The translations under genes were made by a program, and so were the position numbers. Positions 1 to 64,000 of a stretch of DNA of 64,000 nucleotides are shown here, one piece after another; position 1 is the stretch's first letter; each line of letters starts with the position of its first letter. Origin of the DNA: Octopus vulgaris (taxonomy: Eukaryota); contig OX597814.1 in assembly GCA_951406725.2 (NCBI GenBank), positions 223,882,001-223,946,000 of the forward strand, written 5' to 3'. The notes beneath the pieces are model-generated. The model did no database searches and was not told the DNA's origin. It was given only the letters and a program-made list of their open reading frames with translations.

Positions 1-674
1 TTAAATAAATGGATTCTCAACAAAACACTTTTTTCCTTGGCGTAAAATAAAAACAAAACTCTTTCGCGCCCAAAGTAATGTGTGTGTGAGATGGGGGAGA
101 AACATGAACGATTTAAAATAAATATAGGATTTAAAATATATTTTAACTGTTTTGTGAGAAAGTATATATAATCTGATTAGGAAATATAGTGCCTTTCAAA
201 AACATTCTAAATTTGAAGACTATATCTCGTGTTTAAGAAAACAACAAGACATTTTACACTCTCTCACTTTGTCTTTACCTTTTTTTGTTAGATGCTGTCA
301 AACACATTCTCTTTCTCTCCCTGACACACACACACATACATCAACACACAACTCATATGTATATATATATATATGACACTGCCTCATTCCGACCATCCCC
401 TTTAGTACCCTCCCGCCTCGTAATATCCTACGTTTTTATTTCTTAGGAACCTACACCAACCCTTCCTGCCATCGTTCCTCCTTACCCCAACCTTCCCCAC
501 TGGTTGCTCCCCTATATTACCCGCCTCAACTGGACCCCCCCCTCCCCAACTCAACTCTAGAATATCTGTATTTCTTTCCTCTACCTAATTACGTTACTCA
601 GTGACGATAAATGCTGTGACTACAAAGACCCGGGCTGCTTTCTGCAGCAATTCCACATACCCCCTACCCATTCT

Positions 675-739
675 AAGTACCCCGGATCCCCAAAGTACCC
701 TGGATCCCCAAAGTACCCCGATCCCCAAAGTACCCCGGA
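675..739. repeat. Short tandem repeat, ~18-bp unit x ~3.5
   Basis: aagtaccccggatcccca repeated. Confidence 0.85.
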
Positions 740-744
740 CCTCG

Positions 745-1008
745 TTGCCCCCGTGCCGCTGACACGTTAAAATGCTCGAACCGATCGTGACGATGCCGGA
801 CCCTCCGGCCCCTGTGCAGGTGGCACGTAAAAAGCACCCAATCCACTCACGGAGTGGTTGGCGTTAGGAAGGGCATCCAGCCGTAGAAACTCTGCCAGAT
901 TCAGACTGGAGCCTGGTGCGGCCCCTGGCTTCCCAGACCCGGTCAAACCGTCCAACCCGTGCTAGCGCGGAAAGCGGACGTTAAACGATGATGATGATGA
1001 TGATGATG
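745..1008 (+). mobile_element. 3' end of RTE LINE (5'-truncated) with (ATG)n tail
   Basis: Same terminus as the RTE at 13472-16580. Further copies at about 36243-37022(-), 44270-44570(+), 62678-62790(-) and 63368-63567(+). Confidence 0.8.
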
Positions 1009-1086
1009 ATATATACATACATAGATATATACATATGTACATATACACACACAGACGCACACATAAATACAAAGCGTAACACATAC

Positions 1087-1286
1087 TTTGGAAGCTTCCC
1101 CAGCCATGTCTTGTGCTTCTTTTGCTTTATCAAGTGCTTCTTTAGCATCATCTTCAGCCCCTAGAAGAGCAGTCTGTGACTGAGCCGTTTTCGCTTCCGC
1201 TTGCCGAATCATTTTTTTGATTTCACCAACTTTAGTTAAAGACTTCTCTGCTTTCTTTTTATTGTCTGCCACATTTCTATCAAAGT
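1087..1286 (-). CDS. LAMC1: Laminin gamma exon, coiled coil (200 nt)
   Basis: FDRNVADNKKKAEKSLTKVGEIKKMIRQAEAKT...ALLGAEDDAKEA...GEASK. Confidence 0.9.
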
Positions 1287-1446
1287 CTGCAATCAAAGAA
1301 AGAAATAATATACTAATTCGTGGCGAAATGAAAATTCAGTTATACATCAACAGTGTGCAGAATGTGTGTGATGGATATGTGTTTATGTATATTTATGTGA
1401 GGTAAGAAACTGATATGAAAATATCATATATATATATATATATATA

Positions 1447-1845
1447 GGCACAGGAGTGGCTGTGTGGTAAGTAGCTTGCTTACCAACCACATGGTTCTGG
1501 GTTCAGTCCCACTGTGTGGCACCTTCGGCAAGTGTCTTCTACTATAGCCTCGGGCCAACCAAAGTCTTGTGGGTGGATTTGGTAGACGGAAACTGAAAGA
1601 AGCCTGTCATGTATATATATATGTGTGTGTGTGTATGTTTGTGTGTCTGTGTTTGTCCCCCTAGCATTGCTTGACAACCGATGCTGGTGTGTTTATGTCC
1701 CCGTCACTTAGCGGTTCGGCAAAAGAGACTGATAGAATAAGTACTGGGCTTACAAAGAATAAGTCCCGGGTTCGATTTGCTCGACTAAAGGCGGTGCTCC
1801 AGCATGGCCACAGTCAAATGACTGAAACAAGTAAAAGAGTAAAAG
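1447..1845 (+). mobile_element. tRNA-derived SINE family A (~400 bp, internal TA/TG microsatellite)
   Basis: Pol III A/B-box-like head (tggctgtgtgg...ggttcagtcc) and (gtaaaaga)n tail; about 15 full or partial copies in the window. Confidence 0.9.
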
Positions 1846-1930
1846 GATAAGATTGATATTTAAATATCGAACTTATCAAGGGGCCAGCATGGGAATAAAA
1901 ACCTTCAAAGGTAATGATAATTATTATTAA

Positions 1931-2121
1931 AATTATAATTTAGGGTATCTAAGAGATACCACTACGCTTGAAATAACAGCCAAAACTTGACTCTAAAGCC
2001 ACATTAAAATTTCATACAGTTCTCTCCTGGTGCTGTATGAATTTTTAATGTGGCTTTAGAGTCAAGTTTTGGCTGCTATTTCAAATGTGGAGGTATCTCT
2101 TAGATACCCTAAATTATAATT
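1931..2121. repeat. Near-perfect palindrome, ~88-bp arms with a 13-nt loop
   Basis: aattataatttagggtatctaagagatacc... / ...ggtatctcttagataccctaaattataatt. Confidence 0.9.
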
Positions 2122-2641
2122 ATATATATATATATATTTAAAATGACAAAAGTTGCCTATGGGCCACAAACCCACATATGCTGTAAACATGACAGAAGTC
2201 TTACAAGCAACAATTGTTTCCATCAAAAGGGTTTTTAACCAAACATTTACATGCTTTATCAACAGCCTTATCTGCTTCAAGCTCTACAGTTAATTTTATA
2301 TATATATATATTTATATATTTGTGGCTGTGTGGTAAGAAGGTTGCTTCCCAACAACAGGGTTCTGGGTTTGGTCCCATTATGTAGCACCTTGGCCAAGTG
2401 TCTTCTACTATAACCTCGGGGTCAACCAAAGCCTTGTGAGTGGATTTGGTAGACAGAAACTGAGAGAAGTCCATCATGTGCCATGCAGTGGGGCTGAAAT
2501 TTGACTGGGTAGATGAGAAATGTAAGTAAATTTTAACATTTTTTGAAGAGTACCATATTACCATTTTTTCTTATTTTGCTTCACATTTTAAAGAAATTAA
2601 GACAAAAATTGAAATCAAGAAAGAAGAAAATAAGCACCTAC

Positions 2642-2756
2642 CCTTGAGAGTTTTCAGGGTTTCTTGAGCTTCTTTTAGAATAGCTTCACCTTTTTCTACA
2701 GCTTCCTTAGCTTTTGAATTAGCCTTGAAAATGTCTGACATCAACTTATCTGTTTC
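2642..2756 (-). CDS. LAMC1: Laminin gamma exon, coiled coil (115 nt)
   Basis: ETDKLMSDIFKANSKAKEAVEKGEAILKEAQETLKTLK; phase 0-1. Confidence 0.9.
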
Positions 2757-2847
2757 CTACAGTGATGGAGTAGAAATAAAGATTGTAAATTAGAACAGTG
2801 GTTATGTTGACAGTAATGAAATGATGTGTGTGTGTGTGTGTGTGTGT

Positions 2848-3778
2848 ACATCATCATCATCATTGTTCGACCGTGGTCGAGACAATGGAATTTACTATGT
2901 TACGCCAGACTTCACGGTCCATCATAGCATTACGGAGGTCCTGTTGCTGGATGCCTGTATCCCTGGAGATTACATCAGGGTACGAGAGTGTGCGCCCTCT
3001 GGTATTGCGAGTAGATGGCTTCCAGAGGAGAAGAGTAGAAATGACTTCTTTTTCAGTTCTACAACAATGTCCAGCAAACTGGACTCTCCTACCTTTCACA
3101 AGAGATGACACAGGTGGTAATTTCCCATATATTTGCATTTTGGTTGGATGGCGCTTCCACGAGAGATTTTGAGCTCTCATAAGGAGGCGAGTGTAGGTTC
3201 CATCCAACCGCCTCTCAGGCTTCTTTGATAACGTCCAGGTTTCTGAGCCATTTAGTAGAATTGGTTCGACTGTGGCTTTGAATATTTCAAATTTGAAGTC
3301 TCTACTTAGATTTGATGACCAGATCTTATGCATGTCATTACAGGCTGACCAGGCCATACCCTTTCTAGATAGAAAGTCTTTTCCAGATGATGATTTGTAT
3401 GACCCAAGATATTTATAATCAAAATCCATATTTAAAGGCACACTGTTGAGAGTATGGATGATGCAATCACTGTTGGACAGGCACTTGTTTACGTATTCAG
3501 TTTTGACCTCATGGAGGTAAAGACCTACACAATTTGAGGCTTGTTCAAGAGATTGTAAAAGAGACTGGGCATTGGAGAGAGAATCACTGATAAGAGCGAT
3601 GTCGTCAGTAAAGTCAGTGTCTGTCAAGTACTCAGCTGGGTGTCTGGAACTTCTTCTTGGTTTTATTTCAAAGCCCTTGCCAGAGATGGTATCAACTGAC
3701 ATATGTAGCACATAATCAACAACAATGATGAAAAGAAATGGGGCGAGTGTGTCTCCCTGCAGTATTCCGGCTTTGATT
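2848..3778 (-). mobile_element. 5'-truncated RTE-like LINE, second family (RT C-terminal half in one open frame)
   Basis: GILQGDTLAPFLF, DFTDD (degenerate FADD), YKYLGS, ILLNGSETWTL; short (TGA)n tail right after the stop. Confidence 0.88.
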
Positions 3779-3839
3779 GTGTGTATATACATACATGTGC
3801 ATGTGTGAATTTGTCTATATATAAATGTATACATGTATG

Positions 3840-4030
3840 ATTGGATGCTGAAAAGTTCCTGGCTTCAAGGGTATTGCTAAAGCCCTTGTTGGAGGTCCAA
3901 CCGTCCGAGTTCTGAAGGACCACTGCAACAAGTGTATGATTCTGAGAGAGGAATATGGTGAACAAAATCATAATTAACTGATCCTCCTGTATTTTCTTTT
4001 GCCCAAAGTCAAGAACTATTCAGCACCCTG
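3840..4030. mobile_element. Tc1/mariner-type MITE
   Basis: Terminal inverted repeats (TIRs) gctgaaaagttcctggctt / aagccaggaacttttcagcaccc; other copies at ~10299-10510 and partial ~21425-21530. Confidence 0.7.
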
Positions 4031-4274
4031 TCATATGTTTGTGCCTGTATATAAATGTACATATAAAAAGTACAAGCATGGCTGTGTGGTAAGTGGTTTG
4101 CTTTCCAATCACACAGTTTCAGGTTCAGTCCCACAACACAGTATATTGGGGAACTATCTTCTACTATAGCCCCAGACCAACCAAAATCTTGGGGGTGAAT
4201 CTGGTAGATAGAAACTGAGATAAGCCCATTGCACGTGTGGGTGTACATATGTGTATGTGTGTACATATCTATAT

Positions 4275-4509
4275 ATAACGTGACAGTCTCGTAGAGGGAA
4301 TTGCACCACCGCTATATAGCCCTAGGAATCATCGTCGCTTCCTGTCAGCTTTGACACATTTCCTGTTGCTAGTCCTAGCTGGTGGGGGTGCTTGCCTCCC
4401 CTTTGCAAATATAAGGACACAGGAAATGTGTCAAAGCTGACAGGAAGCATCGATGATTCCTAGGGCTAAACAGTGGTGGTGTAATTCCCATACGGGACTG
4501 TCACGTTAT
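4275..4509. mobile_element. Fold-back MITE with ~90-bp inverted arms
   Basis: ataacgtgacagtc...tttgacacatttcctgt / acaggaaatgtgtcaaa...gactgtcacgttat. Confidence 0.8.
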
Positions 4510-4580
4510 GTTGACTTTATACAACCATTATATCGCTCCACCGCTGCTCATGTCTTGTTGAGACATTTAGAAATTCAATA

Positions 4581-4646
<66 letters not shown>

Positions 4647-4664
4647 ATATGTACACACATATCT

Positions 4665-5412
4665 CGATGTGGATAGCTGTGTAAAAAAGTGCCACACCCT
4701 AGCAGTTGAGGGAACCTGTGGAAGAGGTAGACCCAAGAAGACCTGGGATGAGGTGGTGAAGCAATGACTAGTGACCGGGACCTTTGGAAATATGCTGTGC
4801 TTGAGAAGACTCGGCAAGCTCAAGTGAGACCATAAACCTTGTGGTCTATGTCAGGGGTGTAACCAGCCCACTTTATGCGTACCTTTCCCTCATTGGACAC
4901 TAAACTCTGCTTGCGAAGACCTGTTGAGGCAAGTGAAATTGAAATCAAGTTTGATGACTGGCATCCGTGCTAGTGGAGCGCAAAGAGTACCATACAAGCG
5001 TGATCATTGCCAGAGCAACAAGCTGGCCTCCGTGCCGATGGCACATAGAAAAGCACCATTCGAGCGTGATCGTTACCTACGTCGCCTTACTGGCACTTGT
5101 GCTGGTGGCACGTGAAAAAACATTCGAATGAGGTCGTTGCCACTGCCGCTGGACTGGCTCCTGTGCAGGTGGCACATAAAAAACACCATTTGAGCGAGGT
5201 CGTCGCCAGTACCGCCTGATTGGCCCTCGTGCCGGTGGCACGTAAAAGCACCCACTACAATCTCAGAGTGGTTGGCATTAGGAAGGGCATCCAGCCATAG
5301 AAACTCTGCCAGATCAGATTGGAATTTGGTGCAGCCATCTGGTTCACCAGACCTCGGCCAAATCATCCAACCCATGCTAGCATGGAAAGCGGATGTTAAA
5401 TGATGATGATGA
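4665..5412 (+). mobile_element. RTE LINE 3' fragment (ORF end + 3' UTR)
   Basis: Encodes KCHTLAVEGTCGRGRPKKTWDEVVK and DRDLWKYAV as in ORF 15229-16580, then the UTR and (ATG)n. Confidence 0.88.
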
Positions 5413-5672
5413 TATATATATTTCCCCATACATATATTGGCAGATATGGTATAAACCCAATGAGAAGATGATAACTCTACCATCAAACAAAATGGTAAGA
5501 GTTGAGAGCGGAAGCCATTCATTGTAAAGACAGACTTTAGATGTGATGAAGAAGATAGAAGATTGGAGTAAAACGGTAAATGCTGACCAACACAGCCAGG
5601 CCAAGAGGGAGACAAAATGGTTTAGAACTAAAAAAAAAATGACGATTATATTTTTAGAACAATTTTTAACAA

Positions 5673-6412
5673 CTAAATTAAATCATACCTAAAATTAAAT
5701 CATACTTGTTAAATCATACCTAAAATTAAATCATACCTAAAATTAAATCATACCTAAAATTAAATCATACCTAAAATTAAATCATACCTAAAATTAAATC
5801 ATACCTAAAATTAAATCATACCTGTTAAATCATACCTAAAATTAAATCATACCTAAAATTAAATCATACCTAAAATTAAATCATACCTGTTAAATCATAC
5901 CTAAAATTAAATCATACCTAAAATTAAATCATACCTAAAATTAAATCATACCTAAAATTAAATCATACCTGTTAAATCATACCTAAAATTAAATCATACC
6001 TAAAATTAAATCATACCTGTTAAATCATACCTAAAATTAAATCATACCTAAAATTAAATCATACCTAAAATTAAATCATACCTAAAATTAAATCATACCT
6101 AAAATTAAATCATACCTAAAATTAAATCATACCTAAAATTAAATCATACCTAAAATTAAATCATACCTGTTAAATCATACCTAAAATTAAATCATACCTA
6201 AAATTAAATCATACCTAAAATTAAATCATACCTGTTAAATCATACCTAAAATTAAATCATACCTAAAATTAAATCATACCTAAAATTAAATCATACCTAA
6301 AATTAAATCATACCTAAAATTAAATCATACCTAAAATTAAATCATACCTGTTAAATCATACCTAAAATTAAATCATACCTAAAATTAAATCATACCTAAA
6401 ATTAAATCATAC
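5673..6412 (-). repeat. Minisatellite of 17-bp (gtatgatttaattttag) and 14-bp (gtatgatttaacag) units, ~45 units
   Basis: Direct reading; the array starts exactly at the donor GT of exon 6413-6535. Confidence 0.97.
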
Positions 6413-6535
6413 CTGTTGCTTGTTTAAAGCATCTTCATAGAGAAGATTTGCCTTCCTCTTCTCTTCATCAACCTCATTCAACATGTCATTGTTTGCAGTC
6501 AATGTTTCTTGTAGAGACTTCTGAATTTCATTAGC
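6413..6535 (-). CDS. LAMC1: Laminin gamma exon, coiled coil (123 nt)
   Basis: ANEIQKSLQETLTANNDMLNEVDEEKRKANLLYEDALNKQQ; phase 0-0; donor CAG|gtatga. Confidence 0.88.
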
Positions 6536-7445
6536 CTAAAGACAATACAATAAATATGATTTTTATGTGAGCCAAAATTGAAAATAGTTCATGAAATGAG
6601 GTTGTAATAATTTGAAGTTGTATGCACTCTCAGACAGGTGCTTAAATATGTGTGTGTGTGTGTGTGTGTGCATGCTCGTGTGTTTGTTTGTTACAGGTAA
6701 AGGGAAACAAAATTATGTATGTAAACCAAAGTTTTTCTCAAAAATATGAGACAAGCATTTGAACAAAGATTTTGCTTGGACAAGCAACTCAATTAATCTA
6801 ACAATTGACAAACATTTGACTCAAATGTTTTCTAATACAAGAGTGTACTGGTGATATTCACACTGCATTCAACTCCATCCTCATCTCAAATCATCTATCA
6901 CACTCACTTCATTCTGGCACACTTTCCTACCCACTCATATTTTTTCTTCTGTCCCATTAACTTCACATATTTACTTATTTCTCTCTCTCTCTCTCTCTCT
7001 CCATCTGGGAAACCCATGTATTCACCTCTTCCACAAGACACTTGCTCCTGTCCTATTATATTTTTATATTCCTCAATGCTATACTTCACTCTGCTGAAGG
7101 TGCTTGCCATATTGGTCAGCCCAAGGCTATAGTAGAAGACACTTGCCCAAGGTGCCACACAGTGAAACTGAACCCGGAACCATGTGGTTGGTAAGCAAGC
7201 TACTTACCACACAGCCACTCCTGCACCTTAAATTTATTATAAACACTAAGTCCTACATATTAAGTTAAAAGATTTTAGTTAACAGAATATATTTAATAAG
7301 ATATTTTGTGTATTTGTTTTAAGATATATTGTTGGATTTTTGTTCGATTTTTTTTATCAAAAAATTATGTATTTTTATATATATTTATACTTTCTTATTA
7401 GATAATATATGTACATTTATATAATTATGTTATTGTTTTTATCTC

Positions 7446-7528
7446 GGACCTGATGAGTGACTATATTTAAATTGAATTGATTTTACAGTTATCAGTTTGA
7501 AAATATAGCCACAAAACACGTGTAGTCT
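7446..7528 (+). ncRNA. Degenerate type I hammerhead ribozyme motif (Penelope-type)
   Basis: ggac CTGATGA gtgactatattt...aaatatagccac AAAA cacgtg ta gtct; GAAA mutated to AAAA. Confidence 0.6.
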
Positions 7529-7679
7529 ATTAACTAATTATATACTATTTATTTATTGTTTCGTACTTAATTTAGTTCAAGGTAAATGTTTTATCCTATC
7601 TTTGATTTTTTTCTTTATTGTATGATTTAAGTATATCATTATTGAATTGCTACATGGTGGTTCTTCTTTGATGTGTGTG

Positions 7680-7726
<47 letters not shown>

Positions 7727-8339
7727 AGGAAATGCAAACCATTAGGCAAGACAAATGTCCTTGTCATACCTTGCTTGTTTTTCTTCACTACTTTAACCTA
7801 TAACTACTGACTCAAAGGGAAGCCACCTTTAGCTGCTTTGAACAAGACAATCACATAATCACAACTTCAGCAGCTGTTCAAACTGGAATTTTGGTGGCAC
7901 ACTCATTTGAGCACTCAAAATGCATTCCTACTATTTTGTGTCATCCTGACAAAAACTCTTCATATCCATTATATGTGTGTGTGTGTGGGATGTTCTCTTT
8001 TACTGGTATCAGTCTGTGGCCATGCTGGAGTATTGCCTTCAAGGTTGTAATCAAACAAATTGACCCCAACATTTACTTTTTTAAAGTCTGATGTCTATTT
8101 TAAAGATTTCTTCTTATTTGTCAAACTGCTAAAGTTACAGGGATGTAAGTAAACCAACAACAGTTGTCAAGAGGTGAGAGATAAACACACACACATATAT
8201 ATGTATACAAACACATGACACATACATGTATACATACAAACACATATATATGTATACATACAAGCACATGCACACACACATATATATGTATACAAACACA
8301 TGTACACATACATATATACATACAAACACACATATATAT

Positions 8340-8550
8340 ATTTCTTTACTGCCAAGAAGGGGCTAAACATAGAGGGGACAAACAAGGACAAACAAAGGAA
8401 TTAAGTCGATTACATCAACCCCAGTGCGAAACTGGTACTTTATTTATCGACCCCGAAAGGATGAAAGGCAAAGTCGATCTCGGCGGAATTTGAACTCGGA
8501 ACGTAACAGCAGACGAAATACGGCTACGCATTTCGCCCAGCGTGCTAACG
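8340..8550 (-). mobile_element. SINE family B (MetaSINE/MESC-like core gactttgcctttcatcctttcggggtcgataaa)
   Basis: Other copies at ~12660-12835(-), 24193-24405(+), 46370-46566(-), 53638-53870(-), 54231-54465(+), 63583-63811(-). Confidence 0.85.
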
Positions 8551-8734
8551 TCTCTGCCAGCTCGCCACCTTATATGTATACACATATATATATATACATA
8601 CAAGCACATGCACACACACACACACATATATGTATACATACAAACACACACAGTGAACTGACTGCTGCTGTCACAAACACTAATTTCTACATATATCAAT
8701 GATCGATCATCGTTGATTTTAACAAAATAATTAC

Positions 8735-8912
8735 CTCTTGCTTGATTTTTTCAGCCTCCGTAACTAAGTGATCCACATTGACGTTAGAAATGTTAAATCG
8801 AGCAATTTTTGTATTTATTGCCAAAGCTTTGTTTAATGCGTCTTCGGCCTTCATTTTGGCATTTTTGGATAAGATCTCCGTCTGATGCATCAGATTTTTG
8901 TTATTTTCATTC
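8735..8912 (-). CDS. LAMC1: Laminin gamma exon, coiled coil (178 nt)
   Basis: NENNKNLMHQTEILSKNAKMKAEDALNKA...EAEKIKQE; phase 2-0. Confidence 0.88.
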
Positions 8913-10735
8913 CTGAATTTAAAAATAAATTTGGTAAAAAAAAGTTACATTTTTACTAGCTTTTATTTATGTTTATTTGTACAAACAAAAATTTGTTTAC
9001 TAGGAAAGTTGGTCTTTCTGATATAACTGATACATTTATTTTACAGTAGAATGCTCTTTTTAAAACTAAACTACTCATCATTTTACAATATCTTTCTGCA
9101 TGACAAATAAGTACTATTGTCAGTTAATGGACTGCTGACTGCAACCAAACAACATTTACCAATATATGAAAAATGAAATTCTGTAGATTACACAACTATC
9201 TACTATTTAGTTGTCAAACAAAATAAAACAGCAAAACAAAGGTAAGATTATATTTTACCATTGTCAGGTGGGCTGTAGGATTAGTATATAGATATGGTGG
9301 TATAATGGTTCAAAGTAGAGAAGAGATCTACTATAACTTCTCCAAGGTAGAACACTAGTTCGTGTTGCATATAATATTACAAAAGATCAAACTAAATCTT
9401 GAATAATCTGATGTTCTGTTGAAAGACATACCTTAAAACACCTGAGATAAATTAAAACTTTATATCCACTTGGAATTAATAGAACTAAACTTTAGTCCTT
9501 CCTACCTGAGGGAAGAAAAACTTGGCAATCTTGACTTAACATTTTGGTATTTAAACCAGCCAAATCCAGCCCAAATATTTTACCAGTTTTATGTAAAAAC
9601 CAGCCAGATATGGCCTCTCACACCAATTTTACAATGTCATTATAAAAATAATCAATTACATCACTGAAATCTAAAAGCTACAAGAAAATACATGATAAAT
9701 TCAAAGGAATGTAAATAAGCATTAATTACATTTGGTAGAGTAATCTGAATGTTAAATCTGAATCTTAATCTGAATGTTAAATCTGAATCTTAATCTGAAT
9801 GTTAATCTATCACCTCATTGAACATCCCACCTGGTCCAATGAGTGCCTTTCAATGAGTTCATTGGTTATGAGCATCCGAGCCAGGTCTTAAATTTGAGAA
9901 GAATTTCTGTATTACCAGTGGCAGAGACATTAGAAAGGATTATCTGTATCGCCTTTACTCCTCTCAATTAACAAAATCTCTATCATCATATTTTCCAGCA
10001 TTCTAGTCAGCATAGAACATTTAGTGTAAACATTTAAACGTGGTCACTATCTTTTCAAATCCAGCTGCATTTCCCATGGAGTTTTTGGTCGTCCAAAGTA
10101 GTCTTGGTGTAAACTGGATGTAAATTTTGGCCTGAAAATCTCAACTTGTACGTTGGGAAAACTCAACTAAAATGTTTTCTTTATCTTCTAGTACAAATAT
10201 GTTTGTTTTTGCTTTTTCTTTCCTCAGCAAAAGTTTAACATTTTATCCTTGGTTTCATGGCAATGAATACCAGGATTCTTAACTAACATACACAGGGTGG
10301 GGTACTGAAAAGTTCTTGGTTTTAAGGGTATCACAAAAGGTCTTGTTGGAGGCCCAACCTTCTGAGTTCTTTTACAGGGCTTAGAAAAACTGAACGACCA
10401 TTGCAATAAGTGTAGGAATCTGAGAGGGGAAAATGTTGCATAAAACTATAATTAACCAATCCTCCTGATTTTGTTTTTTTACCCAGAAGCCAGGAACTTT
10501 TCAGCACCCCTTTATAAATACTTAATAATGTGTGAAAGAGCATGTGGTTCTCTAAGTAATCTGGAAGTAAGTAATATTTAAGTACCTGAAGAGTTTAAAC
10601 ATATTTACTCTATGTTCCTTAAGTTAACTGACCAAAAATTAACTACATTTCTCATTCTTCTTATTTGTGAATGGGGCTGTTATTGTCAGCAAAAAGTACC
10701 ATTTGCACCTGGTAATTCAAAATGCTGATACTCAC

Positions 10736-10873
10736 ATGGAATTAAGCCGACTGATCTCATTGGCTAATCTCTCAGGGAATCGATACAGATCCTTCGTAGT
10801 TTGAAGAGCATCTCTTGAAATATTCAAAGCTTCATTTGCATTTTTCTCAGTTTCTTTGGCATCACTCATCTGT
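10736..10873 (-). CDS. LAMC1: Laminin gamma exon, coiled coil (138 nt)
   Basis: QMSDAKETEKNANEALNISRDALQTTKDLYRFPERLANEISRLNS; phase 2-2. Confidence 0.88.
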
Positions 10874-11014
10874 CTGAAAAGTAACACAAAAAAAAAAAGA
10901 TAAATACATACATATTTAGTTCAGCTTCACTCAACATCAAAATAATCACTTTAAGATTCTTTATTCCAGGTAAGTCAGATGAATATTCTTGATATTCTTT
11001 TTTTTTTTCCTTTT

Positions 11015-11411
11015 TTCTTTTACTTGTTTCAGTTATTTGACTGCGGCCATGCTGGAGCACTGCTTTTAATCGAGCAACTCGACCCCAGGACTTATTCTTT
11101 TGTAAGCCCAGTACTTATTCTATCGGTCTCTTTTGCCGAACCGCTAAGTGACGGGGACGTAAACACACCAGCATCGGTTGTCAAGCAATGCTAGGGGGAC
11201 AAACACAGACACACAAACACACACATACACATATATATACATATATACGACGGGCTTCTTTCAGTTTCCATCTACCAAATCCACTCACAAGGCTTTGGTC
11301 GGCCCGAGGCTGTAGTAGAAGACACTTGCTCAAGGTGCCCCACAGTGGGACTGAACCCGGAACCATGTGGTTGGTAAACAAGCTACTTACCACACAGCCA
11401 CTCCTACGCCT
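11015..11411 (-). mobile_element. SINE family A, full copy
   Basis: Reverse complement of 1447-1845. Confidence 0.9.
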
Positions 11412-11530
11412 TGGAAATAATATATTTCCAATACAGCAACACACTAAATACACTTCATTTCCTGATTACTTACTTATCAACCAGAATTACACAACTTAGT
11501 AAATTATTAAGTCAGTTTCATTTTACTTAC

Positions 11531-11840
11531 TGTTTAGCAGTTAGCATGGCTCTGGCTGCAATACTTTTCATTTTGTCAGAGCGGGTTCCAAACTTCGTGG
11601 TGGCAAGCTGAGCTTGTTTCAGTGCCGTTTGGCCTTCATTGTCGATGTAATCAGAAGCTCTGGCTATCTCTCTCTCAGCCCGTCTTATAGCATCTTGTGC
11701 TTCTGTAATGAAGTCTTGTGTGCGACGAATATCTTTGTCAGCAGCTTCCACACTACCAGCTATCATACCACATTTGTCCATGATGTCCGAAATGGCGTTC
11801 TTTAAATCGTCCAACTGCTTACCAAAAGTACTATTTGTTC
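11531..11840 (-). CDS. LAMC1: Laminin gamma exon, coiled coil (310 nt)
   Basis: TNSTFGKQLDDLKNAISDIM...FGTRSDKMKSIAARAMLTAK; phase 1-2. Confidence 0.9.
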
Positions 11841-13115
11841 CTGGGAAAACAGAAAAATATATAAATATATGAGGATGCATGGCTTAGTGGTTAGGGTGTT
11901 GCACTCATGATCTAGTGAGTATGGTTTCAATTCCTAGACTGGGATTGTGCATTGTGTTCTTAAGCAAAACACTTCATCTCATGTTGCTCTGTGATCACTT
12001 CGACACCCAACTCGTGGTGCACAGTGCACCTGTTCACACATCATCAATTTGATGGAGGGAGTGAGTTAATGTACAACGCATACATTTGATTACTATAAAC
12101 AAATCATTTGTGCAGGTCGTTCAGCAAAAACCGAACATTCATGCATTGCGTTCGACAGGTGAGTCTATCAAATATACATATGAAATAATCATCATTATTT
12201 TAAAAACTATTTTTCCATGCCTGCATGAGTCAGATAAGTCGGCATTGTCACTGAGTTTTCTATGCTCAGATGCTCTTCCTAACACCAACTACTGCCTGTT
12301 TCTGAACAAAGTAATAATCCTCCAGTCTATGGAACAACAAACAACCCAATCATGGTTACTTGGAAAACTGCAAACAAACATCATTAGTTAAATGAACCTT
12401 TTGTTTACAAAGCTCATACAACATGTCAAGGATATGTCAAGACATGTCAAAAAGCCCAAACAAGCTTTTGCAGTGGACTGTAAACAAATACTGCTGTTTG
12501 TTTGTGAAATCATTGTTTACAACCAGAGCACACTCACATTGACAATGTACGTGTGAGAGAGAGCTTCTTTCAGTTTCTTTCCATCAAATCTATTCACATG
12601 GCTTTAGTTGTTCAGAGGCTTCACTAGAAGACACTTTCTCTAAATATAGGTTTCAAATTTTGGCACAAGGCCAGCAATTTCATTAGAGGAAGTAAGTCAA
12701 TTACATCAACCCAATGTTTAACTGGTACTTATTTTACTGACCCCTAAAATGGAAATTGAACTCAGAACATAAAGACAGATGAAATGCCGCTAAGCATTTT
12801 ACCCAGCATCCCAATGATTCTGCCAACTCACCACCTTACTTGCTCTCTTTCTCTTTTATCTCTTTTACTTGTTTCAGTCATTTGACTGCGGCCATGCTGG
12901 AGCACCGCCTTTAGTCGAGCAAATCGACCCCAGGACTTATTCTTTGGAAGCCCAGTACTTATTCTATCGGTCTCATTTGCCGAACCGCTAAGCTACGGGT
13001 GCGTAAACATACCAGCATCGGTTGTCAAGCGATGTTGGGGGAACAAACACAAACACACACACACACACACACACACATACACATATATACGATGGGCTTC
13101 TTTCAGTTTCCATCA

Positions 13116-13394
13116 ACTGTTTCTTTACATGATTTCTTACATTCTGCACCATCTCATCAAACATATTTCAGAAATTGACTCTAGAATCTTTGACTTGTAC
13201 TCAGCCTGTTCTTCTATGACCACAAATATCTGACGCTATATATTTGAAGACTGCTTTTATCTTATTTCTTATTCAAGATGAACCATGAAATTAGTTGTTG
13301 GGATTTCTGAAAATTACATAAACATATTGAGTCAATTTCTGAAATATGTTTGATGAGACGGTGCAGAATGTAAGAAATCATGTAAAGAAACAGT
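13116..13394. repeat. Inverted repeat, 66-bp arms (13116-13181 / 13329-13394)
   Basis: actgtttctttacatgatttcttacattctgcacc... is mirrored with one visible mismatch. Confidence 0.9.
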
Positions 13395-13471
13395 AATAAT
13401 AGTCTATCAATCATCTATCCATTCGGTAACAGTAAAAGTTTTACATCAGATATTTGCATAGATTGCTGAGA

Positions 13472-16400
13472 TCATCATCATCATCATCATCATCATTTAG
13501 CGTCCGTTTTCCATGCTAGCATGGGTTGGACGGTTCAACTGGGGTCTGGGGAGCCCGAAGGCTGCACCAGGCCAGTCAGATCTGGCAGTGTTTCTACAGC
13601 TGGATGCCCTTCCTAACGCCAACCACTCCGAGAGTGTAGTGGGTGATTTTATGTGCCACCGACACAGGTGCCAGACGAGGCTGGCGAACGGCCACGCTCG
13701 GATGGTGTTTTTATGTGCCACCGACACAGGTGCCAGACGAGGCTGGCAGACGGCCACGCTCGGATGGTGTTTTTATGTGCCACCGACACAGGTGCCAGAT
13801 GAGGCTGGCAGGTGCCAGACGAGGCTGGCAGACGGCCACGCTCGGATGGTGTTTTTATGTGCCACCGACACAGGTGCCAGATGAGGCTGGCGGACGGCCA
13901 CGATCGGATGGTGTTTGTTACATCCCCAAAGCACGGAGGCCAGTCTATGCGGTACTGGCTACGGCCACGTTCGGATGATTTTCTTGTGTGCCACCGGCAC
14001 TGGTACCACAAAGATACAAATTCCATTTATGTTCATCTATTTTGATTTGTTTTGATTTGATTTGATTTGATTTTCACTTGCCTCAACAGGTCTTCACAAG
14101 TGTCACAAGAAGGAAGGTATGCACAGGTGGACTGTCTACGTCGCCGGGTCTTCGGATGGTGTCTTTATGTGCCACCGACACAGGTGCCAGATGTGGCTGG
14201 CGAACGGCCACGATCGGATGGTTTTCTTGTGTGCCACCGGTACTGGAACCACAAAGATACAAATTCCATTGATGTTCATCTATTTTGATTTGGTTTGATT
14301 TTGATTTTCACTTGCCTCAACAGGTCTTCACAAGTGTCACGCGTGTCACACACTTGCCTCAACAGGTCTCCACAAGTGTCACACACTTGCCTCTGCCTCA
14401 ACAGGTCTTCACAAAGTGTCACACACTTGCCTCTGCCTCAACAGGTCTTCACAAGTGTCATAAGAGGGAAGGTATGCACAGGTGGACTGACTACGTCGCC
14501 GGGTCTTTGGATGGTGTTTTATGTGCCACCGACACAGGTGCCAGGTGAGGCTGGCGAACGGCCACGATCAGATGGTGTTTGTTGTGCCCACAGCACGGAG
14601 GCCAGTCGATGCGGTACCAGCTACGGCCACGTTCGGATGGTTTTCTTGTGTGCCACCTGTACTGGAACCACAAAGATACAAATTCCATTGATATTCATCT
14701 ATTTTGATTTGGTTTGATTTTCACTTGCCTCAACAGGTCTTCACAAGGGTCACACACTTGCCTCAACAGGTCTCCACCAGTGTCACACACTTGCCTCTGC
14801 CTCAATAGGTCTTCACAAGTGTCACACACTTGCCTCAACAGGTCTTCACAAGTGTCATAAGAGGGAAGGTATGCACAGGTGGACTGACTACGTCGCCGGG
14901 TCTTCGGATGGTGTCTTTATGTGCCACCGGCACAGGTGCCAGATGAGGCTGGCGAACGGCCACGATCGGATGGTGTTTGTTGTGCCCACAGCACGGAGGC
15001 CAGTCGATGCGGTACTGGTTACGGCCACGTTTGGGTGGTTTTCTTGTGTGCCACCGGCACTGGTACCACAAAGAATACAATTCCACTGATGTTCATCTAT
15101 TTTGATTTGTTTTGATTTGATTTGATTTGATTTTCACTTGCCTCAACAGGTCTTCATAAGTGTCACAAGAAGGAAGGTATGCACAGGACTGACTACGTCC
15201 CAGGTCGGGGCCACGGGTTATGGCCTGACTAGTCTTGCCGGGTCTTCTCATGCACAGCATACTTCCATAGGTCTCGGTCTCTAGACATTTCCTTAGTGAG
15301 ACCTAAAGTTCGAAGGTCGTGCTTCACCACCTCGTCCCAGGTTTTCCTGGGTCTACCTCTTCCACAGGTTCCCTCCACTGCTAGGGTGTAGCACTTTTGC
15401 ACACAACTATCTTCAGCCTTTCTTGTCACATGACCATACCAGCGCAGCCGTCTCTCTTGCACGCCACAACTGACGCTTCTTAGGTTCAGCTTTTCTCTCA
15501 AGGAACTTACACTCTGACGATTATGAACACTGACATTACACATCCATCGGAGCATACTGGCTTCATTTCTTGCGAGCTTACGCATATCCTCAGCAGTCAC
15601 GGCCCATGTTTCACTACCATGTAGCATGGCTGTACGTACACATGCATCATACAGTCTGCCTTTTACTCTGAGCGAGAGGCCTTTTGTCACCAGCAGGGGT
15701 AAGAGCTCTCTAAACTTTGCCCAGGCTATTCTTACTCTAGCAGTTACACTTTCAGCACACCCACCCCCGCTACTGACTTGGTCTCCTAGGTAGCGGAAGC
15801 TATCAACTACTTCTAGTTTGTCTCCCTGGAACGTGGCAGAAGTTGGTCTCTGCATATTTCCAGTGTTTATTGCTCCTGAGCATTTGCCACAGACAAAAAC
15901 TATTTTCCTAGTTAGCCTTCCTTTGACATTGCTGCACCTCTTATGTGTCCATAGCTTACACTTGGTGCATTTTATAGAGTTTCTACCTACACCTTTTTTA
16001 CAGATCGAGCAGGGCCATCTACCTGAAGGCGTTTGTGATTGATCTACCTTCCTACTTATTAGAACTTTGGTTTTGGCTAGGTTGATTCTAAGGCCCTTCG
16101 ATTCTAATCCTTGTTTCCACACCTGGAACTTCTCCTCCAGTTCTGATAGTGACTCAGCAATTAGAGCAAGGTCATCAGCATAGAGGAGCTCCCAGGGGCA
16201 ACCTGTCTTGAATTCCTCCGTTATTGCCTGGAGGACTATGATAAATAGGAGGGGACTGAGGACTGAACCTTGGTGGACCCCAACCTCTACCCGGAATTCT
16301 TCACTGTACTCGTTGCCCACCCTCACCTTACTAGCAGCGTCTCTGTACATGGCTTGCACAGCTCTCACCAACCATTCTTCTATCCCTAGTTTCCTCATTG

Positions 16401-16580
16401 ACCACCAGATAAGGGACCGGGGGACCCTGTCAAAGGCTTTCTCCAAGTCAACAAAAGCCAGGTACAAGGGCTTATCTTTGGCTAGGTATTTCTCCTGCAG
16501 CTGTCTTACCAGGAATATAGCATCAGTAGTACTTTTCCCTGGCACGAACCCAAACTGCATATCATCTAAGGTAACTCTCT
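13472..16580 (-). mobile_element. 5'-truncated RTE-clade LINE with open RT frame (15229-~16580), embedded PHD finger and expanded repetitive 3' UTR
   Basis: QFGFVPGKSTTDAIF, AFVDLEKAFDRV, GVHQGSVLSPLLF, YADD (16171-16182), FRYLG, RRLRWYGHV, GRGRPRKTW; (ATG)n tail at 13472-13496; no endonuclease domain. Confidence 0.95.
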
Positions 16581-16684
16581 CTTCAAAAAATAGTTTCCTT
16601 GTTTTGGAAAAAGTGTAAATAGCCAAATGGTTAAGATATTACACAACCAACTTAAAAGCTGTGAATTTATATCCTTATTTTATA

Positions 16685-17935
16685 TTAGGTTGTTCCGAAA
16701 ATAATGGCCGATTTCAGAAACATAATTTTGTTTTGGAAAAATTAAAAATAGAAATGTTTTGATTAGTCTGAGCCATGAACGTCAATCAACGAGATTATTT
16801 ATGCCTCGTTGACAAAAACTTATTGGCTTTGATTCTAAGAAATCTTTGAAAGCTGATTCCACCTCTGGTTTGGACCTGAAAAATTTATATCTTAAAAACG
16901 TGTTTAAATACTTTAAAACATGGTAGTCAGTGGGTGAAAGATGAGGAGAATATGGCGAATGTGGCAAAGTCTCATTTCCCAAGTCTGTGAGTTTCTACAG
17001 CATCATTCTTGCAACTTGTAGCTTTGCATTATCATGGAGCAGAATTGGACAATGCCAATTCACCAATGCAGGTCTCAGTTTTTTTTTGCGAGTGAGCATG
17101 CATGTCAGCAAGTTGATTGCAGTAAACCACTGCTGTAATGCTCTGATTGGATTCCAGAAAGCTGTAATGGACAACACCTATTGCTGACCACCAGAGAGTC
17201 ACCATAATTCTTTGCTGATGCAACTTTGGCTTTGAGAAATGTTTGGGAGACTCATCACAATCAAGCCACTGACCTGATCATTTACAGTTATCATAAAGGA
17301 ACCACTTTTCGTCACAAGTGACTATTCGGTTAAGAAAAGGATCATTGGTGTTTCACAGAAAGAGCATTGAGTACACTTCAAAATGCTGAACTTTTTGATT
17401 TTCAGTGAGCTCATGCAGTACCCGTTTATAGCACTTTTTCACCTTACCAATCTTCTGCAGATTGTGTGAGACTGTTGCAAAACCAACACCAAGTGATTGA
17501 GATATTTCTCTGCTACTTTGACATGGGCTTTGTTCAACAATTGCATTCAAGATTGCATGACCGTCTTCTACCATCTTCATCCATTAGGCTCGCATGACCA
17601 CTATGGAATTTTTTAAACCACCTTCGTACTGTGCGAACAGTTGTAGACCCCTCTATCCATGTTCTGTTAATATTGGCAGCAGTTTGGGAGGCATTGTGCC
17701 CCAGCTTGAACTCATGCAAGAAAAGTTAGCAAAAGTCCTTTTTTGTCATGTTCATAATTAAGGGCGCTTATGCTTCAAGAATGTTTTCTGTTAGAAATAA
17801 GTAGACAATTATTAAAGAGCATTCATCAATTATTAAGTAGGTCGAAATTCACCTCAAATATAATTAAAATACTATGATAGAATTGCCTTTCGAAACACAA
17901 CACTTAGAGTGGCCATTATTTTCAGAACAACCTAA
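16685..17935 (-). mobile_element. Full-length defective mariner transposon (1251 bp)
   Basis: TIRs ttaggttgttccgaaaataatggcc / ggccattattttcagaacaacctaa with TA flanks. Transposase remnants HEFKLGHNA, TVRRWFKKF, RVLHEL, VTCDEKW, LLHDNA, YSPHLSPTDY carry stops and frameshifts. Confidence 0.93.
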
Positions 17936-18473
17936 TATTATGCCTGTATTAACCATTATGAGCAAACAAGATGGTTAATTCTTCACATCTCAGTATGCCT
18001 AAACAAGAGAAGTGGCACCAAGTAATCTGGAAAAATCATTAATCTGCAGCACATTTGCTGCTTCTAATGGTATGGAAACCAGACATTACTATCAGCCTAA
18101 TAAAATACATGGGCTTCATTGTAAAAGTTGAAGCCAGAGGGGAAACTATGCAGTCACTTGACCTGCTGGAAACAACAGCCTAATCTACATTAAAATTATA
18201 TCATCATTTTCAAAACAAGAAAAGAACACATTAGATGATGCTTTCTTAGATACTTGAAAAGTCGACATGGAGACATCTGGAATGCTTTGATTATTATTGA
18301 TCAGCAAGACCAAAGTTAAAAATGGCGCTAAACAACAACAATAAATACTAAGCTTGACAAAATACTTTCTGGCCAATATTCCAAAAGCCAAAAGGGAAGA
18401 AACAATGAATCTAAAGGAGAAAGAACTGTTAAAGAGAGAAAGCTTAAAACGTGGAGAACAAAATTCGGCTTAC

Positions 18474-18665
18474 GACTGATACGACGAGCATCATTGATTA
18501 ATTTCTCAACTGAATCACTGACTTTCTTCATATGCGTAAGAAACTGTGAATCGTTGAAAGCTTGTGGGCTGGTTTTAATGACTTCTGTGTAGTTACGCAT
18601 CTCCTCCAGGTGCTTGCGGTGTTCGTTTACTTGTTGCTGGACCAAATTGTAACATGGTGGACAAT
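18474..18665 (-). CDS. LAMC1: Laminin gamma exon, start of coiled coil (192 nt)
   Basis: CPPCYNLVQQQVNEHRKHLEEM..., the CPxCYxLV motif at the gamma-chain rod start. Confidence 0.92.
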
Positions 18666-18997
18666 CTGTAAAGGAAAGAGAAATCATAGTTTTTGAGGAA
18701 TTTCAAACTGAAACAAATTGAAAATAATCGAAATAATTATATTAATTAATAGTAATTATTATAGTAATGATTTCTTTGGCTACAGTATACAAGAAAAGCA
18801 ACAAGTAGTGAAGGGGTCCCAATATCTTACAGGTAATCATTTTACAAAAACAAATTGATGAAAAGACTGATTTTTATCATCATCTACATTTAACATCCGT
18901 TTTCCATGCTAGTGTGGGTTGGACAGCTTGAAAGGAAGTGGCAAGGCCAGGGGCAGCACCAGGCTCTTACTGCATAGGTATGTAATATAAATTATGT

Positions 18998-19550
18998 CAG
19001 GTCACTTTCGAGTGCTATGGGTAACATGTAACCCAGTACAACCTGTTGCATGGTCGGGTTGTCGGAGACTAAACCGGCAACCCCACAAAGCTTGTTTGGT
19101 GAGGAGGGTGTTTATTGGACACCCTGCGGGATGAAAAACAAAACCCGTCAAAGGGCGGAGGAACTTTTGAGAGTCAACGGCCATCCAATAAATGTTTTAA
19201 GGGTGATCATGCGCGGGGACATAGAAATAATCAGACTGAATACCCGATAGCGCGGTTAAACCATTGGGAGTGAAGGACTCCTAGCCTTTGTTAGAGCATC
19301 CTTCTAGGAAAAGGTAACTCAGGTAACTGGGATAACTCCGACATAAAACCTGCGGCTCAGTGGTTACCGATGATGTTGACTTGTTCTTCTTTTCGGATTA
19401 TGGCTGCTGTTGCTTATTGAGTGGGATTGACTCAGTGCACAGCCTTTGCTCACTTTAAAAAAATCTTCTTGCACAGGCATTGCATGATAACAACATTGAT
19501 TAAGATTCGTGCAATGGCCATACTCGATAACGAGGGGGCAGCCACCATGT
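18998..19550 (+). mobile_element. Probable non-autonomous RTE-derived element (5' UTR-like)
   Basis: GC-richer island with gcatccttctaggaaaaggtaactc...ataaaacc, resembling RTE 5' UTR motifs; no ORF. Confidence 0.4.
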
Positions 19551-19905
19551 AATATAAATGTGTGTGTGTGTGTGTATGAATGTATGTATATATGTATGTA
19601 GGTTGGTAGGCAGGTACATATGTATGTAGGAAGGGAGGCAGACAGATAGATATAGATATATACATATGTATTGGAAAGTAAGTTCAACTAAATGACTAGT
19701 TGGTTAGATAAAAAAAAAAATATAATAAAATTACATAGTTATTGAGTTATTGATAAGAGAACAAACTGAAGATGACCAATGGTTAAGAGGAAAGATGTCA
19801 CATGATCAAACAGAAAACGGTTATGGAACAAAGTCAGTGACATGATACAAATGACAAGAATGGAATAAAAGAAGAGAAAAAAAAAGACTGTAGGACTTTA
19901 GATCT

Positions 19906-20292
19906 GGATGGAAGCACTCCGTCGGTTACGACGATGAGGGTTCCGGTTGATCCGAATCAACGGAACAGCCTGCTCGTGAAATTAATGTGTAAGTGGCTGA
20001 GCACTCCACAGACACGTGTACCCTTAACGTAGTTCTCGGGGATATTCAGCGTGACACAGAGAGTGACAAGGCCAACCCCTTGAAATACAGGTACAACAGA
20101 AACAGGAAGTAAGAGAGAGAAAGTTGTGGTGAAAGAGTACAGCAGGGATCACCACCATCCCCTGCCGGAGCCTCGTGGAGCTTTTAGGTGTTTTCGCTCA
20201 ATAAACACTCACAACGCCCGGTCTGGGAATCGAAACCGCGATCCTATGGCCGCGAGTCCGCTGCCCTAACCACTGGGCAATTGCGCCTCCAC
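19906..20292 (-). mobile_element. tRNA-derived SINE family C with 11-bp target-site duplication (TSD)
   Basis: Head ggaggcgcaattgcccagtggttagggcagcggactcgcgg...tttcgattccc; TSD actttagatct at 19895-19905 and 20293-20303; related head at ~20860-21043. Confidence 0.9.
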
Positions 20293-20309
20293 ACTTTAGA
20301 TCTACTCAC

Positions 20310-20447
20310 CAATACAACCAGCAGTGATGTTATACTTGTTTTCTTGACACCGGTCACATCTGTCCCCTGTAGTTGTTGGACGACATTTGCAGGCCCCTTT
20401 GTCATCACATTGCTGGTCATAGGAACCAAGGGGATCACACTGACAAC
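20310..20447 (-). CDS. LAMC1: Laminin gamma exon, last LE (138 nt)
   Basis: [45 protein letters not shown]. Confidence 0.92.
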
Positions 20448-21042
20448 CTGTAATTCATAAAATTGGTAAAATACATATTCAGGTATAAAACAAAAATGCT
20501 CGACATATATGTGTGTATGTGTGTGCATACATACATATATACACACAAACATAGTCTGGTAAAGGCAAGTAGGATGAAAATATGAAGTCCCCATTGCCCT
20601 GCTACTTGTCAAAGTTTAATAAAAATGTGCCCAGTTAAAATGTATTGAGTAATTCTTAAGTTTAATGTTACACTGTTGTTTTTTTCTATTAATATATAAC
20701 TTAACATAAAAACAAACATTATTATATATATATATATCACCATGATCACCGTGACCGACCAGGTTATCAGATGTTGCTACACATCGCTGGTCACAATGCA
20801 CTTCACATTGTTTTAGTCTTCAAATGACACTACCCTGCTGGCTAAGTGAGCAGGCCAACAGAAGAAAGAGAGAAAGTTGTGGCGAAAGAGTACAGCAGGG
20901 ATCACCACCACCCCCTGCCGGAGCCTCGTGGAGCTTTAGGTGTTTTCACTCAATAAACACTCAAAACACCTGGTCTGGGAATCGAAATCGTGATCCTACA
21001 ACTGCGAGTCCGCTGCCCTAACCACTGGGCCATTGTGCTTCC

Positions 21043-21082
<40 letters not shown>

Positions 21083-21534
21083 CTGACTGCCTTACAATCT
21101 CCATCACTGCCCTGCTCAGTGTATCACTGCCTTCACTACTCCATTTTTATACTCAGGTCTTTGTGTCTATTAATATATAATTCAACATAAAATAAACAAA
21201 TATATATAGATATATATAGCTATGATTGTCTTCCAATCCCCTTCTCACTGCCCTGCTCATTGTATCACTGCTTTCTCCCACCCCATTTAGCAACTGCTTT
21301 CCATGCTGGCATGGGTTAGATGGTTTGACAGGACCTGGTAAGCTGGATAGCCACATCAAGTTCCAGTCTAATTTGGCATGTTTTCTATGGCTGGGGGACC
21401 CTTCCTAATGCCAATATATGACAAAGTACTAAAAAGTTCCTGGCTTTAAGAATATCTGAGTTCTTTTACATGGCTTAAAAAAACTGAAGGACCACTGCAA
21501 TAAGTGTGTGAATCTGAGAGGAGAAAATGTTGCC

Positions 21535-22080
21535 AGAGCACATTCCATGGCCCCTGCCACTGTTCTTCCTGCACCCACCCTGTCATTACCCATCTCTAGT
21601 TTCCCCTCAACTACCACTCCTCCACTCTGCCTCTCCAATGCACCATTCTGCAAGCCTTCCAGTGACTCCAGTCCAACCCCTCCACTTCGCACATCTTCCC
21701 CAACTTACCCCTCCCCTCCTTCAAATGAGTCCACAACCTACGTGATTTCCTGATCTGCAGTTTCTTCCCCAACCCCACCTTCCAACTTGGCTCGTTCCCC
21801 TGCTCCCACCCACACTGCTGCAGTTGCCCCTACTTCTCTCCAACACTACCATCTTCACAGGCACCTATCACCATCCTTATCACTGACTCCTTTACATGCA
21901 CTTCTAGCAATGTCATTTACTGCATCTCCTGCACTTTCTGTCCTCTTTCTGTTCCTTTCTGATGAAGAGCATAGGCTTGAAATGTAAAAGATTTTCTCAC
22001 CTTCCTGGGCATTAAACTAATACACCTGTTTGTTGTTTATACACCTGTCTTCGTCTTTTGTTTTTCTGTAAATTTCAACT
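21535..22080 (+). mobile_element. Penelope-like element remnant (linker, start of GIY-YIG endonuclease, pseudo-LTR with hammerhead)
   Basis: Decayed frames IFPNLPLPSFK*VHNLRDFLICS, GSFPCSHPHCCSCPY and SFTCTSSNVIYCISCTFC; hammerhead at 21955-21990. Confidence 0.8.
21955..21990 (+). ncRNA. Minimal type I hammerhead ribozyme motif
   Basis: cttt CTGATGA a gagc atag gctt GAAA tg TA aaag. Confidence 0.7.
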
Positions 22081-22099
22081 ATATATATATGTGTGTGTG

Positions 22100-22145
<46 letters not shown>

Positions 22146-22789
22146 CCATATAGCAACACACACATAGGTGTTCTATATAAAATATCAGATTACATCTAAT
22201 TCACACATGCACCAACAATAACAACAATTCTTGCTTTGGTTCCCCAACTGATGAGACTCTAGGAATGCCACCATGATATTATATATGGTGGTAAGACTTG
22301 TGCAGTTTTAGACATGGTAGACTACATCCCTCTTTAAATCTGCCTACAGTTGACTGCCTTCAGAAAGAGAAACAATCAGACAGGCAGGAGGTAAATTGAT
22401 CCCAGTACAAAACCAGTATTTTATTAATTCTGAAATGATGGAAAGCCCAAGTGAAATTCAGGATGTAAATATTTACACAGACATACATGACTACACACAG
22501 TGAGAGAGAGAGTGGAGAGAGAGAGAGAGAGAGTATTTCTTTATTCACCATTAGGTTGAGAAAAAGAGGAGACAATACGGGGACAGACAAAACAAACGTT
22601 GGGGTCAGGGTATCAAATGAGACGAAACTATGAATAAACAGAGACAGACAGACAGACAAACAAAGAGAGAGAGAGAGGGAGAGTAATCTGTGGAAATCAC
22701 ACAGCACAGAACAAAAGCTACTATGTAGCAAGTGGAGTCAATTAAATATTTGAGTTTCACGAGGAGTATTTAATCATAGGGTTACTCAC

Positions 22790-22942
22790 GTTTACAGCCA
22801 TCAACTGAAAATCCATAGTGATAAGGTAAGCATTTACCACATCGCTTGCCGACAATGTTATTTTTACATTTACACTGGCCGGTGCCGTGGTCACATTCGC
22901 TTTCCAGCGAACCGATTGAGTTGCAACGGCAAGATTCACAAC
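22790..22942 (-). CDS. LAMC1: Laminin gamma exon, LE (153 nt)
   Basis: CESCRCNSIGSLESECDHGTGQCKCKNNIVGKRCGKCLPYHYGFSVDGCK. Confidence 0.92.
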
Positions 22943-23019
22943 CTGCAGATAAGAAGATTATCATTAAAGCAAAAGATAGTCTTAAAGAGTTCATATGAAA
23001 TAAAGAGGTGAATACATCG

Positions 23020-23470
23020 TTAACCTTTTAACGTTTACATTATTTTGTGAAATATAATGCTTATTTATTCTCATTGATTTGACTTTGTTATGCATTACCT
23101 TTTAGCTTTAAATTTTTAATGACATAATTGTTTATATTCAGAATAATATTGTAGGAGAAGTGCAAGAGGCCAGATCTGGCCAGTTTGAAGATAAAACAGA
23201 ACTGGACATTTTGGCCAGATATGGCCAATTTGAATGTTAAAAGGTTAAACCCTTCAAGCATTCAGATTATTTTGTCAAATGTAATTCTTATCTATTCCCA
23301 TTATTTTTAATTAACCATGCATTATCTTGTAGCTTCAAGATTTCAATGATGCAATTATCTATTTTCAGAATGACATTATAGGGTAGGTGTGAGAAACCAG
23401 ATCTAGCCAGTTTGAACATAAAACAGATAGAATATTTTGGCCAAATACAACTGGTTTAAATGCTAAAGTT
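23020..23470. mobile_element. Two tandem copies of an old ~225-bp TTAA-flanked (piggyBac-type) MITE
   Basis: ttaacctttta...aaaaggttaa. Diverged relatives at ~9536-9755, 34306-34530, 50406-50630, 53575-54025, 58003-58225 and 61759-61975. Confidence 0.7.
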
Positions 23471-23541
23471 TGGTTTCCATATGACATGTGACACCCAAAT
23501 TTTATTCAACTATATATATATATATATATATATACACATAC

Positions 23542-23592
<51 letters not shown>

Positions 23593-23651
23593 CATATATA
23601 TACATATAAATATATATATACACATACATATTATATATTAATAAACTTTAC

Positions 23652-23798
23652 CATTTCCACTTTCTAAATTCCAGTAGCCAGGTGCACATCTATCACATTT
23701 GAGTCCTTCAACGTGAAGCTGACATGGACACTGTCCATTTCTTGGATCACAAGAATACATTCCAGTGTGAAGGATTCCTTTGGGATTACAATTACAGG
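23652..23798 (-). CDS. LAMC1: Laminin gamma exon, LE (147 nt)
   Basis: [48 protein letters not shown]. Confidence 0.92.
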
Positions 23799-24475
23799 CT
23801 GAAATAAGAGAGAAAAACAAGAGATATAGAAAGTGACTAAAAGAGAAAGAAAAAAAAGATTTCAAAGGACTTATAAAAAGCAAAACAGAAAATATTTCAA
23901 TTCTGTTTTGAGTGTGTTTGTTGGAGTGATTTTGTATTAATGCATCTTGCCAATCTGTCCTTAGACTTTGAATTACTTTTCACATCCACTTTGTTAAAAC
24001 ATCTATTTTCTGCAAGCCTTAATTGCTTTGAATCAAAACATTTTACAAATCAAAAACTTCCATAAATCTAACTGCAACTTCAGAAGTATTGTTTTAAAGC
24101 ATCCTCTCAAGAATTCTAACTATTCTTTCTCTAAACATGCAATGCTCTTCTAAACACGATGCATCAGCCTCTATTATTTAAAGACTTATAAAGGCGTTGA
24201 GGTAGCAGAATCATTAGAACACCAGAAAAATGTTAAGCAACATTTCTTGTGATTCTTTACATTCTGAACAGAAATTCATGCCAAAGTCAATTTTGCCTTT
24301 CATCCTTTCAGGATCAATAACGCAAGTACCAGTTGAATACTGGGGGTGAGTGTAATCAACTATGCACCCTCCTGCAAAATTTCAGGCTTTGGGACTGTAG
24401 TAGAAAGAATTATTTAAAGATATGTAGCCTGCAGGAAAGCTGTATAAATAAGAATGACTTCATGTTGTAACTAAC

Positions 24476-24588
24476 CTTTACATTGTCCCTTTGGCAAAGC
24501 AAGGGCATCACCATAATAATTGGGTAAACATCTTTCGCAGTAAAAGCCAGCAGTGTTGTGAAGACATATCAAACATTCACCTGTGGTC
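24476..24588 (-). CDS. LAMC1: Laminin gamma exon, LE (113 nt)
   Basis: [37 protein letters not shown]. Confidence 0.92.
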
Positions 24589-24793
24589 CTGTTTAGCAAT
24601 AAATCAATACAAATGAAGTATAAGTATACATTTTGGCATTTCAAAAAGTAATCATCATCAATTTGCACTTTTTTCTGTTTTTTAATTTCATGCTGGGCAA
24701 AAGGAACAAAATGAATATCGTTACAGCACTGAACAGGGAGTAAATAGCTGGCAAGTGTGAAATTATTTTAAATGAAAACATGCTACTTCTCAC

Positions 24794-24923
24794 CTGTTGC
24801 AGTTACCCACAGCATTCAAATCGATGTTGCCGTTGCAAGGACAAGGCTTGCAAGTGGTACGAGGACCATAACGTCCTGTTGGATCACCATAGTAACCATC
24901 CAAACAAACTTGGCATAGATCAC
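24794..24923 (-). CDS. LAMC1: Laminin gamma exon containing the nidogen-binding loop (130 nt)
   Basis: [42 protein letters not shown]. Confidence 0.93.
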
Positions 24924-25094
24924 CTGTATGAATATAGCATGGAAATTATTAGTGTCTTGATTTCCAAAAAAAAAAATTTATTCCATTCTTTCAAGAATGG
25001 TAAATTCCCAAAATATCGCCTTTAAAACATTTACATCATTATAACACCAAACTGTTTTGGAAAATGTTAAGAATTTTTTTTTTCTTTTTATTGT

Positions 25095-25500
25095 TTTACA
25101 CATTTCAGTCATTTGACTGTGGCCATGCTGGAGCACCACCTCAAAGGGTTTCAGTCTCAGAAATCAACCCCAGGACTTATTCTTTATAAACCCGGTACTT
25201 ATTCTATCGGTTTCTTTTGCCGAACCACTCAGTTACAGGGACATAAGCACACCAACATCAGTTGTCAAGCGATGGGGGGGGGGGGGCAAACACAGACACA
25301 AAGACACACACACACGTACACACATATATACATAGATATATAATGAGCTTTTCTTCAGTTTCCATCTACCAAATCCACTCACAAGGCTTTGGTTTGCCTG
25401 AGGCTAAAGTAGTAGAAACTTGCCCAAGGTGCCATGCAGTAGGGCTGAACCCAGAACACTATGTGGTTAGGAAGCAAACAGCTTACCATACAGCCACGCC
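25095..25500 (-). mobile_element. SINE family A, diverged copy
   Basis: Reverse complement of the family A head and tail. Confidence 0.85.
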
Positions 25501-27071
25501 CCAAGATTTTTTCTTTTTTTTGTTTCTGATGACAGCTAGAGATTTTCTGCTCAAGCTTGCTTAACCTGCTGAGACAGTAGTCAGAATTCTCTTAACACAC
25601 ACTCAACTTATCTTAGAATGAGGAGAATATATTGTTTTTTTTTCAATTCAACCATTCATTATCAAGGGATCCCTTTGATTACAATTTTATTCTGGTGGAC
25701 ACCCCCATAGCCATTTGATGCATAAAAGGTAGTTTTATAGAAACTTCTTTCAAAATTCCTGTTTTGTTCGTCATACACTAACTTATGTAGGTTGAACTAT
25801 GCAAAATGTTAGAGAAAGAACACAGCTATTTCTTGCAATATATACCAATACATACATCTAAAGCAAAATATTTTCAGGGGCCCTTAAAATACTATTATGC
25901 ATCCCCACTTTACTATTTTGTTATGCGGACCCCCAAAAATCTCATATGAAACCTTAGGGACCATATGGACCCCGACTGAAAACTACTGGTCTTCACAGTT
26001 CATGAAGAAAATGTTTCTAAATATAAATTTACTTTAAACTATATTATTCAATAAGTAGAGTACGACATAACATTCACTATGGTCCTTAAATCGGTAGAGG
26101 GCCATTCAGTACATGTCGTGCATTACTTCATATATTTGTACAGGATCTCTGTTCACCTTGTAAACGAATAGTTGTTGGTGAGTTTATGATAGATCACCTA
26201 GCAATGTTAACTGTGATAGATCAACATCTCATTCAAAAAGAGTGGAACTAATAAATTGTCACTATAAGTCCTACAGTACTTGGGATTTCATAACGAGTAA
26301 GAAGGAAAGTAAGTATATATAGCTAGCAGGTATATGGTCCAGTCATCAAAAGAAAAAGTTTCCCTCAGTGAACAGTTATTACAAGGGAGATAATTTCTTC
26401 AAAATGTTAGGCAAGATTAGAAATTTGAATATGAAATTAAAAGATTAGAAGAAAAAAGCAAAGCACAGAATTCACAGCTGGAAATTTAAAATGTTTGCAA
26501 TACAATTACAGAGATTGATATTCAGCTGACTCAATGAACATTTCAAGACTTTCAGTTTGATGTTTCATTCAAGACATGTTGCAACAAATTACATCAAAAG
26601 AAGGAATTGCTTCAACAGTTGTTGCCATTTGACAAAGCAATAACAAGAACCAAACACAGAATCAGTGAAACCAAAACAATTATTTCTCTTCCAAAATCTC
26701 AAAGTTACTCATTTTTTAACATTTGCTATTGATTTACAATTGTAGAACAGAGGACCGGGGAGCCATACAATAAAATAATATTGCACTTTTGAAAAGGTTG
26801 AGTAACATCATTATCATCATTATTATCATCATTTAACGTCCATTTTCCATGCTGGCATGGGTTGGACGGGAGCTACACCAGGTTCCAATCTTTGGCATGG
26901 TTTCTATGGCTGGATACCCTTCCTAATGTCAACCACCCCAAAAGTGGTTCTGAGATATACATTAATTTATCTGGGAAAGGATATGTAACAAAGCAATTCC
27001 CTGAAATTATGAAAGTCCCATGAATCCAACCATTCAACAGAATGGTTAGATTTTGAAAACGAGTTACTTAC

Positions 27072-27257
27072 CTCCATAACCTTCTGGACAGTTTGTACAA
27101 TGAACACTTTTATCGTCAAGCTGTGTACAGGTGCCATTATTAGGACAGGGACAGGATCTACAGTCATTTGGGGTTCCACCTTTGGCATCACCATAGAAAC
27201 CTTCCAAACATTGTTCACAGTTACGGCCAGCAGTGTTGTGCTTGCAGATACAACGAC
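27072..27257 (-). CDS. LAMC1: Laminin gamma exon, LE (186 nt)
   Basis: [43 protein letters not shown]...CPEGYG. Confidence 0.92.
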
Positions 27258-28736
27258 CTAAAATTAAACATTATACATGAATACATAAATGTGTGTGTAC
27301 GTACGTACATACATACATACATACATACAATCATCACCATCATCACCATCATCATTATTTGATGCCCACTTTTCAATGGTTCTCAGATTTTATTTTAGAT
27401 TTTTTACAGTCATATGTCTATTCTGTCACCAATCCTCACTTGTTCCAGGCAAGATAATGTTACCACATGGACAAACATGTTCTCACACATTATTGAAAAT
27501 GAATGACACTGCTTGTGTGACAGTGACACTCATTTACAGCTATCATGCAATGTCTAGATAAGGACACAAAATCACACACACACACACACACACGTACACA
27601 CATACATACAAGAGGTTCTTTCAGTTTCCATCTGTTAAATTCACACACAGGTCTTTGGTCGGCCTGGAGTTATTGTAGAAGACACCCAAAGTGCCACATG
27701 GTGGGACTGAACCCAGAACCATGTGGTTGGACAGTAAACTTCTTACCACACAGCCATGCCTGCACCTATGTGTGAATGCATTTTGAATTACACATAAAAT
27801 ATCCATCACAGAAATAAACAAAGAAGTGAAGACCAATGATTCTTCATTCTTTGCTTATAAAACCTCCTCAGTTTTTAATAAAAAAAAAAGACGAGAGACA
27901 ACACTGTATTCATTCAGGGTTACATAATAATCACAGTTTAGGCTCATTAGTGGTCAGCTGGATCTAATGTTAGATTATTAGCCAAATATTCCATGAAACA
28001 TATCTCCCCATCACCAACACTAATTGAGTTTATGACAAAAGTATTCAACTCTCTCTCTCTCTCTCTCTCACACACATTGGTTTATCTGGCTGTAGTTAGG
28101 TAACATGAGTACATACTTCTCACCACTACTTGAAACAGGAGAACTGCATTGTGAATTTCACAAGTGTCTAGAGTCATTGTTATCATATACTTTACAGACT
28201 ATGAAAGAAATATGCAGACCATCATTTCATATTAAAAAAATTCTATCACCTGTACAGTTCAAGTAGAATCTTCGTATATGTCATAATTCCAACATAATGT
28301 TTTTTAGCTTTTTGTTTTTCTTTTCATAATGGATACAGGTTGAGTTCTTTTGTTTCAATTCATTTTGAGAATAGTAAAGAATTTAGTAAAATAACTCTGC
28401 TGTTATTAAGTAGAATTTTGATACGAAGTTTCAATTTATATGACTTTAAAATGATTAGTTTTTCTCATACAACCAGGAGTGGTCTCTGGTGATTCAGTAT
28501 CAGATCTTCATCATATGAAACAGCTAACTTGGACAAGGTTTTTTAGGGGTTTTTTTTGCTACCTCACTCCATTTTTTTCTCTTCATTTTGTTTCCATATT
28601 CCTTTCTGTCATACATCACTGGCTCGAAACATCAAAGACATATCCATTTTTCTTGAGCATCAAACTAACACACCTTGTTTGTTGTACATTTGGACCATTC
28701 ATAAACTATTGCTTAACAACAAAAAAGACAACTTAC

Positions 28737-28958
28737 CAGTATTAACGTCACAATCATCAGAGTGACCATTGCAAACACATGGTATACATCGGGCAAAAGG
28801 ACCACCGTTGGGGGGGTCTCTTCTAAAGCCTGGAGAACAAGACTGGCAGTTTTCTCCTAAGTAAGCATCGGGGCAAGTACATTGTTCTACCCAAGAAGCT
28901 GGCTTGCCAGATGCATAACCTGCAGTCTCTAGCCTGACATCATCAATAAATCCAGTAC
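28737..28958 (-). CDS. LAMC1: Laminin gamma exon, L4 end and LE (222 nt)
   Basis: TGFIDDVRLETA...ASWVEQCTCPDAYLGENCQSCSPGFRR...CVCNGHSDDCDVNT. Confidence 0.93.
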
Positions 28959-28989
28959 CTATGGAGAAAAACAAAGGTAAGATATGTAT

Positions 28990-30386
28990 AAAGAGAAGAA
29001 TCAAGAGTCGATGAAAAAGAGAAGGAAACAGGAGACTCAAGAATCAAATGAAGTGGAGAAATGGGAGAGTCAAAAGTTAATGAAGAGAAAGAAAGAGAAG
29101 AATCAAGAGTCAATGAAGAGAAAGAAAGAGAAGAATCAAGAGTCAATGAAGAGAAAGAAAGAGAAGAATCAAGAGTCAATGAAAAAGAGAAGGAAACAGG
29201 AGACTCAAGAATCAAATGAAGTGGAGAAATGGGAGAGTCAAAAGTTAATGAAGAGAAAGAAACAGAAGAATCAAGAGTCAATGAAGAGAAAGAAAGAGAA
29301 GAATCAAGAGTCAATGAAGAGAAAGAAAGAGAAGAATCAAGAGTCAATGAAAAAGAGAAACAAACAGGAGACTCAAGAATCAAAAGAAGAGGAGAAATGG
29401 GAGAGTCAAAAGTTAATGAAGAGAAAGAAACAGAAGAATCAAGAGTCAATGAAGAGAAAGAAAGAGAAGAATCAAGAGTCAATGAAAAAGAGAAACAAAC
29501 AGGAGACTCAAGAATCAAAAGAAGAGGAGAAATGGGAGAGTCAAAAGTTAATGAAGAGAAAGAAACAGAAGAATCAAAAGTCAATGAAGAGAAAGAAAGA
29601 GAAGAATCAAGAGTCAATGAAAAAGAGAAACAAACAGGAGACTCAAGAATCAAAAGAAGAGGAGAAATGGGAGAGTCAAAAGTTAATGAAGAGAAAGAAA
29701 CAGAAGAATCAAGAGTCAATGAAGAGAAAGAAAGAGAAGAATCAAGAGTCAATGAAAAAGAGAAGGAAACAGGAGACTCAAGAATCAAAAGAAGAGGAGA
29801 AATGGGAGAGTCAAAAGTTAATGAAGAGAAAGAAACAGAAGAATCAAGAGTCAATGAAGAGAAAGAAACAGAAGAATCAAGAGTCAATGAAGAGAAAGAA
29901 AGAGAAGAATCAAGAGTCAATGAAAAAGAGAAGGAAACAGGAGACTCAAGAATCAAAAGAAGAGGAGAAATGGGAGAGTCAAAAGTTAATGAAGAGAAAG
30001 AAACAGAAGAATCAAGAGTCAATGAAGAGAAAGAAACAGAAGAATCAAGAGTCAATGAAAAAGAGAAACAAACAAGAGACTCAAGAATCAAAAGAAGAGG
30101 AGAAATGGGAGAGTCAAAAGTTAATGAAGAGAAACAGAAGAATCAAGAGTCAATGAAGAGAAAGAAAGAGAAGAATCAAGAGTCAATGAAAAAGAGAAAC
30201 AAACAGGAGACTCAAGAATCAAAAGAAGAGGAGAAATGGGAGAGTCAAAAGTTAATGAAGAGAAAGAAACAGAAGAATCAAGAGTCAATGAAGAGAAAGA
30301 AACAGAAGAATCAAGAGTCAATGAAGAGAAAGAAACAGAAGAATCAAGAGTCAATGAAGAGAAAGAAAGAGAAGAATCAAGAGTCA
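28990..30386. repeat. Hierarchical purine-rich minisatellite (33-bp and 69-bp units)
   Basis: aatgaagagaaagaaa(g/c)agaagaatcaagagtc x2-4 alternating with a 69-bp unit; fills ~90% of the intron. Confidence 0.97.
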
Positions 30387-30493
30387 AGGTCAGAGTATAA
30401 GTAATAAATCAATTAAAAGTATAACAAAACAATAAAAAAAAAGAAATAAAAGAAAAGCAAAAAAATATAATAGTAAAAAAGAAAATCTAATAC

Positions 30494-30799
30494 CATCTGT
30501 GTTGTATGTTCCTTTGATTTTGATGGCTGTCAAATTGGAAAGAAGGGCTATGAAATCTTGGGCACGCAGTCTTGGTTGCCATTTGTAATCCTGATGTTCG
30601 TGGAGACGGAATCGGAAAGTCTGTTCCTTTGTATTAGGAGTTGGATTTCCCTGAGAGAATATTGGAGTTGATATCGTCTGACCTTCACTGCCAACTAAAA
30701 CAACATCCATTATTGAGGGTCTGGAACGGTCATCACTGGTCTGGAGTTTGAAGCTTAGAAACTGGTTATAGCTGTGACGCTGGTCATGTAAGTAGCGTT
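30494..30799 (-). CDS. LAMC1: Laminin gamma exon, L4 domain (306 nt)
   Basis: RYLHDQRHSYNQFLSFKLQ...FRFRLHE...LLSNLTAIKIKGTY, typical gamma-chain L4. Confidence 0.93.
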
Positions 30800-30851
30800 C
30801 TGTAAGACAAAATTTATTCAATCAGAGAAATAAATATCATATATTATATAT

Positions 30852-31263
30852 AGGTGCAGGAGTGGCTGTGTGGTAAGTAGCTTGCTTACCAACCACATGG
30901 TTCCGGGTTCAGTCCCACTGTGTGGCATCTTGGGCAAGTGTCTTCTGCTATAGCCTCGGGCCAACCAAAGCCTTGTGAGTGGATTTGGTAGACGGAAACT
31001 GAAAGAAGCCCGTCGTATATATGTATGTATATATATGTGTGTGTGTGTATGTTTGTGTGTCTGTGTTTGTCCCCCTAGCATTGCTTGACAACCGATGCTG
31101 GTGTGTTTACATCCCCGTCACTTAGCGGTTCGGCAAAAGACACCGATAGCATAAGTACTGGGCTTACAAAGAATAAGTCCCGGGGTCGATTTGCTCAACT
31201 AAAGACGGTGCTCCAGCATGGCCGCAGTCAAATGACTGAAAAGAGTAAAAGAGTAAAAAGAGT
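30852..31263 (+). mobile_element. SINE family A, full copy
   Basis: Matches 1447-1845. Confidence 0.9.
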
Positions 31264-31691
31264 ATATATATATATATATACACACACACATGTATATATC
31301 TCATCATCATCATCATTTAATGCTCGCATTTGGTTAGATGGTTTGACAAAAGCTGGCAAGCCAGGGGGCTGTAGCAAGCCCTATTGCATGCTTAGGCATG
31401 GTTCCTCTAGCTGAATGCCCTTCTTAATCCCATATCTACATACACACATATGTACAAACACATGCATATATACGTTACGATACATATATAGGTATATATG
31501 TATGTATGTAGATATGTATGCGTATATACCAGTTTAAAAGCCACTCTATTGGGCAGCTTTTAAGCTAGTATATTGGTTTTAAGCAACTGACCCCAAATGG
31601 GAAGATCTACAAACAGATCTCTGACTTGTTTCAGAGAATTTGTTGCATTTGCTTCCTCCAGACTCATATCCCAATGATGATCATATTTGGC

Positions 31692-32197
31692 AAAGGACCG
31701 AGATCTCTGGAGATATGCTGTGACTGCAAAGACCTGGGCTGCTTCCTGCACCAGTTCTGCATAGCCCCTGCCCATTCAAAGTACCTTGGATTCCAGAACA
31801 TCCCGCTATGCTTGAGGAGACCTGTTGAGTCAAGTACATGAACATCGAAATAAATATCAATGGAAATAGTAGTTGTGATACCTGTGTCGGTGGCACATAA
31901 AAAGCACCATCTGAACGTGGCCGATGCCAGCGCCGCCTTGGCTGGCTTCCGTGCCAGTGGCACGTTAAAAGCACCAACCGATCGTGGCCGATGCCGGACT
32001 CCCCTGGCACCTGTGCAGGTGGCACATAAAAAGCACCCACTACACTCACAGAGTGGTTGGCGTTAGGAAAGCCATCCAGCTGTAGAAACACTGCCAGATC
32101 AGACTGGAGCCTGGTGCAGCCCCTGGCTTCCCAGACCCCGGTCAAACCGTCCAACCCGTGCTAGTGCGGAAAACAGATGTTAAACGATGATGATGAT
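31692..32197 (+). mobile_element. RTE LINE 3' fragment, variant UTR
   Basis: Begins KDRDLWRYAVTAKT (RT C-terminus); ends in the shared tail and (ATG)n. Confidence 0.8.
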
Positions 32198-32615
32198 CAT
32201 CATCATATAAAAAAAAAATGCCATAAACAATAGCAGTAAAGAAAACATAGGAATCCAAAATTTCAGGATTGCAGGTTCAGATTCAGCCCGGAATGCTTTT
32301 AATTTACTCACAGAGTTGGCCTTTAGATTATAAAAATTGTTATCGTACCAAAAAATTTGTTATAAAAAGTCACGTAAAAAAATTGCCAAAAACAATCACA
32401 GTAATGAAAACTTGGGAATCCAAGATTTCAGGATTGTGGGTCCAGATTCGGCCAGAATGTTTTTAATTTACTCATGGAGTCAGCCTGATTCCCAAATGAT
32501 ATATGTTGGGCTACAGCCCAACATATATATTATATATATATATATATATACACACATATATATATTACATTCATCTAATTTCAAGTAGAAGAAAGAAGAA
32601 ACAAAAATTGCTTAC

Positions 32616-32738
32616 CTGGGGCCATGAAGTAAATGATTTCATTGCCTGACGCCGCCACTCCGATCTTCTTAGTTATTGCATTAAACTGAGTAGGAATTTC
32701 TCTGTTTCCTCGGTCAGCTGCTTTCCATCTTTGTCTTC
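32616..32738 (-). CDS. LAMC1: Laminin gamma exon, L4 domain (123 nt)
   Basis: RQRWKAADRGNREIPTQFNAITKKIGVAASGNEIIYFMAP; phase 1-1. Confidence 0.88.
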
Positions 32739-32843
32739 CTTTAATCAACAACAACAAATTACCTTAAAGAATCGTAAGTTATATTCATTCACAGATTTTT
32801 TTTAGTTTCATTATTATGACAGTAGAAACCCACAGATCTTATA

Positions 32844-33098
32844 CCGGTTCCAGTTTCGCGGTTTCCTTGGCGTATAGGTTCCCCACCTGGACAGGACACC
32901 AGTCAATCGCAGGTGAGCTGCAAGATGCAGGAGGAAAGAGTGAGTGAAAGTTGTGGCGAAAGAGTCAGCGGAAGTTTGCCAGAGTCACGTGGAGCTTGGG
33001 TGTTTAGCTCATAAACACACACATCGCCTGGTCTGAGATTCAAACCCGCAATCCCTCGACCGCGAGTCCGCTCCTCAAACCACTAGGCCATGTGCCTC
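32844..33098 (-). mobile_element. SINE (family C-like head) with TSD cagatcttata
   Basis: TSD at 32833-32843 and 33099-33109. Confidence 0.85.
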
Positions 33099-34002
33099 CA
33101 GATCTTATAGCAAGTATGTGCGAACTTTTTCAGGAAGTGGGCCACACAAGACATGGCGCATCATTAGCTGGGCCATGGCTAAAAAAGATTCAAGGTAATT
33201 TTTTCATTGACATGACATTCAGAAAGTTCCACAGGCTGGATGTGGCCCATGGCCTACAGTTTGCCTGTGACTGCCTTAGACTATAACACACTAAACATAC
33301 TGTTGCCTAAATCTTACATTAAATATATTTTTAAACTTTAAAATAATATTTATTGTTCTGATCATACATAAATCATTTACAACTTATTTTAAAATTTCAG
33401 TAAAGTTATTCCAGCATTAAGAGAAGTCATTATGAACAGAGCCTTCAATATGCAAGACCTATAAAATTGTACTCAGCATCTTGTTCTTTAAGTTATATCA
33501 ACCTGAGGATGGGATTAAAAAAATCTTTTATCCACATTTAGGCATTTATAATACATCAATATGGCACGAAAGAAATGGCATAAAAAACTGGCATTCCATG
33601 TTACAACAACAAGGGTTCCAGTTGATCCCAGCAGCAGAACAACCTGCTCTTGAACTTAATGTGCAAGTGGCTGAGCGCTCCACAGACAAGCATACCCTTA
33701 ACATAGCTCTCAGGGTGATTCAGCATGACACAAAAGGTGACAAGGTTGGCCCTTTGAAATACGGGGTACTCCTCATTTTTGCCAGTTGACTGGATTGGAG
33801 TAACATGAAATAAAGTCTCTTTCTCAAGGACAGATGCAATGTGCCACCAGCAATGAACCTCACAACCTTCAGATTGAGATCCAAATACCTCTAAACACAA
33901 AGCCATGGGCCTTCACAAAAGAAATGTCATAAAGCACATAAGCTAACTGCCTTATTATCTTAACCATTTGATTCATAGAAATAAATAATAAATGCACAAT
34001 TT

Positions 34003-34238
34003 TAAAGCCTAGCCAGGCTCATGGGCCCGGTTTCCCGGTTTCTATGGCGTATGTGTTCCCCAGCTGGACAGGACGCCAGTCCATCACAGCGTTACTCAGT
34101 TTTGCCAGCTGAGTGGACTGGAGCAACGTGAAATGAAGTGTTTTGCTCAAGAACACAACCCGTCGCTCGGTCCAGGAATCGAAACCACAATCTTACGATC
34201 ATGATGCTGACACCCTAACCACTAAGCCACGCGCCTGC
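34003..34238 (-). mobile_element. tRNA-derived SINE with V-domain-like core
   Basis: gcgcgtggcttagtggttaggg...gatggactggcgtcctgtccag...gccatagaaaccggg; relatives at ~51690-51905 and 11872-12140. Confidence 0.75.
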
Positions 34239-34574
34239 AATATTATATATATTTAAAATTTTCTAAACTTAAAAAAAAATACCTTTTAAAGACAAGATAT
34301 ATTTTTAACCTTTTAGCATTCAGACTATTCTGTCAAATGTAAACCTTTTTTATATTCATATTGATTTTTAATTAAACATGCATTATCTTATAGCTTCAGA
34401 ATTTTGATAATGTGACTATATTTTTAGAATAGCATTTAAGGGTACGATATGATGGGCTGGATCTGGCTGGATCTGGCTGGTTGGGTATTTTTGAGAAATT
34501 GAATGGATTTACAAAAACTTTTAATTTTGAAAGACAATTCATGAGCAAAGAAAGGAACAAAAATGGAAACGAAC

Positions 34575-34711
34575 CATTGCTGAACTGGCTGAGAATTGAG
34601 CGACCATAGAATCCATTCGCAGATTGACAAGACGAAGAATGACCATAACAGAAACAGGCAATGCAGCCAAATTTATTGCTTTCTTCCATTCCAAAGAAAC
34701 CATTTTTACAC
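34575..34711 (-). CDS. LAMC1: Laminin gamma exon, LE into L4 (137 nt)
   Basis: CKNGFFGMEESNKFGCIACFCYGHSSSCQSANGFYGRSILSQFSN; aag acceptor, gttcgt donor. Confidence 0.88.
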
Positions 34712-35476
34712 CTTTTATTTGAAGATAAAAGAAAAGAGAATATTAGACAAGTGTATATTTTTTCACATGCACAAAACGCACGTGCGTGTGTACGCACGCA
34801 CATGTAAATACAGATAACTATGTGTACATGTGGGTATGAACAGTTTATTGCATATGAAAGTAGGTGAAGACAAAGATAGTGACCTTACTATTTCGAGCAC
34901 GAACATATGTGAGGAGGGGTGTTTCCAGTTTAAAATAGGAGTTACCCACCTTGATTTTCAATTACCTCCCTTGCATTTAACATAAAGAAAATTTTTTAGG
35001 ATATCCTTGGACCAACGGTTCACGAAGGAGGGCGGTATCGCCACCTTGGGGCGTTGTTAGCTCACACAGAGAAAGCAAATGTTATAGCGGGCTTTATGAG
35101 AAGCAGTGAGTATTTAGGGGGTCGTAAAATACATTTTAAATACATAAAAAAGAAAATTTGGTAAGAATTATATTATCAAAGAGCAGAAACACAACTCATG
35201 ATGTACCAGGGTCCAATATAATTTTATTATACAGTTTCACACCATCTATAGCAATTTCCATGAAATTTTATCATAGGCAGCATTAGACTTGCAGATTTTA
35301 TGAAGGTGAACATGCTGGAAGGGACGGTGAAGGGCAATCTGGTTAGTAAACCAATGCAAAATGAAGCTACTGTCTGATATACCATGATGGTCATTGTAAC
35401 TTTATGTTCATTTTCCATTCTGGCATGGGTAGGATACAGAATTCAGGGGGTCACAGGACCATGTCAAGCTCCAATA

Positions 35477-35889
35477 TCTTTATATATAAAAGTCAAGTTG
35501 TGTGTCTGTCTCCTACGATTTAGATTCCTAACTACTCCCACATTTTTCGGTGCATTTTAACCAAAACCGGGTATCTTATAGTCGTGATTCATATCAAGCC
35601 CTTCTGGGTATTAGCGCGCATCTATGATGAGTCTACGATTTTTAAAAAAATTTACCATCATTTTTTTCCATTTTAATGCATTTTTTCGCTATTATATAAG
35701 GGAAGTAACTCTCTAAAAATGTCTACGATGAGTCAACGATTTAAAAAAAAATTTACCATCATTTTTTTTCCATTTTTTTCCATTTTTTTTTCCTTTTTTT
35801 TTTTTGCTATTTTTTGGCTATAACTCTCTAAAAATGCTTATATAGTTATTTCCCTTACAAACCCGAGCAACGCCGGGCGATACTGCTAG
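35477..35889 (+). mobile_element. Non-autonomous Helitron
   Basis: A|TC 5' end, subterminal hairpin cccgagcaacgccggg (35862-35877), CTAG|T 3' end, no TSD; partial copy at 58420-58598(-). Confidence 0.85.
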
Positions 35890-36043
35890 TCTTATATATG
35901 TGCATATGTGTATATGGGTAACATATGTGACTGTGAGGTGTGGACAGTCCCACTGAATGCCACTTTGGACAAGTGTCTTCTACTATAGCCCTGGGCCAAC
36001 TAAAAACAATGTGAATGGATCTAACAGAAAGAAAATGAAAGAC

Positions 36044-36092
<49 letters not shown>

Positions 36093-36489
36093 ACGCTTGT
36101 CTTGACATTACGTGATGATTTTAAATGAGCATCACCAGCATACAAGCAACGTTACTCTTTTCCATTCTTCCATGAAAAAAAGAAACATTTGACCATTGGG
36201 GAACTATTACTTCACTTAGAAACAGGTGAGGTTTCATAACAGGATCATCATCATCATCATCATCGTTTAACATCCGCTTTCCATGCTAGCATGGGTTGAA
36301 CAATTTGACTGAGGGCTGGCGAACCAGATGGCTGCACCAGGCTTCAATCTTGATCTGGCAGAGTTTCTACAGCTGGAATCCCTTCCTAATGCCAACCACT
36401 CCGAGAGTGTAGTGGGTGCTTTTACATGCCACCAGCACAGGGCCAGTCAGGTGGTACTGGCAACGACCTCGCTCGAATCTTTTACACAT

Positions 36490-37020
36490 GCCAGTAAGGC
36501 AATGCTGGTAATGATCACGCACGAACGGCATCTTTTACGTGCCACTGGCACGGAGGCCGGTTAGCCGCTCTGGCAACGATCACGCTCGGATGGTGCTCTT
36601 AATACCCTACCAGCACAGGGCTCGAGTGCCAGTAAGGCGACGCTGCTAACGATCACACTCGAATGGTGCCTTTTAAGTGCCACTGGCACGGAGGCCGGTT
36701 AGCCGCTCTGGCAACGATCACACTCGGATGGTGCTCTTAATACCCTACCAGCACAGGGCTCGAGTGCCAGTAAGGCGACGCTGCTAACGATCACACTCGA
36801 ATGGTGCCTTTTAAGTGCCACTGGCACGGAGGCCGGTTAGCCGCTCTGGCAACGATCACACTCGGATGGTGCTCTTAATACCCTACCAGCACAGGGCTCG
36901 AGTGCCAGTAAGGCGACACTGCTAACGATCACACTCGAATGGTGCCTTTTAAGTGCCACTGGCACGGAGGCCGGTTAGCCGCTCTGTCAATGATCACACT
37001 CATATGGTGCTCTTGGCACG
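36490..37020. repeat. 138-bp tandem repeat (~3.8 copies) inside an RTE 3' UTR copy
   Basis: gccactggcacggaggccgg recurs at 36541, 36679, 36817 and 36955. Confidence 0.93.
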
Positions 37021-37291
37021 GACTGGCCTCACAAATACCATCTGACTAACATAAAAGTGGATATTAAGCAATGATGGTGATCATGTGTATGTGTATACTA
37101 CATACATGTGCATGCATATTCAAGGACTACAGGTGAAAAAAAAATGATTCAGTGAAAATGAGCCGCAGAAGGTTGAAAGCCAGTTTTAAACAATCACAAA
37201 AGAATTTGTACATAAGTCATGTAAAAGAATTTATATAATTTTAATATTATTGAATAAGGAAAGAATATAAAAATAATTTCTCTTCCATTAC

Positions 37292-37399
37292 CTGTCACAT
37301 TTCTGGCCATCAACATTTGCTTTACAGGTACATTTTCCAGTTGCGGTATCACAGTAAGGAGTGTTATTCAAACTTCCTTCTACCTTACAGTTGCAGGGT
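37292..37399 (-). CDS. LAMC1: Laminin gamma exon, LE (108 nt)
   Basis: PCNCKVEGSLNNTPYCDTATGKCTCKANVDGQKCD; phase 2-2. Confidence 0.92.
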
Positions 37400-37570
37400 C
37401 TAGAATGGGGAGTAAAAAGACAAGTTAAGAAAAATAGCCAAGAAATATAATTTACACAAATTTAGTAGAATAATACACTATTTTTAACCAACCATAGCTA
37501 CTATATTACTCATGATACGTTTTTATTATGTGGTAAAGATAAAATCATCTTCTTTGGGTTTTGCGAGGGG

Positions 37571-37615
<45 letters not shown>

Positions 37616-37684
37616 CTGCATTAATAAAAAATATTTTCCTGAGTAGCAAAACACAAACCCACAGGAAAATACCATCACCACAAC

Positions 37685-38011
37685 CAGAGCCGGATTTGCC
37701 ATTGTGCTTAGGTGTGCTTAAGCACAAGGCCCAGTCAACCAGGTGAGGCCCATCTGCCTGCCCCCAAAATTTTTTACAATAAATTTTTCAAAGATCAAAA
37801 ATTCAAAGGCACAAAAAGAAAATGACAATCCCCAGACACAACAGAAAAATTCAAATGTTTTTCCTAAAAGTTATAAAAGTGAAATTAATAACGTAAACGC
37901 TTTTACATGCTATTTTTTAACAAAATTGTGTATAAACAATTCTCTATACAAAAGTAAGGGGTCTCATAACTTAACTAGCACAGGGCCCCATTTGTCCTAA
38001 ATCTAGCACTG
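37685..38011. mobile_element. hAT-type MITE with 8-bp TSD
   Basis: Imperfect TIRs cagagccggattt / aaatctagcactg; TSD accacaac on both sides. Confidence 0.82.
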
Positions 38012-38176
38012 ACCACAACAACCACCATCATTATCACAGCATGGGCAAAACTATTATCACAACATGACACCAGACACAACCATGTAGGCAGACCAATATC
38101 ACTAGATTATAGACAGATGAAATGCCACTTGTCCTAACAGATGGCTGGATGTCACTATAACACATAGACACACACA

Positions 38177-38563
38177 GGCGCAGGAGTGGCTGTGTGGTAA
38201 GTAGCTTGCTAACCAACCACATGGTTCCGGGTTCAGTCCCACTGCGTGGCATCTTGGGCAAGTGTCTTCTACTATAGCCCCAGGCCGACCAATGCCTTGT
38301 GAGTGGATTTGGTAGACGGAAACTGAAAGAAGTCGGTCGTATATATGTATATATATATATGTATATATGTGTTTGTGTGTCTGTGTTTGTCCCCGATGCT
38401 GGTGTGTTTACGTCCCCGTTACTTAGCGGTTCGGCAAAAAGAGACCGATAGAATAAGTACTGGGCTTACAAAGAATAAGTCCCGGGGTCGATTTGCTCGA
38501 CTAAAGGCGGTGCTCCAGCATGGCCGCAGTCAAATGACTGAAACAGGTAAAAGAGTAAAAGAG
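38177..38563 (+). mobile_element. SINE family A copy
   Basis: Matches the family, with a small internal deletion. Confidence 0.9.
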
Positions 38564-39211
38564 AGATGTCTCTTGGCCATCCAGGTAAACGATCAGATTT
38601 AAAGACATCACTAAATAAGATGACCAAATAGTCAGATATATAGACATCCCTAAACTAGATAAGTAATCTGATATGCATTGCCATTAAACCAGACAGAAGG
38701 ATGTCACCAGAACAGACAGAGACAGATATACATTACTAGAGGACTTGCAGATACATTCGAGCATCTGACAAGTTATCTGTGGTATTTAGTTACAGCCTTT
38801 TACATTTTTAAGTCCTGCAGAGGTCAAATTTTACATTTCATCCTTCCAGTGTTGATAAAAATAAAGTACCAGTTAAATTATTGGGTTTGCTTTATATTTT
38901 CTTATTCCAATAATTCATCTTAGATGTGGATGGAATTATAACAGAAGATAGATGGGTATCACTAGATCAAACTGACATCATCATCACACCACAAACACTC
39001 AGATACAGCTACATCATAGACAGACAGATTGACAGACACCACCACCACTACAGACAGTCAGATATCATCATAATTAGACATGGCCATCACCACCAACAGA
39101 CAGACAAATATCACCAGAGACAGATAGATATCACCATACACATATAACCATCCCACAAACAGATATAGAAATATCAGCACAAACAATTATATAAATGAGT
39201 AAACAAATTAC

Positions 39212-39329
39212 CTGCAACCATAGTTTGAGAAGTCATAGAAGTTTGCCTGACACCGATCACATCGGTCACCAGTCACTCCAGGTTTACATTGGCATTTTCC
39301 TTGATTATTACACTGAAGATCAACAGAAC
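39212..39329 (-). CDS. LAMC1: Laminin gamma exon, LE (118 nt)
   Basis: [39 protein letters not shown]; phase 1-2. Confidence 0.92.
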
Positions 39330-40618
39330 CTAGAAAAGGGATATCAAAAAATATATTAGCTTTTCACTTGGACTCAAGACAATAAATTGGAGAGGTTGGG
39401 TACAATAGTTTTGTCTTCATAACCAGACTGAGCCACTGAATGAATGACAGATAAACCTAAAATAAAAGACTCCCTTCAGTCAGGAATGACCATGGGATTA
39501 CACCTAGAAACTTCACTTCCAAGGCACTAGTCCAGGTAAGGCTGTTTATGGAAGAATAATAGTCACCCATGCATACAAACCTCCCTTCTCCATGCCACCA
39601 ATTTTATCCAAGGGAAAAGCAAAGGCCAATACACCTTGGTACCAGTGACATTGCAACTCATTTCTACAGCTGAGTGAACTGGAACAATGTGAAATAAAGT
39701 GTCTTGCTCAAGAACACAACACATAGCCCAGTCTGGGAATCGAACTCATTACCTCATGATTGTGAGCTTGACACTCTAACCACTGAGCCATGTAGTTCAT
39801 ATAGACCTAACATACCACTCTGCTTAACACCATCATCACTTGGTTCTTGCAAATTGAGTGATTGGTATACTGGTTCATTGATAGATTTAGCATCCCATTT
39901 GGTTCAACAGTCACCACCTAGTTCTTTGTAATTGACTTCAATAGTATATTGGTTGAATGGTCGGCCTAACAGATTGGTATACTGGTGGAATGGGTCTTGC
40001 TAAGTGAGTTCAATGACTGATTGATATACCAGTTGAATGGTAGGCCTATCTCTACCACCCAGCTCTCAATATCATTACAACCTAGTCCTTTATAGCTGAG
40101 TTCAATACCTGGTTAGTACACTGGTTGAATAGTAGGCCAAACATACCACTCAGTTCAGTACTTTTACCATCTGGATCTTGCTAATTGACTTCACTAGCTC
40201 ATTAGTACACTGGGTGAATGTTAGCTTTAACACAGCACTCAGTTTAAGATGAATTGAAATGCTCAAAGCCATTCCCCCCATCCCACCCCCATTCCAATGT
40301 GGAATTTACAGTACATTCAATTAACAACAATTCTTCATATGTGATTACTACTTTATTTCATCAACTCTAGGTCAATCGAAAATAGTCAGTACTGGAAAGA
40401 TTCAAACTCTTGACTGACAAGTACGAAACTAAAGCTACAATGCACTTACTGACCTATTTGAGCATTTCAACTAAGTTAATCCACCAGTCTACTTAGAAAG
40501 TTTTAATCTGAAAATTTAATGCTAACCAACATTTGACATATTTACATGGAAATTAAGAAAGATCTCAAAACTGTTTGATACGAGGACCATGTAGGAATAT
40601 TAAAAGAGCCAGACTTAA

Positions 40619-40839
40619 CCCTTTCGTTACTGTATTTATTTTGAGATGCTCTGTGTTTCTTTCAATTATTTTAAATATAACAAAGAATTTAGTAAAATAA
40701 CTTAGTTATCACTCAGTAAGTATTATGAACATAAATTGTGACTAAGGTTTGGTGGTATATTTTAATGTAAAACTTATGAAAACAAGACATTTGTATTACA
40801 CAGCCAGAGCCGGTTTTGGCCGGGTTGGTAACGAAAGGG
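40619..40839. mobile_element. piggyBac-type MITE (221 bp)
   Basis: TTAA|ccctttcgttac...gtaacgaaaggg|TTAA. Confidence 0.9.
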
Positions 40840-41820
40840 TTAAGGAAACTTTTTCAGTGTTAAATAATTCTATTAATGTTTATTAAATTGTAAACTCATG
40901 TAAACAAAAGCAAAGTATTACTTCAAGCTAATGTCAGCTTGAAAATACTTTGAATGATGACATAAGGGACATGATCAGATTGTTTACACACTAATTTAAA
41001 CATGAAGTTATAGCTACAGCGGTAAAATATAAGCAGACTCTCAAGTCTTTTTTTAGAGTAAAAAGGCAATATCTAAAGACAGACACAGAAATATGAAATT
41101 TTGTAACTGAAAGGTTGCAATCTTAATTTTTGTTTTAAATTTCAATTTGTAAACTTAATTATATTCCACCTATATCTCCCTCTATAGTTCATATATTATC
41201 TCTCTCTCTCTGTATATATATATACTCTTTTACTCTTTTACTTGTTTCAGTCATTTGACTGCGGCCATGCTGGAGCACCGCCTTTTTAGTCGAGCAAATC
41301 GACCCCAGGACTTATTCTTTGTAAGCCTAATACTTATTCTATCGGTCTCTTTTGCCAAACCGCTAAGTAACGGGGACGTAAACATACAAGCATCGGTTGT
41401 CAAGCGATGTTGGGGGGGGGGGACAAACACAGACACACAAACACACACACACACATATATATATATACATATATATATTATTGATAATTTATAAGGGAAT
41501 TCTACAAACGATTTCAATTTTACTCAGTTAGGTTTTCAAAAATTTGTCCATATCAACAGTTACTATATAAATTTTGTTATAATTCTTATTAGATAAGAAT
41601 TTAGAGATATATTCCGCTGATTTATTCCAAACTTTTAACCATATATTAAACGTATGTAGGTCAATATTAAGCTGTATTTAAATCAAAATGTAAATTTCAA
41701 TTCATGAAATGCCACTTTATCATTATATATTTATCATTATATATATATAATGGTTGTATACTGTCAATCTCTCCACCACCGTACACCTCTCTACGAGAGA
41801 TTTAGAAACTCAATATTTCT

Positions 41821-41869
<49 letters not shown>

Positions 41870-41940
41870 CAATTGCAGTGTGGAAGGTGTTTGTAAGCCA
41901 TTTAAGAAACACACAAAAGCCGTTCAACATTTAAGTTTAA

Positions 41941-41991
41941 TTTGTCAAAATATTTTCGTCGCTATAAGACCGCGACCTGTTCACTGACAAA
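41941..41991 (-). ncRNA. Minimal hammerhead-like motif with G3:C8 core variant
   Basis: tttgtca GTGAACA g gtcgc ggtcttata gcgac GAAA atat TT tgacaaa. Confidence 0.6.
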
Positions 41992-42142
41992 AATCGTGGT
42001 GCAGCACGGATTTTTGTCAGTGTATATCTTATACACACACACATACATTAATCAAAGTATACAGTATTGTAGATCCATTTCAGCTAATCTTGACACTCAG
42101 TTTTGCGCTGGATATTAATTAACGGCATGAGCGAGTAACACC

Positions 42143-43031
42143 ATATGCAGACGACATCAAGCTGTACCTTGAAATCAAGAGGACTGATCCTGATGTCTAC
42201 AACTCTTTCCTGCAATCAGACCTAGACACAATGCAGCAATGGATCACAGACTGGCAACTGAAACTGGCTGTGGACAAGTGTACCACCATGCATTTTGGGA
42301 GAAAAAACCCTGCGTCCACATACTCCCTCCACAACACTGATATCAAGAAATCCTCTTGCGAGCGTGACCTAGGCATCACTGTCAGCAGTGATTTGCGTTG
42401 GACAAAGCATATCTCTAAAATTGTCAAGAAGGCCGAGGGTGTCTTGGTATCACTCAGCAAGACTTTTGTTAGCCGCTCTCCAGCCATCTATTTAAAACTG
42501 TATACAGCTATGGTACGACCACACTTGGAATTCGCATCATCAGTTTGGAATCCCTATCTTGTTCAGAACATTGACCTCCTGGAATCTGTCCAGAGACGTG
42601 CAACCAAACACATACCCTCCATCAGACACCTACCATATTCTGAGCGCCTTGTTTCCCTGGGCATGGATTCACTGAAGCTCCGGCGTCTGGTGACGGACTT
42701 GGTAAACACCCACAAGGTTATCAACCACCTCACCAACAACAACACTGAACACCTTTTTGATCTCCATGTGTCTAACACACGTGGACATGCCTACAAAGTC
42801 AGAAAATAGCACAGCTCCCATGACTTTCGGAAACATTTTTTCACGCTCAGGGTTGCTGAAGCGTGGAATAAACTGCCTGCGTCAGTTGTTGACTGCCATG
42901 ACACTGCATCCTTTAAGGCCCTCATGCTTCCCGAAATCCGTCGAAACTACACCTGATTATATATACACTTTAGATGAGTTGTAGTGCACCTGAGCATTGT
43001 ACACAATTATTATTATTATTATTATTATTAT
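42143..43031 (+). mobile_element. 5'-truncated CR1-clade LINE
   Basis: YADDIKLY, LQSDLD, ERDLGI, VRPHLEFASSVWNP, LESVQRRATK, TRGH, RVAEAWNKLP; one in-frame stop; (TTA)n tail. Confidence 0.92.
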
Positions 43032-43245
43032 TTTATATGCTCTTCAAAGATAGCAAGTATTTTATTTTTTCCATACCTGCCATCCCTGAAGAATTTGTAG
43101 TGTTACATAACTTTGCTGTTATCGTTGTATGGTTACCTAATCTCCTGTATGAAACTGACAGGTAAGATTAGGTGAAATGGATCTATAGTTCTGTATACTT
43201 AGATTAATATATGAGTGCATATTTTTTATGATATGGATTCTTAGA

Positions 43246-43281
<36 letters not shown>

Positions 43282-43509
43282 GATTGGGGGAGAGACAGGC
43301 TGAAAAAACCCATACACACACAAACAGAGGCAGACTCCATTTGATTTGCCTTTGATCCACGATATGAAAACAAAATGTTTCCATGTCATACCTGCGACTC
43401 AGTGAAATACAGCTTGTTAATCTACCATAAAATAAATATGACTAAACATAAGGCCAATAAATATGAAGAGAAAGAAGAAGTAGTTACAGTGTTATCTGTT
43501 CGTACTTAC

Positions 43510-43698
43510 CAATTGGATTACAATTGCATGGCATGCACATATGTTGTGGCTGTTTCAAGAAGTGGTTCACTTTGCACTGGTCACACGCAGGTCCAGCAGT
43601 GTTGTCCCGACAGTTGATACAGTAGCCACCATGACCAGTTTGGTCATACAAAGTTTGGTTGAAAATACATTCCCGAGATTTTCCATTGCAGTTACACT
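43510..43698 (-). CDS. LAMC1: Laminin gamma exon, LE (189 nt)
   Basis: CNCNGKSRECIFNQTLYDQTGHGGYCINCRDNTAGPACDQC...CNCNPI; phase 1-1. Confidence 0.93.
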
Positions 43699-43881
43699 CT
43701 GAAATCAGACAAATAAATGGATAAATAAATAAAATGCACAAGTCACAATATTTGCAATCAGTGCATCACAGACATCTATTTTAATGACGTGTATAACTGT
43801 GAGTATATCTGTGCAAGAAAGGTTGGGGTGGTTGAGGATTCTACATTTAATGAATTGCAATAAAGATGACATCTTTAGTAC

Positions 43882-44244
43882 TTTGCTTTATTTGTACTTG
43901 TGACGGTGTTCACCCAGGGCAGGTTGAGCCAGCTTCTTCTCTGGTCCTGACGGCATCACAAACCATAGCAGCCCATGCTCAATGGTCCTGTACAAGGTCA
44001 CTGGAGATAGCAAGCCATTTGCGGTTCCATCTGCGCAGACCGACCACCTGCGGACCTGAGAGTTCGGAGAGGTCCTCCTTTATCATCGTTGCCCAGGTCT
44101 TCAGCTGCCCACCCATGCGTTTGTGCCAGTTGGGAAGTGGAGGTGGGAGGAGGACATTGCAAATCAGCTCACCCTGTGGACGCTGGGCCACATGACCGAA
44201 CCACCTTAAGAGCCGTTGTAGAAGCACCGAAGCACGAATACAAA
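43882..44244 (-). mobile_element. RTE LINE 3' fragment, third family, with 14-bp TSD
   Basis: LRWFGHVAQRP...GGQLKTW; TSD gacatctttagtac at 43868-43881 and 44245-44258. Confidence 0.85.
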
Positions 44245-46007
44245 GACATCTTTAGTACATAATATCAAGTAAGCGAACCATCCGTTCATGGCCGTTGCCA
44301 GCGCTGCTCCGACTGGCCTCCATGCCGGTGGCACGTAAAAAGCACCATCCGTCCGTGGCCGTTTGCCAGCACCATCTGGCACCTGTGCGGGTGGCACATA
44401 AAAAGCACCCACTACACTCACGGAGTGGTTGGCGTTAAGAAGGGCATCCAGCCGTAGAAACGCTGCCAGATCAGACTGGGCCTGATGCAGCCTTCTGGCT
44501 TCACAGACCCCAGTTGAACCGTCCAACCCATGCCAGCATGGAAAGCGGACGCTAAACGATGATGATGATCATCATCATCATACTAGTTATATAATCCATT
44601 CCAGGAACTAGAGAGGTAGAAAGGAGAATTTAGAGTCAGAATTCAGATGTATCAAGACTGTCATTCTTATAACTTTCATGTCACTGGTAATCACTCTTCC
44701 ACAAATTTCAACAGTTTTCCTAACTGAAGAATATCTACAGCATGGGCAGATAGTCCTTCCGGGTGTAGCTTTCCTTCAGTTGGCACTTTGGGAAACAGTC
44801 CAGATTTAACTAATTCAAGAAAAAAATGTTTCGAACTTTATTGTTATTTCACATTTACTTTCCATGTTGGCATGGAGCAGATGGGTCATTTCTGGTCTTC
44901 CAGATGGATCAGGAAAGCACATTACATCTATTATCTTTGTATTTAATTTGGTTTCAATGGCTGGATATCTTTCCTAATACCAACCACTTTAAAGAGTGTA
45001 CTACATGCATTTTGTTTGTAGCACTAACACTAGAGGGATTGCTATGTTTTTTGACAAGACTAACACATTTTCACAACCCTACACTTTGCAGGGTGAACCG
45101 GGTACATTCCATTGTGGCACCAATACCAGAGAGAATGTGAGTGAGAAAGTGATGGGTAGCAAGGGAATGGTCAGTGAAGAAGATAGGTAGAGTGTATGAG
45201 GAAAATGCAAGTCTGGTGGAGTTTCTTAATTATATATCTGAAGAAGGTGAAAGAGCTAGAGTGATAAGGATGAGAGAAGGAAGGACGATAGTACAAAGTC
45301 CAAAATTCCCTATTCTATGAAACAAGACTAACGGGCACTTAAAATTTGCAACATACATATTATCATGTATTTTGGTAACTGTATTGTTGAAAACCAACTT
45401 CCTTTTTTTTTTAAAGAATCAACTTGACTTTTAATACTTTCCATGACTATGACTGACAGATACAATAGAGAAAATGCCAGCCTTTAACAGTATTGCATCT
45501 AGAAGATTTCTCTTGAAACAAAGCTCCAAGGTAGTTTATTCTACATTGTTCATAGCAGAACTTGAGTACAACACTAAAAGCTAAGAAAACATTTGTCAAC
45601 TATACAATGCTTCTACTACTTGCAGTGGTGAATAGTACCACACAACTGCACCCATGTACAATTAGCTAGATGTTTCCACATAAAGCATAAAAAAACCTGT
45701 GGCTTAAGTTTTACAAAAAGTAAAGCAGTAACAACCCCAAAACAAACAAAATACCACAGAAAAAAATGAAATAAATACACAGAAATACCAATACAAAAAA
45801 CTTCTTTTGTTTGACAAATAAGTATACACTATGTAAAAATACTTACCTGAAATTATATCCTGAGAGCAATAATAAAAGATGAAAAGATAATTTTACAGTA
45901 ACTATTGATACAAAAACCATTTTAAAATACATTAAACTTTGCTTGTTCATCAAATAGTTTAATTAGTGTCAAATCTTTATTTCTCGTTGGGTTCCATCAC
46001 TCACACT

Positions 46008-46290
46008 TTAATAATAATAATAATATTATTATTATAATTATTATTGTTATTGTTATTATTATTATTTTTTCTTCTTTCAAATTTGCTTCCATTTCTTGCC
46101 AAGTGTCTTCCCGACTCCTAGGGCAAAGAAACTCATAGTATACATTGGTAGGCCATTAAACTAAACTCAATAGTTCGTTCATTTTTTTTTTTTTAAGTTA
46201 AATTAAAATACATGGGTAGTAATAGATCTCACATCGACAATGCTCTTCTCAATACGTGTGATGTACCAGTTAAGACAATCTTTTGCACTT
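46008..46290 (-). mobile_element. 3' end of an R4/Dong-like non-LTR retrotransposon with (TAA)n tail
   Basis: VQKIVLTGTSHVLRRALSM* resembles the QKxxLLGTxxILR C-terminus of restriction-like-endonuclease elements. Confidence 0.6.
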
Positions 46291-46620
46291 TAAGGACCCA
46301 TCACTAAAATATGATGGGTCCTTAAACCTCATAAAATACGAGAATGGAAATAAAATATTGATTTCAAATTTTGGCAACAAGGTCAGCAAATTCAGAGGAG
46401 GGATAAAATCAATTACATTGACCCCAGTGCTCAATTGGCACGTATTTTATTGATCCCGAAAGGAGGAAAGGCAAAGCTGACCTCAACAGAATTTGAAATG
46501 TAAAGATGGACTAAACGCCAGAAAGCATTTTGCTTGGCATACTAACGAGTTTCCCAGTTCTCTGCCTTCTCTAAGAGAAATAAAATACTATGAGTAATTT
46601 TGATTAACTTAATCACTTAC

Positions 46621-46787
46621 GTAGACACTCTTGAGCATCAGTTTCTGTTGCTCTTTTCCAGGGTCTATCGTTGTAAAAACTACTGCACTTTTCACAGCTT
46701 ACTCCTGCAGTGTTGTGCTCACACTTACACCGGACACGGTTATCAGCGGTTTTTTCACAGGCTTTAGCATGACCATTACATTTGCAT
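46621..46787 (-). CDS. LAMC1: Laminin gamma exon, first LE module (167 nt)
   Basis: tttcag|...|gtaag; CKCNGHAKACEKTADNRVRCKCEHNTAGVSCEKCSSFYNDRPWKRATETDAQECL. Confidence 0.93.
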
Positions 46788-46954
46788 CTGAAACAAAAAA
46801 GAAACTATAAATTATTGGCAGGAAATAATCATGAAGGTTTCAAAACTAATTGTTTGAGAGTAAACATCAATCAATATAAAGAAACTTGACAACAAATCAG
46901 GCTTAAGAAATTTAGCAAAACACATGCAACAATATTTTTCTTTTACACAGTAAA

Positions 46955-47120
46955 AGGTGCAGGAGTGGCTGTGTGGTAAGTAGCTTGCTTACCAACCACA
47001 TGGTTCCGGGTTCAGTCCCACTGCGTGGCATCTTGGGCAAGTGTCTTCTGCTATAGCCCCAGGCCGACCAATGCCTTGTGAGTGGATTTGGTAGACGGAA
47101 ACTGAAAGAAGCCAGTCGTG

Positions 47121-47176
<56 letters not shown>

Positions 47177-47375
47177 TGTGTCTGTGTTTGTCCCCCTAGC
47201 ATTGCTTGATAACCGATGCTGGTGTGTTTATGTCCCCGTCACTTAGCGGTTCGGCAAAAGACACCGATAGAATAAGTACTGGGCTTACAAAGAATAAGTC
47301 CCGGGGTCGATTTGCTCGACTAAAGGCAGTGCTCCAGCATGGCCGCAGTCAAATGACTGAAACAAGTAAAAGAGT
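46955..47375 (+). mobile_element. SINE family A, full copy
   Basis: Matches the family; a 3'-half copy lies at 48551-48741. Confidence 0.9.
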
Positions 47376-49064
47376 AGGACATTGTGCAGAAACATGGAAT
47401 CTCAAAATAATATGAAAGCTTAAACAGTTATGAAGAAGAAACAGGAATGGCAAAACCCATGAAGAGATAATGGCTTCTGAACATTATGTTCACTGAGAAT
47501 ATAAAACAACACTTTTTTTTTAAGGCAAGGAGACAGTAAAACACACACACACACTCATTTACTTGCATACATATGCACATTTGTACACCAAGCTTCTTTC
47601 AGTTTCTGTCTACAAAATGCACTCATAAGGCTTCGGTTGGTTTAGGGCTTTTGTAGAAGACACTTGCCCAAGGTTCTAAGCAGTATAATTGAATCCATAA
47701 CCATACATTTGATACTATCAACCTGAGGTTGATGATTAATTAACTCCTTTTTTGCAAAATTTCAGATCTTGTGCCTACTATGTGAGAAAGAAATACTAAT
47801 CTAGCTGAAGTCAAATTTTCATTTTTCTATGTACCCCACCTGACAAAATTTGGGACCTTGTTTCTATATAACATATCAAAAACAGTACCCAGATATGAAG
47901 TCCTTGATTCACAAAACTCAAAAAATCATTATGCAGAATTAACAGCTGGCTATAGAAGAGATGACTAGATCTTTGTCATTTTAAAGTATTCTATTTTTCA
48001 AAGGTGGAAAGGTGTGTAATACAATTCACAGGTTTCTATGAGTTTTAGCTCCATGTTATATCTCGTCTGTAAGACTCGTCAATTTTTAAATAACAAGCCT
48101 AATTAAAATTTATTCCATTGATTGAAGTAAAAATTCAGGGCTTAATAATCTTCCAACATACTTTGCATTAAAAACTTATTTTCAAGATGTGAGAAGAAAT
48201 AAACTTTCTTTTTGTTTCCTTTCCTGCAGACTTTTAGTTAAAAATACTACAAGCAGGAACTCACTGTTACTTTAAGATGCTTCCTTTCTTATATAATTCC
48301 ATCAATCTTCTGTGTGTGCCCCATGTGATGGGTAGATACCAACACAAGGTGTCACTTGAATTTCAGTTGACATTTTAATGGAGTTACTTAATATCTTCAA
48401 AGGAGTAAACTTTAGAAAGAATGTGTTGACCTGATCATAATTAATGAGAATTTTCTAAACAAATTAAGCATCCTTCAGCAGTAAAACATGAAATGCCAAT
48501 TATGATTTATGCGTCTGGTTCTATATGAACTGCGAAAATAAAGACCAAGACCCTAGCATTGCTTGACAACCGATGCTGGTGTGTTTACGTCCCCGTCACT
48601 TAGCGGTTCGGCAAAAGAGAACGATAGAATAAGTACTGGGCTTACAAAGAATAAGTCCCGGGGTCGATTTGCTCGACTAAAGGCAGTGCTCCAGCATGGC
48701 CGCAGTCAAATGACTGAAACAAGTAAAAGAGTAAAAGAGTAAGCCACATCTGAAAGTAACCAGTTGCTTTGGCTGTGTAAGGCCCTAAGTCAACAACGAT
48801 CAATCAAGTCCATGGCATGTAGGTTGTCAATTGAATGACCAGGAGTGACCCACAGGTTCATCTTGTTAGTTATACCATGTTTCCATCCAGCTCAATACCA
48901 AACTGCACACTCTAGTAGGCAATGATGATTCATATGGGATCTACAGTAAGATAGTCTGAACTTACTGCAATTATTCAACTGTTCAGTCTGTCTTATGCAC
49001 TTGTAGATTCTGATAATGGTTCAAAAGAGGTGAGCAAAGTGAACTCAGTCACAGCATGACATTC

Positions 49065-49102
<38 letters not shown>

Positions 49103-49708
49103 CCTTCATTATTTTGACATCCACTTCTAGATGCTTGCATGGGTGAGTCAGATAGAATTCATTGAGGCAGATTTTCTACAATTGGATGCTCTCCCTACCT
49201 CCAGCCTCACCTGTTTCCAAATAAGATGATGCTTCTCATGGCTTGGCATGATTTCACAAAAGACAGGCAATGAAGGACATCACTTATATGACAGTGATGC
49301 TCCTTGACAACTACCACATGAGGTCAGACATATAAATTCCAAGAAGCAGTAAATTACAGAACTCAATACATAAACATTGAGTGTTCCTTAAAAACATTAC
49401 AACTGAAAGGCTCATAATTCCAGTACTCCAAGTTTCACATTTCCGATTATTCAACTGGTGGGAAGAGCATCCAGCCATAGAAACCATGTTAGGACAGACA
49501 ATGGAGCCTGGTGGAGTCCCTGGCCTTACCAGTACCAGTCAAACAGTCCAAGCCATGCTACATGGAAAAACAGATGATGATGATCTGAACCTAGTGACAA
49601 GTACAAAAACAGCAGTTCCAAGCTCTTTTAATTTCATTTCCGGCTCTTAAGGGCCACTGAGGTTATTAATGAAGTCATGTGGCCAGTAAATAACAGGACA
49701 GCATTTAA

Positions 49709-49929
49709 CCCTTTCGTTACTGTATATATTTTGAGATGCTCTGTGCTTCTTTCAATTATTTTAAATATAACAAAGAATTTAGTAAAATAACTTAATTATC
49801 ATTAAGCTAGTGTTAGGAATATAAATTGCAACTAAGGTCTGGTGGTATATTTTAATGCAAAACTTATGAAAACAAGACACTTGTACTACAGAGCCAGAGC
49901 CGGTTTTAGCCGGGTTGGTATCGAAAGGG
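49709..49929. mobile_element. piggyBac-type MITE copy
   Basis: Same as 40619-40839, TTAA-flanked. Confidence 0.9.
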
Positions 49930-50981
49930 TTAACCTCAAAAGTCTTTATTCAGCTTTGTGCATACAAAGAAAAAAAATTCAAAAAGATATTAAGCATTTT
50001 TTCAGAGAATAAAGTTTGGTTCAGACCATCTATGTTTCTCCTTCACCACCATATTTCTTGTTTGATAACACAACTAGCATTTGAAGTTCTACTGTCCTTG
50101 TAAACAGACAAAATTCACCTCGCAGTTGCTTCCATCCGAAGCCGATTTCATAATCATCAAGAACAGAGACCAAAATAAATACTAATTACATATATATTCA
50201 CATACATAAGCGCAATAAATAGCATCAAACACCTAACGACTGTATATTCTGTCAGACTATTCCTAACAGGTGGAACCTTTATGAATAATTAATTGTATGG
50301 ACTTTCTAAATGAGGTGTTAAGAGATATTATATTCATGATATTTTCCTAAGATAGTAATATATCCATAAGCAAAATGGTCTTCCTAATAACAAAATATAA
50401 TAATTTAACCATTAGTATTTAAACTGGCCTTATCCAGCCCAAATATTCTTTTGTTTTATATTCAAACTAGCCAAATCTGGCTTTTCACACCTATCCTACA
50501 ATGTCATTTTAAAACTAAACAATCACATCATTGAAATTTCAAAGCCACAAGATAAAACATGATTGATTCAAAACAATATGAATAGATTAGGATTACATTT
50601 AACTGGGTAATCTAAATGCTGAAGAGTTAAGGCCAAAATTCAGTCGTGCAAAAGCAGATAAACATATCAATGAGAATGCCATTGAAAAAACCCAAAATGG
50701 CACATGTGTGTGTGTGCGTGACCACTGCTTGACAACAGGTGTTAGTTGTTTACAACCGTTAACTTAGTGGTTCAGTAAAAGAAACTGAGAGAATAAGTAC
50801 CAGACTTTAACAACAGAATTAGTTATTGCTATAACTCACACAATTTTGAAGTCATTTTAGAACTTTTTAAAACTGTAGAAAATATATCAGTCATCTTGGA
50901 GACATTGAATTGGTAAAGAGGAATTTACTGAGACAATAACTAATAGAAAGATGGATTGCCATAATAGAGCTTCCATATAAA

Positions 50982-51366
50982 TCTATATATATATATATAT
51001 AAAGCTAAAGTTGTCTATGTGTGTGTGTGTGTGGGGCAGGTTTGGTAGCCTTCAACTAACACTAATCTCCTCAGAGACTCTGCGGCACAAGTTGACCAAA
51101 ATTGAGAGTATGATCTAAGAAGGCTTGCTCTTCATTCCGTAGAAGAAAGAATTCAAAATTTCAAATTGGACCATGTTAAGACCAAAAATTATTTACATCA
51201 AAAAGGTGCTTTTTTTCTATGAAGATCCCTATTTTTTTACAATTTTTTGACTGCTGTATCACCATTTTTCAGTATATTTCAACCAGAAAAATGTTCACTT
51301 AAAGGGAATAACAAGCTACATAATGCAAAATTTTTACTTTTCAAAAATTCCGGGCTATACTGCTAG
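50982..51366 (+). mobile_element. Non-autonomous Helitron, related family
   Basis: A|TCTATAT... 5' end and ...ccgggctatactgCTAG|T 3' end; interior differs from 35477-35889. Confidence 0.75.
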
Positions 51367-52702
51367 TGTTTATATATTTATAAAGGGAAAATAAAGCAAG
51401 TACAGTGACAAAAAGCATTCAGTGTATACTTCAAGAATGAATTTACATTGCAAGTCATAAAAGGGAAACAAATAATGAATAGACTATCACAAATGTGTAA
51501 GGCACAGGCTTAACATTCACACAGAGAGATTCTACACGTTAATATATCAGTGCATCAGGTACTGGCTCAGAATCCCAAGGCTATTGGTTTAGTTCCGTGA
51601 CAAAGTGGCCAGTTGCATCCTTGAGCAAGGCACTTCATTTCACACCATTCCAGTCTACTCAGCTGAAACTGAGTACTAACCTTAATTAGTGGAGGTGCAT
51701 GGCTTAGTGGTTAGGGTGTTGGACTCATCATCATAAGATTGTGGTTTCCATTCCTGGATCAGGCAATGCATTATATTCTTAAGCAAAACACCTCGTTTCA
51801 CATAGCTCCAGTCTACTCAGTTGACAAAAATGAGTAATCCTGCGATGGACTTGTGGACTGACCAGGTGGGGAATATATATGCCATGGAAACTGGCCCTTA
51901 TGAGAGTAACTTTACCTTTACCTTTTTACCAACCTTAAAGGTATTAGAGCCCCAGTTGCAACATCCTCAGCCTCCCTACTGCTGCTCAGTCAAGAAGTAG
52001 GAAGGCTGTGAGAGTACCTGTGTCTGCTCATGACTACACAGACACCTAAAACAATTAGTGATAGCATGGTACATACTAATTAGTAATACTTACAAGTGAT
52101 GGCTGTGGTTGCTGGTTAATTTTATAAGTGTAAATAATGTAAATTATCAACTTTAGCTGGTTAAATGTTTTAAATAAGTATTTGAACAGACCAGAACATC
52201 AGGTGATACACAAAACATTAAACAGATTCTACTTTGGAATTCAGTTATGTTAGCATAAAAACCAAAATAATTTGCCAGAATAATTATAGCTTATCATAGC
52301 CATATAGTTTTGATGACTTTCAGACAGATTATTGTAAACGTGCTAAAATGGATAAGATGAATTTTTTAAAATTTAGGTAGTTTATCAAATATTTCATTGC
52401 TTCCTTTCACTTATCTATGAAGCAAAAATGGTATTAAATGCAAGTAATGCAAATTGAAACAAACATAACATGTCTTATCTGGAGGTACAGCACCATACAT
52501 TAAATGAATTGGATCACTATCTTGCAACATGTCATCTGCCACCTTAGCCTGCCAGCAACCGTGTTATCTGCTTCTCCACCTATATGTGTGTATGTATGCG
52601 TGATTGTATAGTTATACAAGTTAATCTAGATAATATACATGCATAAATTGATAAATAATAGTCTTTTAGTTGCTAGCTATTAGAAAAAAACAACAAATAT
52701 AA

Positions 52703-53076
52703 ACAAGGGCACTCAGAGAGAGCAAACTTTTGCCAAGGCAACACTGTCCTCTCAACGATTAGCCAGAGATGATTTTTAAAATGAGAATATCCGAAATAAA
52801 CTCGACAGCTCTCAAAAACAAGAATACTAAAAATGAAGCCGACCACTCTCAAGGATTAGGTAAAAAAAAAACAGGAAAAATAATCCAGAATCCTTGTCCG
52901 GTTGTGGATTGATCCCAAAATCTAATCAGTTTGTGCCAGTCATGAGGCCAAACATCCCTCAAAGTTTCATCCGAGTCCATCCAGCAGTTCTTGAGATATC
53001 TTGTCCACAGACAACCCAACAAACAAACAAATATGACTGAAAACAATACCTCCACCTTCGTTAAGGTGGAGGTAAT
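52703..53076 (-). mobile_element. Helitron/Helentron-type non-autonomous element
   Basis: Terminal hairpin tacctccacctt-cgtt-aaggtggaggta and a ctctctgagtgc end, as in HINE-like elements. Confidence 0.55.
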
Positions 53077-55189
53077 AACAATTAGTTACTTGCTAACCAC
53101 TACAGAAATTATTATTAGTCACACATTTAAATATACCTGATACCAAAGTAAAATATAATTAAGAGACTAATAAACTTAGAAGCTGTAGATGACACCTATC
53201 TGCAGTAGAAATATAAACAGCAGACCATTAGAAAAATCAAACCTCAAAGATTTACCCAAAAACTAACTAGCAAGATTTGTAAGATTTTGGGGAGCACTGA
53301 TCCTTACTAATAAAGTTAGGTGTATAATACAATCAATAGAGTAAAGAATGTGTACAGATATAAAAGCTAGAGTGGAATGCTGGACACATATACGGACTAA
53401 ATACAGTTGTAGTTACATATACAACAGATTTGAGTAACACAACTATCATGATTTTATATAACTACTGTTTCAATAGCAAATTAAAATGTTTAAATTGATA
53501 GGTGGGCCAAGATGATAAGGTAGCAGGCATTCAAACTATTGGTTGATGTTTGTGTTCTACGCTGCTTCTGCAATTAACCCTTTAGCATTTAAACCAGCTA
53601 TATCTGGCCAAAATATTCAAACTGGCCAGATCTAATCTATTTCTTTACTACCTACAAGGGGCTAAACACAGAGAGGACAAACAAGGACAGACAAACGGAT
53701 TAAGTCGATTATATCGACCCCAGTGCGTAACTGGTACTTGATTTATCGACCCTGAAAGAGATGAAAGGCAAAGTCGACCTCGGCGGAATTTGAACTCAGA
53801 ACGTAACGGCAGATGACATACCACTAAGCATTTCGCCCAGCATGCTAACGATTCTTCTAGCTCTCCGCCCTAATCTGTCACACCTACCCTACACTGTTAT
53901 TCTAAAAATAGATGAGCACATCATCAAATTCTCAAAGCCATAAAATAAGGCATAATTAATTCAAAACAATGTGAATAAATAAGCATTGCATTTGACAAGA
54001 GTAACCTGAATACTAACGAGTTAAAACAATTTTATGCATCAATTAAAAAGACTGATATAATTATCTACTTCAAATGAAAGGAATACTGAACAGGAGCACT
54101 GTCAACTTAACAAGAGTACTTCAATAGGTTGCCATACCAAGTCCAACTCAGCCCCAAAGCAGAGCATCATTCTTCAGATGGAGGGTTCAGGAGTGACCCA
54201 GCAAGTTACTGCTGCAGAAATAATGTCAAAAGGTGGTGAGCCGGCAGAAACATTAACATGCTAGGCGAAATGCTTAGCAGTTTTTCGCCCGTCGCTATGT
54301 TCTGAGTTCAAATTCCAGCGACGGCGACTTTGCCTTTCATCCTTTCAGGGTCGATTAAATACGTACTAGTTACGTACTGGAGTCCATGTAATCGACTTAA
54401 TCCCTTTGTCTGTCCTTGTTTGTCTCCTCTATGTTTAGCCCCTTGTGGGCAAATAAAGAAATAAGAAATAATGTCAAAAGAAATTTTGTCAGGGTTGTAT
54501 GTTCCACAAAGTGTTTGGCGAGGAAGATAGAACGGAAACATAAAATAAATTGCAGGACACTTGCTGCTAAGTTACATCTGTTGAATATTAACCAAAACTG
54601 ATTGTATTTAAATGACCTAGCTTTACATTACACGCATATTTAACAGCTGTTTCCCAACAAAGAAACTTAGTAATTAAAACTTGCTTTATCATTAACTGTA
54701 CGAAGGTCCTTTAATTTGGTAATAAACAAACTATAATTCAAAATATTCAGGTTTATAGTTTGTATTTTCTTTAAATGTAAAGATTTTAATGTATTTTTTG
54801 AATTGTTGAGTATAAAATTATTTTAGAATATAGAATACAGTGTTACACTTAGAGAATAAAATCAACTTAAGCTTATCCTAAGTTCTTTACTGATAAATGC
54901 AATGGGAAATTGCAAAAAGTAAAAATGAAAACTGAATCAGAGAAAGATTTCATTTTGCCAGCAACCATTGTCTACTCTATCAGTTCATAAAGAACAAATT
55001 ACTATTCTATATAGTAGAGGAAGAAATAGTCTACAGGCTCTAGTTTATTACAAGTGTCTGTGTTAACAATTATAGAGAGATGAAAAGAAAAGGCAAGTAC
55101 GATAAACAAACTGCCTGTCCATCCACGATCTGTGCATATCCATCTAATCCTATCTGTCTACTATCTAATGTCTATATATCTCTCTTGTA

Positions 55190-55571
55190 CTCTCTCGTAC
55201 TTGTTTCAGTCTTTTGACTGCGGTCATGCTGGAGCACCACCTTTAGTCGAGCAAATCGACCCCGGAACTTATTCTTTGTAAGCCCAATCCTTATTCTATC
55301 GGTCTGTTTTGCCGAACCGCTAAGTGACGGGGACGTAAACACACCAGCATCGGTTGTCAAGCAATGCTAGGGAGACAAACACAGACACACAAACACACAC
55401 ACATACATATATATACATATATACGACAGGCTTCTTTCAGTTTCCGTCTACCAAATCCACTCACAAGGCATTGGTCGGCCCGGGGCTATAGCAGAAGACA
55501 CTTGCCCAAGACTGAACCCGGAACCATGTGGTTGGTTAGCAAGCTACTCACCACACAGCCACTCCTGCGCC
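55190..55571 (-). mobile_element. SINE family A copy
   Basis: Reverse complement of the family. Confidence 0.88.
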
Positions 55572-55640
55572 TATATATACATATATCAAATATAAATATA
55601 TCAAATACACTTATCAAGTATTCACTCTAAATTTACAGTA

Positions 55641-55674
<34 letters not shown>

Positions 55675-55813
55675 GTCACAAATAACAGTTTCATAACTTA
55701 AAACATGTATCCTACAATATATTCTACATGTTTTGTAGAATGATACATTAAGGACCTTTTTTTTTTATGAGTAATACTGGGTTACTTGAATCTATATACT
55801 GTCACTTAAATAA

Positions 55814-55851
<38 letters not shown>

Positions 55852-57372
55852 ATATATACACTAATTTACCATTGAGTATAATAAGGATTTCTAATGTTGA
55901 CACAAAGTCATTTTGAGAAAGGGAACAGTCAATTTATTGGTCCTATTATTTAACTGGTGAGTATCTAGTGAACCCTGGAAGGATAATAAATGAAATTAAA
56001 CTTGGCAGAATTTGAAACTACTATGTATAATAGAGAAATCTAGGCAGCTTAAGGTCATAGGATTAGTGTAGATTAAGTGGATAACAGCTCTAGAATTAGG
56101 AGTAGTAAGAGTATAAGAAGTAGAGACAAAGCAAAAATTCTGGGTTGAACTGGTCTTTACATATGAAAGAAATTAAATAAGATTTTATTTTTTTAAATAA
56201 TAAGACAGAGGCCATGTTTGTCAGATGGAATACAAACAAGAATATGAGATTCACATTTGAAACAGGCAAACTTTGTTAGCCATGTGTTGTTAATATGTTG
56301 ATTTATAGGGTCTTTAATATGGAAACTGGGATTCCAATGACGGATACAAAAGGACCCTTTATACATCAATCGATGTTGTGATAGTTTTCTGAAACAGAAA
56401 ACTCAAGTCTTTCTTGTTGATTTTGTTTGTTTTTTGTTGGGAGGGGGGGGGACAAACTTCAACTGTTTTAAATTTCTTTCAAGTTATTTCAAGTCAGCAA
56501 GGGAACATCTACGAAGTCATTCAAGCTGATAGAACTAGTAACCAAATCCTCATCAAACTATTCCCTACTGTTTTAAAAAGAAAAAAAAAACATATATATT
56601 GAAAAATTCCTTTCCTAAAAAACCTTTTTATAGACAGTGAAGAATCAAAATAGAACAACAAACACACCAACATGACCACAAGTGACTTCAACCTGTTTTC
56701 ATATAAACAAGTTCTTTACCAACATTTCAAACATAATCAAACAATGGATAAATTCAAAACAAACAAAAATAATCCGTAAAGACTGTAATGGCTAGATAAG
56801 ATTGATTAAATTTTTTGACAAGTGAAGAATTTCAAACATTCTTATCAAATTCTAATAAATAATAGTCTTAAGTAGAAGAAAAAAATAAAGGATCTGGCAA
56901 GTCTTATTAGATAGAATAAAAGTTGGGAAAAAAGCCAGATTATTTACAATGCACATATATTTTGGAGCATGGTGCTTCAGATTAAAATCTTAAAGGTTGA
57001 ATTTTGCCATGTTTCATTAGGCCATCTGGAGCTGATTAAATAGATTCCGCAAAGGTTAACACTAATTACTGTGTACTAATCATGTTACGAAGCATAAATA
57101 GTATACAAAAACAATATGGCCAGAATTTGTAATTTCCTTTCTTTTTTCCCATTTTATACCTTTTAATGACTGGGTTTAGAAGAAGGGACAATGCCCCAGA
57201 ACATTGTCTCTTCTAATTTACTAAATTTCTAAATTAATGAAATCAATACTTGAGCCTTTGTTAAGTCTATACCTGCTGAAAAAAATATGAGTAGAGAGAG
57301 AATTCAAGGGGACTGATGTTTTGAGAAGGAAAGACTAGGTATAGTGATTAGTGTTGGGGGAGAGATTTTTAA

Positions 57373-57590
57373 CCCCTTCGTTACTGCATTTATTTTGAGA
57401 TGCTCTGTGTTTCTTTCAATTATTTTAAATATAACAAAGAATTTAGTAAAATAACTTGGTTATTATTAAGCCAGTGTTAGGGACATAAATTGTGACTAAG
57501 GTTTGGTGGAAGATTTTAATTCAAAACTTGTGAAAACAAGACATTTGTACTGAGAGCCAGAGCCAGTTTCAGCCGGGTTGGTACGAATGG
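57373..57590. mobile_element. piggyBac-type MITE copy
   Basis: Same family as 40619-40839, TTAA-flanked, slightly decayed TIRs. Confidence 0.85.
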
Positions 57591-58657
57591 TTAAATACAA
57601 GGCCAAGTGGGAGAGGAATACCTGAGTGGAGTGGTGGCCACATAGAAGGAGTAGAAGCAGTGGAGTATCACAAGAATATCTCCTTTCCACCCACCTTCAC
57701 AGATTTCCAGTGCAAAATACACAACCGCTTATGCAGATGGCCTCAGACTCACATCTTTCACCAGCACTCTCTGTGCACGGCTGCACACTGTAACTCTATA
57801 AATCACCAAGCACTCTTGCTCCAAAATAACAGACTTAAATAACCAAAGGACAAGGTAGAGGTTAAAAATAGCAGCCAAATCTTCCTCAAATCATGTCCAC
57901 TATAGTAGTGATCGAAATTGTAGAAAGAGAGATTGGATTTTTGTGGGCCAGGGATTGGGGTGTGTTAGTGAGCAAATTTATATAAGTTGACTAGTCATTC
58001 TTTTAAACTTTTAGTATTTAAACTGGCGACATCAAGCCAAAATATTCTGTTTTATGTTCAGAATGGTCAGATCCAGCCTCTTACACATAACCTACAATGT
58101 CATTCTAAAGATAAGCAATCAGATTTTCAAAATCTCAAAGCTATATAGTAATGTATGATTTATACAAACTGATGTGAATAAATAAGTAATGCATTTGACA
58201 GAGTAATCTTAATGTAAAAGGGTTAACTCAGTCTAAGACTGCAACTATAAACAAGTCTGAGACCCCCTTCAGTCACGACACAGACCATGGGATTGCACCT
58301 AGAAAGTTACCCTCCCAGGCACAAGTCCGAACAAGTTTGTTTATGGAAGACCAGCAGTCGCCCATGCATACCGGCCTCCCCTCTCCACGCCACCAGTGTT
58401 ATCCAAGGGAAAGGCAATGGTAACTTTTTTTTTAAATCATAGACTCATCGTAGACGCGCGCTAATACCCAGAAGGGCTCAATATGAATCACGACTATAAG
58501 ATACCCGGTTTTGGTTACACTGCACCGCAAAATGTGGGAGTAGTTAGGAATCTAAATCGTAGGAGACAGACACACAACTTCACTTTTATATATAAAGATT
58601 AGTAAAGTATTAAGTTTCAGTTCTTATAAATAGGAGCTTTCTAAAAAGAAACCAATA

Positions 58658-58895
58658 TAGTTAGTTAGTTAATGTTTTGGCTCAAAAAGCAAAAAGCAAG
58701 GCCATGTAGGGGGACATGGAGTTATGTACAGGGTGGTGTTCATGTAAAGAGTTCAGGCCACTTGTGGTCAAGGGAGACTTTGAACCGAGCAGTCGTCGGC
58801 ATCTTCACCATCTCGTCCGGCAGCTTATTCCACGGATCCGCAACGCGGACGGAGAAAGCCCCTCTCCTTCGATTGAGATGTCAGAGTCGTGTTTT
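58658..58895 (-). mobile_element. CR1 LINE extreme 3' end, second family
   Basis: RRGAFSVRVADPWNKLPDEMVKMPTTARFKVSLD; (TAAC)n tail. Confidence 0.75.
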
Positions 58896-60566
58896 ACCTT
58901 GACATTGAATATTACTTTGATCTGCTATTCACAGTTACACACTTACAGAATAATTGTATGGAGCATTGTACAGGATGTTGCAGAAAATGTCATAAAAAGT
59001 TACCAACATTAACAACACTGAAGTTTACTAGTGTTACAACACCTTTTTCTTTCTTTCTTTTTTTTTTTACTGTTTAAAATGTACTTTTACAAACAATTTT
59101 GCAGCATTTTTATTTTAGACAAGAAGACATAAAACCCAGGTTATTCTTTAAAGCAACATTTAATATAAGATAATATGTGATCTTGAGATAGGTTTGATTA
59201 CTATTTCTAGCAGGTCAGACTCCCAAACAGGTCTCCCTTGCTGGCTTATGTACACATACAAATACACACACACACACACACACATAAGACAGAAAGGTGT
59301 GGGTTGAGGAAGATTTGGTTGCTATTTTTAGCATGTTTAGCTGCCAAGTAATGATTCACTTCTTGACACATGCATACACATACACACAATTTTAAGGTAG
59401 TAATTATTATTATTGGCAGATGAAACAGCAGAAGCCTTGCACCATAAGTTGGATACATTCCTGATAATCTGTTCTGATTAACTTCCAAGCAATAAAATAT
59501 TTTCAATCAATCTTTTATATTTTATCTTCTTTTAATTCATTTTAATGATCATCATTCATAATCATTACGAGCAGCAACTAGCCATAAATAACTACAGAAG
59601 CAACACTCAAATGGTTTGTAAGATGCATACACATGTATTTTGGGCATCCACCCATAGAAACCACACCAAAATAGACTATGGAACCTGGTGCAGCCCCTGA
59701 CCTTACCAGAACCAGTCAAGCCATCAAACCCATGTCAGCATGGAAAGTGGATGTTGAACGATGACCATGATATACACACACACAATTTGATCCTATATTT
59801 GATCCTATATACACAATACAAGGTAATACCCACAATCAAGAACTCTACATAGCATTATTGCAATTTCTTTGTTAACCCAGGTCTGTTGTTCAACATGACC
59901 ATGATCCCAGGGTCTCCAAGTTTTCATCATCCCTTCTTTGTGTTTCCAGGCCATATGGTGAGGTATGATCTGGCTGCTGTAGACGCTCACATAACTCATG
60001 TTATTCATATAGGATAGGACTCCCTTCGGTTATGAATGACCATGGGATTGCACCTAGAAAGCTCCTCTTCCAAGTAAGTTTGCTTATGGAAGACCAACAG
60101 TCAGCTTTGCATACCAACCTCCCCTCTCCATGCCACCAATGTTATCCAAGGGAAAGACCCAGTGATGTCGCAACTCATTTCTATCAATGAGAGAACTGGA
60201 GCAACATGAAATAAAGTGCTTTGCTCAAAAACACAACACACAGTCCGGTCCAGCAATTGCATAATTGTGAGCCCAGTGCTCTAACCAATGAGCTATGTGC
60301 CTTTATGTTGTTGTTCAAGGGAATATAGAAATATAGTTTATGGAACGAGTTTGGTTGAAGAAGCCACCAAAGGAAAGGAAAGCAACCAGTCTAACTCCTC
60401 AATTGGTGCAAGTCAGTACCAGATTCTTTGTAAAGGTTTACAGTGTTTACATTGCAAAAGGCATTCACAGGAAAGCGAGTATTTGTAGTAGTAGAAATTT
60501 CCTAACAATACATCAAAATTGTTTATACAACTAAAGTGTCTTACTCACATACATTATATATATATG

Positions 60567-60608
<42 letters not shown>

Positions 60609-60685
60609 TACATGTATGCATATATATATACATGTATACATATATATACATGTATACATATATATACATGTATACATATATATAC

Positions 60686-61362
60686 ATTCGCTGTATTTTG
60701 TCACGGAAAATATATCTCGCTTGTTGACAAATAGCGTATATCCACCTAGATCAGCTCGCAGAGCCATCTACTCAGACAGTGAAATGTTAACATTTCAGAA
60801 TAGTTACCTCCTCATTGGTCACAGACACTAAGCAGATGACACTACAAGCTAAATTAAGAGATTGACTCTCTTGTGCTTTTCCAGTCATCGTACGGTGATT
60901 GGTAGCGCAATATGGTGACTCACAGTGAGTAAATTATGGAGGGGGAGCGCTAAGCAATGATAAGTGAAATTACAATGTTATTATCAGTCTGAATATGCTC
61001 AATGCATGTTCGAACTGGGGAACAAGCTACTCACCGTGTTTTGTCACGGAGAATATGTCTCACTTGTTGACAAATAGTGTGCATACTCCTAGATCAGCTT
61101 GCAGTGCCACCTACCCAGACTGTGAGCTGTTAACATTTCAGAGTAGTTGTCTCCTCTTTGGTCACAGACACTAGGCAGGCAGCGCTAGGAGCTGATTGAC
61201 GAAATTACTTCTCTGATGCTTTTCCAGTCATCGTATGGTGACAGGCAGAACTATATGGTGGCTCAGCAGAAGAAAATTACAGAGTGGGGAGTGTTATGCA
61301 GTGCTAAGTGAAATTGCAATATTATTATCAGTTTGAATATGCTCAATACATGTTCAAACTGG
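60686..61362. repeat. Diverged direct tandem duplication, ~344-bp period
   Basis: ttttgtcacgga...ttgttgacaaatag...ggtcacagacacta...catgttc(g/a)aactgg occurs twice. Confidence 0.9.
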
Positions 61363-63270
61363 TTAGAGAACAAAGGGTAGTATCCATGATCCTATATATT
61401 TTAGAGGGGTCCCAAGACTTGTAGGAGAAAAGGAAGGAGTTATCCTGAAATTAAAACTCTGACACAGACATTTGCAACAAAGTGAATTCAGATTAAGGCA
61501 CCCAAGAACCAGATTCTTGTGTGCCTTTTAGCAGGATTCATGAAGAACTGGAAAAATACAAGACATCTTGTCTAATACTCTAATAATCCTGCATATCCAC
61601 CAATCTGGACTGGCATGTAATTTTACCGACTCCGCAAACTTGATCCGAGCAGGATTTGAACCCAGAACACAGAAGACTGAAACAAATACCACAAGGCATT
61701 TTGTCATGAAATCTATTTACACTGCTAATTCATGCATATTACTTTGCACAAGTTTTGCTTTAACCCTTTAGTATTCAGGCCCAAATCGTCTATCTGTTGT
61801 TTTATGTTCAAACCAGCTAGATCTGGCATCTCACACCTAGCCTACAATGTCATTCTAAAAATAAAAAAATCTCATCACTGAAATCTCAAAGTTTCAAGAT
61901 AATGCATGATTAATTCAAAGCAACATGAATAAATAATCAATGCACTTAACAGAGAAGTCAGAACACTAACGAGTTACAATAGCCTTTAGTTGACCACAAT
62001 CCTTGAATGAAACTAGGGATGTTGAAACTCAGCAGAAACTTATCACACAGTACCTGTTGAAGGTGTGGTGATTGTGGGCATGGGCGTGGGAACAGAGGGT
62101 GTAGGGGGTGCACTTGCACTCCCTGAAATTCTTGTGGTGTGCAAAAATCAAAATTTGCACCCCTACTTACTTTTCTCAGATTTAGAAAGCAGTGAGTAAA
62201 AGGTGATCTGTAAAAAGTACCTTGGATTAGGTTCCTTCTCAAAGAACAAAGAACATAAATAAATAAAACAAAAAACATGACCTTCTTTGTAAAAATTTTG
62301 GGGTCTGGGTTTGCACCCCTAAGCAAACTTCATTCCAGAGCCAGTGGTTGTGGAAGGACTTTTAATCAGTTATCCTGGTTTCATACCAGTAATTTGGCCC
62401 TTGGAACCTTTTAGTAGAGTTTACTCTGTTGCAAGTATTCTCACACAGTCTTAAGTCTGAGGTTAAAAAATTTAATATTTTGATACTCTGCTGCCTCACT
62501 TTTTTCACAACTAAGGCATCAAAAAGAAAAACGATAACTCTCACAATACAAAAAAATTCCAACAAATTATCTAAATCTATAAAACTATTCCAAACCTAGA
62601 AAGAAAAAGGAATGTTTATAACAGAATTAAATTTATGCAATGCAAAGATTTCTTTTATTTATATATGTATGTATATCATCATCATCATCATCATCGTTGT
62701 CGTCGTTTAACGTCCGCTTTCCATGCTAGCATGGGTTGGACGGTTTGACTGTGGGCTGGCGAACCAGATGGCTGCACCAGGCTCCAGTGTTGATCTGGCA
62801 GAATATATATATATATATATACATATCGGACGCTAAACGACGATGATGATGATGATGATGATGATGACATATACACACATATACATACATATATGCATAT
62901 ACACATACACACACATATACATACATATATGCATATACACATACATATATACATACACATATACACATACATATATATACATATATACATATATTCATAC
63001 ATACATATATAGAGAGAGAGACAGACAGACATATATATATATATAGAGAGAGAGAGAGGTAGTAATGGAGATAAACACAGTTAGGCTCAATATAAATATT
63101 GATATAATTTCATAGAGCACAAAAGATACAGAATAAAACAGGAAAACATGCAATTTTGTAACTCAAGAGTTGTTTCAGGAAGCCCAGATTTACATAGCAA
63201 TCATAATAATCATTCACTGTAGATGTGCAAAGTGTCATGGATATGTAATTGGTAAACAGTCAAATGAAAA

Positions 63271-63354
63271 AGCTCAGTCGGTAGAGCATCAGACTTTTAT
63301 ATACTGACCTTGGAGGTTATCTGAGGGTCGCAGGTTCGAGTCCCTCTGCGGGTG
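63271..63354 (+). pseudogene. tRNA-Lys(TTT) pseudogene with 19-nt intron; 5' acceptor strand missing
   Basis: agctcagtcggtagagcatcagacTTTTa [63300-63318] atctgagggtcgcaggttcgagtccctctgcgggtg; T-stem has mismatches. Confidence 0.85.
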
Positions 63355-63864
63355 TATGTATGTTCTACCTGACTGGCCCTCGTGCCGATGGTACGTAAAA
63401 GCACCCACTACACTCTCTGAGTGGTTGGCATTAGGAAGGGCATCCAGCTGTAGAAATTCTGCCAGATCAGATTTGAGTCTGGTGCAGCCATCTGGTTCAC
63501 CAGACTTCAGTCAAATCATCCAACCCATGCTAGCATGGAAAGCAGACATTAAACAATGATGATGATGAAGACATTACATTATATTTCTTTACTACCCACA
63601 AGGGGCTAAACATAGAAGGGACAAACGAGGACAGACAAACGGATTAAGTCGATTATATCGACCCCAGTGCGAAACTGGTACTTTATTTATCGACCCCGAA
63701 AGGATGAAAGGCAAAGTCGACCTCGGCGGAATTTGAACTCAGAACGTAATGACAGACGAAATACCGCGAAGCATTTCGCCCGGTGCGCTAACGTTTCTGC
63801 CAGCTCGCCGCCATTACATTATGTCTAGCAGCTACCGTCATCCAGAGAAGACTGGAAAATATGT

Positions 63865-63904
<40 letters not shown>

Positions 63905-63905
<1 letters not shown>

Positions 63906-64000
63906 GGGGAGTTCACGAAAAAAAGACAAAGACAGGTGGTGTACAAAACAAACAGATGTATTAGTATAACGATCAGGAATAGAAAAAGTCTGTTACATTT
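63905..64000 (-). mobile_element. Penelope pseudo-LTR-like fragment cut by the window edge
   Basis: Reverse complement resembles 21983-22080. Confidence 0.55.

What the first reader, a model, noticed from the sequence alone, without database searches (positions are those of the whole stretch)
5673..6420. A minisatellite made from the exon's own splice donor: ~45 stacked YAG|GTATGA junctions
Seen: the array begins at intron nucleotide +1. Essentially every unit starts GTATGA and ends TTTTAG (17 nt) or AACAG (14 nt). The roughly 8 short units recreate the true exon end AACAG|GTATGATTTAA, with one decayed. Each junction is thus both acceptor-like and donor-like, the geometry of recursive splice sites. 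Because the exon is phase 0, using any downstream donor reads GTA TGA, an immediate stop. Inference: array length could tune laminin output through donor competition and nonsense-mediated decay (NMD), or act as a U1 decoy. It also resembles the tandem-AGGT-duplication route to intron gain.
Basis: partly seen in the sequence, partly recalled or inferred. Interest (0 to 1): 0.75.

Follow-up and report, generated by a model that had tools for sequence, protein, structure and literature searches.

The report
Splice-donor minisatellite in octopus laminin intron
The start of one intron of an octopus laminin gene, splice signal included, is copied 45 times head to tail, but the one assembled transcript examined uses the first signal, so it is likely a near-harmless new example of a repeat type already known from human and lancelet genes.

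Summary
A 740-nt array of 45 units (36 x 17 nt, 8 x 14 nt of which one is decayed, one terminal 16-mer) starts at +1 of a 3,656-nt phase-0 intron of octopus laminin gamma-1 (minus strand). It gives 43 extra AG|GTATGA junctions, and any downstream donor would read GTA TGA. It is unique in the genome and real: array sequence appears in 4 of 4 runs laid, from four studies and two species labels. The one spliced contig joins the first donor to acceptor 2756; no internal-donor junction was listed, though contigs drop rare forms. Both units are best explained by local slippage on 2-nt microhomologies. Minisatellites that repeat a donor are published (human F7, 6-16, CBS, LMNB2, PDGF; amphioxus 'mirages'), and in F7 only the first donor is used. 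This scan has noted the same kind on other DNA, and I confirmed a second case in this genome (dlg). Tuning by NMD, a U1 decoy and intron gain are unsupported; recursive use is possible in sequence and untested. Verdict: new member of a known kind, interest 0.22.

The parts
5673..6412 (-). Minisatellite of 45 units (36 L 17-mers, 8 S 14-mers, terminal 16-mer), intron +1 to +740
   Evidence: unique in G000; present in 4 of 4 runs
6413..6535 (-). Laminin gamma-1 coiled-coil exon, 123 nt, phase 0-0 (ANEIQ...ALNKQQ)
   Evidence: tblastn and junction fit with P0001; covered by the spliced contig of X10; letter-for-letter in P0086 and P0087
6407..6415 (-). Authentic donor CAG|GTATGA; intron +4..+6 (6409-6407) is an in-frame TGA
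6348..6361 (-). First S unit; the others start at 6245, 6180, 6030, 5982, 5900 and 5835; each recreates AACAG|GTATGATTTAA
5706..5719 (-). Decayed S unit ending CAA (the only internal substitution)
5673..5688 (-). Terminal 16-mer GTATGATTTAATTTAG running into unique intron; likely closest to the ancestral intron start (inferred)
   Evidence: flank plus array bridged by contigs of X1 and X3
2757..6412 (-). Host intron, 3,656 nt, phase 0
   Evidence: junction seen in X10
2642..2756 (-). Next exon (ETDKLM...), acceptor at 2757/2756
8735..8912 (-). Preceding exon, joined to 6535 in the spliced contig

Best explanation
This is a locus-specific minisatellite that repeats the donor of a laminin gamma-1 exon 43 times inside the intron, likely born by local replication slippage and likely near-neutral because splicing takes the first donor. 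The 17-mer would arise by slipping between the exon's terminal AG and the first intronic AG; the 14-mer would arise by slipping between intronic TTTAA and exonic GCAA (AA microhomology). Further slippage or unequal exchange would then mix and multiply the two units (inferred). Exon definition or first-come selection likely fixes donor 1, as shown for human F7; any rare use of a downstream donor would carry a stop and probably be degraded.
For: Shown: unit anatomy and anchoring at +1; unique locus, so not a dispersed satellite or transposon; a 5,277-nt contig of run X10 joins the preceding exon, this exon at donor 1 and the exon at 2756; proteins of three Octopus species, Argonauta and one unnamed relative read QQ|E across the junction with no insertion; array sequence in 4 of 4 runs from 4 studies. 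Precedent: F7 pseudo-sites are functional but silent, and the most upstream site is chosen (PMC1557585); amphioxus mirages do not disturb regular splicing (PMC3087553). No enrichment is needed: 2 arrays of 10 or more copies in 400 kb sampled (40 stretches) put a seed unit over a given base at about 3e-4, i.e. tens of donor-spanning arrays per genome if there are 1-2e5 donors (donor number assumed). A second case in this genome was confirmed at a dlg exon.
Against: RNA evidence is one run of assembled contigs, labelled RNA only by guess; contigs drop rare forms and NMD would hide the predicted products. In 6-16 and CBS the next one or two donors are used (PMC1557585 introduction). Downstream donors score 6.6-7.9 against 7.9 for the true one, within the range of real donors of this gene (1.5-11.6), and the array RNA has no special fold to mask them (z -0.60). 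F7 is mammalian; no mollusc was tested. The ancestral single-copy state was not seen. The neutral-rate estimate rests on two arrays.
Confidence: 0.75

Rival explanations
1. Leaky donor competition coupled to NMD: donors 2 to n take a measurable share of splicing, the products stop at GTA TGA and are degraded, so allele length or make-up tunes laminin output.
For: Stop at intron +4 with 4 further introns downstream; 7 donors identical to the true one over -5..+11; in human 6-16 and CBS neighbouring pseudo-donors are used; contig-depth ratios of 17-17 to 14-mer words are 2.0 (X3) and 2.2 (X10) against 3.9 in the window, a weak hint that alleles differ.
Against: No internal-donor junction among the 3 contigs laid from X10. 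In the published cases only the nearest one or two extra donors are used, which would make leak largely independent of total length. The first perfect S donor lies 65 nt downstream. The tool warns that contig depth is not copy number.
Confidence: 0.12
2. Recursive ladder: donor 1 splices to the AG of an internal unit, which regenerates exactly CAG|GTATGA, so the array is removed stepwise and the mRNA is unchanged.
For: L junctions share 13 nt (TTTAATTTTAG|GT) with an authentic acceptor of the same gene at 27258. They score 6.0 (27 junctions) on a matrix from 21 acceptors of this gene, above the true acceptor (4.8); only 4 of 153 other AGs in the intron score as high. A branch-like TTAAT sits in every L unit, about 24 nt before the next unit's AG (the consensus is recalled). 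Recursive splicing occurs over a range of intron sizes (PMC10156609).
Against: No direct evidence; the final mRNA cannot show it. The intron is only 3.7 kb, and recursive use rises with intron length. The matrix is small and contains the look-alike acceptor. The geometry follows automatically from copying an AG|GT donor in AT-rich DNA.
Confidence: 0.08
3. Early stage of intron gain by AGGT tandem duplication, or a U1 decoy with an effect of its own.
For: AG|GT at each junction; the mirage model of intron gain (PMC3087553); 43 sites with 6-7 of 9 matches to the donor consensus.
Against: The Rogers route duplicates coding sequence so that exon lies on both sides (PMC3265369); here the copies lie inside an existing intron, carry 2-5 exonic nt and have stops within 12 codons in all frames. 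One pre-mRNA is a small sink for U1 (inference).
Confidence: 0.03
4. Assembly or sequencing artefact.
Against: Unit-to-unit junction contigs in X2, X3 and X10, and flank-plus-two-unit contigs in X1 and X3; four studies. Only the exact count of 45 is unconfirmed.
Confidence: 0.02

Closest known systems
Human F7 intron 7 37-bp VNTR (Borensztajn et al. 2006, PMC1557585; seen: abstract, passages of introduction and results, whole discussion)
   Same: The first unit spans the exon-intron boundary; the donor is reiterated in the intron; the first donor is the one seen in RNA.
   Different: F7 has 5-9 units of 37 bp with 4 exonic nt and was tested with 50 constructs. Here 45 units of two interleaved lengths (17, 14), only 2-5 exonic nt, each unit a GT...AG string, a stop right after the donor, an invertebrate, and no functional test.
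Human 6-16 (IFI6), CBS intron 13, LMNB2 and PDGF minisatellites (as summarised in the PMC1557585 introduction; CBS notation c.1444_1467+7(16_21) in passages of PMC2630376; the original papers were not read)
   Same: Donor-reiterating minisatellites of 10-26 units.
   Different: 6-16 and CBS use up to two extra donors; LMNB2 and PDGF use only the authentic one. Extra-donor use here would give an immediate stop and was not seen.
Amphioxus 'mirage' repeats (Adh3, globins BflGb6 and BflGb9; passages of PMC3087553)
   Same: Invertebrate tandem duplications of exon-intron boundaries with AG/GT signals, variable in length, not disturbing regular splicing; Adh3 units of 10-72 bp.
   Different: Different phylum; globin mirage units carry large exon parts (about 150 bp) that could be recruited, whereas these units carry almost none.
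Recursive splice sites / ratchet points (PMC10156609 outline and one results section; other papers seen as search listing only)
   Same: Juxtaposed acceptor and donor, YAG|GT.
   Different: Recursive sites are defined by observed intermediates and are favoured in longer introns; here 43 stacked copies next to the exon in a 3.7-kb intron, with no intermediate observed.
Intron gain by AGGT tandem duplication (Hellsten et al. 2011, PMC3265369; abstract and opening section)
   Same: Tandem duplication of a segment holding AG|GT.
   Different: There the duplicate is coding sequence and creates a new intron; here an existing donor is copied into its own intron and no new intron results.

Membership tests
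Exon-intron-boundary minisatellite (F7/CBS/6-16 type; 'mirage') | Tandem array whose first unit spans or abuts an authentic exon-intron boundary | tested here: met
Exon-intron-boundary minisatellite (F7/CBS/6-16 type; 'mirage') | Splice-site sequence reiterated in the intron | tested here: met
   43 AG|GTATGA, 7 identical to the true junction over -5..+11
Exon-intron-boundary minisatellite (F7/CBS/6-16 type; 'mirage') | Locus-specific unit derived from local sequence | tested here: met
   36 of 36 and 7 of 7 genome matches at this locus
Exon-intron-boundary minisatellite (F7/CBS/6-16 type; 'mirage') | Authentic (most upstream) donor used in mature RNA | tested here: met
   One spliced contig in one run; database proteins agree
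Exon-intron-boundary minisatellite (F7/CBS/6-16 type; 'mirage') | Length polymorphism (VNTR) | tested here: inconclusive
   Word-depth ratios 2.0 and 2.2 against 3.9 in the window; contig depth is not copy number and no read spans the array
Recursive splice site | Acceptor-like sequence directly followed by a donor | tested here: met
   (small matrix)
Recursive splice site | Observed intermediate (exon joined to internal site, lariat, saw-tooth coverage) | not testable with these tools
   All runs offered were contigs
Regulated unproductive splicing (AS-NMD) | Alternative site creates a stop upstream of later junctions | tested here: met
   TGA at intron +4; 4 later introns
Regulated unproductive splicing (AS-NMD) | The unproductive isoform is made and is stabilised when NMD is blocked | tested here: inconclusive
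   Not listed among the contigs of one run; no NMD-blocked data
Intron gain by AGGT duplication | Duplicated coding sequence with exon on both sides of a new intron | tested here: not met
   Copies lie in an existing intron; stops in all frames; protein collinear with relatives

The most novel reading that the evidence does not exclude
The array is a self-neutralising ratchet: each unit is a minimal GT...AG string with a branch-like motif one unit upstream, so the spliceosome can cut from donor 1 to any internal AG, regenerate the identical CAG|GTATGA donor, and so remove the expansion stepwise without changing the mRNA. That would be a minisatellite made of working recursive splice sites in a short intron, and a natural length series for testing recursive splicing in a mollusc.
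Probability: 0.08. Interest if true: 0.6.

Novelty: new member of a known kind. Interest (0 to 1): 0.22.

Why it matters
As it stands it extends donor-reiterating minisatellites to a cephalopod and suggests that first-donor preference, shown for human F7, also holds in a mollusc. Its compact units (14 and 17 nt, each GT...AG, with an immediate stop) make it a clean natural substrate for asking how 5' splice sites are chosen among identical neighbours. It would matter more if internal junctions were used recursively or fed NMD in a length-dependent way, since a repeat polymorphism would then set the dose of a basement-membrane protein. No paper held all of octopus, minisatellite, intron and splice in a relevant sense (1 listed, a human repeat review); subscription journals are not searched.

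Tried and rejected
No RNA holder was on record among the 24 runs listed, and all were contigs, so no raw or long reads were available; 4 of the 24 were laid, over the exon and the first two units only, so no record spans the array. The exon had no cover in the three DNA runs (a filter leaves records out; not a finding). Genome-wide enrichment: a triple AGGTRAG pattern gave 960 matches against 2,609 for the reversed control; uninformative, as the reversed motif likely favours GA-rich simple repeats, and the pattern cannot see this array or the dlg one. The 100 matches listed fell in 17 loci on C1; none of the 17 was shown to follow a real exon, judged by eye from open frames. The best candidate (L045) had no protein homologue and, like L054, lies in an inverted repeat. 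No orthologous DNA in metagenome contigs (0 matches). RNA structure masking donors: rejected, z -0.60. Dispersed satellite or transposon origin: rejected. One of 23 exon pairs could not be refined in the gene model, so matrices rest on 22 introns. Four paper look-ups were not held: Turri 1995 is cited only through PMC1557585, and two recursive-splicing papers were not seen. A search for recent human VNTR-splicing cases found nothing relevant; one on recursive splicing with minisatellites listed one review, not read. PMC10078293 passages gave no boundary-spanning case. No supplements were opened.

Full report
Observation. On the minus strand, 6412->5673 parses without remainder into 45 units (740 nt): 36 17-mers GTATGATTTAATTTTAG (L), 7 14-mers GTATGATTTAACAG (S), one S decayed to ...CAA, and a terminal 16-mer. 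TRF scores it 1249 at period 17. There are 44 GTATGA downstream of the true donor, 43 of them after AG. Two junction patterns match only here in the 2.80-Gb genome G000 (36 of 36 and 7 of 7 matches; reversed controls 0).

Host gene. Exons in the window carry laminin EGF and laminin B domains (4 of 5 tested pieces hit Pfam). The best protein match is laminin subunit gamma-1 of Octopus sinensis. Two proteins named Octopus vulgaris match this exon letter for letter, where O. sinensis differs at one residue, so the window is most likely O. vulgaris. A junction fit placed 22 introns. The exon is 6535-6413 (123 nt, phase 0-0), the host intron 6412-2757 (3,656 nt), and four more introns follow. The array therefore starts exactly at intron +1, and read-through gives Val-stop.

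Is it real? Of 24 runs listed four were laid on 6379-6630. X1 and X3 have contigs joining the distal unique flank to two units. X3 has further contigs made only of 17-17 and 17-14-17 junctions. X2, under a second species label, has two small contigs with the 14-mer junction. X10 has two array contigs. These are four studies; even if one is the source of the assembly, three remain. No record spans the array, so the count of 45 is the assembly's. The depth ratio of 17-17 to 14-mer words is 2.0 in X3 and 2.2 in X10 against 3.9 expected from the window. That hints at different alleles, but the tool warns that contig depth is not copy number.

Which donor is used? X10 (RNA by guess only, but it holds a 5,277-nt contig that skips two introns) joins the preceding exon to 6535 and the donor at 6413 to the exon at 2756. 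No contig joining an internal donor to that exon was listed among the 3 laid. Contigs drop rare forms and NMD would deplete them, so this shows the main form and not absence. Proteins of O. sinensis, O. vulgaris, O. bimaculoides, Argonauta and one unnamed relative read QQE across the junction.

Signal strength. With matrices built from this gene's own sites (small sample), the true donor scores 7.9 and TAG|GTATGA 6.6, against 1.5-11.6 for real donors; 2 of 156 other GTs in the intron reach 6.6. As acceptors, 43 junctions were scored: 27 at 6.0, 7 at 4.6, 7 at 2.9, one at 5.3 and one at -3.9, against 4.8 for the true acceptor; 4 of 153 other AGs reach 6.0. One authentic acceptor of the gene, at 27258, ends TTTAATTTTAG|GT like the L junction, and it is part of the training set. 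The array RNA folds no better than shuffles (z -0.60).

Origin (inferred). L is what a slip between the exon's last AG and the first intronic AG would give; the terminal 16-mer differs from it by one T. S is what a slip from intronic TTTAA back to exonic GCAA would give. Both use 2-nt microhomologies, and S is never adjacent to S in the window. One internal substitution in 740 nt implies a young or homogenised array; its presence under two species labels suggests it is not private to one animal. The ancestral single-copy state was not seen (one search found no orthologous DNA). The AG|GT at each joint is a by-product of copying a donor whose exon ends in AG.

Is anchoring at a donor special? 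In 40 stretches of 10 kb from five contigs, 5 non-simple arrays of 4 or more copies were found and 2 of 10 or more. That puts a seed unit over any given base at about 3e-4; with an assumed 1-2e5 donors, tens of such arrays are expected without enrichment. This rests on two arrays and gives only an order of magnitude. A direct enrichment test failed, and 0 of 17 donor-motif arrays inspected were shown to follow an exon. Its RNA was not examined here.

Comparison with what is known. PMC1557585 (abstract, passages, discussion) describes the human F7 37-bp VNTR spanning an exon-intron boundary: the pseudo-donors work when the first is destroyed but do not compete with it. Its introduction lists 6-16 and CBS (two extra donors used) and LMNB2 and PDGF (only the authentic one). 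The CBS notation in PMC2630376 confirms that boundary-spanning unit. PMC3087553 (passages) describes amphioxus mirages that leave splicing intact. The array meets the tested defining features of this kind; polymorphism is inconclusive. It fails the test for AGGT intron gain (PMC3265369). Recursive use is defined by intermediates that could not be examined; it occurs at many intron sizes but more in long ones (PMC10156609). Earlier notes of this scan report the same kind in sharks, an abalone, an annelid and this genome; they are unchecked except as stated.

Verdict. Best reading (0.75): a slippage-born, likely near-neutral donor minisatellite with first-donor splicing. Rivals: leaky donors feeding NMD (0.12), a recursive ladder (0.08), intron gain or decoy (0.03), artefact (0.02). 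What sets it slightly apart is the very short, two-variant, self-contained GT...AG unit and the acceptor-grade look of the L junction. New member of a known kind; interest 0.22.

Noticed in passing
window 28990-30387: A second minisatellite in the same gene (33-bp unit, about 42 copies) fills 1,398 of the 1,535 nt of intron 30493-28959. It is pyrimidine-rich on the sense strand and ends about 30 nt before the acceptor without spanning it; its long open frames are probably a by-product of the repeat.
   Followed up: partly
window 27258: An authentic acceptor of this gene ends TTTAATTTTAG|GT, identical over 13 nt to the L junction of the array.
   Followed up: partly
G000:C19:36991910-36992211 (L107 about 1500-1815): A 30-bp array starts at the CAT|GTAAGT donor of a discs-large exon: a second donor-anchored minisatellite in this genome.
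   Followed up: partly
window 2860-3864 (-), 15229-16638 (-), 42123-42809 (+): Open frames of 334, 469 and 228 aa that look like non-LTR retrotransposon reverse transcriptase fragments (label recalled from motifs, not scanned); the first lies in the array's own intron.
   Followed up: no
G000:C1:7033426-7034505 (L041 1492-2617): A 29-bp array of about 39 copies with TTTGACAG|GTGAG at each joint, both acceptor- and donor-like, with no exon found upstream.
   Followed up: partly
L045 about 1420-1730 and L054 about 1370-1660: Short donor-like repeats lie inside inverted-repeat (foldback-like) elements.
   Followed up: partly
window 2641 donor; protein P0088: The O. bimaculoides protein model continues past the next exon's donor (…TLRGRWSFSSFL), resembling read-through into the intron in the window's frame (…TLKGRCLFSSFL); a model quirk or intron retention.
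   Followed up: no
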